From the sequence record NC_070985.1: a stretch of DNA of 64,000 bases. One strand, given 5' to 3'. This document shows, piece by piece, positions 1 through 64,000 of the stretch (positions within the stretch are counted from its first letter, which is position 1; the number at the start of each line of letters is the position of its first letter). This DNA comes from Escherichia phage O18-011. The notes under the pieces are model-generated. The model was not told the origin of the DNA. It ran no database searches and was given only the letters and a program-made list of their open reading frames with translations. Both the position numbers and the translations under genes were made by a program.

Positions 1-475
1 TCATCCTTCGGTCGGCATGGGTAATTCTCTTGGGTTACTTCCGGGAGGAATGCGTGAGAAGTTTGAACCTTACCTGATGCCTATCATTGATGTTATTACT
101 CAGCGATATGGTAAAGGGTTCTATGAATGCCAGCTCGGTAACAGTAACATTGAGTTCGTACCTCTGGAATATCTCCGTGGTCGTTCTTTCAATGATGCTA
201 TTGTTATTGTTGATGAGTTCCAGAACACCACTAAAGATGAAGCCTTCTCAATCATGACTCGATTGGGAGAAACCTCTCAGCTGTTCTGCATGGGTGATAC
301 TAACCAGCATGATATGCGTGGTCGTGAGAGTGGTCTTACTTGGGCTACCAACTTTATTGATGAACACGATCTGTATGAGTTCGCTGAGATTGTAGACGGT
401 GAATCAGATGATATTGTTCGTTCTGGTTTCTGTAAAGCCATTGTTAAAGCTATGGAAAAGGAACAAGATAAATGA
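1..475 (+). CDS. phoH: PhoH-like ATPase, C-terminal part (5' end lies outside window)
   Basis: ORF open to window edge; RGRSFNDAIVIVDEFQNTT...GDTNQHD resembles Walker-B/C-terminal region of PhoH-family proteins (from memory). Confidence 0.65.
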   Translation, partial: HPSVGMGNSLGLLPGGMREKFEPYLMPIIDVITQRYGKGFYECQLGNSNIEFVPLEYLRGRSFNDAIVIVDEFQNTTKDEAFSIMTRLGETSQLFCMGDTNQHDMRGRESGLTWATNFIDEHDLYEFAEIVDGESDDIVRSGFCKAIVKAMEKEQDK

Positions 476-657
476 TAGTAGCTCTAGTTATTCGAGATTG
501 TGGTGATGGTTCAGCAACCATCGACTTCTACAAAAATATCGAACGAGCATATTTTGAGTGTGAAGAGTTCAATGAAGACACCTGCATGAATGATGGAGAA
601 CCTACTATCATTGATGTTCCTGATGATTTTTTACCACCGGGAGGGTGGAGTGAATAA
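472..657 (+). CDS. hypothetical small acidic protein
   Basis: ORF track; ATGA start/stop overlap with upstream gene suggests translational coupling. Confidence 0.4.
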   Translation: MIVALVIRDCGDGSATIDFYKNIERAYFECEEFNEDTCMNDGEPTIIDVPDDFLPPGGWSE

Positions 658-670
658 CACTCAAGAGTTA

Positions 671-838
671 ATGATAGAAGAGATTAAAGCTCAGATAGTT
701 GATAAACTCTCTATCAGGGTTGATTCTAAAGACACCAAATGCTCTGGTATATTGAAGATAGAACTTCTTTACAATGGAGAAGTTATTTCCTTTGATGAGG
801 TATATGCCTCTGATATTAAATACTTAGCAGAGTTTTAA
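671..838 (+). CDS. hypothetical small protein
   Basis: In-frame ATG at 671 inside track ORF 590-838, chosen to avoid overlap with previous gene; weak RBS. Confidence 0.3.
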   Translation: MIEEIKAQIVDKLSIRVDSKDTKCSGILKIELLYNGEVISFDEVYASDIKYLAEF

Positions 839-892
839 TAGCATCCATAATGTATACTCCTTAGTGTACACTGATATATTAAGGAGTTCTAA

Positions 893-1210
893 ATGGCAGA
901 TCATGTAGGAAAGAGAGATTATGCACAAGAAAGACGTACCGCAATTGCCCGTGGTGAAACAGGCGTTGGGAGCAAGAGCGGAGATGCTCAGCGCCACCGT
1001 GCACGTCGCATCGTTGAAAAGCGCGATGGAAAAGCTGCTGTCAGAGGTAAAGATGTTGGACACAAACGAGCTGTCAAGTCTGGAGGCTCTAATGCGTCAA
1101 GCAACTTACGTGTTGAATCAGTCAGCTCAAACCGTTCAAACGGCGGCAAAGGTGGTGATCGAGCTGGAAAAGCGGCTGGAGCACGCAAAGGAGCTTTAAG
1201 CTCATCGTAA
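893..1210 (+). CDS. small highly basic Arg/Lys/Gly/Ser-rich protein
   Basis: Strong SD (TAAGGAG) 8 nt upstream of ATG; A/T-rich third codon positions like neighbouring genes; followed by terminator. Confidence 0.5.
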   Translation: MADHVGKRDYAQERRTAIARGETGVGSKSGDAQRHRARRIVEKRDGKAAVRGKDVGHKRAVKSGGSNASSNLRVESVSSNRSNGGKGGDRAGKAAGARKGALSSS

Positions 1211-1213
1211 TAT

Positions 1214-1246
1214 AAGGCTACCCAAATGGGTGGCCTTTTCTTTTAT
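1214..1246 (+). terminator. rho-independent terminator
   Basis: AAGGCTACCC-aaat-GGGTGGCCTT hairpin followed by TTCTTTTAT. Confidence 0.6.
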
Positions 1247-1278
1247 ATAAACCAAATTAAACTTCTTAGGTAATAAAT

Positions 1279-1530
1279 ATGTCTATTGTAAAATCTGTAA
1301 ATATCATTGATGTAATGTCTAACAATCGTATGGTTAAATGGAAATTCACCAATAATCATGGCATTGCTAATATCATTGCAAACCAGATTGGTCATAACCC
1401 AAAAACAGCTCGTACTAACGTAATCCTCCGTGGGGCTGATGGTAAATTCATTTCCTACAAGAATAAAGGTGTAGAGAAAGAATTCCGTGTTGCAGTAGAA
1501 AACCTCATCCCATTCCCTAAAGGAGTTTAA
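1279..1530 (+). CDS. hypothetical protein, tandem paralog A (ends PFPKGV)
   Basis: ORF track; shares KTART.V.LR..GKFISY...PFPKG with next gene. Confidence 0.55.
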   Translation: MSIVKSVNIIDVMSNNRMVKWKFTNNHGIANIIANQIGHNPKTARTNVILRGADGKFISYKNKGVEKEFRVAVENLIPFPKGV

Positions 1531-1531
1531 T

Positions 1532-1816
1532 ATGAATAAGTTAGCTATGGTTCAGATTCGAGACACATACCCCAACCGCCCAGAGCAGAAACCACGTACT
1601 TGGTCTTATCTACTGGCTGAGAGTAAGACTATCAACAAATATTTTGTAGAGATTGGTTGTATCCCAACCAGTATTACTTTACTTCCTCATAAAACAGCTA
1701 GAACTCATGTAATGTTACGTGATAGCAAAGGTAAATTTATCTCTTATCGTGATGCTCGAATCAATAGTGAAATTAAGTCTGCTATGGAATCTTTAATGCC
1801 ATTCCCAAAAGGTTAA
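1532..1816 (+). CDS. hypothetical protein, tandem paralog B (ends PFPKG)
   Basis: ORF track; SD AAAGGAG upstream; paralogous to 1279-1530. Confidence 0.55.
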   Translation: MNKLAMVQIRDTYPNRPEQKPRTWSYLLAESKTINKYFVEIGCIPTSITLLPHKTARTHVMLRDSKGKFISYRDARINSEIKSAMESLMPFPKG

Positions 1817-1819
1817 ATA

Positions 1820-1978
1820 ATGAAAGAATATGTTTACGTAGGACAGCGCTGGTTCGGTGATGAATGGGAAGGTGGATACAGCGTTGTGAAAGCTTTTAAG
1901 TCTGAAGAAGATGCTAAGGCATGGGTCTGGAAAGATAATGTTGGCGAGAGAACTTACGTTAGAGTAGAGGTGGAGTAG
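1820..1978 (+). CDS. hypothetical small protein (52 aa)
   Basis: ATG at 1820 to TAG at 1976-1978, fills gap between flanking genes; below 60 aa track cutoff. Confidence 0.35.
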   Translation: MKEYVYVGQRWFGDEWEGGYSVVKAFKSEEDAKAWVWKDNVGERTYVRVEVE

Positions 1979-1979
1979 A

Positions 1980-2402
1980 ATGCCATTACCAGCTAGACAC
2001 CAAAACCGTTTCTTAGTTCTCAAGTGGGATGATATCGAAATGAATCTCACTGAACATGAACTGGATTTGTTCCATGAGCTTTTGTCAGAGATTCGCTCTG
2101 GTATTCCTGAACGTCAGTATGTAGTTATCAGCGATAAACACCATCAAGAGTTTGAAGAAGCTTGGGGTATGAAGTTAGCTTACATCCAGAGAGCTATCAG
2201 AGAAAGAGAAGAGGTTGCTAACCAAAGAGTTGTGGCTCATCTAGTACGAGAGCAACCTCGTGAAGCTAGGGCTAACCATGCACCACCTCCACCTACTCCT
2301 CGGATAGTTGTTAACGGGGCGGTTAGGGCTTACAGTTATGAAGCTACCGTGTTAGATGTGATAGAAGATAACCAAGCATTTACAGATTTACTTTACCAAT
2401 AA
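1980..2402 (+). CDS. hypothetical protein
   Basis: ORF track; starts 1 nt after upstream stop. Confidence 0.5.
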   Translation: MPLPARHQNRFLVLKWDDIEMNLTEHELDLFHELLSEIRSGIPERQYVVISDKHHQEFEEAWGMKLAYIQRAIREREEVANQRVVAHLVREQPREARANHAPPPPTPRIVVNGAVRAYSYEATVLDVIEDNQAFTDLLYQ

Positions 2403-2418
2403 TTTAAAGGAGCATAAA

Positions 2419-4221
2419 ATGAGCAACCCGGACGCTCTCCCATTTTTGACAGAGATGACTGTCGCTGATATAATCTCTAAGCAAGCAAAGCACGGAGTGA
2501 GTTTCAACCGAAGAAATGCTCGGTGGTATGTTCACCTCCTTAAAGAGATTATTGTTAATATTGACAAAGAACTGATTCCTCTCTTACCTAAGATGAGATT
2601 AGATGGCTCTACTTATATGAAGCCATTTAAGAAGTCTGGAGCTTTACAGAAGTGGCCTCAAACATATTGTGATAGGGTTGGACTTAAGAGAGAAGACATT
2701 GGTGGAGCATTCACCTGTGTAGAGTACGTAGACTTTGACCCATCGAAAGATGCCCGAGTTAAAGAAGCCCTTATGGATGAGGGTTTTCTTCCTCCAGAGT
2801 TTAACATATCAAAGAAACCTTGGAATACTTTTGAAATCAAGAAAGATATGCGAAAGTACGGAACATACCAAGCATGGTATTCAGCTTGGATGCGAGGTAA
2901 TGCTAAACAGAAGCAGACAGCCGAGATGGTTGACGCTGATATTAGAAAGTTCTTAGAGAAGCATTTTCGGTTTAAAACTAAGAACTACATGAAGGCTTAT
3001 GTATTTGGTTTAGGTTTAAATCCTAACCGACGTAGACCTATCACTTTTGATGAGATTAAGATAGCACTAGCTACCTCAAACAAGTGGCCTACAGCTCCTA
3101 CAAACCTCGAGGAGACTCTTGAAGAAGGGTTAGGGGGTGAGCTAGGGAGTGTCGGAAGTTTGCTTAAGAGACGCGTTGTAGCGGCTCACAGGCTAGGTCT
3201 TATCAGTGGACTCATAGCAAAGGAACGCGAAGATGGTAAACTTTCGGCAGAAGCTAACAGCTGCGCTACGCCGACTTTTCGATTCAAACATCGTATCGTG
3301 GTTAATATTCCCTCCCGTGGTTTGTTTGGTCATGAGTGTCGCAGTTTGTTTGAATCTGACTATAACTCAGATAGTGATCACTCTCGTCCTTTCATTATTA
3401 CTAACGTTGTTCCTGATGGTTGTTATATACGAAAAGGTACTAACGTAATTTACGAGAAAGGTAAGCCGGGGAAGAAAGACAAACCTGTAGGTGCTTACAA
3501 ATATTACATACCCGCTGGTAAAGAGGTATTCTTAGGGTATGATGGTTCTGGATTAGAATTGCGTATGCTCGCACACTACCTCATTAAAGAGTGTAGGGAT
3601 ATGCTTGCTGAAGCAATTGAAGAGAACAATCCAGCTAAGAAAGCTCTGGCAGAACGTGGTTTAGCTTCTGCTATTATGTATCGTGATATTCTCCTTGAAG
3701 GTGATATCCACTCCCACAACCAGAAACTTGCTGGTCTTCCTACTCGTGACAACGCTAAGACGTTAAACAACATGCGAGCACGTTTCTTGGCAGAGAACCC
3801 ATGTATTGCAATCCTCATTGATCGTATGACAGAGAAAGCTGCTCAAGGATACTTGATTGGTGTTGATGGTCGTAAGATTACAATGAGACGAGATTCCACT
3901 GGTAAGGTTATGGTTCATAAAGCACTTAACACTCTCCTGCAATGTGCTGGTGCTGTTGTTATGAAATATGCTATGATGTTCCTTAACAAGTGGATTGAGA
4001 AGGATGGGGTTCGTTGTGCTAAGGTAATTGATATGCATAAACTTCATTGTGCATGTAAAAGTTGGATGGATGAGGGCCAGTTCTCAGTTAATCGTAACGA
4101 TGTACAGAAACTCAAAGAGCACACCGAGCTTTGTGTTAAGAAGGCTGGTGAGTATTTGAACATGGAATGTCCTCTGGCATCTGATTGTCAGATTGGACTT
4201 AACTGGATGCATACACACTAA
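2419..4221 (+). CDS. family-A (T7 gp5-like) DNA polymerase, polymerase domain only
   Basis: Strong SD AAAGGAG; motif A GYDGSGLELRMLAHY; PTRDNAKT and GVDGRK...ALNTLLQCAGA and C-terminal NWMHTH align to T7 DNA polymerase as I recall it; no 3'-5' exonuclease motifs seen. Confidence 0.75.
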   Translation: MSNPDALPFLTEMTVADIISKQAKHGVSFNRRNARWYVHLLKEIIVNIDKELIPLLPKMRLDGSTYMKPFKKSGALQKWPQTYCDRVGLKREDIGGAFTCVEYVDFDPSKDARVKEALMDEGFLPPEFNISKKPWNTFEIKKDMRKYGTYQAWYSAWMRGNAKQKQTAEMVDADIRKFLEKHFRFKTKNYMKAYVFGLGLNPNRRRPITFDEIKIALATSNKWPTAPTNLEETLEEGLGGELGSVGSLLKRRVVAAHRLGLISGLIAKEREDGKLSAEANSCATPTFRFKHRIVVNIPSRGLFGHECRSLFESDYNSDSDHSRPFIITNVVPDGCYIRKGTNVIYEKGKPGKKDKPVGAYKYYIPAGKEVFLGYDGSGLELRMLAHYLIKECRDMLAEAIEENNPAKKALAERGLASAIMYRDILLEGDIHSHNQKLAGLPTRDNAKTLNNMRARFLAENPCIAILIDRMTEKAAQGYLIGVDGRKITMRRDSTGKVMVHKALNTLLQCAGAVVMKYAMMFLNKWIEKDGVRCAKVIDMHKLHCACKSWMDEGQFSVNRNDVQKLKEHTELCVKKAGEYLNMECPLASDCQIGLNWMHTH

Positions 4222-4226
4222 GGTGA

Positions 4227-4595
4227 GTGATGAAAGAAACCAATATCATCTACAGAACATTGAGATGTTTAGCTAAAGAGAGGGGGATGGAGGATTTCCT
4301 CCTCCAATATTATGAAATAGCTAAGACTGGAATTTATCCAAAATGGTTTAGTGAAGATCACGGATTATGCTTCAACTTCCGCTGTTATAAGAGATATCAC
4401 TATTTCACAAAGCATTTAGATATTGACGACATGAAGAATATGTTTAATCGAGAAGAATTCTTGAACCCAGCATATCCCTTCGGATGTGATCAATATTTTA
4501 GAGATAGAGACAACGGGGCACATCATAAGAATCCAAAACGACGGGCTTGGATTAAAAATACACTGAAAACTCTATATAGTATTGAGGTTGAGTGA
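4227..4595 (+). CDS. hypothetical protein
   Basis: ORF track; SD AGGTGA upstream; start may be ATG at 4230. Confidence 0.45.
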   Translation: MMKETNIIYRTLRCLAKERGMEDFLLQYYEIAKTGIYPKWFSEDHGLCFNFRCYKRYHYFTKHLDIDDMKNMFNREEFLNPAYPFGCDQYFRDRDNGAHHKNPKRRAWIKNTLKTLYSIEVE

Positions 4596-4786
4596 TGGGT
4601 ATTAAAGGCTATTATGAATCTTGGGCCGTCTTCAGCGGTGGCTCCACTCTCGTAGCATTAAATGGTCAACTGTGTATCTTTGAGACAGAGAACTTAGCAA
4701 TAACCAAAGCAGCAGAGTTAGTTCGAAAGTTTCCAAACAAGACATTCACAGTTAAAAGGATAGAAGTACCTGCATTGGTAGAGTGA
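4595..4786 (+). CDS. hypothetical small protein
   Basis: ATG at 4595 overlapping upstream TGA (ATGA-type coupling). Confidence 0.4.
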   Translation: MGIKGYYESWAVFSGGSTLVALNGQLCIFETENLAITKAAELVRKFPNKTFTVKRIEVPALVE

Positions 4787-4841
4787 ATAAATAAGACGAA
4801 TGAACTATTCTTATTGATTGGTTCGTAACAAGGAGATTGAA

Positions 4842-4970
4842 GTGGAAGAGATGCCATCGGATTGGTGTTATCGTCAGAGCGCCATCTGTAACGAACAAGG
4901 ACGTCCTGATGAAGCTGAGTTTTATTTAGAACTTGCTGAACTGTGGAAAGAGCGAGAGGAGAAAGAATGA
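4842..4970 (+). CDS. hypothetical small protein (about 40 aa)
   Basis: SD AAGGAG at 4830-4835, GTG 4842 or ATG 4851 start; stop overlaps next start. Confidence 0.3.
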   Translation: MEEMPSDWCYRQSAICNEQGRPDEAEFYLELAELWKEREEKE

Positions 4971-5137
4971 TGGAAGGTATCTACCGTAAGCCGCCTCCGA
5001 AATACAACATCCTTTATACTGATGCAACTGGTGAGTTTAGAAGTGTGTTAGTTTACACGGATGAAGAACGAAACCAAATGGTTGCTGCTATTGAAGCCAA
5101 TGGCGGTACAATCATGCGAATTTATAACATAACATAA
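4967..5137 (+). CDS. hypothetical small protein
   Basis: ATG 4967 after GAGGAG; in frame with track ORF 4943-5137. Confidence 0.35.
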   Translation: MMEGIYRKPPPKYNILYTDATGEFRSVLVYTDEERNQMVAAIEANGGTIMRIYNIT

Positions 5138-5146
5138 GGAATATCA

Positions 5147-5323
5147 ATGACTGCTTCTGAATTAAAAGAAACCCTGTCCACCGAAGAAGGTAAAGCTTTC
5201 TTCCTAACTCAAGTACACTCTATGGGTAAAGATGCCCTTCGCCAAGCAGTTGTTGAGCTTACTGGTGTAGTGATTGACTTGAGTATTGAAAATGAAACAC
5301 TTGAAGCTAAAGTGAATAGTTAA
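5147..5323 (+). CDS. hypothetical small acidic protein (58 aa)
   Basis: SD TAAGGA 6 nt upstream of ATG 5147; followed by terminator. Confidence 0.45.
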   Translation: MTASELKETLSTEEGKAFFLTQVHSMGKDALRQAVVELTGVVIDLSIENETLEAKVNS

Positions 5324-5328
5324 ATAAG

Positions 5329-5356
5329 AAGCTGCCTTAGGGCGGCTTTTCTTGTC
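5329..5356 (+). terminator. rho-independent terminator
   Basis: AAGCTGCC-ttag-GGCGGCTT hairpin then TTCTTGTC. Confidence 0.55.
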
Positions 5357-5370
5357 TAAAGGATTTAGAA

Positions 5371-5508
5371 ATGTTAGAATCTGAATGTGATAAATGTGGT
5401 TCGGTGTCTAAAAGGATAGACACACAATGGTCAGAGATCTTCGAAACACCTGTCCATTTATATAAATGTCCTATTTGTGGTCATGAACACGAGGAGCTAG
5501 GTGAATGA
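5371..5508 (+). CDS. small zinc-ribbon-like protein (45 aa)
   Basis: ATG 5371; two Cys pairs CDKCG...CPICG; stop overlaps next start. Confidence 0.35.
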   Translation: MLESECDKCGSVSKRIDTQWSEIFETPVHLYKCPICGHEHEELGE

Positions 5509-5897
5509 ATATTGGTTTAGATTACGATGATACTTACACCTCAGATAAGAAGCTGTGGCGCTCTGTGGTGGCATTAATGCAAGCCAAAGGCTATGATGTA
5601 CGTTTTGTAACTTATCGCTTTGCAGAGCCTAATGGGTACGATAATCACGACATTAAGATTGATGCAGAGTGTTTGCAGATTCCTATCATCTTTTGCAATG
5701 GTGTTCAGAAAGATGACGTATGTCGCCAGTTAGGTTTCTTTGTAGATATCTGGATTGACGACTTCCCTGTTGGAATCCCTAAGAAAGACCACCTAGATGG
5801 GATGCTGAAGGGTGTAAGACTTAATGACCTTAGGGCAGCACCTCCTGTAGAAATAGCCGCTCCTGTGTACTCTGAAGAGCCTCTGGTAATTCGATGA
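5505..5897 (+). CDS. possible HAD-superfamily phosphatase/nucleotidase
   Basis: N-terminal LDYDDT fits HAD motif I (DxDxT); later VDIWIDDF fits motif IV; assignment by eye only. Confidence 0.4.
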   Translation: MNIGLDYDDTYTSDKKLWRSVVALMQAKGYDVRFVTYRFAEPNGYDNHDIKIDAECLQIPIIFCNGVQKDDVCRQLGFFVDIWIDDFPVGIPKKDHLDGMLKGVRLNDLRAAPPVEIAAPVYSEEPLVIR

Positions 5898-6073
5898 AGA
5901 AGATAATCCTTTGGACTTTAGGTATAGCCCTATTCCTGTATCTAATAGATATCGGAGGGGATGCCAGTAGAGAAGACTGTGAAGTACGAATGTCTCAAGA
6001 ATTTAAGTCAGAGACTAAGTGGGTTAACGGTCGATGCTATGTAAGAGATTGGGGAAGGGCAACGTCTCGATGA
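5894..6073 (+). CDS. small membrane protein (59 aa)
   Basis: ATG 5894 overlapping upstream stop; N-terminal hydrophobic helix IILWTLGIALFLYLI. Confidence 0.35.
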   Translation: MKKIILWTLGIALFLYLIDIGGDASREDCEVRMSQEFKSETKWVNGRCYVRDWGRATSR

Positions 6074-6252
6074 AATACTACTTAATTGAGTATAAAAGTA
6101 AATCTTGGACGGATGCATATAACGTAGTAGCCTCTTGTAAAAAAGAGGTAGTTGATGGCGAAAACCCAATAGAAGCAACACAGAAATTACAGCAATCTTG
6201 CAAAGATGCAGGATGTAGCTATGAATTAGTTGATGTTAAGGAAATTAAATGA
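6070..6252 (+). CDS. hypothetical small protein
   Basis: ATG 6070 overlapping upstream TGA; in frame with track ORF 6034-6252. Confidence 0.4.
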   Translation: MKYYLIEYKSKSWTDAYNVVASCKKEVVDGENPIEATQKLQQSCKDAGCSYELVDVKEIK

Positions 6253-6392
6253 TTTGGATTCACACATATAAGATTGGAAAGAAAGAGATCACCGTTGTAC
6301 ACACCTCTGAAGAAAGTGCTAATGCTTCTAAAGAAGTTTTGAAAGGTGAAGTTAAAACATATGTTGAAGTAAAAGCTAAATCTTGGTCATAA
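6249..6392 (+). CDS. hypothetical small protein (47 aa)
   Basis: ATG 6249 overlapping upstream stop; below track cutoff. Confidence 0.3.
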   Translation: MIWIHTYKIGKKEITVVHTSEESANASKEVLKGEVKTYVEVKAKSWS

Positions 6393-6407
6393 TTAATAGG
6401 GGTAAAA

Positions 6408-6623
6408 ATGGAATACATTGATAAATACTCAAGCGAAGATTCAAAAGACGCTGATGTTTTATTCATATTGAAAACTAGCTGTCTAGAACACGGACAGCTT
6501 ATTAACTTTATGGAATTGGCAAAACTTAAAGAAGAGATTGATCAACTATACAGTGATGAGCAATCCAGATTACTTTCTCTATCTCTTCTTGGAGACCTTA
6601 CTTGTGATGGGTGTACTATCTAA
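6408..6623 (+). CDS. hypothetical small acidic protein
   Basis: ORF track; purine-rich RBS. Confidence 0.4.
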   Translation: MEYIDKYSSEDSKDADVLFILKTSCLEHGQLINFMELAKLKEEIDQLYSDEQSRLLSLSLLGDLTCDGCTI

Positions 6624-6783
6624 CTCTGAAGAAAAGAAGATCTCATTATTTAAAGAACCTGTAGTCTATAAAGACTCTATCAGAGATCAATATAATGAGA
6701 TGTTAAAGAAACAAGCTGATTCCAATCTTCTTTATCAGCGAATAGTAGAAAAATCTAACTTTAAAGGTTTACTTGAATGGTAA
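6607..6783 (+). CDS. hypothetical small protein
   Basis: In-frame ATG 6607 within track ORF 6538-6783; overlaps previous gene. Confidence 0.25.
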   Translation: MGVLSNSEEKKISLFKEPVVYKDSIRDQYNEMLKKQADSNLLYQRIVEKSNFKGLLEW

Positions 6784-7199
6784 CTTATATTCTATACTTT
6801 TTAGCTTTCTTAGGAATAATCTTTTTGTCTATTCTTATTGAATCTGGTTTAAGTGTATTAATTAACTATTTAGGTAGTAAGTAATTAATATTCTTTTAAA
6901 TAGAGAATCAAAGTCCCTAGGAGTCCCTACAACCTAAATCAAGGATTCCTTAATTCTCTATTTTTATCTCGCAGGTGGCTCCTGCCCTTCGGTACTTGCA
7001 AGGGATTCTGTGAATTGCCCAATATACAAGCCTGCAATAACTTTATCAGCTATACAATATATACATTACTAGTGTGTTATATCTACTACCAAAGATACTT
7101 ATATTATATAGTACTCTTATCGGTATAAGCGTAATGTATACTATACATAACCGCTCAAAGAGAGCAACAATCTTTCAAATTAAATAAGGAAATTAAAAT

Positions 7200-7946
7200 A
7201 TGTCTATGATTCCAACTATCGCAACTTCTTCCCGTAAATCCAACTACGACATCATCCCTGATGGTGAATATGAAGCACGTATCGTTCGTGTAGTAGGTTT
7301 GGGTGTTCACAATCGTGACCCTTGGATTGACCCGAAGACCAAAGCAGTAACTCCTAAGAATCCAGCTTTCCGTATGGATTTGGCTTTCGAGCTGATTGGT
7401 GTTGATGCTACTGGTAAAGATTCCGATGGTAAGGCATTAGAACCACGCCCTGCTTGCCAGTTCAAGAGCTATGATGTAAACCCACGAGCTAAGAACTCTG
7501 GTATCCTTGATCTCTGCAAGATGATTGACCCAAGCATTCAAGCACTGAAAGGTGATCTGTCTTGGTTTAAGGATGTGCTGTTAGGTCAGCCTGTTAACAT
7601 TCTGGTTAACTCTTACACTAATAAAGCTGGTGAAGTTAAAAACTCCATCAAAACCATTTCTCCAATCCCAACCAAATATCGTGCAGCAGTTGGTGAAGCT
7701 CGCAGTCCTCTGGTATTCTTCGAACCGTATGCTGAAACCGACGAGAACGTAGCATCCTATCAACTGATGTTCCCGTTCCAGCGCAACCTGCTTACTCAAG
7801 CTAATGACGCTAAGAACATGCCTCTGGCTGGTCGTGAAATTACTCGTGCTTCTGAGACAGAACAGAAAGAAGCTACTCCTTCAATCCCTACGATTGATCA
7901 AGAGCCTGCTTCTACTTACGAAGACGATAACGATAGCCCATTCTAA
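7200..7946 (+). CDS. single-stranded DNA-binding protein-like (T7 gp2.5-like acidic C-terminal tail)
   Basis: Strong SD TAAGGA; codon usage typical of highly expressed genes; C-terminus ...YEDDNDSPF resembles SSB acidic tails ending in Phe; followed by strong terminator. Confidence 0.5.
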   Translation: MSMIPTIATSSRKSNYDIIPDGEYEARIVRVVGLGVHNRDPWIDPKTKAVTPKNPAFRMDLAFELIGVDATGKDSDGKALEPRPACQFKSYDVNPRAKNSGILDLCKMIDPSIQALKGDLSWFKDVLLGQPVNILVNSYTNKAGEVKNSIKTISPIPTKYRAAVGEARSPLVFFEPYAETDENVASYQLMFPFQRNLLTQANDAKNMPLAGREITRASETEQKEATPSIPTIDQEPASTYEDDNDSPF

Positions 7947-7968
7947 GTAACTCTCCTTGTTATAGCTT

Positions 7969-7992
7969 AGCCACCTTCGGGTGGCTTTTTTC
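7969..7992 (+). terminator. rho-independent terminator
   Basis: AGCCACC-ttcg-GGTGGCT hairpin followed by TTTTTT. Confidence 0.65.
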
Positions 7993-8239
7993 GTTGGAGA
8001 CAACATGCAAAACACGTTAAGTGATAACTTAGGGTTTATCATTTTCTCAGCTCTTGTGTTCTTTGGTGGTATGAAGTTTAACGAGTACCAAACAGATAGC
8101 AGTAATCTAGACAAAGAGAAGCATCAGCAAGAGTTGGAGATTGAAAGAAGTAGGGCAGCTGATGAAGTTGCCCAGAGAGTTCTTACCGGTTTATCTAGCT
8201 GGAAGAAGAACACGGAAACCGTTTATAAAGAGATGCATT

Positions 8240-9410
<1,171 letters not shown>

Positions 9411-9411
9411 T

Positions 9412-10230
9412 ATGGAAGATGTTAAGCTTCCTGAAGTAGCAATTGTGGACGCGGATGTTCTTCGTTATGAAGTGGGTGCTCTTACTCAGGAGCATCCCTT
9501 TCTTGACACAGGACGTGTTCCAGTTGATTATAATTTCATGATTGAACGACTTCAGTACAAGATAGATACTATCATTGCTCGCTCAGGTTGCAGTAAGGTT
9601 GTGTTCTACTTCAGCGAAGGCGGTAACTTCCGTTTCGATGTTGCTAAGCAGCAAGACTACAAAGCAAATAGACCTCCCGGAGAAAGACCTTTTCACTGGC
9701 AAAATGTCGGTGATTATATTAAAGGTAAATATGAATACATAGATGTATTTGGGAGAGAGGCTGATGATGCACTAGCTGAGAGGCAACGTAGAGATAAGAA
9801 CACTATTATCTGTACTAGAGACAAAGATTTGTTGATAACTCCCGGATGGCATTATCGTTGGGCTTGTGGAGAAAGACAGAAAGAAGTTCCTCCTCACTAT
9901 GTATCTGATTTAGTTTCATGGCAAAACTTCTTCTATCAGATGTTGATTGGAGATGGTACAGATAATATCCCCGGATGTGGAGAACGTAAAGAAGTTATGT
10001 GGGGCGGTAAGCTCCAGCTTCGACGTCAAGGAATAGGAAAGAAAGCAGCAGCTAAGTTATTGGCTGGTGCTACAGACAAGTGGACCATGTATCATATAGT
10101 ACGAATGGAATATTATAAGAAGTTCGATACTGAAGATGAAGAGAAGATGCTTGAGAATGCTCGTCTGCTCTTTGTTGGTCAAACTCCAGAAGACCTGTTC
10201 GACTGGACATGGTTAAACAAATCTTGGTAA
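9412..10230 (+). CDS. 5'-3' exonuclease (FEN / T7 gp6 / T4 RNase H family)
   Basis: ATG 9412 after GGGAGAG; motifs YKANR, EADD, DKDL and GDGTDNIPGCGERK...GIGKKAAAKLL (H3TH region). Confidence 0.7.
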   Translation: MEDVKLPEVAIVDADVLRYEVGALTQEHPFLDTGRVPVDYNFMIERLQYKIDTIIARSGCSKVVFYFSEGGNFRFDVAKQQDYKANRPPGERPFHWQNVGDYIKGKYEYIDVFGREADDALAERQRRDKNTIICTRDKDLLITPGWHYRWACGERQKEVPPHYVSDLVSWQNFFYQMLIGDGTDNIPGCGERKEVMWGGKLQLRRQGIGKKAAAKLLAGATDKWTMYHIVRMEYYKKFDTEDEEKMLENARLLFVGQTPEDLFDWTWLNKSW

Positions 10231-10243
10231 TAAGGATATTATA

Positions 10244-10435
10244 ATGGGTAAATTTGATTATCGTTCATATGATGAAAACTCCTCCAATCGCGAATCTCGA
10301 AAAGAGCAGCGTATTAAATATAGTCATGAATTAGGCAATCGCTATATTAAAGAAAAGCGTGAAAAAGTATCACATCGAGTGGATAAGCGTGTATGGGAAG
10401 AAGACGATATGAGTATAGGTTATGGCGAAGGCTGA
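10244..10435 (+). CDS. hypothetical small basic protein
   Basis: ORF track; SD TAAGGA upstream. Confidence 0.4.
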   Translation: MGKFDYRSYDENSSNRESRKEQRIKYSHELGNRYIKEKREKVSHRVDKRVWEEDDMSIGYGEG

Positions 10436-10823
10436 GAAGACTCGCTGTAGTGGAATGTGGACTGAAGCTCGTTATAACTCTTTCATCAAGTCAGGGATTC
10501 GTTCTCTGACTAGAAAGTGGAAGCCCATGTTCGATGCATTAGCAGACGCCAAGACAGAGCAGAAGATTAACCCAAAGACAGGAAGACTGGCAATGCACTT
10601 TAAGTGTGCCATGTGTGGTTCTGACCACCCTGTAAAGGATATGGCTATTGACCACATAGAGCCTATAGTTCCTCTTGACCATGAAGCAACTTGGGATGAA
10701 ATCATCTCTCGTGCCCTGTGTGAGAAAGAGGGTTTTCAGGTTCTATGTAAAGACCCTTGTCATAAACTAAAAACAAAGATGGAAAATGATGCAAGAAAAC
10801 AATTCAAAAAAGGAAATGAATGA
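10422..10823 (+). CDS. HNH endonuclease (terminase-associated type)
   Basis: CAMCGSDHPVKDMAIDHIEPIV...CKDPCHKLKT (Cys pairs flanking H-N-H core); lies next to, and convergent with, large terminase. Confidence 0.6.
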   Translation: MAKAEKTRCSGMWTEARYNSFIKSGIRSLTRKWKPMFDALADAKTEQKINPKTGRLAMHFKCAMCGSDHPVKDMAIDHIEPIVPLDHEATWDEIISRALCEKEGFQVLCKDPCHKLKTKMENDARKQFKKGNE

Positions 10824-10849
10824 TGATCAAAAATCTACGCAACAAGTGC

Positions 10850-12391
10850 TTAGTAGCTCTGATTCCATCTGCTTACGTTTGCCTCATATAAAGAAGCACT
10901 TCCGTAGCTAACATCATGCTTAGAGCGACCACGATGTGTAACAGAGCACGCTGAATAGCGCATTGCATCCATTAAGTCATCATGTTCTTTAATAATCTTA
11001 CCAACCTTACGGTGATATCTAGCTTTCTCTTCGAATAGCTTAGCGTTAGCGGCTGTGTTAAAGACTTTAAAGCGTCCACTCATCATTCTTTCTCGGATAT
11101 CTGTGATTCCCGGTTCTACAAAGAAGTTCTTTTTACCATCCATTCCAATTTTGTTGTAGAAGGTCTCACTCTGTACGTTAACTCCTGCATTCTTATAGAA
11201 TTGAGCAACAGATGAACCACTACCTTTCTCAGTATTGTCCGCATCATGCGGTAGGATGACAGGAATCCACTGACCACGACCATTAATAGCTGGAGCATGA
11301 TACACTGGAGTAAAGCCACCTTCTTTATATGAGTCGTAAACATAGATAGTATCCGTGTTTGCATCGTAAGCTGTCCAAACAGCAGCAGTTGGGTGATCGA
11401 TACCAATATCAATTGCACAGACACGTTTCCACGTATCAGGAATTTCGAATGGTTCACATTTAATTGTGTCATCCGATACATCATAAATCAAACCACTTCC
11501 TAACAATGGCATACCTTTTGAACGCATCTCTAACTGCCACGCTGGAATACCTTCAGTCATATCTTTTATATCTTGGTCAGTGATGTGTCCACCTAGGTCT
11601 GCATGAGCATCCCACCAAGAAGCATTCTGGAAATATAGAGAACCTGTGCTCTCATCCCCTTCACCTTTCATAAATTTATCTACCAGTTCAGTTAAACCGT
11701 TCTCTGGTGTAGCTGTAATTGTAACTAGACCTTTAGTTGTGAGTGTACGTGTGACGCACTGTGCGAATATAGCCATAGACTCGTATGGATCTTCTTCGTC
11801 TAACCAAATGTAGTCAACTGTTGCACCCATCAATGTGTGTTCACCCTGTTGGGTTGAACGGAATTCTAATGTACTTAAACCGTCAAACTCTCCTCTTTCA
11901 TTTTGATGTTTGATTTGTACGATTTGAAGTTTGTTACCATCTCGTTCTATCGTATCAATGACGATAGCATCACGAGGAATGACACCTGTCCCTAATAAAT
12001 TTGTATCCTTTCCGATAGGTGTACCAAACAATTCCTTTTGCAATACTTTCCTTGTGGAATCCCCTGTAATACCAACTGCCCATGCTAAGATAGGTCTTTT
12101 AAATTTGTATCCTGTCCACCAAGTTGGGTAGCGACCTGTGACATGACAAGCAAACTCGTATGCCTCGCTATAAGATTTACCAACACGGTTCGCTGCACAC
12201 AAGAATCTAAAGCGATGCTTCAATCCTGCTGCATAAAATTTCTTTTGGAAGTCATACGCCTTGAAAGACAAAATCTTATTATACTTCCTCCATTGGTCAC
12301 GCTCTTTCAACATATTCAACAGTGCTTTCTTTTCCTCTACACTAAGATTGTTACCAGTTAGAGCTTCATAAATTTGTTTATCTAATGACAT
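10850..12391 (-). CDS. terminase large subunit
   Basis: 513 aa; Walker A-like AANRVGKS, Walker B-like YIWLDEED, C-terminal nuclease-like region; end of virion gene block. Confidence 0.75.
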   Translation of the reverse strand: MSLDKQIYEALTGNNLSVEEKKALLNMLKERDQWRKYNKILSFKAYDFQKKFYAAGLKHRFRFLCAANRVGKSYSEAYEFACHVTGRYPTWWTGYKFKRPILAWAVGITGDSTRKVLQKELFGTPIGKDTNLLGTGVIPRDAIVIDTIERDGNKLQIVQIKHQNERGEFDGLSTLEFRSTQQGEHTLMGATVDYIWLDEEDPYESMAIFAQCVTRTLTTKGLVTITATPENGLTELVDKFMKGEGDESTGSLYFQNASWWDAHADLGGHITDQDIKDMTEGIPAWQLEMRSKGMPLLGSGLIYDVSDDTIKCEPFEIPDTWKRVCAIDIGIDHPTAAVWTAYDANTDTIYVYDSYKEGGFTPVYHAPAINGRGQWIPVILPHDADNTEKGSGSSVAQFYKNAGVNVQSETFYNKIGMDGKKNFFVEPGITDIRERMMSGRFKVFNTAANAKLFEEKARYHRKVGKIIKEHDDLMDAMRYSACSVTHRGRSKHDVSYGSASLYEANVSRWNQSY

Positions 12392-12593
12392 TTCGCTTTC
12401 GCTATCGAAATTGGAGAGGCGAGGTTGCTGACCGGTCCGTTATTCCACTCCGAACCTCCGTTGCTAGCTCCCGTTTTCATAACGGTGGCAAACCTTGTTG
12501 GATTATGACAGCAATTGATGTAGAGAAAAATGAGATTCGCGAGTTCAAGCTCTCAGACATTATTCAGTATTACGATTTAATCTAGAAACAAAT

Positions 12594-12626
12594 AAAGCCC
12601 CCTTTCTTTCGATTGGGGGCTTTTCT
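12594..12626. terminator. hairpin terminator, T-runs on both sides
   Basis: AAAGCCCCC-loop-GGGGGCTTT flanked by T-rich tracts on both strands; downstream of the 1473 aa gene. Confidence 0.5.
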
Positions 12627-12630
12627 TTTA

Positions 12631-15600
12631 TCACTCCTTAGGTCGAACTCTTACACGGAGTCTCGATTGACGCTTACTGCGTTCAAGCTTCTCTGACAAT
12701 GAGCCACGTTTAATCTTCGGCTTCCCTTCGTCATTAAACTTCTCCAAGAACTGCAAGTACTCAGTACGATTCGTTGTCTTGTAAGAAGGAATCTTAATAT
12801 CAGGGTTCTCTTCAATTACACGTCTCATCTTCGCTACATCATCCCTACCAAGCAACTTACTCTTAGCTTGTTCAGCTGTAGAACCAAAGATCTTCTCCAG
12901 TGCTCTGGATTTGTTACCACCTGCGGAAGAAGCACCAAGTTTAGCAATAGCAGAATAATCATCAGCACTAAACCAAGCTACCGGATTATCACCATACTTC
13001 TTCTTGTTTTCAGCAGCAGTCTGCAATGCACGTACAAAGCGACGGTTGTTACCAGCCTTATCTGCACCATGAACCCTGTCTAAAACTTCAGCCACACTAG
13101 CCAACTCATCCAAGCTCTTCCCATTCAAGAAAGCTTTCTCTGCTTTATCAGCAAAGGCTTCTTCCTGCTGTTTAATGCTTTCCAAGATATCAGAATTTGC
13201 TTGAGATTTTTCATCGTCAGGCAGAGCAGAACGAATCTTCTCCATCTCCATCTCTTCCTCTTGCAGTTTCTTAATATCAGAGTCAACCTTCTGAGCCTCT
13301 TCAACAGCCTTCCTAGTATCCGCATCCAAGTTATCAAGCTTACCTTCAGTATCTCCAGTAATCTTAACAATCTCTTTCTCGATAGGAGTCATTGATTCAT
13401 ACTTCTTAGCAAACTTCTCAACATCAGCCTCGATACGAGAGCGAGCATTCTGATGTTCAGTTGGAGTCATAGGCTTATCAAGAAGTGCATAACGGTTATC
13501 CATGTAGGAACCAGCAAATGCTTCAGCATCCTCTTTAGATATGCCTTTATCTTCCAAAGTATGCATCAGGCGACGATGAATGTCATCACGTTGACGTTGT
13601 ACTGCCATAAGATCATTCTCACGCTTCTGAGCCGCTTTAAGCTCTTCACTGCGCTTAACTCTTTTGTCTATATCAAACTTACGGTCCATCTCTTCCGCTT
13701 GCTCATACATCTTATTCCACTTAGCCTGACGAGCATCTTCCTCTGCATCAGTTAAACGACGCTGACGGTCAAGGTAATCTGACTCGGCGTTATGGATACG
13801 TTCAATGTAACTACGGAACTTCTCTGGAGGTACTGGAGAGTTCTTGTCGTGGTGAGCAGCCAACTGTTTCAATGTACGAGATTCCTGAGCCTCACGAACA
13901 GGTTTAGGTAAACCTTCCATCATCTTCTCAATCTCACTCTTCTGAGCTGCAATAGCCTCTAGAGTTTTACGTTCATTTTCAACAGCAGCTTTAGCATCTG
14001 AACGAGCCTGTGCCTTATTTCTCAGAGTAGCAAGACGTTCTTCACGAGCCTGCAAGTGTTTAGCAGCAGCTTCGTATTGAGAGTTCTTGTTAGCTTTGTT
14101 GAAGGCATTCACTTCTCTGTTATAGGTGTTAATGAACCCATCCCAAATATCCTTCATCTGACCAACTTCCAAAGCCTCTTCCCTACCAGCTTTCTCTGAA
14201 GATTTAAACTTCCCATCTACAAAGTCATTCATCAGCCTACGCATAGCATCTTTCTGAGCAGGACGTAAAGGTTCAGAATCAATCAAGGTGTCAATCTCAG
14301 ACTGAAGTTCTTTCTTCTGGTCAACCAGTTTAGGAGCATCCTTCTTATCGAAAGCTTTGTTTTCTTCCAGAGCTTCTTGATATAACCTATCAAACTCAGC
14401 CTCGCGTTGCTTCTGATATAACCTTTCAGCACGACGTTTCAGACTATCCAAGTTAGTAACGTTCCCACCTAAACCCTTCTCTTCAGAACGTAATGCCTTA
14501 GTAGCAATGTCTTCTGGCAGACCGCGTTCCTTAACCCATTCAGCAAAGTTAGTTCGTACAGTGTTGTTCTTAGCAGTAGCAATACCTTGCTGAGAAGCTA
14601 ACTGATTACGAGCCATCTCTTCATGACGTTCAGTGTTGATAGCATTATCTTCCTGACGAATACGACGCATCAATTCCTTAGGATCACCCTTGTAAGCCAA
14701 GAAGTTTTCAGCAGTAGCTTTAGCCTTAGCAGCCTTAGAGTACAGAGAGCGAGCAAAACGTTCTGCACGATCTTTAGTAGCCTGACGAGCAGCACTAGAC
14801 ATAGCAGCTAAACGTTCTACACCACTTGCCGGTTTAACGTCCTGTACAGCTTCCTTAGGAGCTTTAGGAGCACGGGCAGGTAATGGCTCAGCTTTGACTG
14901 TTGGTTCCTCTACGGTTGGTTCTGGAGCCTGTGCGGCCTCTTCTTGAGCACGTTGCTGTTCCATTGCACGACGTTCCTCTAAAGGATTACGAGCAGGGAG
15001 TGGTTCAGCCTGTGGAGCCTGTTCAACCGGAGCTTCTTGAGCTGCCAACGCCTCTTCTTCAGCACGACGCTGTTCAGCCTGACGGATAGCACGTCTTTGC
15101 GCAACCAAATCACGAGCTGTAAGAGGAGATTCTTGAGGAGCAGAAGAAGGAAGATTTTCTTCCGTCACAGTACTAGAAGAAGGCTCCCGAACCGGTTCGG
15201 TTTCCACGTCATTTTGCGTCTTAAATTTAATGTCATCAACAACTGGTTCTTCTTCCATCTTAGCACGAGCTTCATCAGCAGTAGACTTAGCACGAGCAAC
15301 TTCCAAATCACCACGAGCGAGAGATCGGATAGCTTCACTGTTGGCTTCTTGTTGCTTAACACGTTGAGAGCGAGCACGCTGGGAGGAGAAGCGATTTATA
15401 GCATACTTAGCAGCACCAAGTGTATTCATAACCAGACTAGGAGAAGAAGCCTCACGGAAGCCATCATCAGTCAGGGAAGTCCAACCACGATCTTGGTTGC
15501 TCATGAACTTAGCTGTGTTGTTCAGAGTGTAAGCGTCTTGGATAGGATTAAAACCTTCAGGCATACCTTTCAGTTTCTTCAACCCACCAATAGCTTTCTT

Positions 15601-17052
15601 CATCTCTGGAGAAACATTATCAGCCATCTTCTGTAACTCAGCAGCTTTCTCTACAAAGTTATTAAAGTCTTCACCATCACGAGCTTTGAATCTATTTGCC
15701 TCGTTGTAGAAAGTCTTATAAGCATCAATGAAATCACGATCAGCTTGTGTGCGATTCTTAACGTCAAGTGGACTACCGGTGAAGTGTCCAGATGCTCTAA
15801 GAGAAGTTAATTCACGGTCTAGGTTATCTAGAACATCTGTAAGAGCTTTCGTGTTATCCTTGGTGTAGTCAGCCATTGCATCTTTCATAGCAACAGCTTG
15901 CTTCTGGTTGTGCTCGTTATCAGCGAAAGCTTTGCCGCGAACTTTAGCAGGAGAAGCCAAAGGATTGAGGCCCGGAATGTTAGAATGCTCTTTCTGAGCA
16001 GAAGCAGCTTTCTCAGCACGAGCTTGGTCTGTATTAAGAATACGCTGAGCAGCAGGAGAATCTACAGCAACAGCATCAGTAATACGGAATCCATTCTCAT
16101 CCAGAAGATTAAGAGCGGAAGCAGCGTTAGCAGTTTCAGCTTTAGAATAGGCTTCTTTCAGTTCATCAATATTCTTAGCACTACGAATCAGTTCATCGTC
16201 AGCAGCAATGTCAGTCTTTGCATACTCTGGAGTATTCTTGAAGACAGCAGAATCTGGACGGCTAATCAAACCATGAACACCACCAACTGCACCACCGAAT
16301 GCAGCACCCATAGCACCTTCTTCGATAACACCTTCTAATGTCTTAGCTAGATTATTATCATCACCATATTTGTTCTGAGCTTCAGCAGCACCTACAAGAG
16401 CACCACCTTTAGCACCAGCCACTGCGTTACTAGCAACGTTCTGACCGATACGACCAAGTGTGGATTCAGCTGTACCAACAGCACCCGGAAGGATTCTCTG
16501 AGCTGCATAGTTAGCACCACCAACTAAAGCTGCATCCAGAACAGACTTATCTTCCCCCTCTTCAGGGGTTTGGTCTGCGTATGCACGACCTGTCTCACGA
16601 CCAGCAATAATAGCAGCGGCAGCCAACGGGTTAGCAACGGTCATGCCAATATCACCAACAACGCCAGCATATTGACCAGCAGTTTTACCAATCCCATCCT
16701 CAATCTTATCCATACGTTCTTTCAGAAGGTTCTGAGAGTTCTCTTGGATACGCTTACCATAACTAGTTTGTGATCCAGCTAGATTCTCACCAATCTCAAC
16801 TAAACCACCAATACCTTTAGCAGCACTAGCTGCAATATTTGCACCACCAGATTGAAGAGCATTTGACACACCTTGAGCAAACTCACCTATAACACCACGT
16901 TCTTCTTGTTGTGGTTGTGCTACTGGCTGTTCCTCAGGAATAGAGCCACCTGCTGCCTTATATTGTTCTCTCATTTGAGCTTGTTGCTCCGGAGAGGCAT
17001 TCAGATACGCAGGAGCTTTGGAAGCTTCTTCCCACGGTTTAATGTTAGCCAT
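12631..17052 (-). CDS. large virion protein (coiled-coil, Ala/Glu/Lys/Gln-rich; possible internal/ejection protein)
   Basis: Start moved to ATG 17052 with SD AAGGAG 6 nt upstream (track start 17097); composition and size typical of podophage internal virion proteins; no polymerase motifs seen. Confidence 0.5.
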   Translation of the reverse strand: MANIKPWEEASKAPAYLNASPEQQAQMREQYKAAGGSIPEEQPVAQPQQEERGVIGEFAQGVSNALQSGGANIAASAAKGIGGLVEIGENLAGSQTSYGKRIQENSQNLLKERMDKIEDGIGKTAGQYAGVVGDIGMTVANPLAAAAIIAGRETGRAYADQTPEEGEDKSVLDAALVGGANYAAQRILPGAVGTAESTLGRIGQNVASNAVAGAKGGALVGAAEAQNKYGDDNNLAKTLEGVIEEGAMGAAFGGAVGGVHGLISRPDSAVFKNTPEYAKTDIAADDELIRSAKNIDELKEAYSKAETANAASALNLLDENGFRITDAVAVDSPAAQRILNTDQARAEKAASAQKEHSNIPGLNPLASPAKVRGKAFADNEHNQKQAVAMKDAMADYTKDNTKALTDVLDNLDRELTSLRASGHFTGSPLDVKNRTQADRDFIDAYKTFYNEANRFKARDGEDFNNFVEKAAELQKMADNVSPEMKKAIGGLKKLKGMPEGFNPIQDAYTLNNTAKFMSNQDRGWTSLTDDGFREASSPSLVMNTLGAAKYAINRFSSQRARSQRVKQQEANSEAIRSLARGDLEVARAKSTADEARAKMEEEPVVDDIKFKTQNDVETEPVREPSSSTVTEENLPSSAPQESPLTARDLVAQRRAIRQAEQRRAEEEALAAQEAPVEQAPQAEPLPARNPLEERRAMEQQRAQEEAAQAPEPTVEEPTVKAEPLPARAPKAPKEAVQDVKPASGVERLAAMSSAARQATKDRAERFARSLYSKAAKAKATAENFLAYKGDPKELMRRIRQEDNAINTERHEEMARNQLASQQGIATAKNNTVRTNFAEWVKERGLPEDIATKALRSEEKGLGGNVTNLDSLKRRAERLYQKQREAEFDRLYQEALEENKAFDKKDAPKLVDQKKELQSEIDTLIDSEPLRPAQKDAMRRLMNDFVDGKFKSSEKAGREEALEVGQMKDIWDGFINTYNREVNAFNKANKNSQYEAAAKHLQAREERLATLRNKAQARSDAKAAVENERKTLEAIAAQKSEIEKMMEGLPKPVREAQESRTLKQLAAHHDKNSPVPPEKFRSYIERIHNAESDYLDRQRRLTDAEEDARQAKWNKMYEQAEEMDRKFDIDKRVKRSEELKAAQKRENDLMAVQRQRDDIHRRLMHTLEDKGISKEDAEAFAGSYMDNRYALLDKPMTPTEHQNARSRIEADVEKFAKKYESMTPIEKEIVKITGDTEGKLDNLDADTRKAVEEAQKVDSDIKKLQEEEMEMEKIRSALPDDEKSQANSDILESIKQQEEAFADKAEKAFLNGKSLDELASVAEVLDRVHGADKAGNNRRFVRALQTAAENKKKYGDNPVAWFSADDYSAIAKLGASSAGGNKSRALEKIFGSTAEQAKSKLLGRDDVAKMRRVIEENPDIKIPSYKTTNRTEYLQFLEKFNDEGKPKIKRGSLSEKLERSKRQSRLRVRVRPKE

Positions 17053-17119
17053 AACGTCTCCTTTTATAAATAAAAATGTCCTACCCCCTATATACATTAT
17101 AGAAGGCAGGACTTAGGTC

Positions 17120-18775
17120 TTACTCAGTGAACCAGCTATTGTCTTCAACAGCTGATAAAGCACCATTTAGTTTAGGATTGGTTGCTGCACCACCAACTGC
17201 TTCTTCTGCTTCTTCAGAGAAAGCACCGAGAGGATCATAGAATCCACCAGAAGGAATTGCACGGTTAACTAATGCAGTAGCCCTCTTCTTATCCATACCA
17301 GAACCAATATAGGCGTTGATAGTATCTCTCTTAGCATCAGCAACACCTTTCATAGCAGAGGTGTGACCAACGTTAGCCTGTTTACGAGCATAAGCAAGAG
17401 CAGCATCAGTAGGACGCCATCCCGACTTCAGAGCGAACTTGTTACCCACACGGATAAAAATTGATGGGTCTTCTGCAAAATGTCCCAAGTCTTCTTCAGT
17501 AAGAGAACGAGTAGAACCAATTTCAGCCCTTGCGGAGTTCATGATAGCCTGCATGTAAGCAGAACGTGCCGTCTGGTAGTCCTTGTCCTTAACAGCCTTA
17601 TCAGCCAAGTCCAAGTCTTTGTTAGATTGGTTAAACAGACCACCTTTCTCTGCCCACTGCTTAGCAATTGTACCTTCAGCTGTATTCTGAGCGTTACGAA
17701 TTTCTTTCGTGGGGAAGTTAAAACTCTGAGCAACTTGTTCAGCACGCTCAGCCTTAACTTTATCGCGATAACCAATCAACTCTTTCTGACGTTCAAAGTT
17801 CATGTCAGTCCTCTTTTCAGCAGCACGACGAGTTTCCTCAGCACGCTCACGCATAGACTGCTCTTGAATCTGTTGACGTCTATCCCATTCAGCATTCTGA
17901 CGTTCTTCACGAGCAGCATACAGAGCTTCCTGTTGAAGAGGGTCTTTAGCTTTCATCTTCAGAAGAGAAGGATCACCCTGAGCAATGGCAGCTGCAATTG
18001 AGTCTTGAGAGAAACCTTGTTCAATCAGAGCATCACGGTTAGCTTCCAGTTGCTTTTTAGTCTCATCTTGATTAGCCATCCCCTGACCAATCTGGAATGC
18101 TTCGATAGGAGATTTACCTGACATGATAGAAAGACCAACACCCATCAAACCTGTGTAGAAACTGGAATTCTGATAGAAAGGTTCTTTCTGTAGTTTATTC
18201 CAAGCTTCTGAAGGGTCTTTAGCTTTAGCAACTTGCATGATATCATTATTAACACGTTCCTGATCTTTAGCACGAGTGGCAGCAGCCATCCCATCACCAG
18301 CGTCCTGACCTTGAGCAAGAGTGTTAACAACACCTTGTGCCTGCTCCACTTGAGAAGGAGTAAACTCCATAGGGCCAGCTTCTAGCGGCTTAGTAGGAGG
18401 TGTTACCGGAAGAGGATCGCTAGGCATAAGTCCAGCATCTTGTAAACCTTGATCAGTGGATAAATTAGGATTAGCTGCTACAGGGGTTGGTTCTCCAATA
18501 TCGATACCCTGAAGGCTTGTTGGAGTTCCTCGATTCTGTTGTTCCATAAGACGTTGCTGGAATCCCGGATTCACCATAGCATTCTGATCTTCTTCTGCCT
18601 GAGAGACAAGACCTGCGAGAGATGAAGGTACAGCAGGACGTTGGTACATAGAAACATCTGCTGTCTGAGTAGGTCTAGCCATATAAGGAGAGGCCGAAGC
18701 CGCTCCCGGATTAACACCATAGAAAGTATTTCTCGGGTCACGACTTCTGACCTGAGCGTAAGTTGTCTGTTGCAT
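17120..18775 (-). CDS. virion protein, function unknown
   Basis: ORF track; position within virion block. Confidence 0.5.
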   Translation of the reverse strand: MQQTTYAQVRSRDPRNTFYGVNPGAASASPYMARPTQTADVSMYQRPAVPSSLAGLVSQAEEDQNAMVNPGFQQRLMEQQNRGTPTSLQGIDIGEPTPVAANPNLSTDQGLQDAGLMPSDPLPVTPPTKPLEAGPMEFTPSQVEQAQGVVNTLAQGQDAGDGMAAATRAKDQERVNNDIMQVAKAKDPSEAWNKLQKEPFYQNSSFYTGLMGVGLSIMSGKSPIEAFQIGQGMANQDETKKQLEANRDALIEQGFSQDSIAAAIAQGDPSLLKMKAKDPLQQEALYAAREERQNAEWDRRQQIQEQSMRERAEETRRAAEKRTDMNFERQKELIGYRDKVKAERAEQVAQSFNFPTKEIRNAQNTAEGTIAKQWAEKGGLFNQSNKDLDLADKAVKDKDYQTARSAYMQAIMNSARAEIGSTRSLTEEDLGHFAEDPSIFIRVGNKFALKSGWRPTDAALAYARKQANVGHTSAMKGVADAKRDTINAYIGSGMDKKRATALVNRAIPSGGFYDPLGAFSEEAEEAVGGAATNPKLNGALSAVEDNSWFTE

Positions 18776-18788
18776 ATTTGTCTCCTAA

Positions 18789-19757
18789 TTAAGTACTAGC
18801 CAACCCACCGATTACACCCCCAGCTAATGCACCCCAAGGTCCAAAGGAAGAGCCTGCTGCTGCACCACTCATACCCCCGCCTAAGAAGCCACCCCTACCT
18901 CCAGATGTTTTAGTAGTTGTAGTTTGTCCGAGAGCACCGTTAAGTACACCTGCTGCACCGAGTTGGTTGTTGATATCCTGCCACCCCCAATTAGCTGCAT
19001 TCTGAGCATTCTGATAGGCATTATCATATTCATTCTGTTGTTGCTGTTGTTGCTGCAACCCTGCATTCCATTGGTTTAGTATTTGCTGTTGAGACAAATT
19101 AGCACCTTGCTGACCTAAGTTAGAAAGGTTAGAACCAATAGTAGAAAGACCTGAGAGAGCAGCTGCCTGATTCTGTCTGTTACCAGAGAGGATGCTTTCA
19201 GCTTGACTAATAGCTGAGTTATAGGCGCTATTGGTAATATCTGTTGCTTGTCCTTGCATCTGATTCAGAGCATCGCCTTGAGCAAAAGACTTAGCCATAC
19301 GAGCACCTGAACCCTGCTGACCAGCATACTGTTGAGCTAGCTGAGGAAGAGCATTACGTGCTAGGTTCTGTTGAACTTGTTCGTTATTAGCTGTAATAGC
19401 TGCTTGCACAGCATCATCATCATACAGTTGACCAGCAAGAGCACCAATCTGCTCCCCAGTAATCCCACCTTGTCCAGAGAGGCTCTGGTAGCCTTTATAG
19501 GCATTATCCAGATAACCCAACCCTTGACCTGCTGCATCCATATATTGCTGTGAGAGAGTCCCTAGAGCGCCAGATTGTGCCAAGTTGTTAAGAGCTTCTG
19601 TCTGGTTGTTATTAAACCCTACATTGTCACGATAAACATAATCCCCTGAACTAGTATTACCAATCTGTTGATTAAGCTGGTCAATATACTGTTGAATGTA
19701 TTCAGGGCGAATCATTTGGGAAGTAGTTTTACTACCCCCGCCTCCGAAAAGTCCCAT
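18789..19757 (-). CDS. Gln/Asn/Gly-rich virion protein, paralog 1
   Basis: Starts MGLFGGGGSKTT; Q/N-rich body; Gly-rich hydrophobic C-terminus; similar to next gene. Confidence 0.5.
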   Translation of the reverse strand: MGLFGGGGSKTTSQMIRPEYIQQYIDQLNQQIGNTSSGDYVYRDNVGFNNNQTEALNNLAQSGALGTLSQQYMDAAGQGLGYLDNAYKGYQSLSGQGGITGEQIGALAGQLYDDDAVQAAITANNEQVQQNLARNALPQLAQQYAGQQGSGARMAKSFAQGDALNQMQGQATDITNSAYNSAISQAESILSGNRQNQAAALSGLSTIGSNLSNLGQQGANLSQQQILNQWNAGLQQQQQQQNEYDNAYQNAQNAANWGWQDINNQLGAAGVLNGALGQTTTTKTSGGRGGFLGGGMSGAAAGSSFGPWGALAGGVIGGLAST

Positions 19758-19769
19758 ATCAAATCTCCT

Positions 19770-20822
19770 TTAGTTTGCTCCAAATGCCCCTAAGACACCA
19801 CCTAAGATATTACTACCTGCTGTGGATAACCAGTTAGACTGACCTTTCTGTTGAGAAAGATTAGAACCTCCAATCATAGGACCAGCCATTCCAGATTGTC
19901 CACCTGAGTTGTTATAGGAACTCCAAGCATTCTGAGTCTGTTGGTTAGGAGAGAAAGCTCCCATACGACCTGCAATACCCAAACCAGTGATACCAGCACC
20001 TAGGAGCTGTTGTCCAGTATTAATCCCCGGAGCAGCATTCTTAATAGTGTATCCAGCCATCGGGCTTACACTGTTTAGTACATTAAGCTGATTGTTAAGC
20101 TGATTCCATCCATACTGCTGAGAGCCGATAGCATTCTGCCAATTAATATCAGCCTGAGCTTGGGCTTGTTGCTGTTGCAGATTACCAGCCATGAGCTGAT
20201 TCTGGATAGCCTGTTGAGTTGCCTGAACACCTTGAGCACCTAGGTTGAGGTTCTGTCCAGCTAGACCGGATTGAGCACCAAGTAACCCTCTCTGGAAGTT
20301 CTGATCTTGTTGCAGAGCACTTACACCCATATTCTTGCCACTGATAGTACGAGACAGGTTCGTATTAGCACCATTCAAAGCAGCCCCTTGAGCCGCAGCC
20401 CTACGGAGAGAACCAGAGTCAGAGCCATTGCCAAGAGAGACATTAGAAGCTGCTTTGCTAGTAGCTTGTGCAAGAGCTGAGTTGTTTAGTCCTTTACTAA
20501 AGTTGTTAACCCCTTCAGCCGTAACTCCACCTCCATTAACAATATTCTGATACTGTTGAGCAAGAGAGTTCAGTTGGTCTAAACCTTGCTGTGTACGAGG
20601 TGTGTACATATCAGCCAATTGTTTTTGAGTTGTAGAAGCTGCTAAGTTATTCAGAGCACCTTGTTGGTTGCCATTAAACCCAGCCAGCTGTTGGGAAATA
20701 AATCCCTGATCGTTGTTCTGCATATTCTGAGCATTAGCAACAATCTGCTTCAGCAGGGCATCAACCTGAGAGGAAGGAGCCACTGTGGTTTTGCTAGAAG
20801 CTGATTTTCCAAATAAAGACAT
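19770..20822 (-). CDS. Gln/Asn/Gly-rich virion protein, paralog 2
   Basis: Starts MSLFGKSASSKTT; same compositional architecture as 18789-19757. Confidence 0.5.
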   Translation of the reverse strand: MSLFGKSASSKTTVAPSSQVDALLKQIVANAQNMQNNDQGFISQQLAGFNGNQQGALNNLAASTTQKQLADMYTPRTQQGLDQLNSLAQQYQNIVNGGGVTAEGVNNFSKGLNNSALAQATSKAASNVSLGNGSDSGSLRRAAAQGAALNGANTNLSRTISGKNMGVSALQQDQNFQRGLLGAQSGLAGQNLNLGAQGVQATQQAIQNQLMAGNLQQQQAQAQADINWQNAIGSQQYGWNQLNNQLNVLNSVSPMAGYTIKNAAPGINTGQQLLGAGITGLGIAGRMGAFSPNQQTQNAWSSYNNSGGQSGMAGPMIGGSNLSQQKGQSNWLSTAGSNILGGVLGAFGAN

Positions 20823-20841
20823 AAGTCCTCCTTAACGATTA

Positions 20842-21624
20842 TTACTTAACACCAATGCTAGCCAAACGTCTGAGCACTGCTTGTGTTTGTGGACTATACT
20901 GAGAACCTGCTGCATGAGGTGTACTCACTCTCTGAACTGTTTGAGAAGTAGGAGGTTTACCAGCAAGCATAGCAGCTACTCCTAATACTGCATTACCAAA
21001 GTTCTGTTGAGGCTTCTGGTCTTCACCTTCCTGTACTCCATCAGAGTAAAACTCTACCGGATTACCACCTAAAGCACCTGTCTTAGAAGCAGCAATCTCT
21101 GCCTGAGTGGGAGCCTGTGCAGCCTTCTCTTTGTCTAACAAGTCAGGATTAAACTGATTGACTGGTTGAACAGCTTGCAAAGCTCCAATTGGGTTAGCAA
21201 TCTGAGAAGCTGCATCACCATAGAAAGGGAGAAAATGTTTGTTATTCATTGAGTCAAGAGCCTGAGGAGTAAACCCTTTCTTACCAGCAAACATCTGCCT
21301 AGCACCTCCTGTCCCTTCTGAATAACCAACCATTGCCTTCTTAACATCACCATTGAAAGCTTTCAGGTTGTCTCTGATATAACGAGCACCCATGTCAATA
21401 TTCTTTGCTGGGTCCAGTCTGTCTTCAAGTTTGTATCCATAATCTCTAGCCAATCCTTTACTGATCTGCATTAAACCTACAGGACCAGTTCCAGAGGCTA
21501 CTTTAGGACGTCCACTAGACTCTCTTTGGATGACAGCATGAATCAAAGCAGCTGGTATTCCATACTTCTTTGAAGCCTGTTGCACCATTGGGTCTAATTC
21601 TTCAATACCCATTTTAATTGCCAT
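20842..21624 (-). CDS. lytic transglycosylase (SLT domain), probably virion-associated
   Basis: AVIQRESSGRPKVASGTGPVGLMQISKGLARDYG matches SLT catalytic region (E-S ... GLMQ). Confidence 0.7.
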   Translation of the reverse strand: MAIKMGIEELDPMVQQASKKYGIPAALIHAVIQRESSGRPKVASGTGPVGLMQISKGLARDYGYKLEDRLDPAKNIDMGARYIRDNLKAFNGDVKKAMVGYSEGTGGARQMFAGKKGFTPQALDSMNNKHFLPFYGDAASQIANPIGALQAVQPVNQFNPDLLDKEKAAQAPTQAEIAASKTGALGGNPVEFYSDGVQEGEDQKPQQNFGNAVLGVAAMLAGKPPTSQTVQRVSTPHAAGSQYSPQTQAVLRRLASIGVK

Positions 21625-21636
21625 AATATCTCCTTG

Positions 21637-22668
21637 TTATAGTCCAGCAAAAACCTTAGCTGCGTTTATTACAGGAACTGATAAGTTAACAACAGTGTCA
21701 GCCCCTAGATCGTAATTTTGATTCCACTGAAATAAGTACCTTCCATAACCAGTTCCTATACTAGAGCCACTCATTGTGTGAGATCTCATTTGCTGATATC
21801 TCCATCCACTACCTCGGCCTTTTATTGCACCTATTCCAGAAGTAAGAGGTATCATAGGATATGACATTCCAGTGTTACCACCTCCTGAGCCTATAAAAGT
21901 ATCCACAGTAAAAGGTGTTCTGTTAGTAGAAAATACACATTGAGTGGTTCCCGGAGAGTAGATATTTAAACCTCCATTATGTTCCGGAACACCTGCCCCG
22001 TTGCAGAATACTGCAATTCTAGCAAACACAGAACCACCCTCATTAGTGTTGCCGTTTACGTAAGGTCTGTTCTGGTAGACACGAATAACTCTGTCATCAG
22101 AGGTATAAGACAGTCCGAGTCCTCCATCAGACCAATTAGCAAATACAACAGCATTGGTCATATTGAACCCACCGATATTTGGTATCTGAAGGGCATTGTT
22201 TATGACCCCCTGCCAAGCCCAAATGCATTGACCAACAACCCCGGCATCTGATATGGAAAAGTAGTCTGCTGTATTTGAGAAAGTTATCCCATAGTTTCTA
22301 TCAGCTCTAGGCCAAATCTGGTAGACGTTGAATCCACAGTCAAATAAAGGATTGCCGCCGGGATTCTGGTTCAGAGTCACCCTAAAAGATGAGGTATTTT
22401 CTACATAGATGTTATTTACACAATAAACATCAGGGACTAAGTTAGGAGGGACTTCCCATTGCCAGCATAGAGAACCAGTGGGAACAATAACTATCTGACC
22501 ACTACCATCCCATCCACTAATAGGGAAAGATCTCCCGGCTCCATTGAAGTTAAAACTCCCTCTTATGCTATTCTTGAACTGAGGGAAAGTACTTCCGCTA
22601 TCAATAAACAAGGGAGCGGGGGTTGCTGGCCCCGGCCCTACTGGTTGTGTCCATATTCCATATGCCAT
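21637..22668 (-). CDS. virion/tail protein, function unknown
   Basis: ORF track; beta-rich Gly/Asn-rich sequence. Confidence 0.5.
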   Translation of the reverse strand: MAYGIWTQPVGPGPATPAPLFIDSGSTFPQFKNSIRGSFNFNGAGRSFPISGWDGSGQIVIVPTGSLCWQWEVPPNLVPDVYCVNNIYVENTSSFRVTLNQNPGGNPLFDCGFNVYQIWPRADRNYGITFSNTADYFSISDAGVVGQCIWAWQGVINNALQIPNIGGFNMTNAVVFANWSDGGLGLSYTSDDRVIRVYQNRPYVNGNTNEGGSVFARIAVFCNGAGVPEHNGGLNIYSPGTTQCVFSTNRTPFTVDTFIGSGGGNTGMSYPMIPLTSGIGAIKGRGSGWRYQQMRSHTMSGSSIGTGYGRYLFQWNQNYDLGADTVVNLSVPVINAAKVFAGL

Positions 22669-22669
22669 A

Positions 22670-23638
22670 TTACCAACTCCCTATTCTAATTCTTAGAGCA
22701 CCACTTCCATCGTAGAAGTCTATTCTGTTTCCATTCATCCATAATTGTGCCCCACCTGTACCACCCATAACAAAATCACCACCAACAGTAAGTCTCCAGT
22801 TAGAACCCCACATAGAACCAGCAGTGATTTTATCAGCGGACAAGTTCTGAATCTGAGCATTCGAAATGGATACGTTATCAATCTGTGCCCATTGGATTCT
22901 AGCATTAGCAATCTGAGCAGTTGTGATATTAACATTCTTTATGTCAGCGAATTCCATCATAGCTCTGCCATTCTCAAACACAAAAGGAGTGTTACCAGAG
23001 CTACCATCACCAACAATAAACTTATTGGCTGTTACTTGGAATTGACTGTTTGTTCCGTTGTTAGTTAATTTGACTCCAGCGTATTTTCCATTTACTGTAG
23101 AGTTAATGCCCCACGTAGCTTCGTACTCGGTGAGCTTCATATACTGAGAGACACTTCCTGTTCCATTCGTCAGGTCGGATTGAATAATAGCAATCTCTTG
23201 ACCTTGATCATTAACAATCCCTTCTACCGTTTGAATCTTAGTTGTGTTACCTTCAATACTTGTTTTAAAGCCAGATACAGTGCTTTCTAATTTTACAGGA
23301 GGTTGAACAGATTTATCCCAAATATCTTCAGTGGAGAGGTTTCCCATCTGTGTTTGAATGTCTGCAATAGCTGTTTCTATCTCTGTAGTAATTCTATTCT
23401 CAAGCTCATCAAATTGTAGATTCATCGCATGAAGAGCTTTGATACGAACATCAATCTCTTCGTGAATTTCATCTATAGCTTGGAACATTTGGTTAGTAGC
23501 TGTGCTGACTTTCTGTAGTTCATCATAAACGGCTACGTTATAAGTTTCTGTGTCCTGTACATTATTGAGAAACCCAACGTTGTACGGGAGTGTGGTGTTA
23601 TTGCGACCAGTGTTCTTACGAAAACCACCTGCACCCAT
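22670..23638 (-). CDS. tail-fibre-like protein
   Basis: Start moved to ATG 23638 (GGAGGA RBS) so the gene does not overlap the upstream terminator hairpin; coiled-coil N-part, repetitive beta-rich C-part. Confidence 0.5.
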   Translation of the reverse strand: MGAGGFRKNTGRNNTTLPYNVGFLNNVQDTETYNVAVYDELQKVSTATNQMFQAIDEIHEEIDVRIKALHAMNLQFDELENRITTEIETAIADIQTQMGNLSTEDIWDKSVQPPVKLESTVSGFKTSIEGNTTKIQTVEGIVNDQGQEIAIIQSDLTNGTGSVSQYMKLTEYEATWGINSTVNGKYAGVKLTNNGTNSQFQVTANKFIVGDGSSGNTPFVFENGRAMMEFADIKNVNITTAQIANARIQWAQIDNVSISNAQIQNLSADKITAGSMWGSNWRLTVGGDFVMGGTGGAQLWMNGNRIDFYDGSGALRIRIGSW

Positions 23639-23648
23639 AAGTTCCTCC

Positions 23649-23677
23649 AAAAATAATAAAAGGGGCACGAAGCCCCT
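23649..23677 (-). terminator. rho-independent terminator (- strand)
   Basis: On - strand: GGGGC-ttcgt-GCCCC followed by TTTTATTATTTT. Confidence 0.5.
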
Positions 23678-23682
23678 TGTTG

Positions 23683-26600
23683 TTATCTCCGCCCGCCAAC
23701 AGCAAACTCTATCGTTAATCCATTGATAGCAGCATTACTGTTAACATCATTATCTATAACATTATAGAAAAGGTATGGATGGTTCAGTCTCACCGAGACA
23801 TGCCTGTCAACACCAATTGTATAAGTCTTAGATGTGTGTGGGTGTCCATATTCATTTGAGAATTGACTACCCCCAGCTTCAAAGGTATACGTACCGGAAC
23901 CTGTCGTCTGAGGTCTGAACCTGTTGATATGTTTCTGATTCCATTCGTTAGTGATGTTATCAAAATCAATACCAGTTCTTTCTAATCTCATCTCCAGTGG
24001 TTTTTCTATAACCTTATCATTAAGCCTATCATAGAAATAATCCAAAGCACCAACATCCACTTGATAGAAACCTCGTAAGAACGAACCTACTATCGTAACC
24101 CTCTGCCTGAAGTTTGTTGCATCTTTTCTCCAAACGAGTTCTTTAATAGATGGGTCATCCCAAGTGATTTCTTGGAAGTCAGACCAGATTGGACCTCTCT
24201 CTAAAACAGGAGGGTCAACCAGACCAATACACTGAGCATATGGGATAGTACGGAAAGACCAAGTATCAAACTCATAATTCCATACAGCAGCTTTAGTACA
24301 AGCGAAGCTTTCTTTCGGCTCTCCCGGACCTACATAGAGAACCCAAACTTCTTTCTTATCCTGATGCAAGTGTACTCGAGTTGCTAGAGGATTAACCAGA
24401 CACACCTCATTAATCAGCATGTTCTTAACACGGTTAGATGCAATTGACTTCTTGGTTGCACCATTGTGTAAGATTACATCGTTCTGAGTAACTACGAAGT
24501 GGCTACCTTCTACTTCAACCACACACTCAGGAGCAAGGATACCAGAGTCGTTAAAGAGTTTCTTGAACATCAGAGGTTGGTATGTGTTATTAGTAGGAGA
24601 ACCAATATACGTTTCAAACTCTGTATAAACGAACAAGTAATCTTTAAGAGGTAGGATATCAATCAAGCTACCATTAGAATCCGCTAAGTCAATGTAACCA
24701 GCATATCCATTTTCTAAAGCCTGAGTCTGTCCTACGATGTTAGAAGCCAAGTCCGAAGACACAACTCGATCATAGGCAAAGTCATCCCACAGTGTAGGAG
24801 CTTTGTTCTCATTGGCAAAGTTAGACCAACGAAGACGAAGTGGGTAGTTAGTGGTAACACCAGATGCATTAGACTCCCTCATATTCAGAGCAAACAATCT
24901 GTTGTTGAAAGATCTTACTCTCTCACACTTCCAGTTGAATTTCTTAACCGAAGGGTTTCCATCGTTATCCACTACTGTCTGTTCACCCCATCCCGGAAGA
25001 TCTACAAAGTATTCTGATTCGAATTCTTTTACCTGAGGAGTTTCATAGTGAGTTGTAGCAACTGCACAGTTAGAGATAACAGCGTGATACCAAGGATAGT
25101 CATCAAAAGCATCGTAATCCTTCTGAGTCATCTGGCTGACAGTACATGTTACGTTAATCTCTCCTTTACGAAGAGCAACCAGTTTGATAGATTTACCAGT
25201 AACTGAAGTTGTAGAAACATAACCTGTCTTATCAACAGACCACTGATAGGAGTACTCACCTTCTGGAGAAGCTGTAGCTGTGATAACAATCTCTTCACCA
25301 ACATCGAGAGAAGCGCTGACAACATCTAAGGTTACGGATGACAAAGTGGTTGCTAGTAAAGAAGCTCTTGCAAAACCTTCAATATCGTTTACGTTAGAAT
25401 AGTCGTAGAAGCTGTTACCTTCGTACATACCAGATGTGTCAATACCAGACGTAGGCTCAGCAAAATAAACCGTCTCTTCACTTTCAGGTGGAGTTACTAC
25501 TTCTTCCTCTTGTGATTCAATTGGTTCTGATGCAGGTGCAGCAAATGCCATAGCACTTGTTCTCATCGCCCTTCCAGCTAAGTCTACTCGTACAGTACAG
25601 ACAGCGACTCTGTTACCTTCTTGAGTGGTAGCCGTAATCTCAGTAAAGCCAGCGAGTAAAGCATTAACCGTACCTTGTGTGCTGGTCCCTGATACTGTTG
25701 CAATATTTGGATTAGAAGAAGTCCAAGTAATGTTTTGATTAGGGGCATTAGCAGGAGAAAGAGTAGCAGTTAAGATGTACTGAGAACCTCTACTAACTAT
25801 CACATCTGACTGACTTAAAGTGATACTATCAATCTGAGGGATGGAAACAACCTCACAAGAAGTAGTTTTCGTTCCGTTATCAGCAGTGATTGTTACATTG
25901 CCCTCGCCATTAGCAGTAATAACAGCAGTTAGGGAATTAGCATTAGGGGTTACAGATACAATAGAAGCATTGCTGCTGGACCAAGTTACAGGGGTTTTAC
26001 CAGTAACAGCTGTAAGAGTGGTAGTCCCTCCTTTACGAATAGTAACCGTATCTTGACTCAAGAAGATTCCCGAATCTCCATCTATAATGTTAACAGCAAT
26101 CTGAGCCACTACAGAGTCATCAGCAGTAGATATGGTTACTACAAGATTACCCTCTCTCTCAAAAGATGTTAGAGTAGCAAGTTTAGAATCACTAGGGTCT
26201 ACTGTAATACTTCCATAAGATGAATTACTAACCTCCCAAACAAGATCGGTATTGTTAGCATCAGCAGGAAGAAGAGAAACTTCTAGATTCTTAGTCTGAT
26301 TGAAGTTCATTGAAATAGTTGATTCTTTTGGAACAATCTGAGAAACAACTGGATAAATCTTAATTGAGGCAGAAGCCTTTTTAGTGACTGTAGCAACCTT
26401 ACGGCTAATGTCAGTCAAGCTTTCATCTGTCAGTTTATATAACTTCTTATCCGTACCTACAACAAGAAAGCTATTACCTGCGCTATAATAATCGAAAGGC
26501 ATAGACACGAAAGACAGAGGGGTTAAATCCTTATCTTCATCTACATAAGAAAGAGGGGCATTGCCCCCCGTCTTAAATACTCTCTGCTCAACAAATCGAG

Positions 26601-26700
26601 CATTTATAGCATTAGTGAAAGCATTAGGAGCTAAGTCTGTCGGAGCCTGATCAGCGATAACGCCTACAGCACCTAATGACTTTATTGGATACAGCGCCAT
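23683..26700 (-). CDS. large tail protein with Ig-like (Big_2-type) repeats; possible nozzle/tail tubular B analogue
   Basis: 1005 aa; Thr/Ser-rich Ig-like repeats in the centre; position after lysozyme and 267 aa protein; assignment by architecture only. Confidence 0.45.
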   Translation of the reverse strand: MALYPIKSLGAVGVIADQAPTDLAPNAFTNAINARFVEQRVFKTGGNAPLSYVDEDKDLTPLSFVSMPFDYYSAGNSFLVVGTDKKLYKLTDESLTDISRKVATVTKKASASIKIYPVVSQIVPKESTISMNFNQTKNLEVSLLPADANNTDLVWEVSNSSYGSITVDPSDSKLATLTSFEREGNLVVTISTADDSVVAQIAVNIIDGDSGIFLSQDTVTIRKGGTTTLTAVTGKTPVTWSSSNASIVSVTPNANSLTAVITANGEGNVTITADNGTKTTSCEVVSIPQIDSITLSQSDVIVSRGSQYILTATLSPANAPNQNITWTSSNPNIATVSGTSTQGTVNALLAGFTEITATTQEGNRVAVCTVRVDLAGRAMRTSAMAFAAPASEPIESQEEEVVTPPESEETVYFAEPTSGIDTSGMYEGNSFYDYSNVNDIEGFARASLLATTLSSVTLDVVSASLDVGEEIVITATASPEGEYSYQWSVDKTGYVSTTSVTGKSIKLVALRKGEINVTCTVSQMTQKDYDAFDDYPWYHAVISNCAVATTHYETPQVKEFESEYFVDLPGWGEQTVVDNDGNPSVKKFNWKCERVRSFNNRLFALNMRESNASGVTTNYPLRLRWSNFANENKAPTLWDDFAYDRVVSSDLASNIVGQTQALENGYAGYIDLADSNGSLIDILPLKDYLFVYTEFETYIGSPTNNTYQPLMFKKLFNDSGILAPECVVEVEGSHFVVTQNDVILHNGATKKSIASNRVKNMLINEVCLVNPLATRVHLHQDKKEVWVLYVGPGEPKESFACTKAAVWNYEFDTWSFRTIPYAQCIGLVDPPVLERGPIWSDFQEITWDDPSIKELVWRKDATNFRQRVTIVGSFLRGFYQVDVGALDYFYDRLNDKVIEKPLEMRLERTGIDFDNITNEWNQKHINRFRPQTTGSGTYTFEAGGSQFSNEYGHPHTSKTYTIGVDRHVSVRLNHPYLFYNVIDNDVNSNAAINGLTIEFAVGGRR

Positions 26701-26709
26701 AATTCCTCC

Positions 26710-27513
26710 TTAGCTAATACGTCTCCAAATGTGAGCCGCTCTGAATGGTGGCAAAGTATTAATAGGTTGACGAGAAATATCATCACGACCAAGACTCACA
26801 CTACCAGAGATTGTATGAGTGTGTGTATCATTCTCAGTTCTCTGACTATAACCACCACCCGGACTGTACCAGTTAGGTGAGCTGTTGTGACCACTAGCAT
26901 CCCCACGACCAAATACCATGTTGTGGTTGTGAGTGTTACTGGATAGAGAGAAGCTGGAGCCATTAACTGTCATCAAAGGTACGTTCTCTGTACGAATGGT
27001 ATTGAAGACACGACCACCTGTACCACCTGCTTGGAACTCGACTCTCTGAGCATTAGGAACAGAGCCATCAGGGTTTACAACACCAGTACCCATAATGACA
27101 CCAGTAACTTTAGCCCAAGAACCAAACCCTAGGGAGATTGAGTCACCGGGGTTAATATCTTCTTCAGTGATGTAGTAAGAACCAATTCGATAGAGCTTAT
27201 TCTCCATCCAGTTTTTCATGAACGCTTCCATCTGGCCTTTAGTAACAACGTCCTTGTCACCAGTCCCCGGAGTGACGTTCTTAATCATTAGACCACCAAC
27301 ATCCATTGCATCACCAGTAAACTTAAGTTTCTCTGACATAATCTTAAAAGTGTCAGAATCAATATCAACTGGTTCTGTGACATTGGGGAATGTGTTCTGT
27401 AGTGTTTGTTTAATGAGGCGGATTTGAGCCGCCCCTTCGTAGATGTAATCCCTATCTCTAGGATAGAGAGGGTTTAAGTCGGTAACAACTACCGCATTAG
27501 TTTCGATAGCCAT
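26710..27513 (-). CDS. tail protein, function unknown
   Basis: ORF track; Gly/Ser/His-rich C-terminal region. Confidence 0.45.
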   Translation of the reverse strand: MAIETNAVVVTDLNPLYPRDRDYIYEGAAQIRLIKQTLQNTFPNVTEPVDIDSDTFKIMSEKLKFTGDAMDVGGLMIKNVTPGTGDKDVVTKGQMEAFMKNWMENKLYRIGSYYITEEDINPGDSISLGFGSWAKVTGVIMGTGVVNPDGSVPNAQRVEFQAGGTGGRVFNTIRTENVPLMTVNGSSFSLSSNTHNHNMVFGRGDASGHNSSPNWYSPGGGYSQRTENDTHTHTISGSVSLGRDDISRQPINTLPPFRAAHIWRRIS

Positions 27514-27525
27514 AAGGCACCTCCA

Positions 27526-28017
27526 TTAGTATTTACCTTCAGTGTAAAGATCAGCTTCTGCAACCCTTCTGTTATGAAGACCCTGATTTCTCTGCTTTTC
27601 TCCCCTGACTGTTATTTTATCCCAACGAAGAAATTCGGAATAAACATCCCCTTTCACTTCTCCATTGATAACCTTCCTTAACTTAGATGTCCTCAAAGCC
27701 CCACTGCCAACATTGAAGTTGAAAGAAGTGAGTGCATCAAACTCATGAACTAGTAAAGGAACCTTTATGTTCTTCTGAGTAGCACGAACAGAGTCTTGTG
27801 TGTCTCTATCTAGCAGAGCTAGACAATCCTCTATAGAATATGTTAATCCTTGCCTAACCGGATAACCATTCATATCGCGCGTAGCCCCTACACATATCGT
27901 CCAGATACCTGCGGAATCTTTATAAGCCTTGGTTCTCATACCCTCATGCTTCATGATGAATTCCATTCCAGCTGGGCTTAAGTTTAGTTGTACAGGTGGC
28001 AATGCGGCGTTATCCAT
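27526..28017 (-). CDS. lysozyme (GH24, T4-lysozyme-like muramidase)
   Basis: IMKHEGMRTKAYKDSAGIWTICVGAT: Glu-9 aa-Asp-6 aa-Thr spacing matches the T4 lysozyme catalytic triad. Confidence 0.75.
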   Translation of the reverse strand: MDNAALPPVQLNLSPAGMEFIMKHEGMRTKAYKDSAGIWTICVGATRDMNGYPVRQGLTYSIEDCLALLDRDTQDSVRATQKNIKVPLLVHEFDALTSFNFNVGSGALRTSKLRKVINGEVKGDVYSEFLRWDKITVRGEKQRNQGLHNRRVAEADLYTEGKY

Positions 28018-28045
28018 TTCTAACCTCCTTTGTGGTCCCTTTAAA

Positions 28046-28264
28046 TTAAGGTAGTATCTTTCTCAGAGCGTTAGATTCAGCATCAGGGCAAATAACAACT
28101 AGATTATTTTGGATGGTTCGCTGCTTACATTGAGAACTAAGTTTCTCTACTGGAGCAGGTGCTGTAACTAATGGATGAACTGCGCTTACAGGGACTGCGG
28201 TTGATACCACAACACCTGCACCTAAACAGATTAAACCGTATGCAGCTTGTTTCATCATTTTCAT
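28046..28264 (-). CDS. small secreted or membrane protein
   Basis: N-terminal hydrophobic segment AAYGLICLGAGVVVSTAVPVSA; no lipobox; directly upstream of lysozyme. Confidence 0.45.
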   Translation of the reverse strand: MKMMKQAAYGLICLGAGVVVSTAVPVSAVHPLVTAPAPVEKLSSQCKQRTIQNNLVVICPDAESNALRKILP

Positions 28265-28333
28265 TTACGTATCTCCTATATATTAACCTCTTGGGATATA
28301 TTAGTTTCATTACCTATTAGCTCTAGTTACTAC

Positions 28334-28350
28334 TAAAGCCCCCGAAGGGG
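28334..28350 (-). terminator. UUCG-loop hairpin downstream of tail spike gene
   Basis: - strand GCCCC-TTCG-GGGGC then TTTA; same 16-mer also at 30577-30592. Confidence 0.35.
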
Positions 28351-28357
28351 CAGTAGT

Positions 28358-30565
28358 TTATTTACTTGCCTTTAGATCGGCAATCTCAGCTTTCAACGCA
28401 TCAATTTCAGCGATGAGTTTCTGCACAACGTGCATGGTATCCAGAAGCATTGGCGTGGTGTCCAGTTCCTTCTGCTCAACCATAGGATCGCCGATATTTT
28501 TACCCGGATACATTCTGGTTTTCACATACAGGCTATCTACCGTCTCAGCTTGTTGTGCGATGAGGCCACGGCGCTGACGCTCTTGTTCATCGTTGTTGTA
28601 GATGAACGTTACGAACTGCAAAGCCTTCAGATTCTGCCATGCTTTGTCGACAGTTGTTGGCGTAATATCATGCTTAACACGCGAGTCGGATACACCGTTG
28701 CGCGTGTATGTAAACTCTCCTTGTTCTGTAGACCCCCAGAATTGACCGTCCACACCAAACATGTATCTACACCAAGAGCTATCAGAGCCGATTGATATTA
28801 CCGCCGAACCGAAATTGTACGAACTCTCGGGCCAGATGTATTGGTGAAAACCAACTTTCGTCGGGTAGGCGTCAGGACGTACAGCACCAATAGAAAATCC
28901 TAGTACTAAAGTATCTGAAGCGGTTGATTCCAGCACCCTGTCAACCCCACCCGATGTTAAGTCGGTGTGTGATGCGGTTGAAACGTTATCCCAACTTGAG
29001 GTGGTAGTGTACATGTTAACTCGGTTTGAACTTCCAGTTTTCCTGAAGTCCACTGTACCATCTTCATAGAATTTATAGGCGTGTTTGCCTGCCCCTTCTG
29101 CCTCAATAACAGCCGCGCCAGGAGAACCCCAGACAGTGTCCGAGTATAGACGAGCAAACCGCTTACCTTCCTGGTTAGAATACTCAGATATCACCTCACC
29201 ACCACGAACAGTGGTACCGGACGAAGGAGCGGTCGCGTCTGCGTTCTTAACACTCCACGACGTGTTGGCCGCCACGAAACCACCAGAAGCACGGATTACC
29301 CAGACGCCATAAAAAGAATTAGGTCGTATCTCTGACACACTCTGTCGACCGTACACAGGACTGCTTTTACTTGCTGAAAAGTCTGTGCCGAATGACTGTT
29401 GACCGCTAGTGACAGAACCAATATTAATCGCTGAATCAGTGACTGACCCGCCTGCAAAGAAGGCTCCGCTACGGTTTTGCACTAAGGAGTATACGCCACC
29501 GTTGTAGACGAAGCTACTCGTGGTGAAGCCACCTTTTATATCTGGTGCTGCTGACTCTTCAACGCGACCATTATGCGACGAATCACCTCCGTCACCACGA
29601 CCGAAAAGTGCAGGCACGCTACCAGACTGCACACCGTTACGGTCAGGTACGCGGAAGGTTGTCGTCCCGTTACCAAGCGAGTATTTACCGCGTTTTGCTG
29701 GGTCCGCCAGCCAGTCTGTATCACTGATAGGTGACAGCATTTGCGCATAAGCCCAAAGTTCAGGCCAGTCTGCGCGATTAAGCAATTGCCCGTCTGACAC
29801 TACCTCATATGGCTGAATGTATGCACGGCTATCGCGTAAGTGGAAATCACCAATACCAAAGTTAGAAATACCACTCATGGTAGGACCACCAGAGCCACCT
29901 CCACTGTTACGAAGCTGTCTCATAGTCACAGCGTCATAGTCACCCACACCGTCTGCGATTGTTACAGGCTGTTGGAAAGTTACCTTCTGAGTAAACTGTT
30001 TGATATCAGAGTTAATTCCTGTACGGTTCACACCAATAGTACGACCTTTAGAGTCCTTAACATAAGAGCCAATGGCTGCAAATGGTAAATCTTCAATCTC
30101 AGGACGGAAACGTTTAGAGTAAACTGGATATTTAGTTTCTACACCAGAGTCGTTCTTATCAACAACCACAACACGACCAGCAGAGTGAATCTCTACTCCT
30201 TGAACAGAAGACTCGTAACTTCCAAGTTTAATAGAGTTCTCTGTAGTGACCTTAATCATATCCACAGATTCCACACCATTAGCTCCAGCAGAACGGAAAG
30301 GGATATTATTATCTACGAAAGGGTCAGCTTTAAACAAAGCACCTTCCATGATAGGTTGAATAGAATCTAAAACATAAGTCTTAGAAGCACCTTCAGTTTT
30401 TGTTTGATAGGTATCTTCCGCATCTGTCTTCTGTAGGTATTTACCAGTAAGATCAACTGCACCAGCAACTCCATCTACAGTGGAGACACCAACAACCGCA
30501 GCATCTCTGGTTACTACTACATGAGGCATCATTATGCCAGATTTGGGCATTAACTCTCTAGCCAT
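28358..30565 (-). CDS. tail spike / L-shaped fibre with C-terminal intramolecular chaperone (S74-type) domain
   Basis: 735 aa; C-terminus ...DSRVKHDITP...LYVKTRMYP...LLDTMHVVQKLIAEIDALKAEIADLKASK resembles autoproteolytic chaperone domains of endosialidase-type tail spikes. Confidence 0.65.
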   Translation of the reverse strand: MARELMPKSGIMMPHVVVTRDAAVVGVSTVDGVAGAVDLTGKYLQKTDAEDTYQTKTEGASKTYVLDSIQPIMEGALFKADPFVDNNIPFRSAGANGVESVDMIKVTTENSIKLGSYESSVQGVEIHSAGRVVVVDKNDSGVETKYPVYSKRFRPEIEDLPFAAIGSYVKDSKGRTIGVNRTGINSDIKQFTQKVTFQQPVTIADGVGDYDAVTMRQLRNSGGGSGGPTMSGISNFGIGDFHLRDSRAYIQPYEVVSDGQLLNRADWPELWAYAQMLSPISDTDWLADPAKRGKYSLGNGTTTFRVPDRNGVQSGSVPALFGRGDGGDSSHNGRVEESAAPDIKGGFTTSSFVYNGGVYSLVQNRSGAFFAGGSVTDSAINIGSVTSGQQSFGTDFSASKSSPVYGRQSVSEIRPNSFYGVWVIRASGGFVAANTSWSVKNADATAPSSGTTVRGGEVISEYSNQEGKRFARLYSDTVWGSPGAAVIEAEGAGKHAYKFYEDGTVDFRKTGSSNRVNMYTTTSSWDNVSTASHTDLTSGGVDRVLESTASDTLVLGFSIGAVRPDAYPTKVGFHQYIWPESSYNFGSAVISIGSDSSWCRYMFGVDGQFWGSTEQGEFTYTRNGVSDSRVKHDITPTTVDKAWQNLKALQFVTFIYNNDEQERQRRGLIAQQAETVDSLYVKTRMYPGKNIGDPMVEQKELDTTPMLLDTMHVVQKLIAEIDALKAEIADLKASK

Positions 30566-30576
30566 TTAAATCTCCT

Positions 30577-30593
30577 TAAAGCCCCCGAAGGGA
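30577..30593 (-). other. UUCG-loop hairpin in 5' leader of tail spike gene
   Basis: Same 16-mer TAAAGCCCCCGAAGGG (+ strand) as at 28334-28349; sits just upstream of the tail spike RBS. Confidence 0.35.
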
Positions 30594-30671
30594 GCATTGT
30601 TAAATTACTTAGAAGGCATTTCAACACGAACTGATATGAAAGCATCATCAGGGATATCAATTAGGCCCCCG

Positions 30672-30788
30672 TCAAAAACCTTCCAACTCATTTCTAGCAA
30701 AAGCTGGGATAGTCTCTAAGGGTTTGAACAGGTCCGAAGACCTGTTTTCTTCCTGTACGACAACCTCTTCTTCGAAGTCAAACCTCAT
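30672..30788 (-). CDS. hypothetical small acidic protein (38 aa)
   Basis: ATG overlapping upstream TGA (TGATG); RBS AGGAG 5 nt upstream; below track cutoff. Confidence 0.3.
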   Translation of the reverse strand: MRFDFEEEVVVQEENRSSDLFKPLETIPAFARNELEGF

Positions 30789-30991
30789 CAATCTCCTGAT
30801 TGCGGAGGTGGCCCCTTAACATACCCACCTGTCTCTGGGTCGTAGAAATCACCCAACCAGAAGCCACCCTCTGCTGGAAGCACTAGGTAATCCAAAAATA
30901 TTGTAGGCAATATGTTGTCAGTATCCCACCGCACAACGTTATCAATGCGAAGGGTTTCCTGATTGATAAAAAAAGCATCTATAATCGTCAT
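30788..30991 (-). CDS. hypothetical small protein (possible fibre assembly factor)
   Basis: ORF track; RBS AGGAGCC; directly after tail fibre gene. Confidence 0.35.
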   Translation of the reverse strand: MTIIDAFFINQETLRIDNVVRWDTDNILPTIFLDYLVLPAEGGFWLGDFYDPETGGYVKGPPPQSGD

Positions 30992-30999
30992 AAAGGCTC

Positions 31000-33321
31000 C
31001 TATGATAATTCAATAATAAGTACGCACCCACCAGCACCGTTACCTCCCGGCTGCTGAGTAACACCAGTGGAACACGCGGTACCACCACCACCACTACCAA
31101 AACCAGAACCATCCACTCCGGGAACCGCGTTGGCTGAGCGTCCACCGCCACCTAGAGAGCTACTCGCACCATGACCGGCTGACGTGGTGGTAGCATTAAA
31201 TACGGCAGCGGCTGTACCAAAGCTGGGTCCAGTGCGAAATAACGCAGCCTGAGTATAGTCATCAGACTGGCTTGTAGGGCCAATGTTGGAAATGCTGGAG
31301 GAAGTAAGACGATTACCCCCAGCCCCGCCAACTACCGAGCAGATGGAACCGAGGGAAGTATCCCCTCCATTACCACCGGGCTGACCCGCTACCCCTAGTC
31401 CACCAGAACCCACAAGGCAACTGTAGGAGGCCGCTAAGGTAGGCAGATATAATAAAGCGGCACTACCAGAGTTACCCCCGCTACCAGCGCTGGCGTTACT
31501 GGCAGGTGGAGTTGTTGAACCACCACCTGCCCCACCACCAGCTTGCAGAAAAACAAACGCAGACTTTGCTGTAGCAGAGGGTGTCCATGTACCAGAAGCT
31601 ATCAGACGCTTAACATCTACTACACGACCAAATATGTTTAATGCAGTAAATAGTTCCGCTAAAGATGTAACACCAGTTCCACCACTAGCAACAGCCAATG
31701 GAGTGCTCAGTGTCTGTACACCGGACCAAGTATTGTCTGCATTAAGGAGCGGTACGGCATCTCCTGATACCCCAGTGTCTTTTAGTGCTGCAGACCCTAG
31801 ACCGAAGTTAGAACGAGCACCATCAGCATCTTTAGCTCCAGTACCTCCTTGAGAGATGGATAATGGTGTTGTGAGTCCAGATAAAGATGTGATGTCAGAA
31901 TTCGCACCAGAAGAGGCAGCGCCTAAGATAGATCTGGAGAGGTGTACGTTCCCTGTAATCTCATCAGGTGCTTGGTTATTTACCGTGACAACATAAGGTT
32001 TCTGGGCTTGTACAGACCCTTTATACTGAGTATCCTTATCAGAATCTGGTGCTCTTATTGCCTCCCCTCCAGTCCAATCTGGGAGTCGAATGTTAATGAA
32101 GTTAGTAGAATCTGCATCAGTAACTCCATCTGCCAATTTACCCCAAGAGAAGTATTGTCTAGCACCAGCCTGCCATTCTGTTTCAGAGACCACAGGAAGC
32201 TGACCACTGATGAGAGATGGGCCTAAATCAAGAGCAGACTCCTTTGATACCAAACGACCATCAGCAGGAAGAACTCCTGGATAGGAGATATTCTTAGTTG
32301 GGTCATAAGGGAACATCACCATCTCACCAAGATATAGAGAAGGGTTTCCTGTTGGAATGGTAATGTCAATGTTACCACTAGAGTCTGGAGAACGAGAGTT
32401 AACGGTAAGGATTCTACCTTCAGTTTTAACAGGAGTTAGTGTTTTGTTAGCAGCAACAGTATAGAATTCATACTTAGTAGCTTCCCAAACTAAGACTTTC
32501 TCTCCAACTTGACGATATTGAGCATCAGCATCAGCTTCTGCTTTTGATTGATATGTCTTGGTAGTTTTGTCAAACTTATCATCAATCTCTTGACGACTAT
32601 ACTGAGCAACGTTCAGAACATTCCCTAAATCAACTGTATCCTTGTTGATTGTTAAGGCAACTTCTCCATCAAGAACTGGACCGCCGTTAACAGAGATAGA
32701 ACGAACAGATGGAATTAAATTAGCAATATTCTCTAGAGTGGTTTTGTGGACGGTATTGTCATCTTTGTCAACATAGAAACCTAAATCTTCTAACTCTGGA
32801 ACACCGGTAGGTGCTGTGTCCAAATCCTTAACAGTACCATCCTTTCCGGGATCACCTTCTGGAATACCTAAAGAGATTACACCAGTGGTCGGATTAAAAG
32901 AACCAGTAGCCGGAGTTCCCGGAGGAAGTGTAGTTACATCAACGGACATTCCTAACAGAATATCAAGCTGATTCTGAACTTCAATAAGTTTCTGATTAAT
33001 GATAGCAACAGCATTGTTAGCATCAGAGACCGCTGCGTTAGTTTGAGCAATTAGAGTCATCAAACGAGCATCTTGATCTATAAAATCCTTCTTAAGATCT
33101 TCAATATCCTGCTTCATTAGAATACCCTGTTGGTATAGGCGTTCTACTTCAGCGACCAGATCATCGATTGTACCAAACTTAGACTCAGCCAGTAATGCCC
33201 AATATTTAGCATCAGATGCATATTCTGCTGCTTGCTTGTAAGCTCCTATAGAGCCTTCAGTAGCACCAAACTGCCCAACGTTATTCACTGCATCCGGTGC
33301 TTGGTTATTATAAACGATCAT
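31000..33321 (-). CDS. tail fibre protein
   Basis: 773 aa; coiled-coil N-part; C-terminal Gly-rich repeats (GGGAGGGSTT...GSGGNSG...GGAGGN). Confidence 0.6.
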   Translation of the reverse strand: MIVYNNQAPDAVNNVGQFGATEGSIGAYKQAAEYASDAKYWALLAESKFGTIDDLVAEVERLYQQGILMKQDIEDLKKDFIDQDARLMTLIAQTNAAVSDANNAVAIINQKLIEVQNQLDILLGMSVDVTTLPPGTPATGSFNPTTGVISLGIPEGDPGKDGTVKDLDTAPTGVPELEDLGFYVDKDDNTVHKTTLENIANLIPSVRSISVNGGPVLDGEVALTINKDTVDLGNVLNVAQYSRQEIDDKFDKTTKTYQSKAEADADAQYRQVGEKVLVWEATKYEFYTVAANKTLTPVKTEGRILTVNSRSPDSSGNIDITIPTGNPSLYLGEMVMFPYDPTKNISYPGVLPADGRLVSKESALDLGPSLISGQLPVVSETEWQAGARQYFSWGKLADGVTDADSTNFINIRLPDWTGGEAIRAPDSDKDTQYKGSVQAQKPYVVTVNNQAPDEITGNVHLSRSILGAASSGANSDITSLSGLTTPLSISQGGTGAKDADGARSNFGLGSAALKDTGVSGDAVPLLNADNTWSGVQTLSTPLAVASGGTGVTSLAELFTALNIFGRVVDVKRLIASGTWTPSATAKSAFVFLQAGGGAGGGSTTPPASNASAGSGGNSGSAALLYLPTLAASYSCLVGSGGLGVAGQPGGNGGDTSLGSICSVVGGAGGNRLTSSSISNIGPTSQSDDYTQAALFRTGPSFGTAAAVFNATTTSAGHGASSSLGGGGRSANAVPGVDGSGFGSGGGGTACSTGVTQQPGGNGAGGCVLIIELS

Positions 33322-33330
33322 ATTATCTCC

Positions 33331-34083
33331 TTATACACGAGAAGTACGAATACCATAAATGTCAGGCAAGCTGCTCTGAAGTCGAGTCATGTTATTCGGA
33401 ATTGCGATAGGTGAACCTGAGTACTCTTGTTTCTTATTCTGCTCTACCATTTCATCAAGGATAGCTTTTCCTAATGCAGACCATTTCTGAACTCCATTAT
33501 CATCTTGAACAAACAAGCAAGCATGACGTAGAGTGAAATACAGAAGAAGTTCTGGTGCAATAGTAAGGATAGCACTGGTATCTGTATCTTCATGGAATTC
33601 CGGTGGATCTGCATAATAGCTAAGAATTACTGAGTTTTCTGCTGGAATCAAAGGACTTCCATCATCAGGATAAACAGGAGTATCTGCTTCAATACTAGGG
33701 TAGAAAATGAAACGACTACCGAAACGAGCAAAGTTAACAGGTTGGTTGTTCCAATGAGATGGATTGATTGTTCCATGCTGTCTACGATAGCTAATCTCTT
33801 CAGGAGATGTTACTTGGAAGATTGTACCGTCTTTGGCTCTCATCATCCATTGAGCTTCTAAGTAATCAGGAGGAATATAAGCTACTCCATCTTTAATATC
33901 TAAATACACTTCTTTTTCCAGAGGAGGGATACGTAAGTTACGATAAATCTCTTTCTCTGCAAAGTTAATAAAGTTTGGAATTTGATTAACAAATTCGTCA
34001 TCGTCTCGATCGGCCCACAAGGCAACAGCTTTCTTAAGCCAGCCATACGTGTTAATCGGGTTTTGCACTTCAGGCATCGCCAT
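33331..34083 (-). CDS. virion protein (possible adaptor)
   Basis: ORF track; position between capsid block and fibres. Confidence 0.45.
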   Translation of the reverse strand: MAMPEVQNPINTYGWLKKAVALWADRDDDEFVNQIPNFINFAEKEIYRNLRIPPLEKEVYLDIKDGVAYIPPDYLEAQWMMRAKDGTIFQVTSPEEISYRRQHGTINPSHWNNQPVNFARFGSRFIFYPSIEADTPVYPDDGSPLIPAENSVILSYYADPPEFHEDTDTSAILTIAPELLLYFTLRHACLFVQDDNGVQKWSALGKAILDEMVEQNKKQEYSGSPIAIPNNMTRLQSSLPDIYGIRTSRV

Positions 34084-34149
34084 AGGTTGTCCTCCTTGTT
34101 ATATGTAGACAAAGAATATACATTACACACTGGCTTGTATAGGTCTTAA

Positions 34150-34178
34150 AACGAAAAACCCCGCCCGAAGGCAGGGTC
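34150..34178 (-). terminator. rho-independent terminator after capsid genes
   Basis: - strand ACCCTGCC-ttcg-GGCGGGGT followed by TTTTTCGTT. Confidence 0.5.
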
Positions 34179-34184
34179 TAATTT

Positions 34185-34697
34185 TTAAGCAGGTGTTACA
34201 CCAGTAAAAGTGCATGTTGCATTGATAGACGGAGTGGCTGTCAAACTAGCTTGAACAGTAACTTCGCCACTTGCAGCAGCATCTAAGGTTAACGCACCAG
34301 CGGCGCTTACTGTACCAGCTTCTTCAGGAGTTACAACAAACGTGTAATCCGCAGCAGCAGAATTAGTTACAGTAAACATGGTAGTGAAATTAGTGGAAGA
34401 ACCACCAGTTTTACCCGTAATTGGACCTCTAGCTACAATAGTAGGAGTAGGATCAACAATTTCAGAAATGGTTGCTGTACCAGAAACACCTTCCAAAGTT
34501 GCAGTAATGGATACATCAGTGGATTGAGACGCACTCGGAGCAGTGTACAAACCCGACTGAGTGATAGAACCACCTCCTGTCACTGACCAAGTAAAGCCAG
34601 TTGTTTCGGTAGAACCATCACTTTTCTCCGCGCTTGCAGTGAACTGCCGAGTAGCCCCTGTCTCTAGACTTGCTAAAGACGCAGGGCTAACAGTCAT
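34185..34697 (-). CDS. Ig-like (Big_2-type) domain ORF, probably expressed as a -1 frameshift extension of the capsid protein
   Basis: No SD of its own; its frame is open upstream through slippery site G_GGA_AAG (34721-34727) near the end of the capsid gene. Confidence 0.5.
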   Translation of the reverse strand: MTVSPASLASLETGATRQFTASAEKSDGSTETTGFTWSVTGGGSITQSGLYTAPSASQSTDVSITATLEGVSGTATISEIVDPTPTIVARGPITGKTGGSSTNFTTMFTVTNSAAADYTFVVTPEEAGTVSAAGALTLDAAASGEVTVQASLTATPSINATCTFTGVTPA

Positions 34698-34708
34698 ACT
34701 GTCTACTG

Positions 34709-35767
34709 TTACGCCGCCACCTTTCCCGCAGCAGTGAACAGAACGCCGGAAGCATACGGGTTGCGGTGACGCAGACCAACTTCCATTTCAATCATCCATT
34801 TTTCGTAAGAACCATCTTTCGCCAGTTCAGTACGTTTCGGAGCACGCAGAACCATCTGAGTCCAGTCAGCGCTACGGAAGAAGTAAACTGCATCGGTAGG
34901 CATCCAACGGTTAACGATGATTTTGTAGCTCTGGCCCAGCGGGTCAGTGATGCTGTTAACTTCGTAGATGAACTGCTTGGTGTTCTCAAAGATACGCTTA
35001 CGTGAACCCTGAGTATTTTCTTGCAGACCAGCGAAGATCTTAGCATGAGCCGGGTTAATCATGATGATATCTGCTTCAGAACCAGCGGTGTACAGTTGCA
35101 GAGTCATATCAAAGATATCTGCTTCATCAAAGCCGATGTTAGTAGTCGGGTTAGAAGCGTTCTGTGCAACCTTAACAGTTACTGCACCAGTATCCGGGTC
35201 AGCAGGACCATTCTTGGTCTTGTCAACAACAGCACCAGCCAGACCACCGTGAGCACACAGGAACTGGAATGCACCAGTCTTACGAGCTGCATGGGTGTCG
35301 TTCAGACCGACAGTTGCAGGATCAGTTGCAGAGTTAGTCAGGTATTGGTCAGCCAGAACGTCGGTACGAGCCTGACCGGACAGAAGGATTTTCTCGAGGT
35401 CACGCTTGATCTCTTTACCTTTCTTCTCCAGCTGGTACATCAGTTCACGACCACGACCATAGTTAGCGGTGGTGTTAGCGGTATCAGAAACTTTAACAAC
35501 CTTACGCAGAATCTGAGTAACGTTGGATTTGATTACGGTAGGTTGCATTTCACCATCAACCGCACGAGAACCTTCAACGTGTGCGTTATTAGCGTCAACG
35601 CTTGCCAATGCATCGGTCTGCCAGCTAAAGATAGTCTGGTTGATAGACTCTTTACCGGTCATAGATACGAACGGAGTATCCTGAGGGGACAGAACAGAAA
35701 TCCAGTTAGCAAAAGAAAGTTTTTTACCATTCTGGTCATACGATACAAATAAAGTTGGATTAGCCAT
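34709..35767 (-). CDS. major capsid protein
   Basis: 352 aa; downstream of portal and scaffold; slippery site near 3' end; terminator downstream. Confidence 0.65.
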   Translation of the reverse strand: MANPTLFVSYDQNGKKLSFANWISVLSPQDTPFVSMTGKESINQTIFSWQTDALASVDANNAHVEGSRAVDGEMQPTVIKSNVTQILRKVVKVSDTANTTANYGRGRELMYQLEKKGKEIKRDLEKILLSGQARTDVLADQYLTNSATDPATVGLNDTHAARKTGAFQFLCAHGGLAGAVVDKTKNGPADPDTGAVTVKVAQNASNPTTNIGFDEADIFDMTLQLYTAGSEADIIMINPAHAKIFAGLQENTQGSRKRIFENTKQFIYEVNSITDPLGQSYKIIVNRWMPTDAVYFFRSADWTQMVLRAPKRTELAKDGSYEKWMIEMEVGLRHRNPYASGVLFTAAGKVAA

Positions 35768-35808
35768 GTTATGTTAGCTCCTATACTATTAAATAATTAA
35801 TTTGTCGA

Positions 35809-36885
35809 TTAATCTACGAGGAATTTGAATGCGTCTTCGTGACTAACGCGACCCTCTGCGAATGCCTTGGCAACCTTAGCGTTGTCTGGCTTATTGGAAG
35901 TGCGAGACTTTGCAGCATCAGACTTCACAACCTTGCGTGGAGCACCGGGACGTTTAATCTTAGCCATCACCTGTTGCTTACCTTTATCAAATTGGTATGC
36001 TTTATGGAGAGCTAGGAAAATAGACGGACGGTTTTCCTTCAATACTTCTTCTTCAGTAGCACCTAAGTCAATTGCGTATTGCATTAAGTTTTGATATAAG
36101 TTTTCATCCCAATTTGGAATCTCACGTTTCAGAATATTAACACATTCAACGCTCTTGGCTTGGAAAGCTTCCTGCTCTTTAGCTGCTGCTTCCTGCTTAA
36201 TACGGACCTGAGCCTGTTCAAGCTGGTTACGACGAGCTGTGTATTTCTCTAGGAAACGTTTGTTTTCAACATATGCTTGAGGATCTTCTACTGCAAGCTT
36301 GTCCCAATCAAATCCGTTGTAATCTTCAATTACTCGGTCTGCTTCTAAAGACGCTAGTTCTAATACATCCTTCAAACCTACTACACGTTCCTCAAATGCT
36401 TCCATATGACGCTGAAGAGTTGATTCTCGTTCTGTCATATCAGCACCAGTAAGATAGCCATTGGAGAGTTCTTCAATAGTCATCTCACGTCCATCAGGAA
36501 GGGTGATAACGGTTTCGTAGTCTACATCAAAGACTTCACCTTCACCGTCAGCAGAATCATCTTCATACCCTGCATCGCTTGAATTTTCTTCCTCTAGCTC
36601 TTCTGCTTCAGAGGATTCATCTTCATCTTCTTCGACTTCGCCTTCCTCATCATGATCTTCCCAACCATCTTCATCTTCGAACTTCAGCTCATCGCTTTCA
36701 CCGAGAAGGTCGGTATCAAAGTCGAATTCGTCACCGGTTTGTTCCGGGAACTCATCGTCAATGTCCACTTCTGGTTCTTGTTCAGATTCTAATCGACCAA
36801 GCTCTTCTTTAAAAGAACCTTTCAGGTCATCCAGTTGGAGGAAAGATTTAAAATCGTTCGGGTCAATATAATTATCTTGTGGCAT
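35809..36885 (-). CDS. scaffolding protein
   Basis: Very acidic Glu/Asp-rich N-half, helical C-half; between portal and capsid. Confidence 0.55.
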   Translation of the reverse strand: MPQDNYIDPNDFKSFLQLDDLKGSFKEELGRLESEQEPEVDIDDEFPEQTGDEFDFDTDLLGESDELKFEDEDGWEDHDEEGEVEEDEDESSEAEELEEENSSDAGYEDDSADGEGEVFDVDYETVITLPDGREMTIEELSNGYLTGADMTERESTLQRHMEAFEERVVGLKDVLELASLEADRVIEDYNGFDWDKLAVEDPQAYVENKRFLEKYTARRNQLEQAQVRIKQEAAAKEQEAFQAKSVECVNILKREIPNWDENLYQNLMQYAIDLGATEEEVLKENRPSIFLALHKAYQFDKGKQQVMAKIKRPGAPRKVVKSDAAKSRTSNKPDNAKVAKAFAEGRVSHEDAFKFLVD

Positions 36886-37121
36886 TATGAAACATCTCCT
36901 GCACTATTGATAGCAGCTTTTATGACCTCTTTTAAGCTACCAACCATTTTATACTTTTGATAACAATCTTCGCGTTTCTTATTCTCATGAGGTTCAGTTT
37001 GAACTATCTCTGTCATGAGTCTTTCTTTCAATGCCTCTAATGCTGCGTCAAGACTGCCGTTAAGATTGAGAGCCGCCAAAGCGGCGGCGTGCTCTTTATT
37101 GAATTGATGCCTAATGTTCAT
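36885..37121 (-). CDS. hypothetical small protein
   Basis: ORF track; between portal and scaffold. Confidence 0.4.
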   Translation of the reverse strand: MNIRHQFNKEHAAALAALNLNGSLDAALEALKERLMTEIVQTEPHENKKREDCYQKYKMVGSLKEVIKAAINSAGDVS

Positions 37122-37130
37122 TCGACGTCC

Positions 37131-39374
37131 TTACTTTTTACTTCCAAGACGTTTGCCTGGAATCCGTGAATCTTTGAGAGAAGTCTGTTGTTCTTTCTTA
37201 GTTACATTAGCTTCTTTCTTCTGGAGTTCCAAAGTTTTATCTTGAACACGGGATTGCTGAATAATCTTCTCTTGGTCTACCTGATGTTCCATAACCATCT
37301 GCAATTCTTTCAGTACAGACTCATACTGACGGACCTGCTGTTGCATAAGAGCTAGCTTGTGCTTAGCTTGTTCCAGAGTTGCATTGTTATCTTCTTTACG
37401 GTTTTCCAGAGTCATAGCATCTGCTGCATTTTCTTGCTTGAACTGCAACTCTTCCTGACGCAGACTTAATTCATCCGCAGCTTTCTGCTGTTCGAATGTA
37501 GTACGTTCACGTTGGTCGAATGCATCAGCAATCATCTTCTGAGAAGAAGCCTGTACGTTCTCAACCTGTGCTTTAGTCATCTCAAGCTGGAGGATTTCCA
37601 TCGGAGAAGGCTGCGGAGGCTGATACTGTTCCAGAGGCAGAAGGTATTTATGAGTGTCCTTAATACCCATCAACTCAAAGATCTGTGCAGTCATGTAACG
37701 GTCTTGCTCCAAACCAAAGAGAGGTGCTAACTGTGCATCTGCTGCAATCAGCTGTTTCAAGCTAATCAGTTTCTGCGCACGTTCTGCTTTCTCATTAGGG
37801 GAGATAGCTACAACAACTTGAAGATTGTGACGAGATGGTAATTGTTTCGGATTAACCTGAATCATACCACGAGGGGTTTGTACCTCAATAGGAACTTCAC
37901 CATTTTCTCTGATAAGGTTGTAAATACCACGCATCAATTCAACCATACCGTTGTGAGCAATGTTACGACATACCATACGGAGACGATTCTGTGCAGCATT
38001 CATCATCAAGCCTACGGTTGCATAAGCGTTATCATTCTTAAACACATCAGGGTTGATACCCATGCCAAGTTTAGTTACACCAGTACGTGTCTCTTTAAGC
38101 TCTTCAGACATGCCTAGGAGGCCATCAATACCTTGAGGTAGGTTATGGTATGGGAACAGGTCAATAGCGTCCTGACGTTCCATTTCAACCACTCCACCGG
38201 GACGGTTATCAAGCAGAGAGCGACGATCGTATGCACCAACAAGAGCTTTGTATCGACCATAGTTAGCATTGTTGACGTTATCAATATAACCACGAACTAA
38301 CGCGGTACGTAAATCCTGAATATCTTTCGTAATGTCATAGACTGATTGACCATAGAAGGAACCCGGAATCGGATACGGGCAGAAGGTTACAAACGGAATG
38401 TGAGTTACTTCTTCAGTGTGAAGGATATGCTCACCAGCTTGAATAACCTGATAGAGTTTAGACTCTTTATTCTTATCTAGAACACCAGTACGAATGTAGT
38501 GCTCATAAACCCAAACCATAGAAGCGATATCTTCAGTATCTGTACCAATGTCAGCATCAATATCCTGACGCCAGTCAGTACGAGACCAAGCAACTGTAGA
38601 TTGAGTAGTATCCATCGTGTCTGTCCAGTCGTTGAATGCTTCAATCTCATCTTTAGGGAAGCCCATAGCAACCAGATCTTCTTTAGAGCGACGTACACGA
38701 TGACAGAAGTATTGTGCATCTGCAAAAGAGGTAGCATGTTCATCAACAAAGATTTGCTCTGAAGGAACATATTCAACTTTCACACGTTTAACAGTTTGTT
38801 CATAAGTAACTCTAACATCTACTGTACCATCTTCATTTTCTTCAGTGAAGATTTCCAGATTCTTGAGTCCACCAGCTTCTAATCCCTGAACATATGCAGC
38901 CAATGCTTCCGGTGGTACACCTTCAGCTTCTTCAGTTTGAGTAGAAGTTTGTTCATCCCAATAATACTTGATAAAAGAGTTACGAGTAACCAGACATTCT
39001 TGTGCAGCAGAAGAGATAATATTGTATCCCGGATTGTCACGCAGAAGAATTTGGTTAACTAATTTAGTTGCTACATCAGCAGCATCAGAATCCTGTTGGT
39101 TATCAGCTACGAAAGTAACCGCTTCATCACCAGAACAGAATACGTTAATAATATCTTGCAATGTACCGTTAACAGATTCCCAAACAGTACGATCTACCCA
39201 ACTAGAGCTGCCAGCAGTTACTGGTGCAGGTAAGTTACCATAGAAATATTCCCAAGCTTCACGAGCATAGCCCTTAACAGCCATGTCAACGTAACCTTGA
39301 GCGTAATTAAAACGACGTTGAAGGTCAACACGTAACTCGTCCAACACCTCTTCACTATATTTTTGCTTAGCCAT
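37131..39374 (-). CDS. portal protein
   Basis: 747 aa; directly upstream of scaffold and capsid; C-terminal coiled-coil tail; assignment by size and synteny. Confidence 0.6.
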   Translation of the reverse strand: MAKQKYSEEVLDELRVDLQRRFNYAQGYVDMAVKGYAREAWEYFYGNLPAPVTAGSSSWVDRTVWESVNGTLQDIINVFCSGDEAVTFVADNQQDSDAADVATKLVNQILLRDNPGYNIISSAAQECLVTRNSFIKYYWDEQTSTQTEEAEGVPPEALAAYVQGLEAGGLKNLEIFTEENEDGTVDVRVTYEQTVKRVKVEYVPSEQIFVDEHATSFADAQYFCHRVRRSKEDLVAMGFPKDEIEAFNDWTDTMDTTQSTVAWSRTDWRQDIDADIGTDTEDIASMVWVYEHYIRTGVLDKNKESKLYQVIQAGEHILHTEEVTHIPFVTFCPYPIPGSFYGQSVYDITKDIQDLRTALVRGYIDNVNNANYGRYKALVGAYDRRSLLDNRPGGVVEMERQDAIDLFPYHNLPQGIDGLLGMSEELKETRTGVTKLGMGINPDVFKNDNAYATVGLMMNAAQNRLRMVCRNIAHNGMVELMRGIYNLIRENGEVPIEVQTPRGMIQVNPKQLPSRHNLQVVVAISPNEKAERAQKLISLKQLIAADAQLAPLFGLEQDRYMTAQIFELMGIKDTHKYLLPLEQYQPPQPSPMEILQLEMTKAQVENVQASSQKMIADAFDQRERTTFEQQKAADELSLRQEELQFKQENAADAMTLENRKEDNNATLEQAKHKLALMQQQVRQYESVLKELQMVMEHQVDQEKIIQQSRVQDKTLELQKKEANVTKKEQQTSLKDSRIPGKRLGSKK

Positions 39375-39398
39375 CTATTCTCTCCCTCGGTTGATAGC

Positions 39399-39430
39399 TT
39401 AAATAAAAGAAGGGAGGACAAACCTCCCCT
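39399..39430 (-). terminator. hairpin terminator just upstream of portal RBS (- strand)
   Basis: - strand GGGGAGG-tttgt-CCTCCC followed by TTCTTTTATTT. Confidence 0.45.
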
Positions 39431-39848
39431 TACTACTTCCTCCAGTTTAAGATAGGAAGGACGCCCGTTTAAGCAGCTCTCCTAAATTTAATGAGAATGA
39501 ACTGTAGCGCCTAAACACTCCCTTCATTGTTTCCTTTCGGATCTAGCAGCATCGGCGATTTTCTGCTGTCTATCAAATTTCCAATTGTTCAGGAACAGAA
39601 ATGCTCCTACTGATGAACATCGGATGGTTTCTCTGTTATAGAAAAGGGAAAGTCCCTTCGTCAAAGAACCTCCCCTCTTCACTTACAAGGGTACACTGCA
39701 AAAGAACATCGTGGCAATAAAACTATAACAACCCTTAGATTGCTAATCAGATGATCTTCGACAGCTCCCTGTTTCCTTTAATTAACTCTTGAATAAATGA
39801 AATCTCCTCTATCACTTCTAAGGTTTGTTAGTTTAACGAGAGGATTCC

Positions 39849-40322
39849 TTAAACCTGCTCATCTTGACTATTCGTTTCATCTTCTTCAGAGTTGTCTTCT
39901 TCTGGAGGCATAACGTCGATACCAAGTGCTCCAGTCAAGAAGTCCTTGATTTGTGCATTCAATGATTCTTCGTTGATTACATTCTCTTCCTCAATCTTAA
40001 CTTCAACAGAGGCCGCCTTAGGATATACCAGATCTGCAACTTTTGATGCAGCCTTGAATCTAAGATCAGGTGGAATATTAGGATCTTCGTAAATTTGAAT
40101 TAACACTTCATCAGGAGACAAATGACTTGCAGCAACACGGTCCAACATTAATTGTGTCAGTTTACCTCTACTACCTCTGGGTCGTCCGAATTTATTTCCC
40201 TTTTGAAACTTCCCATTGCTTGGGTTCATACCACGGCTTTCAAGCTCTTCCGTTACTCCGGGTAATCTTCCTGTAATCTCAGCTACCTGTGCAGGCGTGA
40301 GTTCTCCGTTTTCTCCAAACAT
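39849..40322 (-). CDS. possible terminase small subunit / DNA-binding protein
   Basis: KFQKGNKFGRPRGSRGK resembles the GNPxGRPKG motif I associate with phage small terminases; acidic C-terminus. Confidence 0.4.
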   Translation of the reverse strand: MFGENGELTPAQVAEITGRLPGVTEELESRGMNPSNGKFQKGNKFGRPRGSRGKLTQLMLDRVAASHLSPDEVLIQIYEDPNIPPDLRFKAASKVADLVYPKAASVEVKIEEENVINEESLNAQIKDFLTGALGIDVMPPEEDNSEEDETNSQDEQV

Positions 40323-40355
40323 TTTATACTCCTTCTACATTATCAACAACACAAA

Positions 40356-40375
40356 AAGCCTCCCAAGGGAGGCAA
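40356..40375 (-). terminator. rho-independent terminator (- strand)
   Basis: - strand GCCTCC-cttg-GGAGGC followed by TTTTTGT. Confidence 0.5.
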
Positions 40376-40378
40376 ACA

Positions 40379-41011
40379 TTACTTACAATCACCAACGGAC
40401 AGGTTGAACATCTTACTCAGAGCAAACGTCTCACCTTCCCACGGAAGTTCTACACCCTTCTCTTCCTCTAAAACAATAGAGCCGTCGACCAAAAATTTTT
40501 CGTAGTCTCGCAGTGCGTCGTCTACTAACTCACTCTTGTGAATCCACGTAATTGTTTCTGTGCCATCTTCTTCAATTCGAACATCACGATGCCATTCATC
40601 TTTGGAGGTAATGTAGTCATGGAGCATTTCATATTCAGCTTCTTCAATCATCTCAATCATTGCACGAGCATAGTCAGGGAGGTGATCATGTTTAGTAGAT
40701 TCGTATTCAACTACTTCCAGAGTAGATGGAGTTTTACGCTTAACCCCTTCAAGCACTTTCACACGATCTTTATAATAGTTCGAGTATTTATCACTAACGG
40801 TGTCAATCAGCATGGGACGATATCGTTCTACTAAACTCATCATATCTTTCTTCTCCGTAACAGTTGGTTTAAGAATACTTCCACTATATAAATCTTGTAC
40901 AGCTAGCCCCGAAACATTTCCCATGGTTTCTAAATGCTGTAAGCTACAACCAGAGCGACATAGCTGTGAATTATACTCGTTAAGGTCCATCGCTTTGATT
41001 AAATTATTCAT
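40379..41011 (-). CDS. hypothetical protein
   Basis: ORF track. Confidence 0.5.
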   Translation of the reverse strand: MNNLIKAMDLNEYNSQLCRSGCSLQHLETMGNVSGLAVQDLYSGSILKPTVTEKKDMMSLVERYRPMLIDTVSDKYSNYYKDRVKVLEGVKRKTPSTLEVVEYESTKHDHLPDYARAMIEMIEEAEYEMLHDYITSKDEWHRDVRIEEDGTETITWIHKSELVDDALRDYEKFLVDGSIVLEEEKGVELPWEGETFALSKMFNLSVGDCK

Positions 41012-41258
41012 CTGTCTCTCCCTTATTGTAATCTTTATATGTTTCTACTTTGTAAGTGCGGAATGCTCTGAAGAAGAGCCAACCTAAGCTACTCACATCA
41101 ATTGTAATATCGAAATCTGTTTCATCATCTAAGTCAACAAGACGTCCTAGGCATGTAGCTTCCATCCCTTCTTCAGAGTCACTATTGATTGCGAAAGCGT
41201 ATGTCTCCGTTCTGAACCGAGGCACCATCTCTGATAAAAAGTCTAGTATTAAATTCAT
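41004..41258 (-). CDS. hypothetical small acidic protein
   Basis: ORF track; SD AAAGGAG upstream. Confidence 0.45.
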   Translation of the reverse strand: MNLILDFLSEMVPRFRTETYAFAINSDSEEGMEATCLGRLVDLDDETDFDITIDVSSLGWLFFRAFRTYKVETYKDYNKGETDE

Positions 41259-41365
41259 AATTCATCTCCTTTCTTTATTCCCAACAAGTCAGCGGCTATG
41301 CAACCAAACACAGCAACAATAGGAACAGTGGCAAAAAGAATTAAACCAAGTAGGAACCATCCCAT
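41255..41365 (-). CDS. small single-TM membrane peptide (36 aa)
   Basis: ATG 41365; stop overlaps next start (ATGA); hydrophobic core FLLGLILFATVPIVAVFGCIAA. Confidence 0.3.
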   Translation of the reverse strand: MGWFLLGLILFATVPIVAVFGCIAADLLGIKKGDEL

Positions 41366-41412
41366 ACTTTTGTCCTCTGAGTAAAAATATAAAGGGCTAG
41401 GCATATTTACCC

Positions 41413-41518
41413 CGTAAAGGCCACGTCATCTTTGATGACTACCCTCATACCAACAACCCGTGATCGCTGATGTAAAGGGGACTTCATGTTAAGGCACTGT
41501 CATAAAGGCCATGTCACA
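41413..41518. repeat. three copies of a ~16-mer (TAAAGGCCACGTCAT-like)
   Basis: gTAAAGGCCACGTCAt at 41413, gTAAAGGGGACTTCAt at 41471, aTAAAGGCCATGTCAc at 41503; upstream of the - strand late block. Confidence 0.5.
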
Positions 41519-42010
41519 TTAAGTCCTGTCCACCCACGTACTGAATCTCAACTTACCACATTCCCTACACCTCCATGTTGATAGGTAGAGACCGTGTATT
41601 CTTTCATCCCCGTAAGCTTTACGAAGAAGATAGTAATTGTGCTTACACTTCATCCGTCTAAATACTTTAATCAGATTCATTCTCTACCTCTCTTCTAATA
41701 CTTATTAATTTTATAACTGTTCTAGCAGCATCCATTCTTTGCCAATCAGATAGGGATGTATCATTCATTCTGTCTGAGTGTTCAACTATAAATTTATTCA
41801 ATTCATCAATAACTTTCTGAGTCATATTCAACCTTATATATAAGAGTTTAAAATACAGATTTATAAAAAATAAAGATGTATATATCTGTTTAAAATTCTG
41901 ATTTGACCGAGTGGGGCTAGGCGCTCTGCGGCGAATTGTTAAAAAGGGGGAGTCCTCATTTAAAAAAGGGGTATTGGCAATGCCTTTACATCCCTATCAA
42001 CGTTTCAGCG

Positions 42011-42457
42011 TTTCCCCGTGCTTACTCCCCGTTATTCTTTCCCCGTATATGTCATCTATTACATTACCTACCCGTTAAATTAGTACCCCTTTACTGAATG
42101 GATGAAAGGCTAGCACTGATAGCAAACTAGTTAAGGCTTGATTATAACCATGACAATAATACCGTATTGTTACCATTCAGCTCCCCATAGTTTGAATGTA
42201 AATAGTTTCAATGGTAATGATTATGAGTGCAATAATGATGTATGTATTAATTAAGTGGATGATTGTGTTTCTTTTATTACTTTCTTTTTCAGCGTGCATG
42301 AGCGTAGCGAATGGTCTTTTCTTTTATGAGTTTACATTAATAGTTAACTAATTATTTAAGTGGTATATTATTACCGCACTATCTGGCATGTTTCCCCGTG
42401 GTCTGTTCTGCGGTTGTTGTATGCCCCGTCCTATATAGTAGAAATAGTTTACCCGTG
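42011..42457. repeat. dispersed TTTCCCCGTG-like repeats in non-coding region
   Basis: TTTCCCCGTG at 42011 and 42391, TTTCCCCGTA at 42038, TTTACCCGTG at 42448, plus shorter CCCCGT copies. Confidence 0.5.
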
Positions 42458-42525
42458 GTCGCTTGTCTTCTTTGTTAAGTAGTAGTAAATTGAAGCCTAT
42501 TGATTGAGTGATTGGAGTGATAAAA

Positions 42526-42699
42526 ATGATTATCCTAGTAATGATGGCAATGGCTGTAGTCTTTCCTTTACTTGTTCTAATCGTTTGTGAAGTAGTTGAG
42601 TCGTTCACGGATAGCAAGTTAAGCCCAAGAAACAAACCGAGTAAGTTTACTGGCGCTAAATTTAGTAGCAAGAAAGTTAGAAAGATGGTTGCAATGTAA
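42526..42699 (+). CDS. small membrane protein (57 aa)
   Basis: ATG 42526 after GGAGTGA; hydrophobic N-part, basic C-tail; shares 15-mer GTGATAAAAATGATT at its start with 43529 ORF. Confidence 0.35.
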   Translation: MIILVMMAMAVVFPLLVLIVCEVVESFTDSKLSPRNKPSKFTGAKFSSKKVRKMVAM

Positions 42700-42752
42700 G
42701 AAAGCGTGTCCTATTATATCCCTATCTATTACATATCAATGAGGCTTCACAA

Positions 42753-43244
42753 ATGACTAAACCGATGCAGATGATTAATCTGGCAAGTTATGCGCTAGTC
42801 GCCGCGATCGGTGTTAGTGCGCTGGTCACATCTCTTTCTGATAAGGCTATCGCTGGCCCTACTTCTGCAACTAATGCCGCTGATGTTTTCGCTAGTTCCA
42901 TCAATAAAGGTTGGATGATTTGCAACGGTGCGGATAGTGATGGAAGTGCTATTGTGTTAAAAGTGAAATTTAGTAACGTTACCAGTGAAGGCGTTCTCTT
43001 TCAATCTAAGACGTTGGATAATCAGCCTAACAGTGATCTAGTTCTCAAGCGTACTGATAATGATTCTGATATGGTGACGTATGGCACTGTAAAACGTTAC
43101 GAAGACGTTAAAGCTGTAACCAATCTAGTGAGTTATGGCCCGGTTAAAAAGTCGATGATCGCCACCACGGTTTACAATAATGCTGATAATGCTGTTTATA
43201 CCGTTTACATTAATTTAGCCAACTGCATCAAGGCCAGCAAATAA
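42753..43244 (+). CDS. secreted/periplasmic protein, function unknown
   Basis: Signal-peptide-like N-terminus MINLASYALVAAIGVSALVTSLSDKAIA; G/C-richer codons than neighbours. Confidence 0.5.
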   Translation: MTKPMQMINLASYALVAAIGVSALVTSLSDKAIAGPTSATNAADVFASSINKGWMICNGADSDGSAIVLKVKFSNVTSEGVLFQSKTLDNQPNSDLVLKRTDNDSDMVTYGTVKRYEDVKAVTNLVSYGPVKKSMIATTVYNNADNAVYTVYINLANCIKASK

Positions 43245-43271
43245 GTAACCAATTTTCAGGAGTAACAAAAA

Positions 43272-43523
43272 ATGAGTAACAAAGTGATCAAATTATCCAG
43301 CGGTGTTTCTTGTTTTGTTTGTGATACTTTTATCGCGTTCGGCTTAAAAGAAGGTGACGTGATACTTCCTACAGTTGCCTTTTGTTCCATGAGTTTTAGC
43401 GAGGCCAAAAGATGGCTCCAATTGGTGCGCATTGATATTAACCGCGATGACTTTCGTTCAATTTATGTTGACGGTGATTTGTCACTTGCTGGTCTTCTGG
43501 ATTGTGATTTGCCAAAATGGTGA
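43272..43523 (+). CDS. hypothetical protein
   Basis: ORF track; SD AGGAG upstream. Confidence 0.5.
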   Translation: MSNKVIKLSSGVSCFVCDTFIAFGLKEGDVILPTVAFCSMSFSEAKRWLQLVRIDINRDDFRSIYVDGDLSLAGLLDCDLPKW

Positions 43524-43528
43524 TAAAA

Positions 43529-43615
43529 ATGATTCATGATTATTTTTTGCGTTGTTTGTTCGTTGTTACAGTGGCGTTATTCGTCGCTGATATGCTTTAT
43601 TCTTATATCATCTGA
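43529..43615 (+). CDS. small hydrophobic peptide (28 aa)
   Basis: ATG 43529 in the same 15-mer context as 42526; single hydrophobic helix. Confidence 0.25.
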   Translation: MIHDYFLRCLFVVTVALFVADMLYSYII

Positions 43616-43645
43616 CTAGAAGCGTAATGATTTAAAACCTTCCTG

Positions 43646-43675
43646 AAAGCCTCGCCATGAGGCTTTTTTCTTTTC
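43646..43675 (+). terminator. rho-independent terminator
   Basis: AAGCCTC-gccat-GAGGCTT followed by TTTTCTTTTC. Confidence 0.6.
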
Positions 43676-43831
43676 TAAGGTGATTGTATGCCTTACTCCC
43701 TTTTAGCTCGCTGTAGTGCGTTTTAGGCCGCCTATTGTTGCATTATAAGCCGTTTCCTATGGTGTAACGCGTTCGCCCGCTCTTTTATCTTCCCCATAGT
43801 GAAAAAGTTTAAAATATTTTGCTTTACCCTA

Positions 43832-43859
43832 TTGCACCTCATGAAAGTTAGCGTATACT
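43832..43859 (+). promoter_or_regulatory. candidate early promoter P0 (sigma70-like)
   Basis: TTGCAC-16 nt-TATACT with A/T-rich upstream tract; weaker match than P1 and P3. Confidence 0.35.
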
Positions 43860-43907
43860 GATTTTCATCGGGTACGATGTAAAACATACAAGGGCAAGAA
43901 ATTGCCC

Positions 43908-43920
43908 CGCTCTTTAAAAA
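43908..43920 (+). promoter_or_regulatory. boxA-like element 1
   Basis: CGCTCTTTAAAAA; compare lambda nut/rrn boxA consensus CGCTCTT(T)A. Confidence 0.5.
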
Positions 43921-43957
43921 TCAGGCTAGAAAGTGAAAAAAATACTTGAAAAAGTAT

Positions 43958-43985
43958 TTGACAACTGAAAAGCCTAACCTATAAT
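43958..43985 (+). promoter_or_regulatory. early promoter P1 (sigma70 consensus)
   Basis: TTGACA-16 nt-TATAAT, A-rich UP-like tract upstream. Confidence 0.6.
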
Positions 43986-44020
43986 GAGTGTACAAGGTCA
44001 GCGATGACCTAAAAAAATCC

Positions 44021-44033
44021 CGCTCTTTAAAAA
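44021..44033 (+). promoter_or_regulatory. boxA-like element 2
   Basis: CGCTCTTTAAAAA, preceded by hairpin AGGTCA-gcga-TGACCT (43995-44010). Confidence 0.5.
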
Positions 44034-44106
44034 CTTATCGTCTTGCCCTTTCGCATAGAATCAAGCGAGATAAGGGAAGAGAATAAAAGAAGACGATAAA
44101 AAGAGT

Positions 44107-44134
44107 TTGACAAGCTAACACGACGTGTTAAGCT
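44107..44134 (+). promoter_or_regulatory. candidate early promoter P2
   Basis: Perfect -35 TTGACA with A-rich upstream tract; -10 region weak (TAAGCT). Confidence 0.35.
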
Positions 44135-44148
44135 GTAAATGCAGTAAC

Positions 44149-44161
44149 CGCTCTTTAACAA
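44149..44161 (+). promoter_or_regulatory. boxA-like element 3
   Basis: CGCTCTTTAACAA, identical to the E. coli rrn boxA core as I recall it. Confidence 0.55.
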
Positions 44162-44263
44162 TATGAATCATGAGTTAAGCCTTATCGCTTAATCTTCAAT
44201 CAAATAAAGCTGGTTGATATATCCTCCCAATAGCGGGAACGATGAAAAAGATTAAAAAAGTGA

Positions 44264-44292
44264 TTGACGGCGGAAGCAAAATGATTCATAAT
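44264..44292 (+). promoter_or_regulatory. early promoter P3 (sigma70-like)
   Basis: TTGACG-17 nt-CATAAT; downstream ATAATGAGYGTAC shared with P1. Confidence 0.55.
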
Positions 44293-44385
44293 GAGCGTAC
44301 TCACTAAGCAGATCACCGCTTCAGTGAAAAAGCGAAACAACGGCTAACAGTTGCGTAGTGTGAGAAAGCACACTGACAGATTTAC

Positions 44386-44398
44386 CGCTCTTTAATAA
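44386..44398 (+). promoter_or_regulatory. boxA-like element 4
   Basis: CGCTCTTTAATAA, preceded by hairpin GTGTG-agaaag-CACAC. Confidence 0.5.
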
Positions 44399-45222
44399 TT
44401 TAAACATTCCTCTATATCGGTTAAATATGTTTGATGATAATAACCATCGGAAAACATACCAGATAAAACGGCGTAAAACTCCCTAAAACATCAGGGTAAA
44501 CAGTTTTTACAATCCCTTAACTGGAAAAGTCGCCACTGATAAGCGGATTCATTGAGTACACGCAACGGTTTAAGCTAATCGCCCACGGTTAAGGGTAGCG
44601 GCGGCCATCGCTAACAAGGTGCTACAGTGAAAGAAGCTAATCAGGGCAGACAAGTCCGACAAATTAACGCCCAATTGAGGGCGGTGGGGAATGGTTAAAA
44701 GGTGGCAAATTGCTATTTAACAATAAGGTTTAGTGTGAACGTTTACGATGCGAACGGCTTGAGATTCGTCTTACGATGAAAGCACATAGTCGGTTTATGT
44801 AGTAAACTTGCCGAAAGATATAAAACGCCGGAATATTAGGCGGTTAGTGACTTTTTCGCAATAGTATCCCGTAGTGGGCGATGACTAGCGACAAAGAGCT
44901 AATACAAAAGGATAGGCGGGAGCGAAAGCAAAGTAGACGATATTGCCAACGGTTACGATAAAAGTAACTAATTAGAGTTGGACGCACTGCCTTATTGTGA
45001 TGATTGATCATCGCTACGCAATCCGGCTTTATTTATAGCGGAAAATTAAAGCGTACCAGATGAAACATCACGGATAAGGGGGCGGCAAGGTTAACTCCTG
45101 ATAAGACCGCCCCACTTACCTATAAGCGTTTACAGTGAGCGTTTATAGTTAAGTCAATAGTGACTTAAAAGGCTCATAGCGAGCGGGGGCAATAGTGCCC
45201 TTACAATTGAAAGGTGAATATC

Positions 45223-46122
45223 ATGGCTAAAATTTTCAATCTGGTAAAAGAATCTGGCTTTAACGCACTTGCTAACAACATTCGTAGTAATAACGCGGCG
45301 ATTAAACAAGACGTTTCTAATTTTCTGTTAGGGCACTTGCAGCACTTCCGCAGTAACGGTAAAAAGCTGGACGTATTGCAGTCGGCAGTTGATTTTCTGT
45401 TAACCGAACGTTTCCGCGATATGGACGTGATCGCCACTGCAATTACTTTCTTAACTCCCATCAAGTTTAACACCGATGCGGCAAACGGTCGTAAAAAGTG
45501 GATTAATCTGGAAGGTGAAGCGAAAGCGAAAGAAGACGCGAAAGAAGCGCAAATTAAGGCCAAAATGGAACAAAACCGCGCTCGCTGGTCAAACGCTTTC
45601 GAAAACTTTGCTTTAGGTCGTGAAATTGAAGTCGATAATCCTAACTTTTACAAGGGTTGCAATGACAACGTGGCGGCACATCTGCAAATCCCGGCGAAAA
45701 ACAAGGAAGATTTTAACCAAGATATTTACGCTTTAGTTGAACGCTTGAATGCAATCCGTATTGAAGCCAAATTGCTGGCTGATGAGCGCAACGGCGCTAC
45801 CAGTGACAATACCATCGCTTTGAGTGAAGAAGTGGGCAAGGTTAAGAAGTCCTTTGATTCACTCATCAAGAAAGTCACGGCTTCAACGGTAGCGATCTCT
45901 GACGATTATCTGATGAACGCATCAAGCAAGGAGCTGGAATCACTCGATTCATACGCTGATGAAATGGAAAAGACTATTGCAGCTATGCAGGAGAAGTTAG
46001 AAAGTCTGCGCGGTCGTATCTCTTCAACGGTTGCTACCCGTACCGAACAAGCGGCGAAAGAAGAAGAGGAAGAAGTATTGCGCAAGGCAGCTGAAATTAT
46101 GGCGGCACGTCAGGCAGCATAA
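45223..46122 (+). CDS. first early protein, function unknown
   Basis: ATG 45223 after AAAGGTG; Lys/Glu-rich helical protein; followed by strong terminator. Confidence 0.6.
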   Translation: MAKIFNLVKESGFNALANNIRSNNAAIKQDVSNFLLGHLQHFRSNGKKLDVLQSAVDFLLTERFRDMDVIATAITFLTPIKFNTDAANGRKKWINLEGEAKAKEDAKEAQIKAKMEQNRARWSNAFENFALGREIEVDNPNFYKGCNDNVAAHLQIPAKNKEDFNQDIYALVERLNAIRIEAKLLADERNGATSDNTIALSEEVGKVKKSFDSLIKKVTASTVAISDDYLMNASSKELESLDSYADEMEKTIAAMQEKLESLRGRISSTVATRTEQAAKEEEEEVLRKAAEIMAARQAA

Positions 46123-46145
46123 GTAAGACAATTCTAATAAACATG

Positions 46146-46181
46146 AGGCGCTATCTTAACGGGTAGCGCCTTTTCTTTTAT
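46146..46181 (+). terminator. rho-independent terminator
   Basis: AGGCGCTA-loop-TAGCGCCT followed by TTTCTTTTAT. Confidence 0.65.
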
Positions 46182-46233
46182 CAGTGCATTGATTCAGTGC
46201 ATTAATCAAAGAATATAATCAAAGGTGACGATC

Positions 46234-46452
46234 ATGTTAATTACGCATACCACGATTTATCGGAATCTTGTCAACGGTCAACATTACCGACTATCTAAAA
46301 AGTATGGCGTTGAATGTAAATGTGCTATTACCGGTGAATGGTATCCGTCGCCAATGAAGATTGAAACGTTGGAACGTGATGCTGTTAGTTACACTATCAC
46401 GCAAGAAACAACGTTAGGCCGTATCTTGAGAAAGATGGGATTAAGAAAATGA
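46234..46452 (+). CDS. hypothetical small protein
   Basis: ATG 46234, 8 nt after AAAGG; track ORF 46225. Confidence 0.45.
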   Translation: MLITHTTIYRNLVNGQHYRLSKKYGVECKCAITGEWYPSPMKIETLERDAVSYTITQETTLGRILRKMGLRK

Positions 46453-46673
46453 TATTCAGTAGTAATTTTGGTAAGTGTCCTATTTGTGAGAAACATCGCA
46501 GCACGGGAAACCATCGCAAATGTAGTAAGATATTACAGCGACGCCGTGATCACAAGCATTGGGATACTGTACACACTAACCAGCGAAAAGAAGAAGTTAA
46601 AGCAATGGCTGTTAAAGCATCTTTTGCTCAATCCACTCGTATTGAACATCTTCAAAGGTATCAATCACTATGA
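46449..46673 (+). CDS. small basic zinc-ribbon-like protein
   Basis: ORF track; CPIC motif; start overlaps upstream stop. Confidence 0.4.
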   Translation: MIFSSNFGKCPICEKHRSTGNHRKCSKILQRRRDHKHWDTVHTNQRKEEVKAMAVKASFAQSTRIEHLQRYQSL

Positions 46674-46879
46674 TCACTAACATTTCAGAATTTAAGAAAG
46701 CTCCTTCCAGACTGTTAGGCCGTCGTGTTGTATATCTTTACAGCAATAAAGGTAAATGCACAACCGGAAGGATTACAACGGTGAGTAGTGCCAATAAGAA
46801 ACTACTAAAACTATGCGTAACTATGGATGACGGCACAATCCTACTACGCAGTTGGAAGTCTTTTAGTTTACTTGATTGA
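46670..46879 (+). CDS. hypothetical small protein
   Basis: ORF track; SD AAGGTA; start overlaps upstream stop. Confidence 0.45.
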   Translation: MITNISEFKKAPSRLLGRRVVYLYSNKGKCTTGRITTVSSANKKLLKLCVTMDDGTILLRSWKSFSLLD

Positions 46880-46949
46880 ATTGTTTGTTCAAGCCTATCC
46901 CTATGATGGGCTTGCCCGATATAATTTATCATTAAAAAGGAATAAGATT

Positions 46950-47393
46950 ATGGCTAAATCTAAAATCAGCATGAAGGGCGGGCGTTGTTTTTCTATCTCT
47001 GAACTGGAGAAAGAGAAGCCAAAGGCAACCAATCACGTCAGTAAGCGTAGTTTAAAACGTCGTGCTGCAAGGGCTGAAGCTGAATCTCATGTTCCTTCTA
47101 GTGTGGCAAAACGTGTAGGCCATCGTGTCCATCGTGCTGATGCGTTATTGTTAGCCGATCATAAACGTTCTTTGTTAAAGAGCGGGGGAGCTAAAACAGA
47201 AGAGGAGAAGAAGTTAGAAATCTTCTGTAATGGTCGCACCCGTGGTAAACAGAAGTTTAAGGGTAGCACGAAAGACCCGCAAGCTTTCCCTAAGACTAGC
47301 CAGTGTGCGCCTGATGTTTTCTACGCAGACAGTAAACATAAATGGGACGTTGAGAAATACATTGACCCCATCAAAGAGGCAAGGGTTAAGTAG
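46950..47393 (+). CDS. basic protein, function unknown
   Basis: ATG 46950 after AAAAAGGAATAAG; Lys/Arg-rich. Confidence 0.5.
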   Translation: MAKSKISMKGGRCFSISELEKEKPKATNHVSKRSLKRRAARAEAESHVPSSVAKRVGHRVHRADALLLADHKRSLLKSGGAKTEEEKKLEIFCNGRTRGKQKFKGSTKDPQAFPKTSQCAPDVFYADSKHKWDVEKYIDPIKEARVK

Positions 47394-47474
47394 TAGGACT
47401 ATAGCCCCCTCTTTTAGTACTATGACGCTCTTTCTGTAGCGTCGTGCCCCCCTCCCCATTTGAAGCTTCCGCAT

Positions 47475-47498
47475 AGCCGCCTTTGAGCGGCTTTTTGC
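47475..47498 (+). terminator. rho-independent terminator
   Basis: AGCCGC-ctttga-GCGGCT followed by TTTTGCG. Confidence 0.5.
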
Positions 47499-47559
47499 GT
47501 TGCTGTAAGTGCATTTGCGAGTGTATTTATAGCAACGGTCATGTGTTGCTTTCAGGTTT

Positions 47560-47587
47560 GCCCCGGCTACGGCTGGGGCTTTTTTAT
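47560..47587 (+). terminator. rho-independent terminator (second of tandem pair)
   Basis: GCCCCGGC-tacg-GCTGGGGC followed by TTTTTTATG. Confidence 0.6.
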
Positions 47588-47634
47588 GCCCGTAAAACAG
47601 GGGGTAGTAAGTTCTGATAACAACGGCCCAGCTA

Positions 47635-48024
47635 ATGTTGACATTGACTATTTATTATGAGGCAGGGAACCAGCCAACCGCATGTAAAGCTATGGTTGCG
47701 GATACCGTAATAAACAGAATGGCCCAACGAAAACTGACCGCTGAACAGGTGATAAGACAAAATAACCAGTTTGAGTGGATTCCGGTACTATTAAAACAGG
47801 AGAAACCTTATAAACGTTATGTAAAGCTGATTCGTGATAAAAATCCGATGACTAAGCAAGCCATTGGAGAAAGCGAGCGACTTGCTAAACGTGCCCTTAA
47901 TAAGAATTATGTTCCGCTGTATAGTGGGACTTACTTTCAGAGTAAGAGCGAAGGGGTGCCAAAATGGTATGCCAATCCTATGTATTGTGGTGATTTAGTG
48001 TTCGATAATAGCTCTAGGGAATAA
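47635..48024 (+). CDS. SleB-like cell-wall hydrolase domain protein
   Basis: IYYEAGNQP...MVADTVINRMA resembles the SleB-family motif (IYGEARGE...VAQVVLNRV); no clear SD, start uncertain. Confidence 0.45.
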   Translation: MLTLTIYYEAGNQPTACKAMVADTVINRMAQRKLTAEQVIRQNNQFEWIPVLLKQEKPYKRYVKLIRDKNPMTKQAIGESERLAKRALNKNYVPLYSGTYFQSKSEGVPKWYANPMYCGDLVFDNSSRE

Positions 48025-48223
48025 TCACTAGTGCCAGATTTGACAAACTAAATTCCTTTATAAACCAACCACTTAGTAAATTTATTGAAAAAGATGGTAG
48101 TATTCTGGGACTATGGGTAATGCTCTGTATATAGACCCTTTGAAAATTTCTTAGAAAATAAGTTTACTAAATATAACTTACTTAAATAATATTACTTTTA
48201 ATCTCTGATAAAGGGTAAATAAT

Positions 48224-48520
48224 ATGACTTTAGAAGTATATAAATTCCTTTTTGTAAGCTGTTTAACTATCAGCGTTATAGGATTTATTGTTCTCAGAAA
48301 CAAAGCAGCAAGCTGGGAGAGAATGTATAAGTCCCTAGTCCGAGTAGATGAGATGTATAATGAGAAAGTTAAAGAAACTCTTAACGATCTTATTATGCAA
48401 GTAGAGGACAGAAACAAGCGTCTTCAGAGTCTCAACCATGAAGTATTGCGCCTTGCTCGTGCTAATGAAGACTTGCGAGTAGCCATTGCTAAACAGCAGG
48501 AGATTAACAATGATAATTGA
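48224..48520 (+). CDS. membrane-anchored coiled-coil protein
   Basis: N-terminal TM helix FLFVSCLTISVIGFIVL followed by heptad-like charged region. Confidence 0.45.
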   Translation: MTLEVYKFLFVSCLTISVIGFIVLRNKAASWERMYKSLVRVDEMYNEKVKETLNDLIMQVEDRNKRLQSLNHEVLRLARANEDLRVAIAKQQEINNDN

Positions 48521-48746
48521 TATGAACAACGCCCCAAAGGTTTTAACTCTTGGGGATTTAGAATCAGGTGATGTATTCCAGTTCCCTCTGGATGGGGAGA
48601 ATTATTATATGTTATCTAGTCAGAAGTTTGGGACAACAGACAAGAGAAGTTATATCAATCTTTCCTGTGGTGTTATTGCAATGGATGAAGGTAATACAGT
48701 CATCAAGAAGATCAACAATGCTCGGCTTACCAATAAGGTGGATTAA
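48510..48746 (+). CDS. small protein family member 1 (GDVF / YYM / NL.TG family)
   Basis: ATG 48510 after AGGAG; motifs GDVFQF, YYML, INLSCG. Confidence 0.5.
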   Translation: MIIDMNNAPKVLTLGDLESGDVFQFPLDGENYYMLSSQKFGTTDKRSYINLSCGVIAMDEGNTVIKKINNARLTNKVD

Positions 48747-48965
48747 ATGGAAATTAAAGTAGTTGACTATCCTAAATATGCAAATGCAGAAGATATTAAG
48801 GGTGGTGATGTTTTCTCTTATGATAAACGTTTCTGGCTGATGCTAGAAGATAAAACCCCTGACGGTTTACGTAAGGCTGCCAATCTGGGCACTGGTTATG
48901 TTGAAGTCTTCGGCCTATCAACCACTGTTATGCCACGTCCTGATCTGTGTTTGACTCAAAAGTAA
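48747..48965 (+). CDS. small protein family member 2
   Basis: SD AAGGTGG; motifs GDVFSY, FWLML, ANLGTG. Confidence 0.55.
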   Translation: MEIKVVDYPKYANAEDIKGGDVFSYDKRFWLMLEDKTPDGLRKAANLGTGYVEVFGLSTTVMPRPDLCLTQK

Positions 48966-49264
48966 CACCGACTTATAGCCCTTGTATTTATCAGAGGGCT
49001 ATGTGAGGGTGTTCCTCATTAACTTATTAAATCAGGCATATGCCACACCGCTAGGGAGAGCTTGCTCGAACATCCGGTGTTAGACTAAAACCTGTTAATT
49101 TTCGAAAGGCTTTCCGATATGTAGGGGTACGTATTGGTTTGGGATTCAGGAGACTTCCTAGGGGTAGGGAGTCTTCACCAGTTTGTAGAGTAGGTGGCTC
49201 TATTGTAAGAGTCATCCGCTATATCAACTGGCAATAATGCCTCCACTAACAAAGAGAGATAGGT

Positions 49265-57556: not shown

Positions 57557-58355
57557 GCGCGCTTTCCTTATTGGCTCTGACCCTGAAATGTTCGTTCGTA
57601 CCAGCAATGGTATTATCACCTCTGTAGCTGGTTTGTTAGGTTGTTCTAAGGACGATAAGATCGCTCTGGCTAAGGATGTTCGTCTTCAAGAGGACAACGT
57701 ACTGGCTGAGTTTGATATTGACCCACAGAGCGGCTTTGAAGCGTTTAACGATAACATGCAACGTGGTATTGATCTCACCAACAATGTTCTGAACAAACTG
57801 GACATGGAAACAGCTCCGGGTATTAGCTCTCACATCTTCACCGAAGAAGAGATGAAGACTTTCAATGAATCAGCGTTCATCTTCGGATGTACTCCTGATT
57901 TCAACGCTTTCACTGGTCAGAAGAACCCATCCCCGACTTCTCAGAATAAGGGACTTCGTACTGCCGGTGGTCACGTACATCTTGGCGTAGTTGGTGCTTT
58001 GGATATCACTTTGCAAACTCAGATGATGCTGGGTGTGCTGTGTGACTACTTCCTGTCCCTCCCAGCAGTTATTATGGATAAAGATACTCGCCGTAAAGAA
58101 CTCTACGGTAAAGCGTCTGCAATCCGTTATAAAGACTATGGTATCGAATACCGTTCACTGTCTAACTTCTGGATTAGCGATCGTGAAAACCGTAAGTTTG
58201 TTTACGATCAGGTTGACAAAGTTGTTCAGCAGTGTGATATGTCCACTCTGATGGCATTGCACTCTCGCCTTCCGATTGAGAAGCTTCATGAAATCATTAA
58301 CGGCAACAACGTTAAAGAAGCGGACCAGCAGATCAAACTCCTTCAGGTAGCATAA
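57549..58355 (+). CDS. possible second carboxylate-amine ligase
   Basis: GSDPEMFV near N-terminus and GGHVHLGV later; tentative similarity to glutamine-synthetase-fold amidoligases, by eye. Confidence 0.35.
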   Translation: MTKRAFLIGSDPEMFVRTSNGIITSVAGLLGCSKDDKIALAKDVRLQEDNVLAEFDIDPQSGFEAFNDNMQRGIDLTNNVLNKLDMETAPGISSHIFTEEEMKTFNESAFIFGCTPDFNAFTGQKNPSPTSQNKGLRTAGGHVHLGVVGALDITLQTQMMLGVLCDYFLSLPAVIMDKDTRRKELYGKASAIRYKDYGIEYRSLSNFWISDRENRKFVYDQVDKVVQQCDMSTLMALHSRLPIEKLHEIINGNNVKEADQQIKLLQVA

Positions 58356-58364
58356 GAGGTTATC

Positions 58365-58982
58365 ATGAGCTTAGTAGCTGATTTTTCTCATTACTATAAT
58401 GGTACATGGATTGCTAAACGAGCAGGCAATATCAACCTTCCGTGTTTTGTGATTGGTGTTGAGCAGAGCGGTAACTTCCGCAGTGATGACTTCTCTCACG
58501 AAGCAGAACAGGCTCTGTATTTTGTTGTAGAGCAGTGGTACAAGAATGAGCAAGGGCACCTTCGAAACACTACGATGAATATTCCAGTGTTCGACCCAAC
58601 CTTGATTCTTGAATCGCCTGATGTTGGTTATCTGTTCCATAACGGTAACACTGTAAGCTGGACTCATATTAACCCTGTTCGTCAGAGAGCGAAGGGTTTG
58701 ATGGGTAACAAGATTCGAAATGCTCCGGGTGTTGGTCGTGCTATCTCCGGGGAGATGGTTTACAGCCTGTTCAATCCTGAATTCGATGGATTGGTTACTC
58801 GTTATATTTACATCAACCCTACGGATGGTAAGGTGCATTATAAAGGTGCACTGGTAGGACAAGTAGATCTGGAAGCGCCTCGTGACTCTTACGGTCAGCA
58901 ACCGATGCGACTTCTGGAACACTTTCATCACATTTCTGAAAACCTTAGCAATTACAATATTACGTTGGTGGATTCGTTATGA
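58365..58982 (+). CDS. hypothetical protein in amidoligase operon
   Basis: ORF track; ATGA overlap with next gene. Confidence 0.5.
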   Translation: MSLVADFSHYYNGTWIAKRAGNINLPCFVIGVEQSGNFRSDDFSHEAEQALYFVVEQWYKNEQGHLRNTTMNIPVFDPTLILESPDVGYLFHNGNTVSWTHINPVRQRAKGLMGNKIRNAPGVGRAISGEMVYSLFNPEFDGLVTRYIYINPTDGKVHYKGALVGQVDLEAPRDSYGQQPMRLLEHFHHISENLSNYNITLVDSL

Positions 58983-60082
58983 CAACTGTAGCGCAAACTT
59001 TTGGATATCGAGAAGGTCGTTTAACTGAGGCGCATAGTTCAATTGCACTTCAGTGCGGTGTCGGTATTGAACTTGAACTCGAAGGTTCCGATCATATCGA
59101 AGCAGATATGTGGGATTGTACAGAGGATGGTTCCCTGCGTAATGGTTGTGAAATGGTATGTTCACGGCCTTACAACGGACAGGAGTTGTTAGACGCTATC
59201 AACAACCTGAGTGAAGCAGTAGCTGAATCGCACGCCGAGGGGACTTGGCGTTGCTCTACTCACGTTCATATGGATATGAGGGATGCTGATAGTAATATCC
59301 TCAAGAAAACCATTCTCGCTTGGACCTTCTATGAAAAGATGTTGTTCAAGTGTTCAGGCTACCATCGTTACCGTAGCAACTTCTGCCCTGCTTTTGCAGT
59401 GGTACAAGCACAGGTAATGAATGCCTCTGACGCATTTAACTACGACGATGAAGAGTTCTTCAACCGTCTGGTTCGTTCATGGGATAAATATACATCTCTG
59501 AACCTTCTGCCACTTGCCCAATACGGTTCGATTGAATTCCGTATCAGTGAGCCTAAGTGGAAACGTGGTCAACTTCTCAATCTGGTTAACCGCTTCTTGA
59601 TGTTGAAGAAGCTGGCTTTAGATAACTCAGAGATGAGCAATGATCAGTTTATTGAGCATTTAAATACTGTACGATTTGCCCCAATGCTTCCTTACCTTCC
59701 TCTGGATTACAATCTGGACGAATCGGATTTGCATTCAGGGTATTGTATGGCCCGTGATGTTTTGTATTGTCGTTCTCATGGAGTAGAGCAGTCTGGTCGT
59801 ATTCGCTTACGTCGAACCAACTCCAACGGAGATGTTCTTGTTGACTTACGTTATATGTCAGACTTCTACGGATTCCTTGGGTATGTCCGAGGGAACGCTA
59901 ACAACTTGTACCAAGAGATTCTGGTTATGCTTCGTACAACTGACCTATCTACTGTACGATCTGCACCAGAGCAACGTATCCGTGCTATTTTTGACTTGCT
60001 ACGTGAGTCAGGCCACAGTGATAGCAATATCACAGGGTACATTCCAGATCATCTGGAAAATCAGTTAGAGCAAGCGCTGTAA
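58979..60082 (+). CDS. amidoligase (glutamine-synthetase-like carboxylate-amine ligase)
   Basis: GVGIELELEG ... EDGSLRNGCEMVCSRPY ... WRCSTHVHMDM matches the E.E / DGS..G.E..S.P / HVH pattern of this family as I recall it. Confidence 0.55.
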   Translation: MTTVAQTFGYREGRLTEAHSSIALQCGVGIELELEGSDHIEADMWDCTEDGSLRNGCEMVCSRPYNGQELLDAINNLSEAVAESHAEGTWRCSTHVHMDMRDADSNILKKTILAWTFYEKMLFKCSGYHRYRSNFCPAFAVVQAQVMNASDAFNYDDEEFFNRLVRSWDKYTSLNLLPLAQYGSIEFRISEPKWKRGQLLNLVNRFLMLKKLALDNSEMSNDQFIEHLNTVRFAPMLPYLPLDYNLDESDLHSGYCMARDVLYCRSHGVEQSGRIRLRRTNSNGDVLVDLRYMSDFYGFLGYVRGNANNLYQEILVMLRTTDLSTVRSAPEQRIRAIFDLLRESGHSDSNITGYIPDHLENQLEQAL

Positions 60083-60128
60083 TCGATGGGTGCCTCTGAT
60101 AAAGGGGCACAATTTAAAGGTTAATTAG

Positions 60129-60158
60129 ATGAAAGGGTTTACCCTTCAGGTGGATTAG
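60129..60158 (+). CDS. 9-codon leader mini-ORF (MKGFTLQVD) ending 3 nt before the amidotransferase Cys codon
   Basis: ATG with AAAGG 8 nt upstream; TAG at 60156-60158; same frame as downstream gene. Confidence 0.35.
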   Translation: MKGFTLQVD

Positions 60159-60161
60159 AAA

Positions 60162-62192
60162 ATTTGTGGCATCGTATTAGCTGGCGGTAATCTGTCAAGC
60201 ACTGATTTAGACGTATTTAACCAACTCTTTTATGCTGGAATGTTCCGAGGACAACATTCCTCCGGTATCTTCGGTCAGCGTAAAAGCACTAAGGAAGTCT
60301 TCACTTATAAAGAGGCACTTCCTTCTTTCGCATTCATCCTTCAAGATGAGTACAAGAAGCACACCACTGGTGAAACAGCTTACACTGTAGCGCCTTCATG
60401 GATTGTTGGTCACAGCCGTCATGCAACGAAAGGTGCAGTTAACGCCAAGAACGCCCATCCTTTCCAACATGGTAACATCACGCTGGTTCATAACGGAACC
60501 TTGATGGACCAAGACCTGTTACCTGACAGTAAAAACTTCGAGGTAGACAGTGAGAACATCTGCCACTCTATTAATACTATTGGTGCAGCAGAGACTATTC
60601 AAAAGCTGGATGGTGCTTTCACCTTAATCTGGCATGATGCTTCTGATAACCGCCTTCATATCATCCGTAACGAAGAGCGTCCTTTCCATCTCGCACGTTG
60701 TAACAGAGATTGGTTTGGTGCTTCTGAAGAAGATATGTTGATGTGGATTCTGAAGCGTTCTAAGTCTCACAAAAACCGAATTGATGAGCACTTTGAATGT
60801 AAAGTTGGTACAGAATATATCTTTGATATGTCAAACAACAGCATGACTCTAGTTGAAGAGGTCGCCCACGAGCTTCCGGTTTTTACGGTAATCAATCGTT
60901 GGGGCAATTACTACTCGAACAACTACAGCCAAAGCAGCTATCAAAGTTCCTCAAAAAGCAGTACAAGCAATCCTTACGACACGAAGCCGGGAGTGACAGC
61001 GGCAGACGTTCGTCGAAGAAACGCAGTGGTAAGTCAAAACAAAATCGCAAGCGATCGAAACATTGATATTCGCCGCGATATGACTGTGGAAATCACACCA
61101 CATGAGTTTATTCCTTATGCAACTGCTGGTGCTGTTCCTTCTCGTGGTAAGATGATTGGTTATATCTACGATGAGAAGTCTCAAGAGTATATCGAAGGTG
61201 ATGTTCATAACGTAGACATTAAGGCTTATCAGGATGCCCTGAAAGACCCTAAAATAGTTTACCGTGGGACAGTATCCTGCATCTCCGAAGTTAATGCTAT
61301 GGTTCGTTTAGTGATCACAGCAGGTCGTTTTGTTGACCCATCTCTGGAGAAAAAGGAGCCTGAGTCTACTACTGCTGACTTTGATGATGATATCCCTTTT
61401 GACATGAATGATAGTTTCGTCAATAAGAATGGCGTTACTATCACTCGTAAATTCTGGGAAGCACACTCTCATGGTGATTGCGGTGGTTGTGACAAACACA
61501 TTGACTGGAAGTATGCACCTAAAGCAGTCTTCGCATATCAATGCTACTGGCACCCTGAATGTCTGGAAGGTTTGACTAAACCTAAAGATGAAGAAGAGGA
61601 GGAAACTCCTATTGGTGTTTGTGAAATCTGTGGTGAAGTTAAAACAGAGAATGAGTTCGATGAAGAACTCAGTCGTCTTCGTGGTGAAGATATCTGTAAA
61701 GTCTGCGCTGTAGATGTAAAGAAGAAGGTATCTAATGCTACGATCAAAGATGGTTATGTCTGGATTAAAGCAACAGATACAACAAACGCCCGTCGTCCTA
61801 AATTTTCTTTACGGGTAACTGAAGATATGATCGGTCGTATGACTGTATTACCTTCCTCAGCGAAACAGACAGGCATCACTCTGGAGGATGTTGTTGATGC
61901 TTATGTTGAGAAACGTAGCAACAGTATTTTTGCAATCTCAACTAAGCCAAAAAAGGAGGAACCTGCTGAGAAAGCAGGTGTGTTTCCTGAATCACGAACA
62001 GCTCTCCGCAAAACTGTTGTCAGCTTCGACGGAAACCGAAGCACTGACTTCACCAAAGCAATGTGGTCAACCCTCGGATACTGCTCAGAGTGTTTTAAGC
62101 AGATTCCGTGGCGCGATGCTGAAAGTTGTACGCTTGGTTCTATGAATCAAGTTTATTGTAATTCTCCTAAATGTTCATTGAATAGAGGTTAA
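60162..62192 (+). CDS. class-II (Ntn-type) glutamine amidotransferase domain with Cys-rich C-terminal extension; probable ATT start
   Basis: Upstream of track ATG 60240 the frame encodes CGIVLAGG...LFYAGMFRGQHSSGIF, matching the PurF/GlmS N-terminus (Cys1, RGQ); then SRHATKG, NAHPF, HNG; C-terminal ~430 aa has several CxxC pairs. Confidence 0.55.
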   Translation: MCGIVLAGGNLSSTDLDVFNQLFYAGMFRGQHSSGIFGQRKSTKEVFTYKEALPSFAFILQDEYKKHTTGETAYTVAPSWIVGHSRHATKGAVNAKNAHPFQHGNITLVHNGTLMDQDLLPDSKNFEVDSENICHSINTIGAAETIQKLDGAFTLIWHDASDNRLHIIRNEERPFHLARCNRDWFGASEEDMLMWILKRSKSHKNRIDEHFECKVGTEYIFDMSNNSMTLVEEVAHELPVFTVINRWGNYYSNNYSQSSYQSSSKSSTSNPYDTKPGVTAADVRRRNAVVSQNKIASDRNIDIRRDMTVEITPHEFIPYATAGAVPSRGKMIGYIYDEKSQEYIEGDVHNVDIKAYQDALKDPKIVYRGTVSCISEVNAMVRLVITAGRFVDPSLEKKEPESTTADFDDDIPFDMNDSFVNKNGVTITRKFWEAHSHGDCGGCDKHIDWKYAPKAVFAYQCYWHPECLEGLTKPKDEEEEETPIGVCEICGEVKTENEFDEELSRLRGEDICKVCAVDVKKKVSNATIKDGYVWIKATDTTNARRPKFSLRVTEDMIGRMTVLPSSAKQTGITLEDVVDAYVEKRSNSIFAISTKPKKEEPAEKAGVFPESRTALRKTVVSFDGNRSTDFTKAMWSTLGYCSECFKQIPWRDAESCTLGSMNQVYCNSPKCSLNRG

Positions 62193-62196
62193 GTTT

Positions 62197-62430
62197 ATGG
62201 AAATCAGAAAAATGATGTTGGATAACGTTGTAACTACTCGACGTATCCCGATGACGAGCACAGGATGTGATAACCTTCGTGCAATCCAGAAGTGGATGCA
62301 AGCTGGTATTGGTCAAGTACTTGAAACACAGGTTGAGGTTCCTTTCCCAACGGTAATCAATAATGTACTTGCTGATTATGTAAAAATCAAAGGCATTAAG
62401 GTAGAACCTCATGTCAAATCTGGTTCCTAA
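62197..62430 (+). CDS. hypothetical small protein between amidotransferase and ATP-grasp
   Basis: ORF track; starts 4 nt after upstream stop. Confidence 0.45.
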   Translation: MEIRKMMLDNVVTTRRIPMTSTGCDNLRAIQKWMQAGIGQVLETQVEVPFPTVINNVLADYVKIKGIKVEPHVKSGS

Positions 62431-62635
62431 GAAACCAAAGATCACTCTCCTACAGTATTACATAGGAGTTCATATCGAATTAGTAACGGAGCAGCGAAAG
62501 CTGTATCCGTTCGCTTTCGGTCTGATTGATGCACCATCCGATGAAGTAGAGAACGATGCGTTCAATGACTACTTCGAAATTGAAGCTCAGATTCAAAAAA
62601 CTCGTAACGAAATTCTTAAACTTAAAGGTATCTAA
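62411..62635 (+). CDS. hypothetical small acidic protein
   Basis: ORF track; overlaps previous gene by 20 nt. Confidence 0.4.
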   Translation: MSNLVPKKPKITLLQYYIGVHIELVTEQRKLYPFAFGLIDAPSDEVENDAFNDYFEIEAQIQKTRNEILKLKGI

Positions 62636-62637
62636 CA

Positions 62638-63834
62638 ATGACTACTCGTATCCGTGTTCTTCCTTATGGCCCTTCTGATTCAGTTCGTGAACTTACTTCT
62701 GCAATTAACACTAAGATTCAGGAACTCCGCTTAAATGCTAACGTAATGTCTCTGGTATCAGAGGGTTCTCGTTATCGTTCTCGGGTTGGTGATATTGTTG
62801 TCAACTACGGAAACCGTCGATACAATGATGCTTTCTTCGGTGGTGCAACTGTGTTGAACTCTGTGATTGCCTTGAACCGAGCGGCTAATAAGGTTACAGC
62901 ATTTCAAACTTTGGAAGCTGCTGGGGTATCTACTGTAGAGTATACTGTAAGTCAGAGTGTGGCTTCAGATTGGAACCAGGATGATATCATTTATGAGCGT
63001 GGAATCCTAAATGGGCACTCCGGTGAAGGTATTACTGTTCGTCTTCCAGCGGAAGGTATTTCCCGTGCCCCACTGTATACGAAAGGTATTTCAGGCCCAC
63101 GTCGTGAATGGCGTGTTCATGTGTTTGAGGGTGTTATCACTTACGTTCAGAAGAAAATTCGTCGTAACGGTTATCGTGAACTGGAAAGCTATCGTGAAGA
63201 TATTCGTAACCATCATACTGGTTGGGTTTATTCTAACTCCTTCACTGAAGCCCCTCCTGATCAAGTTCTGATTCAAGCTCACAAAGCTGTATCCGCTCTG
63301 GGTTTGAACTTCGGTGCTGTTGACCTGATTAGCAAAGGTACTAACGCTTGGGTTCTGGAAGTCAATACAGCTCCGGGACTGACTGGAACAACTCTGGAAA
63401 CCTATACTCACAATATTGTTGAGTTTGTTAAGAGCTTCTCTGGTGTTGATCCTGACTACCGCGTTGCTTACGAACTGCCTGTTGAAGAAGTGGAAGAAGA
63501 ATTTGCTGAATCGGCAGATGACGAAAACTTTGCATTGGCAGCTGAGCCAGTTGCTGAAGAGTCTTCGGAACCTGTTCCTGAAACAATGCAAGTTGAAGAA
63601 CAAGGGTTAGAGATCAACCCGGTAACCCGTCGTAATCTGCGTCGTGGTTATTATATCGCTAACATCAAGCATCCTGAAAACGGCTCGACTGTAGCAAGTA
63701 ACGTAATTGTTTTCTTCTGTGGTCGTAACTTCTACCGCTCTGGATGGAACGCACCAATTAGCGATCGTCAGCTTGGTCGTGTGTTGCAGATTAATAGTAT
63801 TACCCTGAATGATGGTACTGTTGTAAACTACTAA
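62638..63834 (+). CDS. ATP-grasp ligase (RimK-like) with acidic linker and C-terminal extra domain
   Basis: KAVSALGLNFGAVDLISKGTNAWVLEVNTAPGL matches the ATP-grasp C-terminal motif; REWRVHVF upstream. Confidence 0.6.
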   Translation: MTTRIRVLPYGPSDSVRELTSAINTKIQELRLNANVMSLVSEGSRYRSRVGDIVVNYGNRRYNDAFFGGATVLNSVIALNRAANKVTAFQTLEAAGVSTVEYTVSQSVASDWNQDDIIYERGILNGHSGEGITVRLPAEGISRAPLYTKGISGPRREWRVHVFEGVITYVQKKIRRNGYRELESYREDIRNHHTGWVYSNSFTEAPPDQVLIQAHKAVSALGLNFGAVDLISKGTNAWVLEVNTAPGLTGTTLETYTHNIVEFVKSFSGVDPDYRVAYELPVEEVEEEFAESADDENFALAAEPVAEESSEPVPETMQVEEQGLEINPVTRRNLRRGYYIANIKHPENGSTVASNVIVFFCGRNFYRSGWNAPISDRQLGRVLQINSITLNDGTVVNY

Positions 63835-63840
63835 GGATAT

Positions 63841-64000
63841 ATGGATATGTTTTCATTGGAAGATCTAGTACAAAATGGAATGATGGAACAAAAAGAGCCT
63901 CTTATCGTAGGCTCTCGTAAAGAGTTGCGTAAATTGTGTGAGGAGTGGGGTATTACTAATCAGCGAATGATTGGTAATCAGTTCTCCGCAATTGTAACTT
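63841..64000 (+). CDS. hypothetical protein, 5' part (runs off window end)
   Basis: ATG 63841 after TAAGGA; open to window edge. Confidence 0.4.
   Translation, partial: MDMFSLEDLVQNGMMEQKEPLIVGSRKELRKLCEEWGITNQRMIGNQFSAIVT

Follow-up and report, generated by a model that had tools for sequence, protein, structure and literature searches.

Escherichia phage O18-011 (NC_070985.1) raises the question of whether a family A DNA polymerase can dispense with its O-helix. In the 64,000-nt stretch of this genome that was analyzed (hereafter the window), a T7-like polymerase open reading frame (ORF) lacks an exonuclease domain, carries three residues, LNN, where the C-terminal half of the O-helix and the O1 region are expected, and has an irregular motif C. 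A first-pass annotation of the letters offered three explanations: that the phage uses an unusual, non-proofreading polymerase, that the exonuclease is a separate polypeptide encoded upstream, or that the protein is a diverged paralogue with altered activity.

The ORF has its own strong Shine-Dalgarno sequence, as had been noticed at the outset (Table 1), and DNA_pol_A is the single Pfam family found in it (residues 362–597; 43.7 bits; E 2.4e-11). This score passes the curated cut-off of PF00476 (34.3 bits), and the likeness to family A polymerases is far above chance. A megablast search with the gene matched 96 phage records, 59 of them at 95–99% nucleotide identity, with values of about 97–98% for Kuravirus orthologues such as those of phages 172-1, NJ01, and PE006. 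Amino acid identity to the 172-1 polymerase is 92.5% across the gapped alignment and, outside two lesions described below, 98–99% to the Kuravirus orthologue. Genes on both sides of the polymerase are collinear with phiEco32 and ev_rybdy3. Synteny and identity together point to the syntenic orthologue of phiEco32 gp53 and phage 172-1 ORF67 (614 aa), the family A catalytic subunit, and the window appears to derive from a phiEco32-like coliphage (Kuravirus, Gordonclarkvirinae). No second polymerase gene was found elsewhere in the window, and neither the 600-aa protein nor the proteins encoded on either side of it had an identical record in exact-sequence look-ups.

Table 1. Features of the polymerase locus and of the separate exonuclease gene in the window.
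Feature	Coordinates	Strand	Description and basis
Shine-Dalgarno AAGGAG	2407..2412	+	6 nt before ATG; read from sequence
600-aa polymerase ORF	2419..4221	+	ATG start; ORF list, Pfam, nucleotide identity, synteny
Exon 1	2419..3764	+	Ends ...AAGACGTT; collinear with phiEco32 and ev_rybdy3; 172-1 and T7 gp5 alignments
7-nt remnant AAACAAC	3765..3771	+	Equals first 7 nt of the predicted group I intron in Vi06
Shortened exon 2	3772..4038	+	M452 (MRARF...) to motif C His codon CAT (H540)
Intron 5' end, 27 nt (KLHCACKSW)	4039..4065	+	100% match to nt 1–27 of the predicted PE006 intron
Intron 3' end, ATG	4066..4068	+	Last 3 nt of the predicted PE006-type intron; alignment
Exon 3	4069..4221	+	Catalytic D551-E552 to stop codon; alignments
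5'-3' exonuclease gene, phiEco32 gp33 homologue	9412..10230	+	tblastn, 98.5% amino acid identity, 273 positions

The lack of recognizable 3'-5' exonuclease motifs, pointed out in the first-pass annotation, is borne out by the searches. Pfam finds no exonuclease family in the ORF, and the alignment to T7 gp5 begins past the exonuclease domain: in HMMER against the PDB, the aligned part of T7 gp5 starts at about residue 289 and extends to the C-terminus, while by eye the start of the ORF resembles T7 gp5 from about residue 205 onward; roughly the first 200 residues of T7 gp5 have no equivalent. When MAFFT was used to align the N-terminus with the T7 exonuclease domain, the result was spurious scatter, and the Pfam and HMMER results were preferred. 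The RefSeq entry of phiEco32 describes gp53 as lacking both 5'-3' and 3'-5' exonuclease domains, gp74, whose gene precedes that of the polymerase by about 8.5 kb, as a DNA polymerase exonuclease subunit (3'-5'), and gp33, encoded downstream, as a Pol I-like 5'-3' exonuclease, and this split arrangement has been described for Kuravirus (PMC9965538). A gp33 homologue is present in the window, and a tblastn search of the window for a gp74 homologue found none. Because the window starts within the PhoH gene and stops at phiEco32 coordinate ~52.7 kb, short of the region with the primase-helicase and gp74, a gp74-type gene would simply fall outside it; such a 3'-5' exonuclease would be encoded in the ~9–13 kb of genome beyond the window. 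The idea of a separate upstream exonuclease is right for this phage group but already known, and a polymerase ORF that lacks an exonuclease domain is no novelty, having been published as a feature of Kuravirus as a whole. The same features unite the window copy with phiEco32 gp53 and 172-1 ORF67, in which the exonuclease domains are likewise absent and the exonucleases are encoded apart.

With T7 gp5 (PDB 1T7P and others), the ORF shares the family A palm, fingers, and thumb, and equivalents of D475, R518, K522, and D654/E655 are kept. Motif A was correctly recognized as conserved: GYDGSGLELR (3535–3564) conforms to DxSxxELR, with D375 aligned with the catalytic T7 D475. PTRDNAKT is present as well (residues 441–448, 3739–3762). 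Motif B, RxxxKxxx(F/Y)xxxYG, retains R443 and K447, beyond which T7 F524–E550 is replaced by LNN, and motif C lacks a contiguous HDE, with KLHCACKSWM between H540 and D551-E552. The O-helix of the intact 172-1 orthologue, PTRDNAKTFIYAFNYGAG, shows the canonical R-K-Y-YG pattern in register with T7 R518, K522, Y526, and Y530, and its contiguous MHDE is in register with T7 H653-D654-E655. In the alignment to T7 gp5 that had been proposed as a check of the by-eye comparison, the tyrosines and HDE fall into register in the intact orthologue, whereas in the window copy the former are missing and the latter is interrupted.

The first lesion (site 1) lies in the O-helix. Exon 1 ends 2 nt into the codon after that of T448 and is followed by AAACAAC, which replaces the first 79 nt of exon 2 of the orthologue (O-helix and O1 coding); the sequence then resumes at ATGCGAGCA (3772), the window reading ACGTT + AAACAAC + ATGCGA. 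The net loss is a 72-nt exon segment equivalent to T7 positions 524–550, including Y526 and Y530. Relative to 172-1 ORF67, the window copy lacks the 27 O-helix/O1 residues FIYAFNYGAGDAKLGSIVGGGADEGSV and has LNN instead, so the earlier description of a shorter LNNMRARF stretch without the tyrosines is accurate. A codon walk of the 172-1 exon identifies ATG CGA (the start of MRARF) as the first in-frame ATG past the splice point, and the exon 2 fragment is 98.3% identical to PE006.

The seven nucleotides at site 1 have a counterpart in Salmonella phage Vi06. Gene 5 of this phage reads ...GCTAAGACGTT/AAACAACTAG..., with AAACAAC followed by TAG, and its upstream ORF ends in ...PTRDNAKTLNN and a stop. 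The Vi06 intron is ~620 nt long and contains an endonuclease ORF; exon 2 restarts at TATCTATGG, where TATCTATGGGTTC encodes (F)IYGFLYG. The window and the Vi06 O-helix intron share the insertion point after ...AAGACGTT and the first 7 nt; they differ in that the window keeps only these 7 nt and has also lost the adjoining 79 nt of exon 2. Kuravirus VTCCBPA_211 and phage PKM.Hi.22.6 each have a homologous intron at this site, and a different intron, with an EndoVII-type gene, lies 5 nt downstream of it in Bas93/Bas94, whose CDS is annotated as a join. The residues LNN would accordingly represent read-through of the intron to its first stop, followed by a jump to the first ATG of the next fragment. 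Within the window, the first intron would be represented by 7 nt only, and since a two-intron parent was not found, the stop after AAACAAC is read from Vi06 only.

The second lesion (site 2) lies in motif C, where 30 extra nucleotides (4039–4068), translated as 10 residues (KLHCACKSWM), separate the CAT codon of H540 (4036–4038) from the GATGAG of D551-E552 (4069–4074); the same 10 residues between H and DE distinguish the window copy from 172-1 ORF67. Because HDE is split by this insertion, the first reading of motif C as IDMH with a retained Asp was out of register, and the D of IDMH is not catalytic. PE006 and pEC-N1203-2Af.1 carry at this position a 607-nt insert that contains an endonuclease ORF and reads CAT/AAACTTCATTGTGCATGTAAAAGTTGG TGA ... 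AACATAA ATG/GATGAG. Both ends of this insert are recognizable in the 30 nt. In relatives, intron nt 1–27 directly precede a TGA stop, and the intron-end ATG follows an in-frame TAA (PE006: ...aacataa/atg/gatgag) and is the start of PE006 CDS 5296..5451, a downstream polymerase fragment. Of the 607-nt insert, 577 nt are missing from the window. The gap opens exactly at the TGA terminating the upstream fragment, closes with the TAA before the ATG, and includes the predicted ribozyme core and the endonuclease gene; with these gone, the remnant would be unable to splice and would be translated.

The motif C intron is present in at least eight Kuravirus records (including PE006, pEC-N1203-2Af.1, SU7, and ECBP2), and homologues with 65–68% nucleotide identity occur inside gene 5 of many T7-like phages. 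Insertion after the motif C His codon is shared with the gene 5 introns of phiI and W31/I-TslI that carry HNH endonucleases (Bonocora and Shub 2004, as cited in PMC3428280), the phiI/W31 introns being placed at Pol I site 881, which equals the motif C His (PMC3428280).

The inserts at both sites in relatives are predicted group I introns. Their scores against Rfam Intron_gpI are 43.9 bits for Bas93 (2e-8), 32.1 bits for Vi06 (8e-5), and 28.7 bits for PE006 (8e-4), all below the RF00028 gathering score of 50 bits. Each has a 5' exon ending in T (U in RNA) and an intron ending in G. Neither scar in the window retains a ribozyme core, as 7 nt and 30 nt remain, and the window contains no Intron_gpI match; at the gathering threshold, Rfam reports only tRNA and no intron across the whole window. 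When the remainder of the window was searched for the deleted intron, endonuclease, and O-helix sequences, none turned up.

The junctions themselves appear to be shared by none of ~70–100 related records. In all 30 of the matches listed, a 65-nt query over the site 1 junction is split into two segments that together span 137 nt, and the deletion is therefore in none of them. As an exact pattern, the site 1 deletion junction had no match in IMG/VR, and neither it nor the exon 1/AAACAAC pattern had a match in metagenome contigs; in IMG/VR, the exon 1 + AAACAAC pattern was found in one contig, identical to Vi06. A parent genome with both introns, which if inside a Kuravirus would be marked by GCTAAGACGTTAAACAACTAG, was also sought by junction patterns in IMG/VR and metagenome contigs and was not found. 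Each of the four polymerase breakpoints falls on an ORF-call boundary, either a stop codon or the first ATG; none lies at a splice site, and no microhomology was found at any of them.

A further rearrangement in the window concerns the terminase large subunit. Its CDS (phiEco32 2240..3781, ATG to TAA) is located at 10850..12391 with 98.6% identity, within a gp29-like ORF and adjoining an HNH gene, and at its native site the ribosome-binding site 'ttaaactggaggaagt' abuts the post-stop sequence directly. This junction was found in 0 of 71 records. This move resembles a CDS-exact cut-and-paste that is apparently independent of the polymerase edits. Phage LAMP matches window 8300–10850 in one piece. 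Compared with phiEco32, the window also lacks gp37 and the dNMP kinase gene and has one HNH gene fewer; these differences were considered as unnatural edits and rejected as such, since LAMP, a natural phage, shares them.

The observations, namely that the gene is an orthologue, that it carries two lesions, and that these match intron ends and are unique to the window, are probably best accounted for by a two-intron Kuravirus genome, otherwise natural, that was edited at annotation boundaries, whether in silico or by design. The odd O-helix and motif C would then be excision scars at two known group I intron sites and not products of divergence. In the parent, one endonuclease-bearing intron (Vi06/VTCCBPA_211 type) would have followed ...AAGACGTT in the O-helix codons, and a second (PE006/phiI-W31 type) would have lain in motif C, between the codon for His and those for Asp-Glu; both would self-splice from the mRNA to give the canonical ~614-aa enzyme. 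The excision of each intron would have begun at the stop codon closing the preceding fragment and reached as far as the first in-frame ATG of the following one, and the 600-aa ORF would consequently consist of three gene-caller-style ORF fragments fused head to tail, with a net loss of 72 nt of essential exon and a gain of 10 intron-derived codons between H and DE. Cuts at annotation boundaries, together with the CDS-exact relocation of the terminase, indicate non-biological editing; breakpoint geometry makes an artificial origin most likely, and a parent carrying both introns is likewise the most likely source. Two considerations speak against editing: gene-boundary indels also arise naturally in phage mosaics, as the absence of gp37 and dNMP kinase in LAMP illustrates, and the substitutions elsewhere in the gene look natural (98–99% amino acid versus ~97% nucleotide identity).

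The natural ~614-aa enzyme would work together with separate 3'-5' (gp74-type) and 5'-3' (gp33-type) exonucleases. Self-splicing in the parent and production of this enzyme are inferred by analogy with intact orthologues and with the phiI/W31 and Pf-WMP3 introns, for which splicing has been published (PMC3428280). The 600-aa protein itself keeps motif A, R443/K447, and D551/E552, lacks the C-terminal half of the O-helix and the O1 region, and has an interrupted motif C strand. In family A polymerases such as T7 gp5 and Klenow, dNTP binding and closure of the fingers depend on the equivalents of Y526/Y530 and on the O1 region. By this precedent, the protein should be catalytically dead, with no productive dNTP binding predicted. 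The structure might accommodate the motif C insertion on its own, because HMMER can pair the intron-derived KSWM-DE with T7 AWVH-DE.

Natural, imprecise loss, in which illegitimate deletion removed the two introns and left a dead polymerase pseudogene still in frame, or, as a variant, a defective sub-population or a mis-assembled consensus, is unlikely but is the strongest competitor. Degeneration and loss belong to the life cycle of homing elements. Both lesions occupy genuine intron insertion sites, the reading frame is kept, and the remaining window resembles a natural mosaic Kuravirus. On such an account, the genome would depend on a helper phage or another polymerase, and the window holds no second polymerase gene. 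The position of the four breakpoints at ORF-call boundaries without microhomology, the disappearance of 72 nt of essential O-helix exon, the absence of either junction from ~70–100 relatives and of any counterpart in IMG/VR or metagenome contigs, and a CDS-exact terminase transplant in the same window, which is hard to obtain by natural recombination, all weigh against it.

A functional but divergent polymerase, whether non-proofreading or a paralogue, with an LNN linker and a remodelled motif C, is very improbable. The ORF is open and has a strong Shine-Dalgarno sequence, motif A, R443/K447 (T7 R518/K522), and the D-E of motif C, and the HMMER pairing just mentioned would fit a remodelled motif. 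Yet the supposedly new residues are literal intron nucleotides, the equivalents of T7 Y526/Y530 and the entire O1 region are absent, and the gene is 97–98% identical in nucleotides to intact orthologues beyond the lesions, so the lineage has not diverged. The proposed non-proofreading enzyme is not supported, and neither is the proposed paralogue, the gene being a single syntenic orthologue with two discrete lesions that occur in no related record. It is comparably improbable that the sequence is a faithful natural genome of a viable phiEco32-like phage whose sole polymerase gene, through imprecise loss of two introns, is left with no O-helix and an interrupted motif C; its DNA would have to be replicated by a host polymerase, a helper phage, or an unrecognized phage protein. 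Restoration of a normal enzyme by residual splicing or ribosomal bypass can virtually be dismissed: phages do use self-splicing and, rarely, translational bypassing, and both lesions lie at intron sites, but the intron remnants amount to just 7 nt and 30 nt, with no ribozyme core and no Rfam intron in the window, and the 72 nt of O-helix coding DNA are absent from the whole window, so that no processing could recreate them.

Edited scars of two introns, the preferred explanation, would mean that this is not a new kind of polymerase. Read literally, the ORF would encode a remarkable enzyme, a family A polymerase that lacks an O-helix; this is not the case here, since its strange motifs appear to be leftover intron nucleotides combined with a deleted exon segment. 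The first-pass annotation described the anomalies but did not foresee their cause, the remnants of two excised group I introns. Odd or split motifs in phage polymerases should be checked first against known intron and homing-endonuclease insertion sites, and because the window carries both a polymerase fusion and a terminase transplant, caution is warranted for other apparent novelties drawn from it. For the phage group itself, the comparison of relatives suggests that Kuravirus polymerase genes are targeted by at least three different predicted group I introns at two catalytic motifs, and this presence of several such introns at the catalytic motifs of one polymerase is modestly interesting, although of a known kind.

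The residues at motif C of the window polymerase include a potentially deceptive look-alike. Intron-derived sequence encodes KSWM immediately before DE (window 4051-4074), and HMMER aligns KSWM-DE as motif C, closely mimicking the AWVH-DE of T7 except that M replaces His. The resemblance is a coincidence, by which automated motif calls could be misled. The intron site also marks a change in similarity, between window 3772-4065 and 4066-4217. Exon 2 is 98.3% identical to that of the intron-bearing phage PE006; for exon 3 the identity to PE006 is just 91.4%, and by eye this exon is a near match to that of the intron-less phage 172-1. This switch could reflect boundaries of recombination or co-conversion that fell at the homing site in the parent lineage.

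Comparison with related phages indicates that the terminase large-subunit coding sequence, which is 98.6-98.8% identical to those of phiEco32 and ev_rybdy3, has been relocated from its native place with ends exactly at its ATG and TAA. It now lies inside a gp29-like ORF, 27 nt past an HNH gene, and this junction is present in 0 of 71 related records. The native location, between the gp6-like and portal genes, corresponds to window 39434/39435, where the terminase ribosome-binding site (RBS) directly adjoins the post-stop sequence. The roughly 200-nt segment just upstream of this orphaned RBS had no homologue in the phage collection and no match in the Rfam search; it gave a single weak Vibrio match (E 1e-4), and its folding was unremarkable (z -1.3).

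Features located in the window and in related phage polymerase genes
Feature	Sequence	Position	Strand	Remark
89-aa ORF	window	9141-9410		in place of gp35 and gp34 dNMP kinase
Terminase large-subunit CDS	window	10850-12391	-	1542 nt, ATG to TAA; identity to phiEco32, ev_rybdy3
~200-nt segment	window	39435-39637	-	just upstream of orphaned RBS
tRNA gene (one)	window	51182-51254	+	Rfam 57.8 bits
O-helix intron	Vi06 (L005)	919-1541
O-helix intron	VTCCBPA_211 (L012)	~2187-2871
O-helix intron	PKM.Hi.22.6 (L013)
O-helix-region intron	Bas93 (L004)	~2271-2976

Relative to phiEco32, window 8300-10850 lacks the gp37 macro-domain (Appr-1-p) gene as well as gp35 and the gp34 dNMP kinase, and has one HNH gene fewer than the two of that phage. 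Phage LAMP (MG673519) has the identical arrangement, in a single contiguous match, and these differences are therefore natural mosaicism. The tRNA gene corresponds in position to the annotated tRNA-Arg of phiEco32 and ev_rybdy3.

Among family A phage polymerases, the stretch encoding the O-helix is a hotspot for introns. A first intron family is inserted at the same point, after ...AAGACGTT, in the T7-like phage Vi06, the Kuravirus VTCCBPA_211 and PKM.Hi.22.6 of the Grimontviridae. In Bas93/Bas94 another intron, whose endonuclease is of the EndoVII type, lies 5 nt downstream of that site. Because PMC3428280 gives only sites 674, 676 and 881, insertion at the O-helix site, at about Pol I 759-761, may be under-reported.

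Follow-up and report, generated by a model that had tools for sequence, protein, structure and literature searches.

Two conserved UUCG-type hairpins at the long tail fibre locus of a phiEco32-like phage

Hairpins with a CUUCGG loop are common in phage intergenic regions, where they are tied to mRNA stability and reverse-transcriptase stops (PMC8948821). Intercistronic C(UUCG)G hairpins are attributed to Tuerk et al. 1988 (PNAS 85:1364), as cited by Lavysh et al. 2022 (PMC8948821), and a related hairpin with a GUUCGG loop lies upstream of the sigma gene in the phiEco32-like phage 7-11 (PMC8948821). The two hairpins described here, which lie on either side of a tail fibre gene in the 64-kb stretch of DNA that we analysed (the window), resemble this class in their short G+C stem, C-G-closed UUCG loop, intergenic position and location on the sense strand. 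The class is associated with mRNA stability or processing and not with efficient termination, a role that for the present hairpins we infer from sequence. They differ from it in that the upstream copy in the window is predicted to lack the tetraloop geometry.

PeSLs are composite motifs of an early promoter and a stem-loop, tens of bp long and present in many copies. The PeSL cassettes of T4-type phages (PMC2839356, PMC4122927) are similar to our locus in that repeated intergenic stem-loop motifs flank variable genes and lie at mosaic junctions; here, in contrast, there are two copies with 10–16 nt in common, no promoter is present, and most of the crossovers that can be resolved map to coding sequence. 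Rho-independent terminators share the G+C-rich stem-loop followed by U residues, but the U-tract here is too short and essential downstream genes have no promoter of their own. Scholl et al. are said to have described tailspike cassettes of the SP6/K1-5 type, in which receptor-binding genes are bounded by conserved non-coding sequence with dyad symmetries. There the whole gene is reportedly the cassette, whereas at our locus exchange is confined to the C-terminal part of each fibre gene. Humolli et al. 2025 (PMC11990801) report that a T5-like receptor-binding domain and its chaperone are exchanged among Gordonclarkvirinae, Wifcevirus and Tequintavirus. The C-terminus of gp15 in the window is akin to T5-like and Wifcevirus fibres; the study treats protein modules, and its accessible part does not discuss flanking hairpins. 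We found no earlier description of the two hairpins at this fibre locus in the accessible literature.

The 16-mer repeat and the gene that it flanks

The window is from a phiEco32-like podophage of the Gordonclarkvirinae. An earlier note had drawn attention to a 16-mer repeated on either side of a receptor-binding gene, and the repeat was confirmed: TAAAGCCCCCGAAGGG occurs as two exact copies on the plus strand, with no further match in the 64 kb even at two mismatches and none in 100 dinucleotide-preserving shuffles. The copies flank a gene as described, the first lying 6 nt past the stop codon of the open reading frame at 28358–30565 and the second in its 5′ leader, where it ends at the start of the gp15 Shine-Dalgarno sequence AAGGAG (30572–30577). 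The genes around both copies are on the minus strand.

28334–28349, plus strand: first copy of the 16-mer, from an exact match search
30577–30592, plus strand: second copy of the 16-mer; its first base overlaps the gp15 Shine-Dalgarno sequence (30572–30577, minus strand)
28358–30565, minus strand: gp15 homologue, distal long tail fibre, 735 aa (PDB 8hqz, PF13884, phrog_6921)
28338–28351, minus strand: core of the downstream hairpin, GCCCC-UUCG-GGGGC then UUU, from its fold and conservation
30581–30595, minus strand: upstream hairpin, GCUCCC-UUC-GGGGGC then UUU and the gp15 Shine-Dalgarno sequence, conserved in position

The gene had been taken for a tailspike. It is instead a homologue of the long tail fibre protein gp15, matching PDB 8hqz with E = 6e-116 and carrying the Peptidase_S74 intramolecular chaperone (Pfam PF13884) at residues 626–676. 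Its layout comprises a conserved N-terminal anchor (to about position 29620), a receptor-binding part like that of the T5 L-shaped fibre, and the S74 chaperone. The C-terminal 420 residues share 54–59% identity with T5-like and Wifcevirus fibres, and the last ~130 nt are near-identical to those of Tequintavirus Lindwurm, through to the stop codon. The N-terminal ~315 codons belong to the conserved backbone (75–87% nucleotide identity in all relatives); homology to the relatives stops near 29620 and picks up again at 28351, so that only 29620–28352 is replaced. On these alignments the exchanged unit is the C-terminal two thirds of gp15, from about codon 315 to the stop, and not, as had been proposed, the whole gene between the flanks.

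Conservation and structure of the two hairpins

A holin search of IMG/VR returned only five relatives, and GenBank phage records were used in its place. The comparison covered 22 of about 120 Gordonclarkvirinae genomes, namely 21 relatives that carry gp15, and L007. The core of the downstream hairpin and its UUU were unchanged in all 21 gp15-carrying relatives, which span three genera (Kuravirus, Suseptimavirus and Nieuwekanaalvirus), although bases a few nucleotides to each side do vary. In the window the stem is lengthened by ACUACU/AGUAGU to 28329–28357, and the extended hairpin has a folding energy of −16.3 kcal/mol (z = −2.55 against shuffled sequence). L007 has a different stem at the same place (ACCCCGC-UUCG-GCGGGGU), but the loop and the UUUAGUAGUAAG tail are kept. 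An origin of the L007 stem, which resembles that of BRET, in a Nonagvirus-like module was ruled out, as the fibre C-terminus of L007 is unrelated. Because the invariant downstream stem has no covariation of its own, it could equally reflect selection on sequence, as a protein- or DNA-level site, or recombinational homogenisation. The same hairpin followed by UUUAG is also seen 2–7 nt before an ATG in unrelated viral contigs, with a GGAG Shine-Dalgarno sequence in two of the four.

The upstream hairpin was present at the same position in 21 of 21 gp15-carrying relatives, 3 nt 5′ of the gp15 ribosome-binding site. Its structure is under selection, since base pairs have changed in a compensatory manner (GCUCCC/GGGAGC versus GCCCUC/GAGGGC): across 15 distinct sequences of the stem 98.9% of cells were paired, four of the six pairs were altered on both sides, and the observed covariation was reached by none of 500 shuffles. 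The hairpin of Bas89 has the loop CUCG, and in Paul an unrelated stem of 8 bp carries a GAAA loop. The pattern (X)n-CUUCGG-(Y)n, with complementary arms, is fitted by the downstream hairpin (GCCC-CUUCGG-GGGC) and by the upstream hairpin of relatives (GCUCC-CUUCGG-GGAGC).

In the window, the upstream hairpin is one base shorter than in every relative. The base is missing from the 3′ arm, which can pair in two ways, as a 4-bp stem that leaves a UUCG loop or as a 6-bp stem that leaves a UUC triloop; the minimum-free-energy fold is the second of these, which includes a G.U pair, and it is weakened to the point that shuffled sequence folds just as well (z = −0.1). The G+C stem with a UUCG loop that had been proposed for each copy is seen in the downstream hairpin, GCCCC-UUCG-GGGGC, whereas a 6-bp stem with a 3-nt loop is predicted for the upstream one.

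The missing base also bears on the repeat itself. In most relatives the two hairpins of a genome have only about 10 nt in common, CCCTTCGGGG, and the full 16-nt identity is private to this genome, through a G-run in the upstream hairpin that counts five bases here and six at the same position in all relatives. No instance of the shortened hairpin turned up in 74 matching phage records, and Bas90 reads GGGGGG at this site in flanks otherwise 98% identical to the window. The run may have been shortened by slippage from a Bas90-like GGGGGG, or the missing base may be a homopolymer sequencing error. We give even chances to the reading that the exact 16-nt identity means nothing in itself and is perhaps a miscall, for which the 5-G run and the Bas90 sequence speak; this would, however, account only for the exact 16-mer and not for the hairpins, both of them real and conserved. 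Comparison of relatives, which the earlier note had advised, bore it out in part: both hairpins are present in 21 of 21, with a variable C-terminal part of gp15 between them, but the identical 16-mers are absent and the relatives share CCCTTCGGGG only, which does not agree with identical flanks bracketing an exchangeable cassette.

Transcription across the hairpins

28046–28264, minus strand: holin, the first gene past the downstream hairpin, from gene order
34118–34125, minus strand: phage-sigma late promoter motif TAATGTAT, from a motif search with the published motif (PMC4281155, PMC4331800)
34156–34179, minus strand: canonical intrinsic terminator with a 10-bp stem, UUCG loop and U-tract, from a terminator scan, given as a contrast case

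Both hairpins are intergenic and on the transcribed minus strand; in the window as a whole, the intergenic UUCG hairpins with a stem of 4 bp or more number six, and all are in sense orientation relative to the local genes. After 34118–34125, the next TAATGTAT on the minus strand is at 17092–17099. Since the motif occurs near the locus only at these two places, both hairpins would be internal to one late transcription unit, and the holin, the endolysin and the genes up to the promoter at 17092 would need read-through of the hairpins. Neither a sigma-70-like promoter nor a TAATGTAT match was found next to either hairpin on the coding strand, and no Rfam family matched 27500–31500 at E ≤ 1.

These observations bear on the possibility that the hairpins are genuine intrinsic terminators that end the fibre transcripts, the lysis and later genes being expressed from an unmapped promoter in the holin leader, which seems to us unlikely. 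Both hairpins are terminator-like in being G+C-rich stem-loops, both precede a conserved UUU(U)A, and the canonical terminators of this phage (7969–7986, 34156–34179 and 54802–54819) likewise use UUCG loops. However, the two tails, UUUAGUAG and UUUAAGGA, have only 4 U and 3 U in their first 8 nt, and neither hairpin passed, on the minus strand, a terminator scan requiring a U-rich tract (5 or more U among the 8 nt right behind the stem), which 34156–34179 did pass. The gp15 ribosome-binding site lies at most 3 nt past the upstream hairpin, leaving no space for a promoter, and a stop at this hairpin would abolish gp15 expression. The SU10 paper lists four Rho-independent terminators, and its candidates in the late region follow CDS 5 and CDS 10, with none at the fibre gene (PMC4281155); 34156–34179 lies in the corresponding spacer, between CDS 10 and 11. 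The annotations of Paul and SU7 mark other regulatory features but no terminator at these hairpins. Past the downstream hairpin, by 24 nt, there is a strongly conserved 22-nt box, GGTAATGAAACTAATATATCCC (28293–28314), in which the phage-sigma motif is represented by its first five bases, TAATG. The box could be an unrecognised promoter, and if so the argument from read-through would be weaker. Against this, the conserved T of the ATGT core is absent from TAATGAAAC, and on published maps of phiEco32 the phage-sigma promoters all lie upstream of gene 6, 13, 26, 40, 58 or 68 (PMC4331800).

We think it reasonably probable that the two elements are conserved intercistronic hairpins of the late operon that act at the RNA level, and not a matched pair of recombination sites. 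Most likely both would stabilise the mRNA or attenuate transcription, as members of the known CUUCGG class. The earlier note had offered transcript stabilisation as one of two functions, and this would fit best with hairpins that are conserved, on the sense strand, selected for structure, within one late operon and free of a terminator U-tract. The 16-mers would then be the 3′ halves of two RNA hairpins in a late polycistronic mRNA with the order gp14, hairpin, gp15, hairpin, holin, each hairpin comprising a short G+C stem and a UUCG-type loop, then UUUA, without a U-tract. By blocking 3′-to-5′ exonucleases, they could allow the fibre-gene segments of the processed transcript to outlive the downstream lysis-gene segments, and they may also pause or weakly attenuate RNA polymerase. 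The upstream hairpin probably also keeps the gp15 Shine-Dalgarno sequence free of structure from upstream. The locus does not reveal a new mechanism; it offers two clean candidates for how CUUCGG hairpins without a U-tract tune late-operon expression in phages.

Mosaic junctions in gp14 and gp15

31000–33321, minus strand: gp14 homologue, proximal long tail fibre, its C-terminal third replaced, with a Gly_rich_2 domain
30605–30716, minus strand: frameshifted remnant of the ancestral gp14 3′ end, including AAG-TAA, from alignment
30490–30525, minus strand: 5′ crossover zone inside gp15, from a 50-nt identity profile and alignment
30727–30746, minus strand: third UUCG hairpin, AACAGGUC-UUCG-GACCUGUU (−13.8 kcal/mol, z = −2.05)

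Each hairpin marks where a variable fibre module ends on its 3′ side: gp14 is closed by the upstream one and gp15 by the downstream one. Across the two hairpin junctions the correlation of pairwise identities fell to r = 0.27 and 0.19, compared with 0.60–0.98 at control junctions. Identity between LAMP and phiEco32 switches from 63% to 99% at the downstream hairpin, SU7 and Bas94 are identical over 44 nt up to this hairpin and diverge 3 nt past it, and the window regains its backbone homology with phiEco32 and NJ01 exactly at 28351. The intergenic elements that contain the two hairpins are alike over 34 nt (79%), and the gp14 proteins of LAMP and SDYTW1 contain a gp15-like segment. All of this would suit hairpins that serve, like PeSLs, as preferred crossover sites for the capture or swap of receptor-binding modules in the gp14 and gp15 slots.

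We nevertheless consider such a function improbable. A boundary at the first conserved non-coding sequence past a diversifying gene end is expected with or without recombination promoted by hairpins; under the RNA-level reading, hairpins and mosaic boundaries would fall together because conserved backbone sequence resumes with the hairpin, past the variable 3′ half of each fibre gene. The common 10 nt is far shorter than conserved coding sequence nearby, such as the first ~100 nt of gp15 and the S74 C-terminus, and no promoter is attached to the hairpins. Although mosaic junctions coincide with the hairpins, the 5′ crossovers of this genome map to coding sequence. Upstream of the zone inside gp15 the window is phiEco32/Bas90-like and downstream of it SDYTW1/Paul/LAMP-like, which places this crossover about +40 to +75 nt from the ATG; the other resolvable crossover, at the gp14 3′ end, left a remnant that shows a 2-nt deletion when aligned with the 3′ end of gp14 in phiEco32, NJ01 and Bas90. 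A crossover 40–75 nt inside gp15 does not sit at the flanks that had been suggested as cassette boundaries, and recombination between identical direct repeats would delete the gene instead of exchanging it. What survives of the recombination-boundary idea is that each hairpin lies at the 3′ edge of a variable module, where relatedness is uncoupled; the two are not a matched pair.

The hairpin was also rejected as a patch of homology between families, as fibres of T5-like phages, Wifcevirus, Nonagvirus and Dhillonvirus that share the S74 C-terminus are each followed by a different terminator. The likeness of CCCTTTGGGG/CCCTTCGGGG to the Lindwurm terminator did not prove general across donor-type fibres. 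In 50,697 phage records, the imported gp14 C-terminal module and the 67-aa open reading frame that goes with it had only short N-proximal matches, and no donor was identified at the DNA or the protein level. It is distinctly unlikely, in our view, that the hairpins are selected 3′ docking sequences that focus crossovers, each fibre gene being closed by a similar element of stop codon and hairpin, with modules moving between gp14 and gp15 or arriving from other phages; were this so, they would be a podovirus counterpart of the T4 PeSLs.

For host-range engineering of Kuravirus and other Gordonclarkvirinae, which are common therapy candidates, module boundaries can now be placed, although the practical value is modest. 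The natural swap unit begins near codon 315 of gp15 and ends at the stop codon. The hairpin and UUUA past the stop are best left intact, being invariant across three genera, and the upstream hairpin should be retained because it adjoins the gp15 ribosome-binding site. The third UUCG hairpin, which has no U-tract, closes the imported gp14 C-terminal module and the 67-aa open reading frame.

The repeated 16-mer and the gene it brackets

The window comes from a phiEco32-like podophage (Gordonclarkvirinae), with a backbone near the fibre locus ~88-95% identical to phiEco32 and NJ01. On the minus strand the gene order is gp13, gp14-like fibre, 67-aa ORF, gp15, holin and endolysin.

Genes of the fibre locus, in minus-strand order
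31000-33321, minus strand: gp14-like (proximal) fibre
30788-30991, minus strand: 67-aa ORF
28358-30565, minus strand: gp15 (distal) fibre
28046-28264, minus strand: holin
27526-28017, minus strand: endolysin

The 16-mer TAAAGCCCCCGAAGGG lies at 28334-28349 and 30577-30592, as the earlier note described; a search of the whole window allowing up to two mismatches gave no other match, and matches to it occurred in none of 100 dinucleotide-preserving shuffles. The gene between the copies had been taken for a tail spike, but ORF 28358-30565 is a homologue of phiEco32 gene 15, a tail fibre. Its matches include a T5-type L-shaped tail fibre of known structure (8hqz, E = 6e-116) and, from end to end, phrog_6921, and residues 626-676 form an intramolecular chaperone domain (Peptidase_S74); a beta-helix tailspike identity was rejected on these matches. 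The gene product shares 54-59% identity with Tequintavirus, Wifcevirus and Nonagvirus fibres over its C-terminal 420 residues, consistent with a published study in which the T5-like receptor-binding domain and chaperone often pass horizontally among these groups (PMC11990801).

On the minus strand the first copy reads AGT AAA TAA, ACTACT, GCCCC-TTCG-GGGGC, TTT and AGTAGT, the gp15 stop standing six bases earlier. The second reads AAG TAA, TTTAACAAT, GCTCCC-TTC-GGGGGC, TTT, AAGGAG and ATTTAA ATG, adjoining the gp15 Shine-Dalgarno sequence. The UUCG-loop stem described for each copy is borne out in the downstream one (-16.3 kcal/mol including the extension, z = -2.55). For the upstream one in this genome the predicted fold is a 3-nt loop on a stem of 6 bp, one of them a G.U pair, and folding is no better than that of shuffled sequence.

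The hairpins in related phages

Both intergenic regions were taken from 22 relatives, comprising Kuravirus, Suseptimavirus, Nieuwekanaalvirus and unclassified isolates. The downstream hairpin GCCCCTTCGGGGGCTTT is unchanged in 21 of them, 5-9 nt past the gp15 stop, and its surroundings (just 5' and from ~10 nt 3') split into several distinct types. The remaining relative, metagenomic contig L007 (IMG/VR 3300045988_017452), has one fused 1188-aa fibre (2333-5899) replacing gp14 and gp15, and accordingly no internal hairpin; past this gene stands ACCCCGC-TTCG-GCGGGGT followed by the same TTTAGTAGTAAG, so that the stem is changed while position, loop and tail are retained.

An upstream hairpin is found in all 21 gp15-carrying genomes, ending 3-4 nt ahead of the Shine-Dalgarno sequence.

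Variants of the upstream hairpin
GCTCCC-TTCG-GGGAGC: most genomes
GCCCTC-TTCG-GAGGGC: SU7, Bas86 and one IMG contig; two compensatory pair exchanges
form with GGGGGC: Bas90; U.G wobble
form with CTCG loop: Bas89
unrelated 8-bp stem with GAAA loop: phage Paul

Across the 15 distinct sequences aligned, 98.9% of cells pair and both sides change in four of the six pairs, values reached by no shuffle and no slid register; the structure of the upstream hairpin is therefore under selection.

The exact repeat did not hold up as a conserved flank in related phages: the two hairpins of phiEco32 and NJ01 have only CCCTTCGGGG in common. In every relative the upstream hairpin is one base longer than in the window (GGGAGC or GGGGGG versus GGGGGC), and the missing base by itself is enough to align the window's upstream hairpin with the downstream one and yield the 16-nt identity. 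A 63-nt stretch around it, used as a query for the shortened form, matched 74 phage records, none of them identical; the full-length matches examined were all at least 1 base longer, usually 64 bases. Its flanks are 98% identical to Bas90, which carries six Gs. The simplest history would be an A-to-G change, after which one G was lost through slippage or a homopolymer miscall. The 16-mer is real, its exactness is incidental and private to the window sequence, and both hairpins are unremarkable examples of a class already known.

Boundaries of the fibre modules

Pairwise identities in 120-nt segments among 22 sequences (the 21 gp15-carrying relatives and the window) correlate poorly across the upstream (r = 0.27) and downstream (r = 0.19) hairpins, against r = 0.60-0.98 at five control junctions within genes or backbone. 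Individual comparisons switch abruptly at the downstream hairpin: LAMP is 63% identical to phiEco32 over the last 100 nt of gp15 and 99% right past the hairpin, IMG2595 falls from 89-95% to 78% identity with phiEco32 there, and SU7 and Bas94 match perfectly over the 44 nt that lead to the hairpin and part company 3 nt past it. In the window, backbone homology to phiEco32 and NJ01 restarts exactly at 28351.

The drop in linkage and these switches bear out part of the proposal that the repeats bound an exchangeable cassette. The unit, however, is not the whole gene, and the 5' junctions fall in coding sequence. All relatives share the first ~315 codons of gp15 as conserved backbone, and only 29620-28352 is foreign; ~40-75 nt past its ATG the window gp15 also passes from phiEco32/Bas90-like to SDYTW1/Paul/LAMP-like sequence, within coding sequence. 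An exchange unit consisting of a gene between two identical flanks was rejected on these grounds. The variable 3' halves are instead closed by the hairpins, that of gp14 by the upstream and that of gp15 by the downstream one, each with its 5' boundary inside the gene, and the cassette reading gives way to one in which the hairpins mark the 3' edges of two neighbouring fibre modules that can be swapped.

The last ~130 nt of gp15 are near-identical to Tequintavirus Lindwurm up to the stop codon, past which Lindwurm has its own, different terminator; the four phage groups with fibres of the same S74 C-terminus each have a different hairpin. The hairpin is thus part of the recipient backbone, and the conserved chaperone coding sequence makes a better homology patch between families than the hairpin. 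The hairpin may promote crossing-over, or it may simply show the point at which conserved sequence starts; the sequences are compatible with either. The promoter/stem-loop (PeSL) cassettes of T4-type phages have a promoter joined to the stem-loop and numerous long copies among their defining features. Both are absent at the fibre locus. Of the known systems whose motifs of this kind are considered causal, PeSL cassettes come nearest (PMC2839356, PMC4122927).

The gp14 C-terminus has also been replaced, with the junction within the gene. At 30605-30716 (minus strand) lies a frameshifted 110-nt remnant of the ancestral gp14 3' end, with a 2-nt deletion and its AAG-TAA end kept, flanked on one side by the hairpin of the imported module itself (30727-30746) and on the other by the upstream hairpin; it is a fossil of the recombination that exchanged the gp14 C-terminus.

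The imported segment, 30720-31830 (minus strand), comprises the C-terminal third of gp14, the 67-aa ORF (30788-30991) and the 30727-30746 hairpin, a UUCG hairpin without a U-tract. The tip has a Gly_rich_2 domain and is phrog_863-like; its protein matches cover only short N-proximal stretches, and neither tip nor ORF had a DNA match among 50,697 phage records. No Pfam or PHROG family matched the 67-aa ORF, which may encode a fibre chaperone or else not be a gene.

In LAMP (L016, 3003-3450) and SDYTW1 (L014, 2798-3428), gp14 holds a 440-nt segment ~72% identical to gp15 just before the variable region, and a putative coiled-coil C-terminal tail similar to that of gp15; this looks like movement of modules between the fibre slots. 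In Bas93 (L015, 5020-5576) a shortened gp15 is followed by three small annotated ORFs and then the conserved hairpin. According to the BASEL paper the chaperone domain of Bas93 is truncated, and the ORFs are therefore likely to be pieces of a broken-up 3' module.

Transcriptional context

On the minus strand TAATGTAT, the late promoter motif of the phage sigma factor, is seen at 34118, immediately following a canonical terminator (34156-34179); the next one lies at 17092. These positions agree with the published maps, which place phage-sigma promoters upstream of phiEco32 genes 6, 13, 26, 40, 58 and 68 (PMC4331800) and between CDS 10/11 and 23/24 of SU10, where the only possible terminators of the late region follow CDS 5 and CDS 10 (PMC4281155). 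A single late operon thus encloses both hairpins, and read-through of both is needed for expression of holin, endolysin and the genes up to the 17092 promoter. Neither hairpin passed a terminator scan of the coding strand (tails UUUAGUAG and UUUAAGGA), and the Paul and SU7 records, which annotate other regulatory features, mark no terminator at them. Three other intergenic stem-loops with a UUCG loop and a U run, at 7969-7986 (plus), 34156-34179 (minus) and 54802-54819 (plus), look like canonical terminators; the U run adjoins the stem at 7969 and 34156, and a single base separates the two at 54802.

The window has six intergenic UUCG hairpins, every one on the local coding strand, as expected of an RNA-level role. 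No Rfam family matched. The same hairpin with UUUAG stands 2-7 nt ahead of an ATG in unrelated viral contigs, with a GGAG Shine-Dalgarno sequence in two of the four. CUUCGG hairpins have long been known in phage intergenic regions and have been associated with mRNA stability and with reverse-transcriptase stops; the phiEco32-like phage 7-11 has a related hairpin with a GUUCGG loop (PMC8948821). Operon position, the failed terminator scan, sense orientation and the known CUUCGG class make intercistronic stabilising or attenuating elements the best explanation of both hairpins; we infer this role, and of the two readings first suggested transcript stabilisation is the better. The upstream hairpin would probably also shape the gp15 translation-initiation region.

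In the holin leader, 24 nt past the downstream hairpin, a 22-nt box (GGTAATGAAACTAATATATCCC, 28293-28314, minus strand) is almost invariant across three genera amid variable surroundings. It starts TAATG as the phage-sigma promoter motif does, but without the ATGT core, and could be a candidate lysis-gene promoter or translational control element.

Follow-up and report, generated by a model that had tools for sequence, protein, structure and literature searches.

A −1 frameshift at GGGAAAG that joins the major capsid protein to Ig-like domains is already published for the phage group studied here and is therefore not new. It was described for SU10 (Mirzaei 2014, PMC4281155) in a paper that attributes a frameshift to an Ig-like domain to phiEco32 as well (Savalia 2008), and later papers attribute a longer capsid form to phiEco32 virions. 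For Privateer, the frameshift was reported together with two capsid bands, the minor form of which was detected by mass spectrometry (2021, PMC7881722), and the capsid-Ig frameshift was subsequently described for the whole Kuravirus-like group (2023, PMC9965538). The GenBank record of phage Paul (MN045231) gives the two frames as one joined CDS and remarks: 'Frameshift at GGGAAAG; Frameshift in PhiEco32 major capsid protein product as well (PMID 18294652)'.

In SU10, mass spectrometry returned a 55.4-kDa '9+10' entry whose 22 peptides covered 50.29% of 527 aa (~265 aa), and the capsid protein alone was identified by 23 peptides with 78.1% coverage of 352 aa (~275 aa) (PMC4281155). With ~265 aa covered in the fusion versus ~275 aa in the capsid protein, identification of the fusion could rest wholly on capsid peptides, and we regard the support that these spectra lend to it as weak. 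Cryo-EM of SU10 revealed no extra capsid density (PMC9509320), because the deposited genome carries a 1-nt insertion which shuts the −1 frame after 11 codons (also PMC9965538).

We analyzed a stretch of 64,000 nucleotides from Escherichia phage O18-011 (NC_070985.1), referred to here as the window. It comes from a Kuravirus, one of the phiEco32-like podoviruses of E. coli with prolate heads. The capsid locus of the window consists of the following parts:

34709..35767, minus strand: major capsid protein (MCP) gene in the zero frame, 352 aa, 38.6 kDa, HK97 fold, SU10_MCP family
34721..34727, minus strand: slippery heptamer G_GGA_AAG, a −1 tandem-slippage site (GGGAAAG at gene index 1040)
34709..34711, minus strand: zero-frame TAA stop of the MCP gene, 16 nt beyond the start of the heptamer
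34185..34721, minus strand: extension in the −1 frame, 178 codons plus TAA (34187-34185), with the Gly-rich linker GGGVTVDS and then the '170-aa ORF'
34697..34185, minus strand: '170-aa ORF' as previously called, in frame with the −1 extension

The MCP matched Pfam PF17236 (SU10_MCP) with E = 5.7e-77 and 259.5 bits, passing the gathering cutoff of 24.1. It shares ~97% identity with the SU10 major head protein (PDB 7z45, E = 6e-230) and is 100% identical to the MCP of phage Paul. On the minus strand its gene ends with ...ACT GCT GCG GGA AAG GTG GCG GCG TAA. A sequence-only reading of this DNA had pointed to the heptamer G GGA AAG at the end of the capsid gene and likened it to that of lambda G-T. 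The likeness is correct, and the heptamer is indeed present at 34727..34721 in the correct phase, as its index (1040 mod 3 = 2) places it in the zero frame as G_GGA_AAG. No other in-phase X_XXY_YYZ motif occurs in the MCP gene. The GGA within the heptamer is the only one among the 24 Gly codons of the gene, 20 of which are GGT, which argues for selection on nucleotides and not on amino acids. Bare GGGAAAG is not enriched in the window (8 copies versus 7.0 expected), so the heptamer count alone is uninformative, and we relied instead on a test that combines phase and extension. This covered the 25 in-phase X_XXY_YYZ motifs in window ORFs of at least 100 aa. Only at the capsid heptamer did the −1 frame pass the stop of its own gene; the extension there measured 178 aa, with 30 aa as the next longest and a median of 5 aa.

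From the slip site, the −1 frame reads GGG AAA GGT GGC GGC GTA ACA GTA GAC AGT ATG ... and runs into the 170-aa ORF; reading the frame down to 34185 bore out the earlier claim that it is open throughout. Upstream of the slip site a TGA at 34790-34788 closes the −1 frame, and the shift must therefore fall within 34787..34709. A +1 shift was rejected, as in those Kuravirus relatives that we examined the +1 frame closes at most 7 codons from the capsid stop. The predicted fusion, join(35767..34721, 34721..34185), comprises 349 + 8 + 170 = 527 aa with a computed mass of 55.7 kDa, in line with the capsid-Ig species of ~56 kDa that had been proposed. Its predicted tryptic junction peptide is GGGVTVDSMTVSPASLASLETGATR, preceded by ...FTAAGK.

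The extension holds two domains:

34458..34706, minus strand: Ig-like domain 1, extension residues ~6-88, first beta-strand residues 6-12, Big_2 E = 1.4e-3
34188..34448, minus strand: Ig-like domain 2, extension residues ~92-178, Big_2 E = 6e-3

AlphaFold2 modelled the extension as two beta-sandwich domains with a pLDDT of 96.2. Among PDB structures, Foldseek matched this model best to Leptospira LigA with its Big_2 domains in tandem (E = 1.2e-10), and further matches were to an Ig-like domain of LigB (TM-score 0.69, normalised to target length) and to Big_2-CBM56. PHROG 13745 ('Ig domain containing protein') matched the extension with E = 1.4e-80. Scores against Pfam Big_2 (PF02368) stayed below the cutoff of 22.8 bits, reaching 20.1 for the whole ORF and 19.0 and 16.9 for its halves. 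Based on the AlphaFold2 fold and the LigA match, the Ig-like domain named in the sequence-only reading is confidently predicted, as a tandem of two.

We found GGGAAAG in all 18 Kuravirus-like junctions examined, in 17 of which the −1 frame is intact. The zero-frame tail past the heptamer varies among these relatives (VAA, AAA, AVAA, AGA, VEA, VVA). Since the window combines the MCP of Paul with an extension of the short phiEco32 type, the locus is mosaic around the slip site. At 57% capsid identity, Privateervirus keeps G_GGA_AAG directly before the TAA; the −1 frame there leads into an extension of 169 aa that is I-set-like and unrelated, and the first annotated start follows ~180 nt after the capsid stop. 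The frameshift is missing from Cronobacter phage A24 and Salmonella phage pSal-SNUABM-01, which have a second capsid paralogue with a C-terminal extension joined to it in frame; a covalent capsid fusion is thus a selected product. One uncultivated relative of the SU10_MCP family has an A_AAA_AAG slip site, and Lahexavirus-like phages and KSP100 have a non-canonical G/A_GUA_AAG site. A literature search with a loose query found nothing relevant on a Lahexavirus frameshift. Counting these together, four routes are seen in the SU10_MCP family, namely the three slip sites G_GGA_AAG, A_AAA_AAG and G/A_GUA_AAG as well as capsid-gene duplication with in-frame fusion.

We considered whether the Ig-like region might be produced as a separate polypeptide of 170 aa from ATG 34697, for example by termination-reinitiation 11 nt past the capsid TAA, and serve as a non-covalent decoration protein, the heptamer being incidental. 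An ATG is present in the window, seven relatives have a GTG at the same position, most GenBank records annotate two genes, and the SU10 structure paper took gp10 as a possible low-affinity minor capsid protein (PMC9509320). However, the strongest pairing with the anti-SD ahead of ATG 34697 reaches −1.7 kcal/mol, where the remaining minus-strand ORFs of 150 aa or more in the window have a median of −8.5 kcal/mol, so that the ORF lacks an SD of its own, as had been noted before. The codon homologous to ATG 34697 is ATG in one, GTG in seven and ATA or GTA in nine of the 17 intact-frame junctions. In these nine, which have no start there, the first start in the −1 frame follows 51-144 nt beyond the heptamer, inside domain 1. 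As no start codon is conserved, gene callers begin these Ig ORFs at internal Met codons that vary from one to the next, with called lengths of 110-254 aa. In the AlphaFold2 model of the window's extension, the Met encoded by 34697-34695 falls midway along beta-strand A of domain 1 (residues 6-12). The −1 peptide upstream of the ATG (GGGVTVDS, GSGGVTVES, GGSVTVDS) is conserved along with the heptamer, with one 3-nt in-frame indel as its sole length difference among relatives, and relatives that lack the frameshift encode the fusion in frame. We consider a separate polypeptide very improbable as the explanation of this locus, and some termination-reinitiation at ATG 34697 may occur alongside the fusion.

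Slightly less probable still is a cassette that is dispensable or decaying in this phage, with a fusion that is unincorporated or without a role. This seems to be so in SU10, a viable phage whose deposited genome is broken in the −1 frame (PMC9965538) and whose capsid shows no extra density (PMC9509320), and the extension among relatives is modular and highly variable in length (178 to 545 aa). Against decay, the −1 frame is intact in the window and in 17 of the 18 relatives, the fold of the extension is predicted with very high confidence, and independent lineages keep a capsid-Ig product via different slip sites or gene duplication. The frame could also be changed by RNA polymerase instead of the ribosome, as transcriptional realignment is known to let certain genes of bacteria and phages yield trans-frame proteins. 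Slippage of this kind usually needs runs of about 7-9 A or T, whereas the A-run here is only AAA (or GGG for the G residues), and the motif, a classic heptamer for tandem slippage, has the right codon phase. The homopolymer run being too short, we rejected transcriptional slippage and regard its likelihood as negligible.

Correct phase, open frame, missing start, heptamer conservation and Ig fold all agree with the programmed −1 frameshift put forward in the sequence-only reading and, as far as sequence analysis goes, support it. We consider it very probable that a −1 slip at G_GGA_AAG yields the 527-aa capsid-Ig fusion and that this co-assembles as a minor head subunit. Most ribosomes on the capsid mRNA would stop at the TAA at 34711-34709 and release the 352-aa capsid protein. 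A fraction would slip back by one base with tRNA-Gly and tRNA-Lys on GGA and AAG, which would re-pair to GGG and AAA, and would then read the −1 frame through the Gly-rich linker and the two tandem Big_2-type Ig-like domains to the TAA at 34187-34185. The resulting fusion of 55.7 kDa would join the head as a minor subunit. By analogy with lambda G-T, the slip frequency may amount to a few per cent, and presumably only a minority of subunits would carry the fusion. With the ~715 capsid subunits reported per SU10 head (PMC9509320), slippage of 3-10% would amount to some 20-70 subunits bearing Ig domains. Its Ig domains would probably lie at the capsid surface, where they may be displayed externally and exert their function.

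Three RNA elements were located around the extension:

34681..34720, minus strand: hairpin HP1, a candidate stimulator adjoining the heptamer on its 3' side, ~−15 kcal/mol, with a putative role in slippage
34642..34695, minus strand: irregular, conserved hairpin HP2 of 21 bp, starting ~25 nt 3' of the heptamer, candidate element
34146..34179, minus strand: intrinsic terminator directly past the extension, with a 10-bp stem including 6 G-C pairs, followed by a T-run

A stimulatory element could be an SD-like sequence on the 5' side of the slip site or, at about 5-9 nt on its 3' side, a hairpin or pseudoknot. We saw no SD-like motif upstream of the slip site, and a tRNA was the only match in an Rfam scan of the window, which returned no known frameshift element family. 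HP1 begins 0-5 nt past the heptamer, and its core stem UAACAGU/ACUGUUA (34711..34688) includes the capsid TAA. In an alignment of 13 sequences, 96.7% of HP1 cells were paired and 10 of the 14 pairs were invariant. No pair changed on both sides in a compensatory manner, and we dropped HP1 as a covariation-supported stimulator; being invariant, its conservation is uninformative and neither supports nor refutes a stimulatory role. HP2 is part of the minimum-free-energy fold (z = −2.5) and showed 94.9% paired cells with two compensatory pairs (UA/GC/AU and GC/UG), which come from only ~4 independent lineages. Its covariation score was matched by none of 500 shuffles. HP2 lies farther downstream than typical stimulators and shares sequence with the 3' arm of HP1, which makes the two hairpins mutually exclusive. 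The hairpin of the SU10 paper, which holds the slip site in its loop, does occur in the minimum-free-energy fold of the window (34734..34714). Because its 5' arm precedes the slip site and would be inside the ribosome at decoding, this hairpin is no classical downstream stimulator and we did not adopt it as one. Lambda G-T slips at the same heptamer and is generally considered not to require a stimulator.

HP1 and HP2 may have some role in slippage. It is conceivable, if rather doubtful, that they compete as a switch tuning the ratio of capsid to capsid-Ig, an arrangement distinct from the hairpin of the SU10 proposal with its slip site in the loop. This control, and the evolutionary plasticity by which the SU10_MCP family reaches the two-isoform outcome in four ways, may conceivably be new. 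No terminator was found between the MCP and the Ig region, and in SU10 and Paul a terminator is annotated at the place equivalent to that of the window.

On the frameshift reading, the '170-aa Ig-like ORF' would not be a separate gene and would represent the 3' part of the joined capsid CDS, which encodes a minor capsid isoform. The Ig region would accordingly be misannotated in most of the Kuravirus records deposited so far. The capsid-Ig fusion is a likely route for prolate phages to show Ig-like domains on the head, possibly with adhesion to glycans or mucin, and the slip site would mark a permissive C-terminal position for phage display. These consequences for annotation, head display and phage display hold nothing new to specialists.

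The closest described system is gp11/gp12 of phiEco32 (major head protein and Ig-like domain), which belongs to the same genus and shares 96.5% nucleotide identity at the locus. Heptamer, TAA spacing and linker are identical to those of the window, and phiEco32 likewise has a two-domain extension of 178 aa and a 527-aa fusion. The two differ at extension codon 9, which is ATG in the window and GTG in phiEco32. Annotated equivalents in other Kuraviruses are CPT_Paul_009/010 of phage Paul, whose extension measures 545 aa versus 178 aa in the window, and gp8 of YF01. Privateervirus (Proteus phage Privateer/P59 and Cronobacter phage 009) has a homologous capsid protein, the same GGGAAAG at the 3' end of the gene and an Ig-type extension of ~169 aa. 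Unlike in the window, its heptamer abuts the stop (G_GGA_AAG_TAA), and its I-set-like extension is not alignable with the Kuravirus extension of Big_2 type. Lambda G/G-T shares the identical heptamer G_GGA_AAG and the −1 direction, but is a mechanistic analogue and not a homologue. The proteins are unrelated, as those of lambda are tail chaperones and not capsid proteins, and the G-T product, made by low-frequency slippage (~3.5%, quoted in PMC9965538), is absent from the virion. In 10A/10B of T7 and T3, a −1 shift late in the major capsid gene, close to its 3' end, gives rise to a longer minor isoform, which is built into the head as well. Gene 10 differs from the Kuravirus locus in slip site and extension, and the T7 capsid protein falls outside the SU10_MCP family, so the likeness is one of strategy, in mechanism and outcome, and not of descent. 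The 10B-type isoform accounts for ~10% (quoted in PMC9965538 and PMC7881722). Finally, Fraser et al. 2006, as cited in PMC9965538, described C-terminal Ig domains of Big_2 or I-set type that are appended by frameshifting and presumed to mediate weak adhesion. The Kuravirus extension shares with these appendages its C-terminal fusion by frameshifting and a presumed role in weak adhesion.

The sequence-only reading had proposed that a programmed -1 frameshift fuses the major capsid protein (MCP; gene 35767..34709, minus strand) to an Ig-like extension. As an observation this was confirmed, and the sequence and the comparison with relatives support the interpretation with high confidence: the capsid gene end, the phase of the heptamer and the open -1 frame into the Ig-like ORF were all found as described, judging from the minus-strand sequence and a phase computation. 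The following features define the junction and its surroundings.

34790-34788, minus strand: TGA closing the -1 frame upstream
34734..34714, minus strand: hairpin whose loop holds the slip site, seen in the minimum-free-energy fold
34727..34721, minus strand: GGGAAAG heptamer (gene index 1040, mod 3 = 2)
34720..34681, minus strand: HP1, candidate hairpin directly 3' of the heptamer (about -15 kcal/mol), with the TAA in its core stem
34695..34642, minus strand: HP2, candidate irregular hairpin of 21 bp within the part that encodes Ig domain 1
34179..34146, minus strand: strong intrinsic terminator directly after the extension

The minus-strand junction reads ...ACT GCT GCG GGA AAG GTG GCG GCG TAA CAG TAG ACA GTA TGA CTG..., and the index of the heptamer places it in the zero-frame phase G_GGA_AAG. 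The -1 frame (GGG AAA GGT GGC GGC GTA ACA GTA GAC AGT ATG ACT...) continues uninterrupted into the 170-aa ORF (34697..34185). Because of the upstream TGA, a shift is possible only over the final 79 nt of the MCP gene, where the heptamer is the sole in-phase slippery motif, as it is in the whole gene. The predicted slip product has 527 aa and 55.7 kDa, compared to 38.6 kDa for the MCP alone. No terminator was found between the MCP and the extension.

The heptamer is not enriched in the window (8 copies observed vs 7.0 expected). Among the 25 in-phase X_XXY_YYZ motifs in all window ORFs of at least 100 aa, only the MCP heptamer has a -1 frame that continues beyond the stop of its host gene; its extension measures 178 aa, the next longest 30 and the median 5. 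The MCP uses GGT for 20 of its 24 glycines and GGA just once, in the heptamer. We read this lone GGA as a sign that selection acts on the nucleotide sequence.

On the minus strand the genes run in the order portal (747 aa), small ORF, scaffold (358 aa), MCP (352 aa), 170-aa ORF, adaptor (250 aa, Pfam SU10_adaptor) and tail fibre. Pfam assigns the MCP to SU10_MCP (E = 5.7e-77), and the MCP also matches the SU10 major head protein, whose structure is solved (7z45). Positions 34100-35800 share 96.5% nucleotide identity with Escherichia phage phiEco32 and 95-96% with dozens of other Kuraviruses; phages 172-1, NJ01 and PGN6866 are about 92% identical over a 24-kb stretch around the locus. At the protein level the MCP is 100% identical to that of phage Paul. 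The locus (34185-35767) is mosaic, combining this Paul-identical MCP with a short two-domain extension of the phiEco32 type (178 aa vs 545 aa in Paul). Extensions across the group fall at 178-180, 370-372, 503 and 545 aa, a pattern suggestive of domain shuffling directly 3' of the slip site. A tRNA-Arg (anticodon TCT; 51182-51257, plus strand), the only Rfam or ARAGORN match in the window, is encoded opposite to the structural genes.

Alternatively, the 170-aa ORF might be initiated on its own at ATG 34697. The best anti-SD duplex upstream of this codon reaches -1.7 kcal/mol, whereas the median over the other large ORFs on the minus strand is -8.5, in line with the earlier claim that the ORF has no Shine-Dalgarno sequence (SD) of its own. 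We compared 18 Kuravirus-like junctions (the window, phiEco32, NJ01-like, Paul, EP335, SU7, EK010, Bas88, 172-1, 4E8 and others). All 18 carry the heptamer and 17 have an intact -1 frame, but the codon homologous to ATG 34697 is ATG in the window only, GTG in seven and non-start ATA or GTA in nine, in which the first -1-frame start follows 51-144 nt past the heptamer. Lacking a start codon at this position, the ORFs called in relatives (110-254 aa) begin at inconsistent internal methionines. The -1 peptide from the heptamer to the ATG is a conserved Gly/Ser linker followed by VTVD/ES, its length varying by a single 3-nt in-frame indel, whereas the zero-frame tail differs among relatives (VAA, AAA, AVAA, AGA, VEA, VVA). 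Independent initiation is thus unlikely. Elsewhere in the window, the first ATG has next to no SD in the minus-strand ORFs 10850-12391 (513 aa; -0.4 kcal/mol) and 12631-17097 (1488 aa; -0.8 kcal/mol); their true starts may lie elsewhere, or they may be translationally coupled.

The protein fold bears on the same question. Pfam Big_2 stayed below threshold on each half of the extension; PHROG 13745 'Ig domain containing protein' matched strongly. An AlphaFold2 model built with 19 homologues (pLDDT 96.2) shows two beta-sandwich domains. In the PDB, Foldseek ranked Leptospira LigA with its tandem Big_2 domains first (E = 1.2e-10); further Ig-like/Big_2 structures came next, among them the Ig-like nozzle domains of SU10. 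The first beta-strand spans residues 6-12 and the Met is residue 9, so an ATG-initiated protein would be without half of strand A. According to the model, the extension is Ig-like and its fold begins before the ATG.

Three RNA hairpins are considered here as putative stimulators of the predicted frameshift. The first, whose loop contains the slip site, corresponds to that proposed for SU10 (PMC4281155); the 5' arm of this hairpin precedes the slip site and has already entered the ribosome when slippage occurs. HP1 is 96.7% paired across 13 sequences, with 10 of 14 pairs invariant and none changed on both sides, so the alignment speaks neither for nor against it. HP2 overlaps the 3' arm of HP1, making the two mutually exclusive, and shows compensatory changes at two pairs (UA/GC/AU, GC/UG) among Kuravirus lineages. 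Its covariation score was reached by 0 of 500 shuffles, a result to which only about four lineages contribute and which coding constraints confound; the paired substitutions also change amino acids (L/V/M and E/P/Q/L).

The capsid-Ig frameshift is an already-described property of Kuraviruses (Mirzaei et al., 2014, PMC4281155, among others). For the whole Kuravirus-like group, the slippery heptamer and a -1 extended isoform of about 500-550 aa with an Ig-like domain were reported (PMC9965538). The phage Paul record (GenBank MN045231) joins the CDS across the shift and notes 'Frameshift at GGGAAAG; Frameshift in PhiEco32 major capsid protein product as well (PMID: 18294652)'. For Privateer, the same signal was described together with two capsid bands, and the minor form was identified by mass spectrometry (PMC7881722). 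The SU10 cryo-EM study found no extra capsid density, which was attributed to a -1-frame stop in SU10 (PMC9965538). Deposited SU10 (KM044272, L003 in our comparison, about 2600-2610; column 42 of alignment A2) has a single inserted nucleotide 30-35 nt past the heptamer, so that the -1 frame terminates after 11 codons, which fits the absent density. In the 2014 SU10 mass spectrometry, the fusion entry '9+10' comprised 22 peptides and 50.29% of 527 aa (about 265 aa), and gene 9 alone 23 peptides and 78.1% of 352 aa (about 275 aa). Since '9+10' covers no more residues than gene 9, we infer that it may consist of MCP peptides without Ig peptides; as such it is no independent proof of fusion.

More distant relatives differ in how they reach a capsid fusion, at the following sites.

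L008 (Aeromonas phage LAh_9) and L016-L019, about 3905-3925 each: G/A_GUA_AAG
L010 (Serratia phage KSP100), about 3280-3298: G/A_GUA_AAG
L021 (uncultivated, IMGVR_UViG_3300033688_000038), about 3915-4055: dnaX-type A_AAA_AAG before the capsid stop
L009 (Cronobacter phage A24), 2992-3930 and 4011-5096: tandem capsid paralogues, the second 361 aa in total
L007 (Salmonella phage pSal-SNUABM-01), 1982-2920 and 3001-4794: tandem capsid paralogues, the second 597 aa in total

Privateervirus (Proteus phage P59, Cronobacter phage 009; 57% MCP identity) keeps G_GGA_AAG, immediately before the TAA, but its 169-aa -1 extension is a different I-set-like sequence, with the first annotated start placed about 180 nt past the MCP stop. 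No canonical X_XXY_YYZ heptamer was found at the capsid gene end in Lahexavirus-like Aeromonas phages and KSP100; they share G/A_GUA_AAG, from which the -1 frame is open into an Ig-like domain, a shift of which no description was found in the literature searched. In KSP100 the permissible shift window is four codons (UCA GUA AAG UCG), pointing to a non-canonical A_AAG slip. In L016 and L018 a GC-rich hairpin follows 6 nt downstream. The L021 extension is about 45 aa, Lys/Pro/Val-rich and not Ig-like. A24 and pSal-SNUABM-01 lack a slip site; the second of their two MCP paralogues carries a C-terminal extension fused in frame. Gene duplication appears to replace frameshifting for two capsid isoforms. 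That relatives arrive at an MCP fusion by several routes argues that the covalent fusion is a selected product.

Follow-up and report, generated by a model that had tools for sequence, protein, structure and literature searches.

Probable terminal repeat and an oriented CCCGT array where the genome ends meet in Escherichia phage O18-011

What is the function of a non-coding interval in which short CCCGT-type repeats are clustered next to an A/T-rich tract, close to the early genes of a phage? This question is raised by Escherichia phage O18-011 (NC_070985.1), of which a stretch of 64,000 nucleotides, hereafter the window, was analysed. A preliminary description of the window offered three guesses for the interval: an origin of replication with iterons, a packaging site, or the region that contains the physical genome ends.

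Genomic setting of the junction

The region 41400-42900 matches 96 phage records, nearly all of them from Escherichia and Shigella phages of the phiEco32 group (Kuravirus, Gordonclarkvirinae), and the closest matches are MN05, 172-1, PE006 and NJ01, with identities of 82-88%. On the minus strand, homologs of phiEco32 gp1, gp4, gp5 and gp6, followed by the portal gene, run leftwards from 41831, and small early genes run on the plus strand from about 42526, a gene order in keeping with the phiEco32 group. The interval is therefore a non-coding junction from which two blocks of genes are transcribed divergently, rather than one lying after the end of the virion block as the preliminary description had it. 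The first small early-side ORF (42526-42699, plus strand) encodes 57 aa with a hydrophobic N-terminus, matches phrog_7482 at 6e-13 and is annotated in MN05, NJ01, Bas93 and Bas94.

Among the leftward genes, the gp6 homolog (39849-40322, minus strand) encodes a small-terminase-like protein that is a candidate reader of the junction signals. It has 97% identity to phi32_6 and a weak match to DUF5681, and its identity across three genera is 91-97%; the gp6-like protein has been assigned as a PaP3-like small terminase (TerS) by HHpred (PMC9965538). The A/T-rich tract with inverted repeats reported at 41800-41900 is real. Its GC content is 27-29%, short inverted repeats are present, and most of it is made up of a 42-bp tandem duplication (41837-41862 and 41879-41904), which is not present in phiEco32. 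It belongs to the A/T-rich upstream region of the leftward small genes (41832-41918), within which a sigma-70 promoter has been proposed (SU10 Table S2).

The terminal repeat and the physical genome ends

Judging by homology to mapped termini, the 193 bp at 41919-42111 are very probably the direct terminal repeat (DTR) of this phage, with the boundaries as given. In the linear record of phiEco32, identical 193-bp sequences stand at the two ends; base 1 of that record aligns with 42111 and the final base with 41919, which delimits exactly 193 bp in the window. The homology covers the full length of the repeat, with 81% identity between phiEco32 1-233 and 42111-41879 of the window. Among 50,697 phage records searched, 89 match 41919-42111, 64 of them over 80% or more of the 193 bp. 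At least eight linear records start at the homolog of 42111 (phiEco32, SU10, WFI101126, YF01, Paul, CHD5UKE1, IMEP8 and LAMP), and those of ES17, IME267 and KM01 start one base off it. The match to the DTR covers positions 1-193 in IMEP8 and LAMP, and its homolog is annotated as DTR or repeat_region in YF01, Paul and LAMP.

The termini of relatives have been mapped experimentally: those of phiEco32 by restriction profiling, primer walking and subcloning, those of SU10 by a sharp fall in reads at either edge of the repeat, which points to blunt ends, those of YF01 by full-length nanopore reads and those of Paul by PhageTerm (PMC4281155, PMC9965538, PMC7881722). Through the record starts, the last base of phiEco32 at 41919 and these mapped termini, the boundaries of the repeat correspond to physical ends by homology. 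Both boundaries carry the same plus-strand hexamer, GGCT/AG, in which the slash marks the cut. At the early end (41915-41920) the cut would fall between 41918 and 41919, and in an alignment of 14 kuraviruses the hexamer is kept in 12 of the 13 genomes whose sequence covers that boundary; at the late end (42108-42113), placed by the alignment and the record starts, it would fall between 42111 and 42112. Conservation in the 14-genome alignment is high across the DTR and drops sharply to the right of 42111/42112 (42117-42180). Longer repeats, as judged by boundary motifs, are present in KBNP1711 (Nieuwekanaalvirus, ~200 bp) and ECBP2 (Suseptimavirus, ~245 bp).

Because the DTR sequence is present in a single copy, the window is a permuted assembly with a collapsed DTR. 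Virion DNA would carry the repeat at both ends, its boundaries being the two physical termini; the mature genome would begin at 41919, run via the repeat into the early genes and, past the late genes, close with another copy whose last base is 42111. As a Kuravirus feature the DTR has been described before, and this one is a member of that family. It shares with the phiEco32/Kuravirus repeats the homologous sequence, the length, the GGCT/AG-type boundaries, the internal CCCTTTTTTA repeats, the conserved block at positions 130-170 and the place between gene 1 and the last early gene, here with the gp1, gp4, gp5 and gp6 homologs to its left and a 163-aa early protein to its right. It differs in being one collapsed copy mid-way in a permuted assembly, with its termini taken from relatives.

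The suggestion of physical genome ends has thus held up, since the interval contains the homolog of the mapped 193-bp DTR of phiEco32, SU10, YF01 and Paul; the termini map here by homology rather than elsewhere, and relatives have the CCCGT-type repeats as well, as seen in each of the 15 genomes compared. These results support the flagged stretch as the meeting place of the two physical ends of a phiEco32-like genome, comprising the DTR and the early-gene leader.

A stop-free plus-strand frame of 58-92 aa crosses the DTR in 12 of the 14 aligned genomes. A protein-coding gene across the repeat was considered and rejected: the variable columns number 31, 30 and 19 at codon positions 1, 2 and 3, and no Shine-Dalgarno sequence precedes the GTG at 41911. 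The 1-nt length variation in A/T runs of SU10 reads (PMC4281155) also counts against coding.

A deeply conserved block inside the repeat

The best-conserved block of the DTR lies in its left half (41939-41982) and contains the G-run direct repeats TTAAAAAGGGGG (41939-41950) and TTAAAAAAGGGG (41960-41971), followed by GGCAATGCC. It corresponds both to the arrangement of two CCCTTTTTTA copies separated by 10 nt that was pointed out for SU10 (PMC4281155) and to the conserved DTR positions 130-170 described for 30 phages (PMC9965538). A scan of IMG/VR with AAAGGGGGAGTCCTCA recovered KBNP1711, ECBP2 and two viral contigs of 88-90 kb (L018 and L027). Both contigs retain AAAAGGGGGAGTCCTCAT with AGGC before it, and tblastn detected in them no homologs of the eight window proteins tested.

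The right half of the DTR (42005-42095) holds the first cluster of CCCGT motifs and then TACCCCTTTAC (42085-42095, plus strand), which forms an inverted repeat with the G-run at 41963-41973 (I2, 17 nt, 82% complementary). This element is conserved in the alignment and is found in L018 too. An AAAGGGG element thereby lies ~22-28 nt inside each terminus, the two being inverted relative to each other.

The CCCGT array

The clustering of CCCGT-type repeats claimed for this interval was confirmed by counting. In 41919-42460, the core occurs seven times on the plus strand and never on the minus strand, against 0.16 expected per strand (Poisson P = 5e-10); CCC[GA]T occurs eight times in 702 bp against 1.8 expected, a count reached by 0 of 2000 dinucleotide-preserving shuffles. 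The more precise statement, that at least seven copies or close variants of one longer repeat are present, applies to the seven CCCGT cores and less to the repeat itself, as TTTCCCCGTG is exact in only two of the seven copies and within one mismatch in four. Those four, all on the plus strand, are the only such matches in the 64-kb window. YCCCGT is not over-represented across the whole window (24 against 23 expected), and the signal therefore resides in clustering and single orientation.

Cluster A (42011-42077, plus strand, core CCCGT) comprises four ten-base copies within the DTR, namely R1 TTTCCCCGTG (42011-42020), R2 CTCCCCGTTA (42025-42034), R3 TTTCCCCGTA (42038-42047) and R4 CTACCCGTTA (42068-42077), with start-to-start spacings of 14, 13 and 30. 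Cluster B (42391-42457, plus strand) lies 280-350 bp beyond the DTR, in the unique early-end leader and before the first early sigma-70 promoter, and comprises R6 TTTCCCCGTG (42391-42400), R7 TGCCCCGTCC (42422-42431) and R8 TTTACCCGTG (42448-42457), with spacings of about 30 and 27. That the two clusters belong to different elements, the DTR and the early-end leader, had been missed in the preliminary description.

Each of the 15 genomes compared, which represent three genera, has both clusters at matching positions and in matching orientation, with 7-11 CCCGT-type copies on the plus strand against 0-2 on the minus strand. KBNP1711 and ECBP2 each contain 4-6 CCC[GA]T in the repeat and four more at 280-350 bp past its end, on the same strand and with other spacing, and the enrichment was matched by 0 of 2000 dinucleotide-preserving shuffles in each of these genomes, as in the window. 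The array half of the DTR has an identity of 51-60% between the genera (window, KBNP1711, ECBP2); because the array is kept despite this divergence, the motif itself appears to be under selection. The core is CCCGTG at shifted positions in Bas92-94. Cluster A of ECBP2 is mostly CCCAT (CTACCCAT three times) whereas its cluster B is still CCCGT, so that the two clusters need not share one reader. Within Kuravirus, the motif cores and spacers show no contrast in conservation (0.93 vs 0.90), a comparison that is uninformative because the whole DTR is conserved. Salmonella phage 7-11 is likewise uninformative as an out-group, because its record has no DTR and its 2.8 kb of junction contain no comparable array.

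As these comparisons show, the array is genuine, has one orientation and has been kept in three genera while the sequence around it turned over. Core, orientation and location are retained and flanks, spacing and copy number are free, which is the pattern expected of protein recognition sites. The array is not mentioned in the Kuravirus literature searched (PMC4281155, PMC9965538), a set that excludes the primary phiEco32 papers (Savalia 2008, Pavlova 2012), and a literature search with the motif string gave nothing relevant. As far as found, it is apparently undescribed, but an ordinary kind of feature.

A putative role in DNA packaging

Of the three original guesses, the genome ends are upheld, the origin with iterons is not, and the packaging site is plausible by inference and is the reading that we prefer for the array. 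Its role is probably in DNA cutting and packaging. More specifically, the interval would be a Kuravirus concatemer junction in which the CCCGT array provides oriented recognition sites where the packaging machinery docks, a proposal that we hold at slightly short of an even chance; both the protein that would bind the array and the role proposed for it are putative.

A packaging role is favoured because the array sits at the terminase cut sites, and because cluster A lies close inside the late-gene-side boundary (34-100 bp from it). By analogy with T7, whose early end enters first and is packaged last, this boundary would be the first-packaged end. The gp6-like TerS also favours packaging, since it is 91-97% identical in the three genera and has been assigned to the PaP3 type, and a TerS of this type is a nonamer with nine HTH motifs and binds DNA sequence-specifically. 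Finally, the shared GGCT/AG and the inverted AAAGGGG elements 22-28 nt inside it would suit staggered nicks on opposite strands with duplication by strand displacement. In the mechanism proposed, the multi-HTH ring of the PaP3-like small terminase would bind the concatemer at the CCCGT copies, near the 42111/42112 cut; the large terminase would then nick both boundaries, strand displacement would yield the second copy of the 193 bp, and DNA would be packaged towards the late genes, a direction suggested by analogy with T7. A narrower version would make the CCCRT array the site at which a PaP3-type TerS docks specifically, in a T7-style DTR packager lacking a phage RNA polymerase, with the G-run block and GGCT/AG as the nuclease part; this version is tentative and rather doubtful.

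Several observations count against the packaging reading. The G-run block AAAAGGGGGAGTCCTCAT, not the CCCGT array, is kept most deeply, which makes it at least as good a candidate for the site that the terminase recognises, and maybe the real one. Cluster B is 280-350 bp away from the proposed initiation cut, on the side that would not be packaged. It also lies just 3' of a conserved promoter-like element, where a transcriptional role fits equally well. No covariation between TerS and the motif variants is visible, which neither helps nor excludes TerS as the reader because the protein is 91-97% identical in every motif class.

Comparison with the T7 repeats and known terminase recognition sites

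The arrangement resembles the short repeats of T7, in which CCTAAAG occurs three times in the 160-bp DTR and eight times at 175-338, before phiOL and A1, all on the plus strand, and four related CCTAA[AG]G copies precede the right DTR on the same strand. These T7 repeats were reportedly named SRL and SRR by Dunn and Studier in 1983, and they are not known to have an established function. In both phages, a motif of 5-7 bp recurs on one strand, both within the DTR and in the non-coding DNA that leads from it to the early promoters, and concatemers are packaged with short exact DTRs. CCTAAAG and CCCGT have no sequence similarity, however, and the relation is therefore an analogy of anatomy only. 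Furthermore, the T7 copies flank the DTR on both sides, whereas the non-coding copies here lie on the early side only, and packaging in T7 involves a phage RNA polymerase, an enzyme that kuraviruses do not have (PMC4281155). For this last reason, kuraviruses would be a cleaner system for array function.

Repeated short elements also serve as recognition sites of the terminase small subunit at the R sites of lambda cosB and the pacL and pacR boxes of SPP1. The likeness consists in several short, similarly oriented elements beside a terminase cut and in an oligomeric multi-HTH ring as the reader, the latter only a candidate in our case; the difference is that DTR packagers make two staggered cuts, not a cos nick pair or a headful series. 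The DTR of LUZ24, a phage whose TerS is of the same type, contains many C and G runs and has a different motif, offering no direct link.

The early-end leader and possible transcriptional control

The non-coding leader at the early-gene end extends from 42112 to about 42690. To the right of 42111 follow, in order, a variable stretch, a conserved block, a T-tract, a -10-like element, cluster B, the 57-aa ORF and the homolog of an early promoter. The conserved block (42181-42258, plus strand) opens with a solitary CTCCCCATAG, contains AATAATGATGTATGTATTAATTAAGTGG and is conserved in three genera, and the variable T-rich tract (42260-42335, plus strand), indel-rich among relatives, has a conserved core CTTTCTTTTTCAGCGT. 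An extended -10 promoter-like element, TGgTATATT (42361-42369, plus strand), is predicted, as is TTAACT-16-TATTAT at 42344-42371. The sigma-70 early promoter candidate TTGCAA-17-TATTAT (42689-42717, plus strand) is by position the homolog of the promoter that has been published for SU10/phiEco32 ahead of the last early gene (SU10 Table S2). The promoter consensus of the phage sigma factor (gp36), TAATGTATA, has in the junction only a single non-conserved match with one mismatch, on the minus strand at 42331-42339; good copies lie elsewhere in the window, at 848, 7060, 7132, 17091 and 34117, in addition to one with one mismatch at 40334 (TAATGTAGA).

A transcriptional role for cluster B is the strongest rival of the packaging reading. 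Cluster B, and perhaps the whole array, could serve a phage or host regulator as operator or roadblock sites, or could be, in a variant of this explanation, part of a 5' leader attenuating or antiterminating early transcription from the promoter at 42361-42369; the two versions taken jointly are unlikely, though by no means negligible. They would account for the conservation of TGgTATATT in Kuravirus, KBNP1711 and ECBP2, that is, in three genera, with cluster B starting 25 nt downstream. They would also fit the position of R6, which overlaps both GTGGTCTGTTCTGCGG, nearly invariant in the 14-genome alignment, and a terminator-like hairpin with a T-rich run (42396-42413), as well as the CCCGT that L018 and L027 carry 7-8 nt upstream of a TTGACA hexamer. 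On the other hand, the promoter is only a consensus match, with three promoter-like sites found against 4.9 in shuffles, and the published promoter tables give only the downstream TTGACA promoter at the early end (SU10 Table S2). Cluster A has no upstream promoter and lies within a repeat present at both genome ends. The leader folded as RNA is no more stable than shuffles (z = +0.36), and neither is the DTR folded as single-stranded DNA (z = -0.21), and an Rfam scan of 41600-42800 gave no match above noise (best E = 0.66). The hairpin at 42396-42413 was also considered as an RNA element; relatives show only one-sided or breaking changes in it and no compensatory ones, and it therefore receives no support as such.

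Less likely readings: replication, DNA entry and absence of function

An origin of replication, in which the CCCGT copies act as iterons for an initiator and the A/T-rich tracts at 41700-41900 and 42150-42370 as unwinding elements, is improbable. The clustered repeats of one orientation do adjoin tracts of 27-30% GC at a non-coding divergent junction, as direct repeats adjoin A/T-rich DNA in iteron origins, and cumulative GC skew reaches a local minimum at ~42000-42150. This turn coincides with the switch in gene orientation, which confounds it, and so it is not independent evidence for an origin. Typical iterons are 17-22 bp long. Regular repeats of about this length were not found in the array, whose core is far shorter (5-6 bp) and irregularly spaced at 12-32 bp, with spacing that differs between genera; the longest repeat family is 14 nt in three copies. 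Nor was an adjacent initiator gene found, as the eight neighbouring ORFs contain no initiator or Rep domain in Pfam and PHROGs, and an informal reading of the junction sequence noticed no DnaA-box-like repeat. Half of the array lies inside the terminal repeat present at both genome ends, and the Kuravirus group is thought to replicate T7-style through concatemers (PMC4281155, PMC9965538). The idea of an origin with iterons in the preliminary description therefore finds no specific support.

It is more improbable still that the array serves DNA entry, with the repeat and leader entering first and holding or pausing the leading end until early transcription pulls the rest in. The analogy would be with the repeat-rich injection-stop region of T5 or the first-entering DNA of T7, about 850 bp. 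The array does lie between the early-end terminus and the first early promoter, in the position of the T7 repeats, and all copies have a single orientation. The first-entering end of the kuravirus genome would, however, have to be assumed from T7, cluster A is located at both genome ends, and two-step entry was not found in the Kuravirus literature searched. Finally, that the copies have no function and are by-products of C-rich composition or of local duplications in fast-evolving non-coding DNA is very improbable: although the cores are no better conserved than the spacers within Kuravirus and the region has recent duplications, in five genomes all or almost all dinucleotide-preserving shuffles fall short of the observed enrichment, and core and orientation persist in three genera at 51-60% surrounding identity while copy number and spacing change.

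Implications for kuraviruses and other terminal-repeat phages

By homology, the genome ends can be placed to the base (41919 and 42111) without wet-lab work, which is useful for annotation and engineering. The junction is now divided into testable parts: the boundary hexamers, the G-run block, the CCCGT array and the early leader. If the narrower docking-site version is true, kuraviruses would provide a simple system, defined by sequence, in which to study how short exact terminal repeats come to be recognised, cut and duplicated, processes that are unsettled even in T7. The T7 parallel further suggests that oriented arrays of short motifs may be a general component of DTR-type concatemer junctions.

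Symmetry of the termini and sequence within the terminal repeat

The direct terminal repeat (DTR; 193 bp, 41919-42111) carries GGCT|AG at both of its boundaries, as seen when 41915-41950 and 42085-42113 are compared. Reading inward, AG(G/C)C opens both mature termini and AAAGGGG follows at 22-28 nt, an arrangement that, judged from the sequence, reads as an imperfect terminal inverted symmetry; phiEco32 likewise has AGCC...AAAGGGG at both ends. A plus-strand frame of 58-92 aa (41901-42078; FDRVGLG...SPCLLPVILSPC...) crosses the DTR, and 12 of the 14 genomes in the alignment keep it free of stops. Neither a codon-position signature nor a ribosome-binding site was found for it in the aligned genomes, and the low purine content of the strand probably accounts for it. 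The CDS annotated within the DTR of VTCCBPA_211 lies on the opposite strand.

Conserved elements on both sides of the repeat

In the non-coding leader to the right of the DTR, two blocks at 42231-42258 and 42350-42413, AATAATGATGTATGTATTAATTAAGTGG and AATTATTTAAGTGGTATATTATTACCGCA...GTGGTCTGTTCTGCGG, are nearly invariant in three genera, and they have in common ATTAAGTGG/ATTTAAGTGG, which forms direct repeat D10. To the left, the A/T-rich DNA upstream of the leftward small genes holds a 42-bp tandem duplication (41837-41862 and 41879-41904). MN05, 172-1, PE006 and NJ01 share it at least in part; phiEco32 lacks it. Within this duplication lies a look-alike of the promoter of the phage sigma factor gp36 (AGATGTATA, two mismatches), directed into the DTR.

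Adjoining the DTR is the gene for a gp1-like protein of 53 aa (41519-41680, minus strand), whose CxH...CxxC pattern suggests a small zinc ribbon. This protein is a possible DNA-binding candidate. Most relatives conserve it at 88-98%; for phiEco32, SGF2 and PGN6866 the figure is about 60%. Two further CCCCGT copies (41407-41416 and 41605-41613, plus strand), in the same orientation as the junction array, were found in this leftward small-gene region, one inside the gp1-like ORF (CCCCGT at 41608-41613) and the other just downstream of a 49-aa ORF (41410-41415). The copy at 41608 is kept in phiEco32, KBNP1711 and ECBP2, possibly owing only to its coding position.

Unusual position of the large terminase gene

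The interval between the TerS-like and portal genes contains no large terminase gene (TerL), whereas phiEco32 has TerL in that interval, and the matches of about 90 relatives to the window stop there. The exact TerL CDS (12391..10850, minus strand; 99.4% amino acid identity to phiEco32 TerL) was found 27 kb away, preceded by a terminator and lacking an obvious ribosome-binding site. The ribosome-binding site of TerL (taaactggaggaagt) is still present at the old site (39435-39637), as is the downstream terminator, and about 170-200 bp at that site gave zero blastn matches among 50,697 phage records. The breakpoints coincide with the start and stop of the CDS. Rearrangement in nature, engineering of the phage, misassembly or editing of the sequence could each account for this arrangement.

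Junction elements in distant genomes

Kuravirus-like junction elements were found in two IMG/VR viral contigs of 88-90 kb, L018 (1-400) and L027 (about 300-700, minus strand), in which no homolog of any of the eight window proteins tested was detected; the sole match of these contigs to a phage record was 65 bp of Salmonella phage SeKF_80. The elements that both carry follow the kuravirus order: T|AGGC..AAAAGGGGGAGTCCTCAT, C-run motifs (CCCCACGT, CCCGTAT), CCCCTTTA and a T-rich ...CTTTCAG tract. A longer terminal repeat may be indicated by a second GTGA(T/A)|AGGCG, which lies about 285 bp downstream.

The 184-bp DTR of Pseudomonas phage LUZ24 (positions 1-184 of its record, L039), a phage with a PaP3-type small terminase, is dense in C and G runs, including CCCCTAG, GGGGGTGG and GAGTCCCCC. 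A grammar of C and G runs may be common to the DTRs of phages with a small terminase of this type.

Follow-up and report, generated by a model that had tools for sequence, protein, structure and literature searches.

The window, the whole stretch of 64,000 nucleotides analysed here, is Kuravirus DNA, from a phiEco32-like podovirus of the Gordonclarkvirinae. It shares 86-90% DNA identity with the Kuraviruses 172-1, NJ01 and MN05, and it maps in its entirety onto the phiEco32 genome. Four open reading frames on the plus strand were confirmed at 42526-42699, 42753-43244, 43272-43523 and 43529-43615; these encode polypeptides of 57, 163, 83 and 28 amino acids. Since each has a Shine-Dalgarno site and the pN/pS ratios lie between 0.22 and 0.32, all four are regarded as real genes, and we call them pepA, gp128C, the gp127 homologue and pepB. 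An intrinsic terminator on the same strand (43645-43675, a 10-bp stem followed by a T-run according to RNA folding) closes the operon and is homologous to the terminators annotated after SU10 CDS121 and in SU7. It is followed by a non-coding spacer of about 1.5 kb with three near-consensus sigma-70 promoters. The spacer also contains boxA-like repeats, and an Rfam search of positions 41400-45400 gave no match. As a separate observation, the terminase gene of the window represents a unique relocation, with junctions at 10850/10851, 12391/12392 and 39451-39637.

The earlier note placed the four genes between two modules of the genome. The divergent junction found here does not separate modules but corresponds to the physical genome ends: phiEco32 positions 1-233 align to window positions 42111-41879, and phiEco32 positions 77042-77533 to 42429-41940. 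The 193-bp terminal repeat described for SU10/phiEco32-type genomes (PMC4281155), a direct repeat, has its equivalent at 41919-42111 (boundaries approximate, no strand assigned), where CCCCGT repeats are present and the physical ends are collapsed in the permuted sequence. The apparent inter-module location is thus due to circular permutation of the sequence, and the stretch 42526-43615 is situated some 400 bp inward of the terminal-repeat equivalent. The genes adjoin the repeat, are oriented inward, follow the conserved gene order and end at a terminator, as is characteristic of the Kuravirus right-end early operon. The region is almost certainly this right-terminal operon, homologous to phiEco32 gp128-gp125 and SU10 CDS125-121. 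In SU10 the unit, which is preceded by one sigma-70 promoter and followed by a terminator, was assigned by homology to the early transcription class (PMC4281155). Early expression of the operon in the window would be expected by homology, from the literature on phiEco32 and SU10.

A gene-by-gene map of the window and 23 related loci revealed a conserved order, in which a variable first element (N-terminal domain, pepA or nothing) is followed by gp128C, the optional genes gp127, SU10_123 and gp126, then pepB, gp125 and the terminator. IMG/VR yielded only 5 loci, and a metagenome scan 10. Every one of the 23 related loci mapped, in the genera Kuravirus, Nieuwekanaalvirus and Suseptimavirus, contains both gp128C and pepB. 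The presence of gp127, gp126 and gp125 varies among the mapped loci; gp125, which in relatives has a hydrophobic N-terminus and two cysteines, is missing or shortened in a number of viable isolates. In EcoN5, IMEP8 and Bas94 the module from gp128C to gp125 is found elsewhere in the genome, several kb inside the early region. The unit in the window resembles that of phiEco32 and SU10 in the gp128 core (85-87% amino acid identity), gp127 (50-56%) and pepB (85-89%), in its homologous terminator, and in its orientation and position beside the terminal repeat, with early class assigned by homology. Missing from it, in comparison with the phiEco32/SU10 unit, are the TTGACA-N16-TATAGT promoter, the N-terminal gp128 domain of 125 aa, SU10_123, gp126 and the entire exported gp125; pepA is present instead. 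The window holds a trimmed copy, the most reduced form of the unit; its closest counterparts in architecture, MN05 and VTCCBPA_211, both retain a 30-aa gp125 stump.

At its 5′ end the operon clearly has a swap site, which holds pepA, the 125-aa domain or nothing. The canonical gp128 promoter TTGACA-N16-TATAGT, present in phiEco32, SU10, EP335, EK010 and SU7, is absent from the window and from the other pepA-type genomes. Where phiEco32-type genomes have this promoter and the 125-aa domain, the window has the pepA segment; the breakpoint is sharp and follows TAGTAAATT. In Klebsiella siphoviruses and phAPEC8-like myoviruses the 125-aa domain exists as a gene of its own. Only weaker candidate promoters were found in the window, all on the plus strand. 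The first, at 42361-42369, is a predicted extended -10 promoter (TGgTATATT) with a poor -35 element; its AATTATTTAAGTGGTATATTA block is invariant in seven pepA-type genomes and also occurs in phiEco32 and SU10. An alternative candidate sigma-70 promoter at 42463-42491 (TTGTCT-17-TAAATT, 8/12), where the breakpoint sequence is invariant across genera, is conserved in pepA-type genomes and would give pepA a leader of about 26 nt. A third promoter-like site (TTGCAA-17-TATTAT, 42689-42717, 9/12 in a consensus scan) lies at the pepA 3′ end, upstream of gp128C; its sequence is kept in pepA-type relatives and it may serve as an internal promoter.

The product of pepA (42526-42699) is a predicted single-pass membrane peptide of 57 amino acids, or of 63 if translation starts at GTG 42508, with a hydrophobic N-terminus (KD(19) 3.17) and a basic C-terminal tail. 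The gene has GGAG 9 nt upstream of its ATG and a pN/pS of 0.25 among eight genomes. Its product matches the profile of Rtp71-like peptides, phrog_7482, with E = 3.4e-15; the match covers the transmembrane region, residues 1-46, and all 46 profile positions. Among Kuraviruses the basic tail varies or is disrupted by frameshifts. Besides 14 Gordonclarkvirinae records, weak relatives are found in Rtp-like siphoviruses, the peptides of Rtp, ZL19 and BECP10 being 44-48% identical to that of the window; in Rtp, the peptide gene also lies near the genome end. Patchy distribution among close relatives was observed for pepA and not for gp128C or pepB, and pepA is the sole accessory, exchangeable part of the operon.

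The gp128C gene (42753-43244, plus strand) encodes a 163-aa protein with a hydrophobic helix at about residues 8-28, a linker and a predicted eight-stranded up-and-down β-barrel at about residues 53-160. In the AF2 model eight strands follow the helix, and the 10-residue blocks from residue 41 to 160 each have a pLDDT of 82-92. The protein matches phrog_21410 (E = 6.8e-89) and the C-terminal part of phrog_36409 (E = 1.2e-93); the profile match is full-length and all invariant columns of the family are present. Conserved motifs are NLASY...G.S in the helix, LKRxDxD, VTNLVSYG and ATTxY, and there are two cysteines, Cys57 and Cys158, which are invariant in 47 sequences. From the strand register of the model, these cysteines would occupy paired positions of the antiparallel strands 1 (55-61) and 8 (147-160), and a disulfide bridging the two strands is predicted. 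The gene has a pN/pS of 0.22. Members of the family occur in 92 phage records of three genera and nowhere else, and the 89 protein clusters are all phage-like and devoid of Pfam domains. A profile search of 1.84 billion representatives yielded only five representative clusters below 1e-10, all belonging to the family; additional low-complexity matches in giant repetitive proteins were rejected as homologues. By these searches, the family is confined to one phage subfamily.

In the earlier note the 163-aa protein was described as bearing a signal peptide. The N-terminus is indeed strongly hydrophobic, but its nature as a signal peptide is uncertain. Cleavable Sec signals have a short positive n-region, an h-region of about 7-15 residues and an AxA site, and are usually poorly conserved. 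The protein has Lys3 in the n-region and an AxA-type site (AIA/G, with the AIA ending at residue 34), but the h-region extends over about 21 residues, and no other part of the protein is as well conserved: residues 8-28 show 81% identity between genera as compared to 41-43% for the barrel, with an entropy of 0.50 bits as compared to 0.81 bits. In phiEco32, SU10, EP335 and EK010, two elements come before the helix, the 125-aa domain, which is conserved and in frame, and a stretch reading KKNKKQPIKP; this arrangement fits a positive-inside topology. Because the helix is the best-conserved segment and has this domain upstream of it in orthologues, it is more likely to be a membrane anchor than a cleaved signal peptide, and processing at AIA/G to a soluble periplasmic protein is uncertain. 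A lipobox (L-x-x-C) is absent from the protein, in which no cysteine precedes residue 57 and the segment ends with LVTSLSDKAIAGP. Gly, Ala, Ser and Thr account for 8-10 of 19 residues of the helix, a composition that would suit a function in the control of lysis timing, with gp128C acting as an antiholin or sensor like RI of T4, which is likewise made early, is periplasmic and has a signal-anchor-release domain. A weakly hydrophobic, SAR-like helix at the N-terminus would then be combined with a periplasmic domain able to bind the holin or to sense superinfection. Release from the membrane is incompatible with the cytoplasmic 125-aa domain preceding the helix in the long forms, the lysis genes lie far away in the late cluster, and gp128C has no sequence similarity to RI; we consider such a role very improbable.

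The gp127 homologue (43272-43523, plus strand) is an 83-aa protein without a transmembrane segment. It matches phrog_14176 (E = 1.3e-43), has a pN/pS of 0.22 and shares the motif RDDFRSIYxDGxLSLAxLL in an alignment of 13 homologues; no Pfam family was found above threshold. Assignment as a zinc ribbon was rejected as Cys17 is not conserved, and the database labels 'polymerase' (for gp127), 'terminase' and 'cathepsin' on small open reading frames are not backed by any profile. The pepB gene (43529-43615, plus strand) encodes a predicted transmembrane peptide of 28 amino acids, or 32 if translation starts at ATG 43517, with the conserved core FWRCLFVVTVALFVADMLYSYIL. Its pS of 0.275 exceeds its pN of 0.087. 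The matches in the 23 loci, including those of Nieuwekanaalvirus and Suseptimavirus, were obtained with tblastn and are mostly unannotated; in Bas94 pepB is annotated as a 29-aa coding sequence.

Besides its position, two properties of the region had led to the proposal that it is a horizontally acquired cassette: a duplicated start context of the two short hydrophobic peptides and G/C-richer codons in the 163-aa gene. The peptides are strongly hydrophobic as stated, and the identical 15-mer exists: GTGATAAAAATGATT is present at 42517 and 43520 and nowhere else in the window, both times with ATG-ATT in the same register. As a sign of a cassette the repeat does not hold. In Markov-simulated windows an exact 15-mer pair within 1.1 kb arose in about 10% of cases (0.15 pairs per window). 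The pepA copy in relatives is GTGATAGAAATGATT, a 14/15 match, and phiEco32, SU10 and KBNP1711 have a different sequence ahead of the 28-aa peptide. The 15-mer consists of a Shine-Dalgarno-like element (GGTGAT/GAGTGAT), AAAA and ATG ATT, its second copy overlaps the gp127 stop codon, and the two peptides show no sequence similarity past Met-Ile. An origin by duplication or as a cassette-boundary repeat was accordingly rejected; the two copies represent similar translation-initiation contexts. Neither was the compositional contrast found. With a GC content of 0.421, the 163-aa gene is close to the mean of the window, 0.422, and falls at the 48th percentile of 492-bp windows; its GC3 is 0.402 as compared to 0.381 ± 0.073 for long open reading frames. 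The whole stretch is slightly AT-rich (GC 0.394, 11th percentile), and all four reading frames fit the codon usage of the genome within one standard deviation.

A recently acquired accessory island, of the moron type and inserted between two genome modules, would nevertheless account for some observations. The patchy pepA has its relatives in Rtp-like siphoviruses, the pepA segment replaces a promoter and a domain at a sharp breakpoint, the domain it replaces exists on its own in other phages, and in EcoN5, IMEP8 and Bas94 the module occupies another genome position. For the core genes this reading is largely refuted: GC content and codon usage cannot be distinguished from those of the genome, gp128C and pepB are spread through three genera, homologues of the 163-aa protein were found solely in its own phage subfamily and thus offer no outside donor, the site is a genome terminus, and the 15-mer is a ribosome-binding context. 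Judged from sequence, the operon core is not a recently imported cassette, and acquisition as an island is improbable for the region as a whole; the idea survives for the exchangeable pepA only. The earlier observation is thus partly confirmed, and its interpretation partly supported. The result is mostly corrective, in that the region proves to be a conserved hypothetical operon of an ordinary kind and not a foreign island.

Searches for functional relatives of the products returned only background. Pfam gave sub-threshold noise for the reading frames of the window (EF-hand_10, YoaL) and for phiEco32 gp125 and gp126 (YobH, Rpb1_3), and PADLOC models matched none of the operon products. Sequence profile searches of the PDB gave chance matches (E>0.2), Foldseek found nothing in the PDB below 1e-3, and in BFVD only family members and weak matches to uncharacterised barrels were retrieved. 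Structure scores of gp128C against calycin-type barrels (lipocalins, streptavidin-like proteins, de novo barrels and Cap15) are at the level of a generic fold, none being significant by Foldseek. The protein has no lipocalin Pfam match and no C-terminal helix, and it does not qualify as a lipocalin, a family recognised by its Pfam profile, a GxW motif on strand 1 and an eight-stranded barrel with a C-terminal helix. Cap15 differs in that its barrel is cytoplasmic and nucleotide-binding, whereas a periplasmic, disulfide-containing barrel is predicted for gp128C.

The suggestion in the earlier note that the genes act at the cell envelope agrees with the predicted properties of the products: a transmembrane helix with a basic tail in pepA, a helix and barrel in gp128C and a transmembrane segment in pepB. 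Location at the inner membrane and periplasm is therefore probable. If the right genome end enters the cell first, which we assume, host sigma-70 RNA polymerase would probably transcribe the operon immediately after DNA entry, and transcription would stop at the conserved terminator, just before the spacer with the three strong early promoters. The inner-membrane helix of gp128C would then hold the disulfide-stapled barrel in the periplasm, with the gp127 homologue as a small soluble product and pepA and pepB as membrane peptides. Most likely, the products would assemble at the inner membrane and periplasm during the initial minutes of infection, changing the envelope to the advantage of the phage.

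Such a change could also serve functions directed at the host. Early genes of phiEco32-type phages are generally thought to serve host takeover, three of the four products are predicted to be membrane or periplasmic proteins, and the defence systems that have been tested have notably little effect on the Gordonclarkvirinae. The proteins might thus inhibit cell division, the assembly of peptidoglycan or LPS, or a membrane-located defence effector, instead of excluding other phages. We regard this as unlikely: no product resembles a known inhibitor or anti-defence protein or has a PADLOC or Pfam match, and the conserved barrel motifs suggest a conserved ligand but not which one. Also given little weight, to a similar degree, is participation in genome entry, either by T7-like transcription-driven internalisation, in which the operon would enter first and its transcription and products would be required for uptake of the remaining genome, or through proteins that, as in the first-step transfer of T5, open or stabilise a membrane channel. 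The operon adjoins the terminal repeat, is transcribed inward and terminates just before the three-promoter spacer, the subfamily-wide occurrence of gp128C and pepB suits a core function, and the distant relative 7-11 also begins early transcription at the extreme right end. However, several viable isolates have a truncated gp125 or none, gp126 and gp127 are variable, the internal modules of EcoN5, IMEP8 and Bas94 indicate that a terminal position is not required, and the canonical leading promoter is missing from the window.

The explanation that we favour, with slightly better than even confidence for the whole, is an early right-end envelope operon in which exclusion or protection of the infected cell is the likeliest purpose. 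Superinfection exclusion as the specific role is proposed by analogy and is tentative. Genes for superinfection exclusion tend to be patchy in distribution; the near-universal conservation in three genera is unusual for such genes and would fit a more central role. Somewhat more speculative is the possibility that gp128C and pepB, with gp125 where present, form an unrecognised subfamily-specific system, produced first from the leading genome end, that controls DNA passage across the envelope, either excluding secondary Kuraviruses or gating entry of the phage's own genome. The Gordonclarkvirinae are common, broad-host-range, defence-resistant coliphages and candidates for therapy, whose early biology has hardly been studied. 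At the genome end, the first operon provides a conserved set of envelope proteins, including an unannotated 28-aa peptide, with a swap site at its 5′ end, and its proteins are concrete and cheap targets for tests of superinfection exclusion or genome entry in this subfamily.

The proposed gp128C/pepB system has no homology to the Imm, Sp, Llp, Cor and Sie proteins. Llp of phage T5 and Cor of lambdoid phages are early, small, disulfide-containing envelope proteins that prevent re-infection. They differ in being outer-membrane lipoproteins, whereas gp128C lacks a lipobox cysteine and its first cysteine, residue 57, is located in strand 1; Kuraviruses, moreover, use O-antigen and LPS and not a protein receptor. 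The best functional analogy is offered by Imm and Sp (spackle) of T4, which are early small proteins of the inner membrane and periplasm of a virulent coliphage. The resemblance does not extend to sequence or fold, Sp being helical whereas gp128C is a predicted β-barrel. Analogous to Imm and Sp, the operon products would block the ejection apparatus or the DNA passage of phages that arrive later.

By sequence comparison, the region at 42526-43615 represents a shortened version of an operon that is conserved and already catalogued, but uncharacterised. It comprises a 57-aa peptide (PepA, 42526-42699), a 163-aa protein equivalent to the core of phiEco32 gp128 (gp128C, 42753-43244), an 83-aa homologue of phiEco32 gp127 (43272-43523) and a 28-aa peptide (PepB, 43529-43615). 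The region and its surroundings share 86-90% DNA identity with Escherichia phages 172-1, NJ01, MN05 and about 90 other records, and every matching record for which a taxonomy was retrieved belongs to the Gordonclarkvirinae (Kuravirus and sister genera). Mapping of the whole phiEco32 genome showed that it is colinear with the window in reverse orientation, with phiEco32 75947-76432 as the counterpart of the 163-aa ORF and the right end, 77042-77533, falling on 42429-41940. Phages of the phiEco32 type carry a 193-bp direct terminal repeat (PMC4281155), and because of where the phiEco32 right end maps, the equivalent of this repeat is placed at approximately 41919-42111 (unstranded). What the earlier note took for a junction between modules is therefore the point at which circular permutation of the sequence has joined the physical ends of the genome, and on this alignment the island forms the first transcription unit inward from the right genome end.

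Two further features lie beside the genome ends. GTTT(C/A)CCCGTGG / CCCCGT repeats occur at 42010-42460 (for example at 42010-42023, 42390-42403 and 42447-42460), within and just inside the terminal-repeat equivalent; they are kept in all aligned relatives and could be candidate terminase/end-recognition sites or other DNA-binding sites. A very hydrophobic ORF of 46 aa (42211-42351, + strand) starts within an invariant block that looks non-coding and adjoins the terminal repeat. Its frame is open in relatives, but lengths, indels and ends differ; the ORF is probably a by-product of T-rich sequence and, less probably, a third small membrane peptide. Elsewhere in the window, the terminase large-subunit CDS is found at 10850-12391 on the minus strand, corresponding to phiEco32 2240-3781 with exact start-to-stop limits and inserted antisense within the gp29 homologue, between phiEco32 31034 and 31035. 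At the canonical site between gp6 and the portal gene the CDS is missing, the ribosome-binding site and terminator are retained, and 187 bp that lack a database match (39451-39637) directly precede that ribosome-binding site. The terminase junction is shared by none of 99 related database records, and the relocation resembles natural variation less than a rearrangement that was engineered, is artificial or arose by misassembly.

All four island ORFs are present as the earlier note described them, each with a Shine-Dalgarno-like site: GGAG for pepA, GAGG for the 163-aa gene, AGGAG for the 83-aa gene and, overlapping the gp127 stop codon, GGTGA for pepB. Pooled Nei-Gojobori estimates of pN/pS were 0.22 for gp128C (15 sequences), 0.22 for gp127 (6 sequences), 0.25 for pepA (8 sequences) and 0.32 for pepB (21 sequences), as compared to 0.075 for the neighbouring gp124 (6 sequences); the four ORFs are coding. 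Third codon positions of pepB vary, yet there is hardly any change in the core of the peptide, FWRCLFVVTVALFVADMLYSYIL, and the gene is annotated as a 29-aa CDS in the Bas94 record and left out of most others. The 15-mer GTGATAAAAATGATT, proposed as a duplicated start context, indeed occurs exactly twice in the window, but carries limited weight as evidence: it consists of a ribosome-binding site plus ATG-ATT, and a pair no more than 1.1 kb apart arose in about one in ten simulated windows. In relatives the first site has a one-base variant, and the context upstream of the second is wholly different where another gene precedes it. Apart from this stretch PepA and PepB are unrelated. The supposed G/C-richness of the 163-aa gene did not materialise (GC 0.421 versus a window mean of 0.422); the whole island is slightly AT-rich (0.394), and in codon usage all four ORFs lie within one standard deviation of the long ORFs of the genome.

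For comparison, 23 other genomes or contigs of Kuravirus, Nieuwekanaalvirus and Suseptimavirus were fetched and eleven reference proteins were mapped on each. The conserved order is a variable 5' element (pepA, an N-terminal domain of 125 aa joined to gp128, or nothing), then gp128 core, (gp127), (SU10_123), (gp126), pepB, gp125 and terminator, with bracketed genes optional. The gp128 core and pepB were found in all 23 related loci, the former in 92 phage records overall. With this distribution and the uniform composition, horizontal acquisition of the core genes is not supported; the operon is, as the alignments indicate, a conserved core of which the 5' end and middle are often exchanged, and not a foreign island. 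PepA occurs in 14 Gordonclarkvirinae records, with weak matches in Rtp-like siphoviruses, and at a threshold of 60% identity the N-terminal domain of gp128 was recovered from 42 records. Alignment of the upstream region showed a sharp breakpoint past the conserved TAGTAAATT, where in phiEco32-type phages the canonical promoter TTGACA-N16-TATAGT comes next and then the N-domain, whereas in the window, from which this promoter is missing, pepA follows directly. The N-terminal 125 aa of gp128 (4943-5317 in L003, the fetched phiEco32 locus; phrog_15368), absent from the window, form a widely shared phage domain with no assigned function, encoded at 45-57% identity by a separate gene in Klebsiella siphoviruses (ca. 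48 kb) and phAPEC8-like myoviruses (ca. 148 kb) and fused to a membrane anchor in the gp128 of about 42 Gordonclarkvirinae records. At the other end, gp125 (87 records) has shrunk to 30 aa in MN05, VTCCBPA_211 and ECBP2 and is fully deleted in the window. SU10 and SU7 have an annotated terminator to which that at 43645-43675 (+) is homologous. Predicted promoters are an invariant extended -10 element, TGgTATATT (42361-42369), TTGTCT-17-TAAATT (42463-42491) and, upstream of gp128C, TTGCAA-17-TATTAT (42689-42717); the unit is presumably expressed early.

In EcoN5, IMEP8 and Bas94 the gp128C-to-gp125 module lies several kb inside the early region. There the order gp128C-gp127-(gp126)-pepB-gp125 is placed between the gp120 and gp117 homologues, which argues that within the subfamily the module relocates in one piece; the Bas94 genome end retains only pepA and a second gp127 copy. 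A role of the operon in the phage's own genome entry, itself speculative, would agree with its position at the terminus and its almost universal conservation; that the module lies internally in these three phages weakens this reading.

The gp128C protein, of a barrel fold class, has no relatives in Pfam, PADLOC or PDB sequence searches. A word-indexed search gave 89 clusters, each of similar length or of a long form of ca. 286 aa and all with Kuravirus-like source names; most of the long contigs (about 75-80 kb) were Kuravirus-like as well. Among 1.84 billion representatives, searched exhaustively by profile, only five clusters fell below 1e-10, which argues that the family occurs in this phage subfamily alone. 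Neither Cys57 nor Cys158 varies in the alignment, and the two occupy paired positions on strands 1 (55-61) and 8 (147-160; 57+158 = 55+160), from which we infer a barrel-closing disulfide and hence a periplasmic location. The N-terminal hydrophobic segment is the best-conserved part (81% identical between genera versus 41-43% for the barrel); it spans ca. 21 residues, many of them small, and in phiEco32, SU10, EP335 and EK010 the conserved domain of 125 aa and a stretch rich in lysine precede the helix in frame. These properties argue for a functional signal-anchor, predicted to hold the barrel on the periplasmic side with the N-terminus remaining cytoplasmic. An AIA|G signal-peptidase motif is also present, and cleavage of the segment there as a signal peptide is a conceivable, less favoured reading.

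Envelope-type features also mark other products. PepA has a single, very hydrophobic helix and, after it, a basic tail, and gp125 has a hydrophobic N-terminus and two cysteines, with which the full-form operon would encode three or four predicted envelope proteins. The gp127 protein has a conserved RDDFRSIY...LSLA motif and is without a TM segment. Misleading product names are attached to homologous small ORFs in fetched loci L001, L002, L012, L028-L030 and L033. Profile searches gave no support for calling the 83-aa gp127 a "polymerase" (PHROGs, GenBank) or "DNA polymerase B region", the 121-aa exported gp125 a "terminase", or a 55-aa spacer ORF a "cathepsin L-like cysteine proteinase"; "ABC transporter" for an ORF of ca. 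190-210 aa in the divergent cluster upstream of the terminal repeat looks doubtful.

The spacer immediately downstream of the operon, a long untranslated stretch ahead of the gp124 homologue, carries four exact CGCTCTTTAANAA copies on the transcribed strand and one near copy. This boxA-like cluster, CGCTCTTTAA(A/C/T)AA (43907-44725, +; copies at 43909, 44022, 44150 and 44387, near copy at 44712), is interleaved with three strong sigma-70 early promoters (43958-43985, ~44107 and 44264-44292), and the copy at 44148-44160 shares 12 of 13 positions with E. coli rrn boxA, UGCUCUUUAACAA. The motif occurs two to five times on the transcribed strand in all 24 fetched loci containing the spacer, from three genera, and suggests that the early transcript is subject to antitermination by Nus factors (NusB/S10) or is protected against Rho. 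No link between boxA and phiEco32 was found in the literature covered, the primary phiEco32 transcription paper being outside its scope.

The observations of the earlier note are confirmed in part. Of its proposal of an acquired cassette acting at the envelope, the envelope part is supported by sequence features, and the acquisition of the core genes is not. Any function of the operon is speculative, including the rival readings of genome entry, takeover of a host envelope process or lysis control similar to that by RI. Most early envelope proteins of virulent coliphages serve superinfection exclusion, and because of this precedent, set by Imm and Sp of T4 and Llp of T5, superinfection exclusion by the envelope proteins of the operon is the leading hypothesis, albeit a tentative one.
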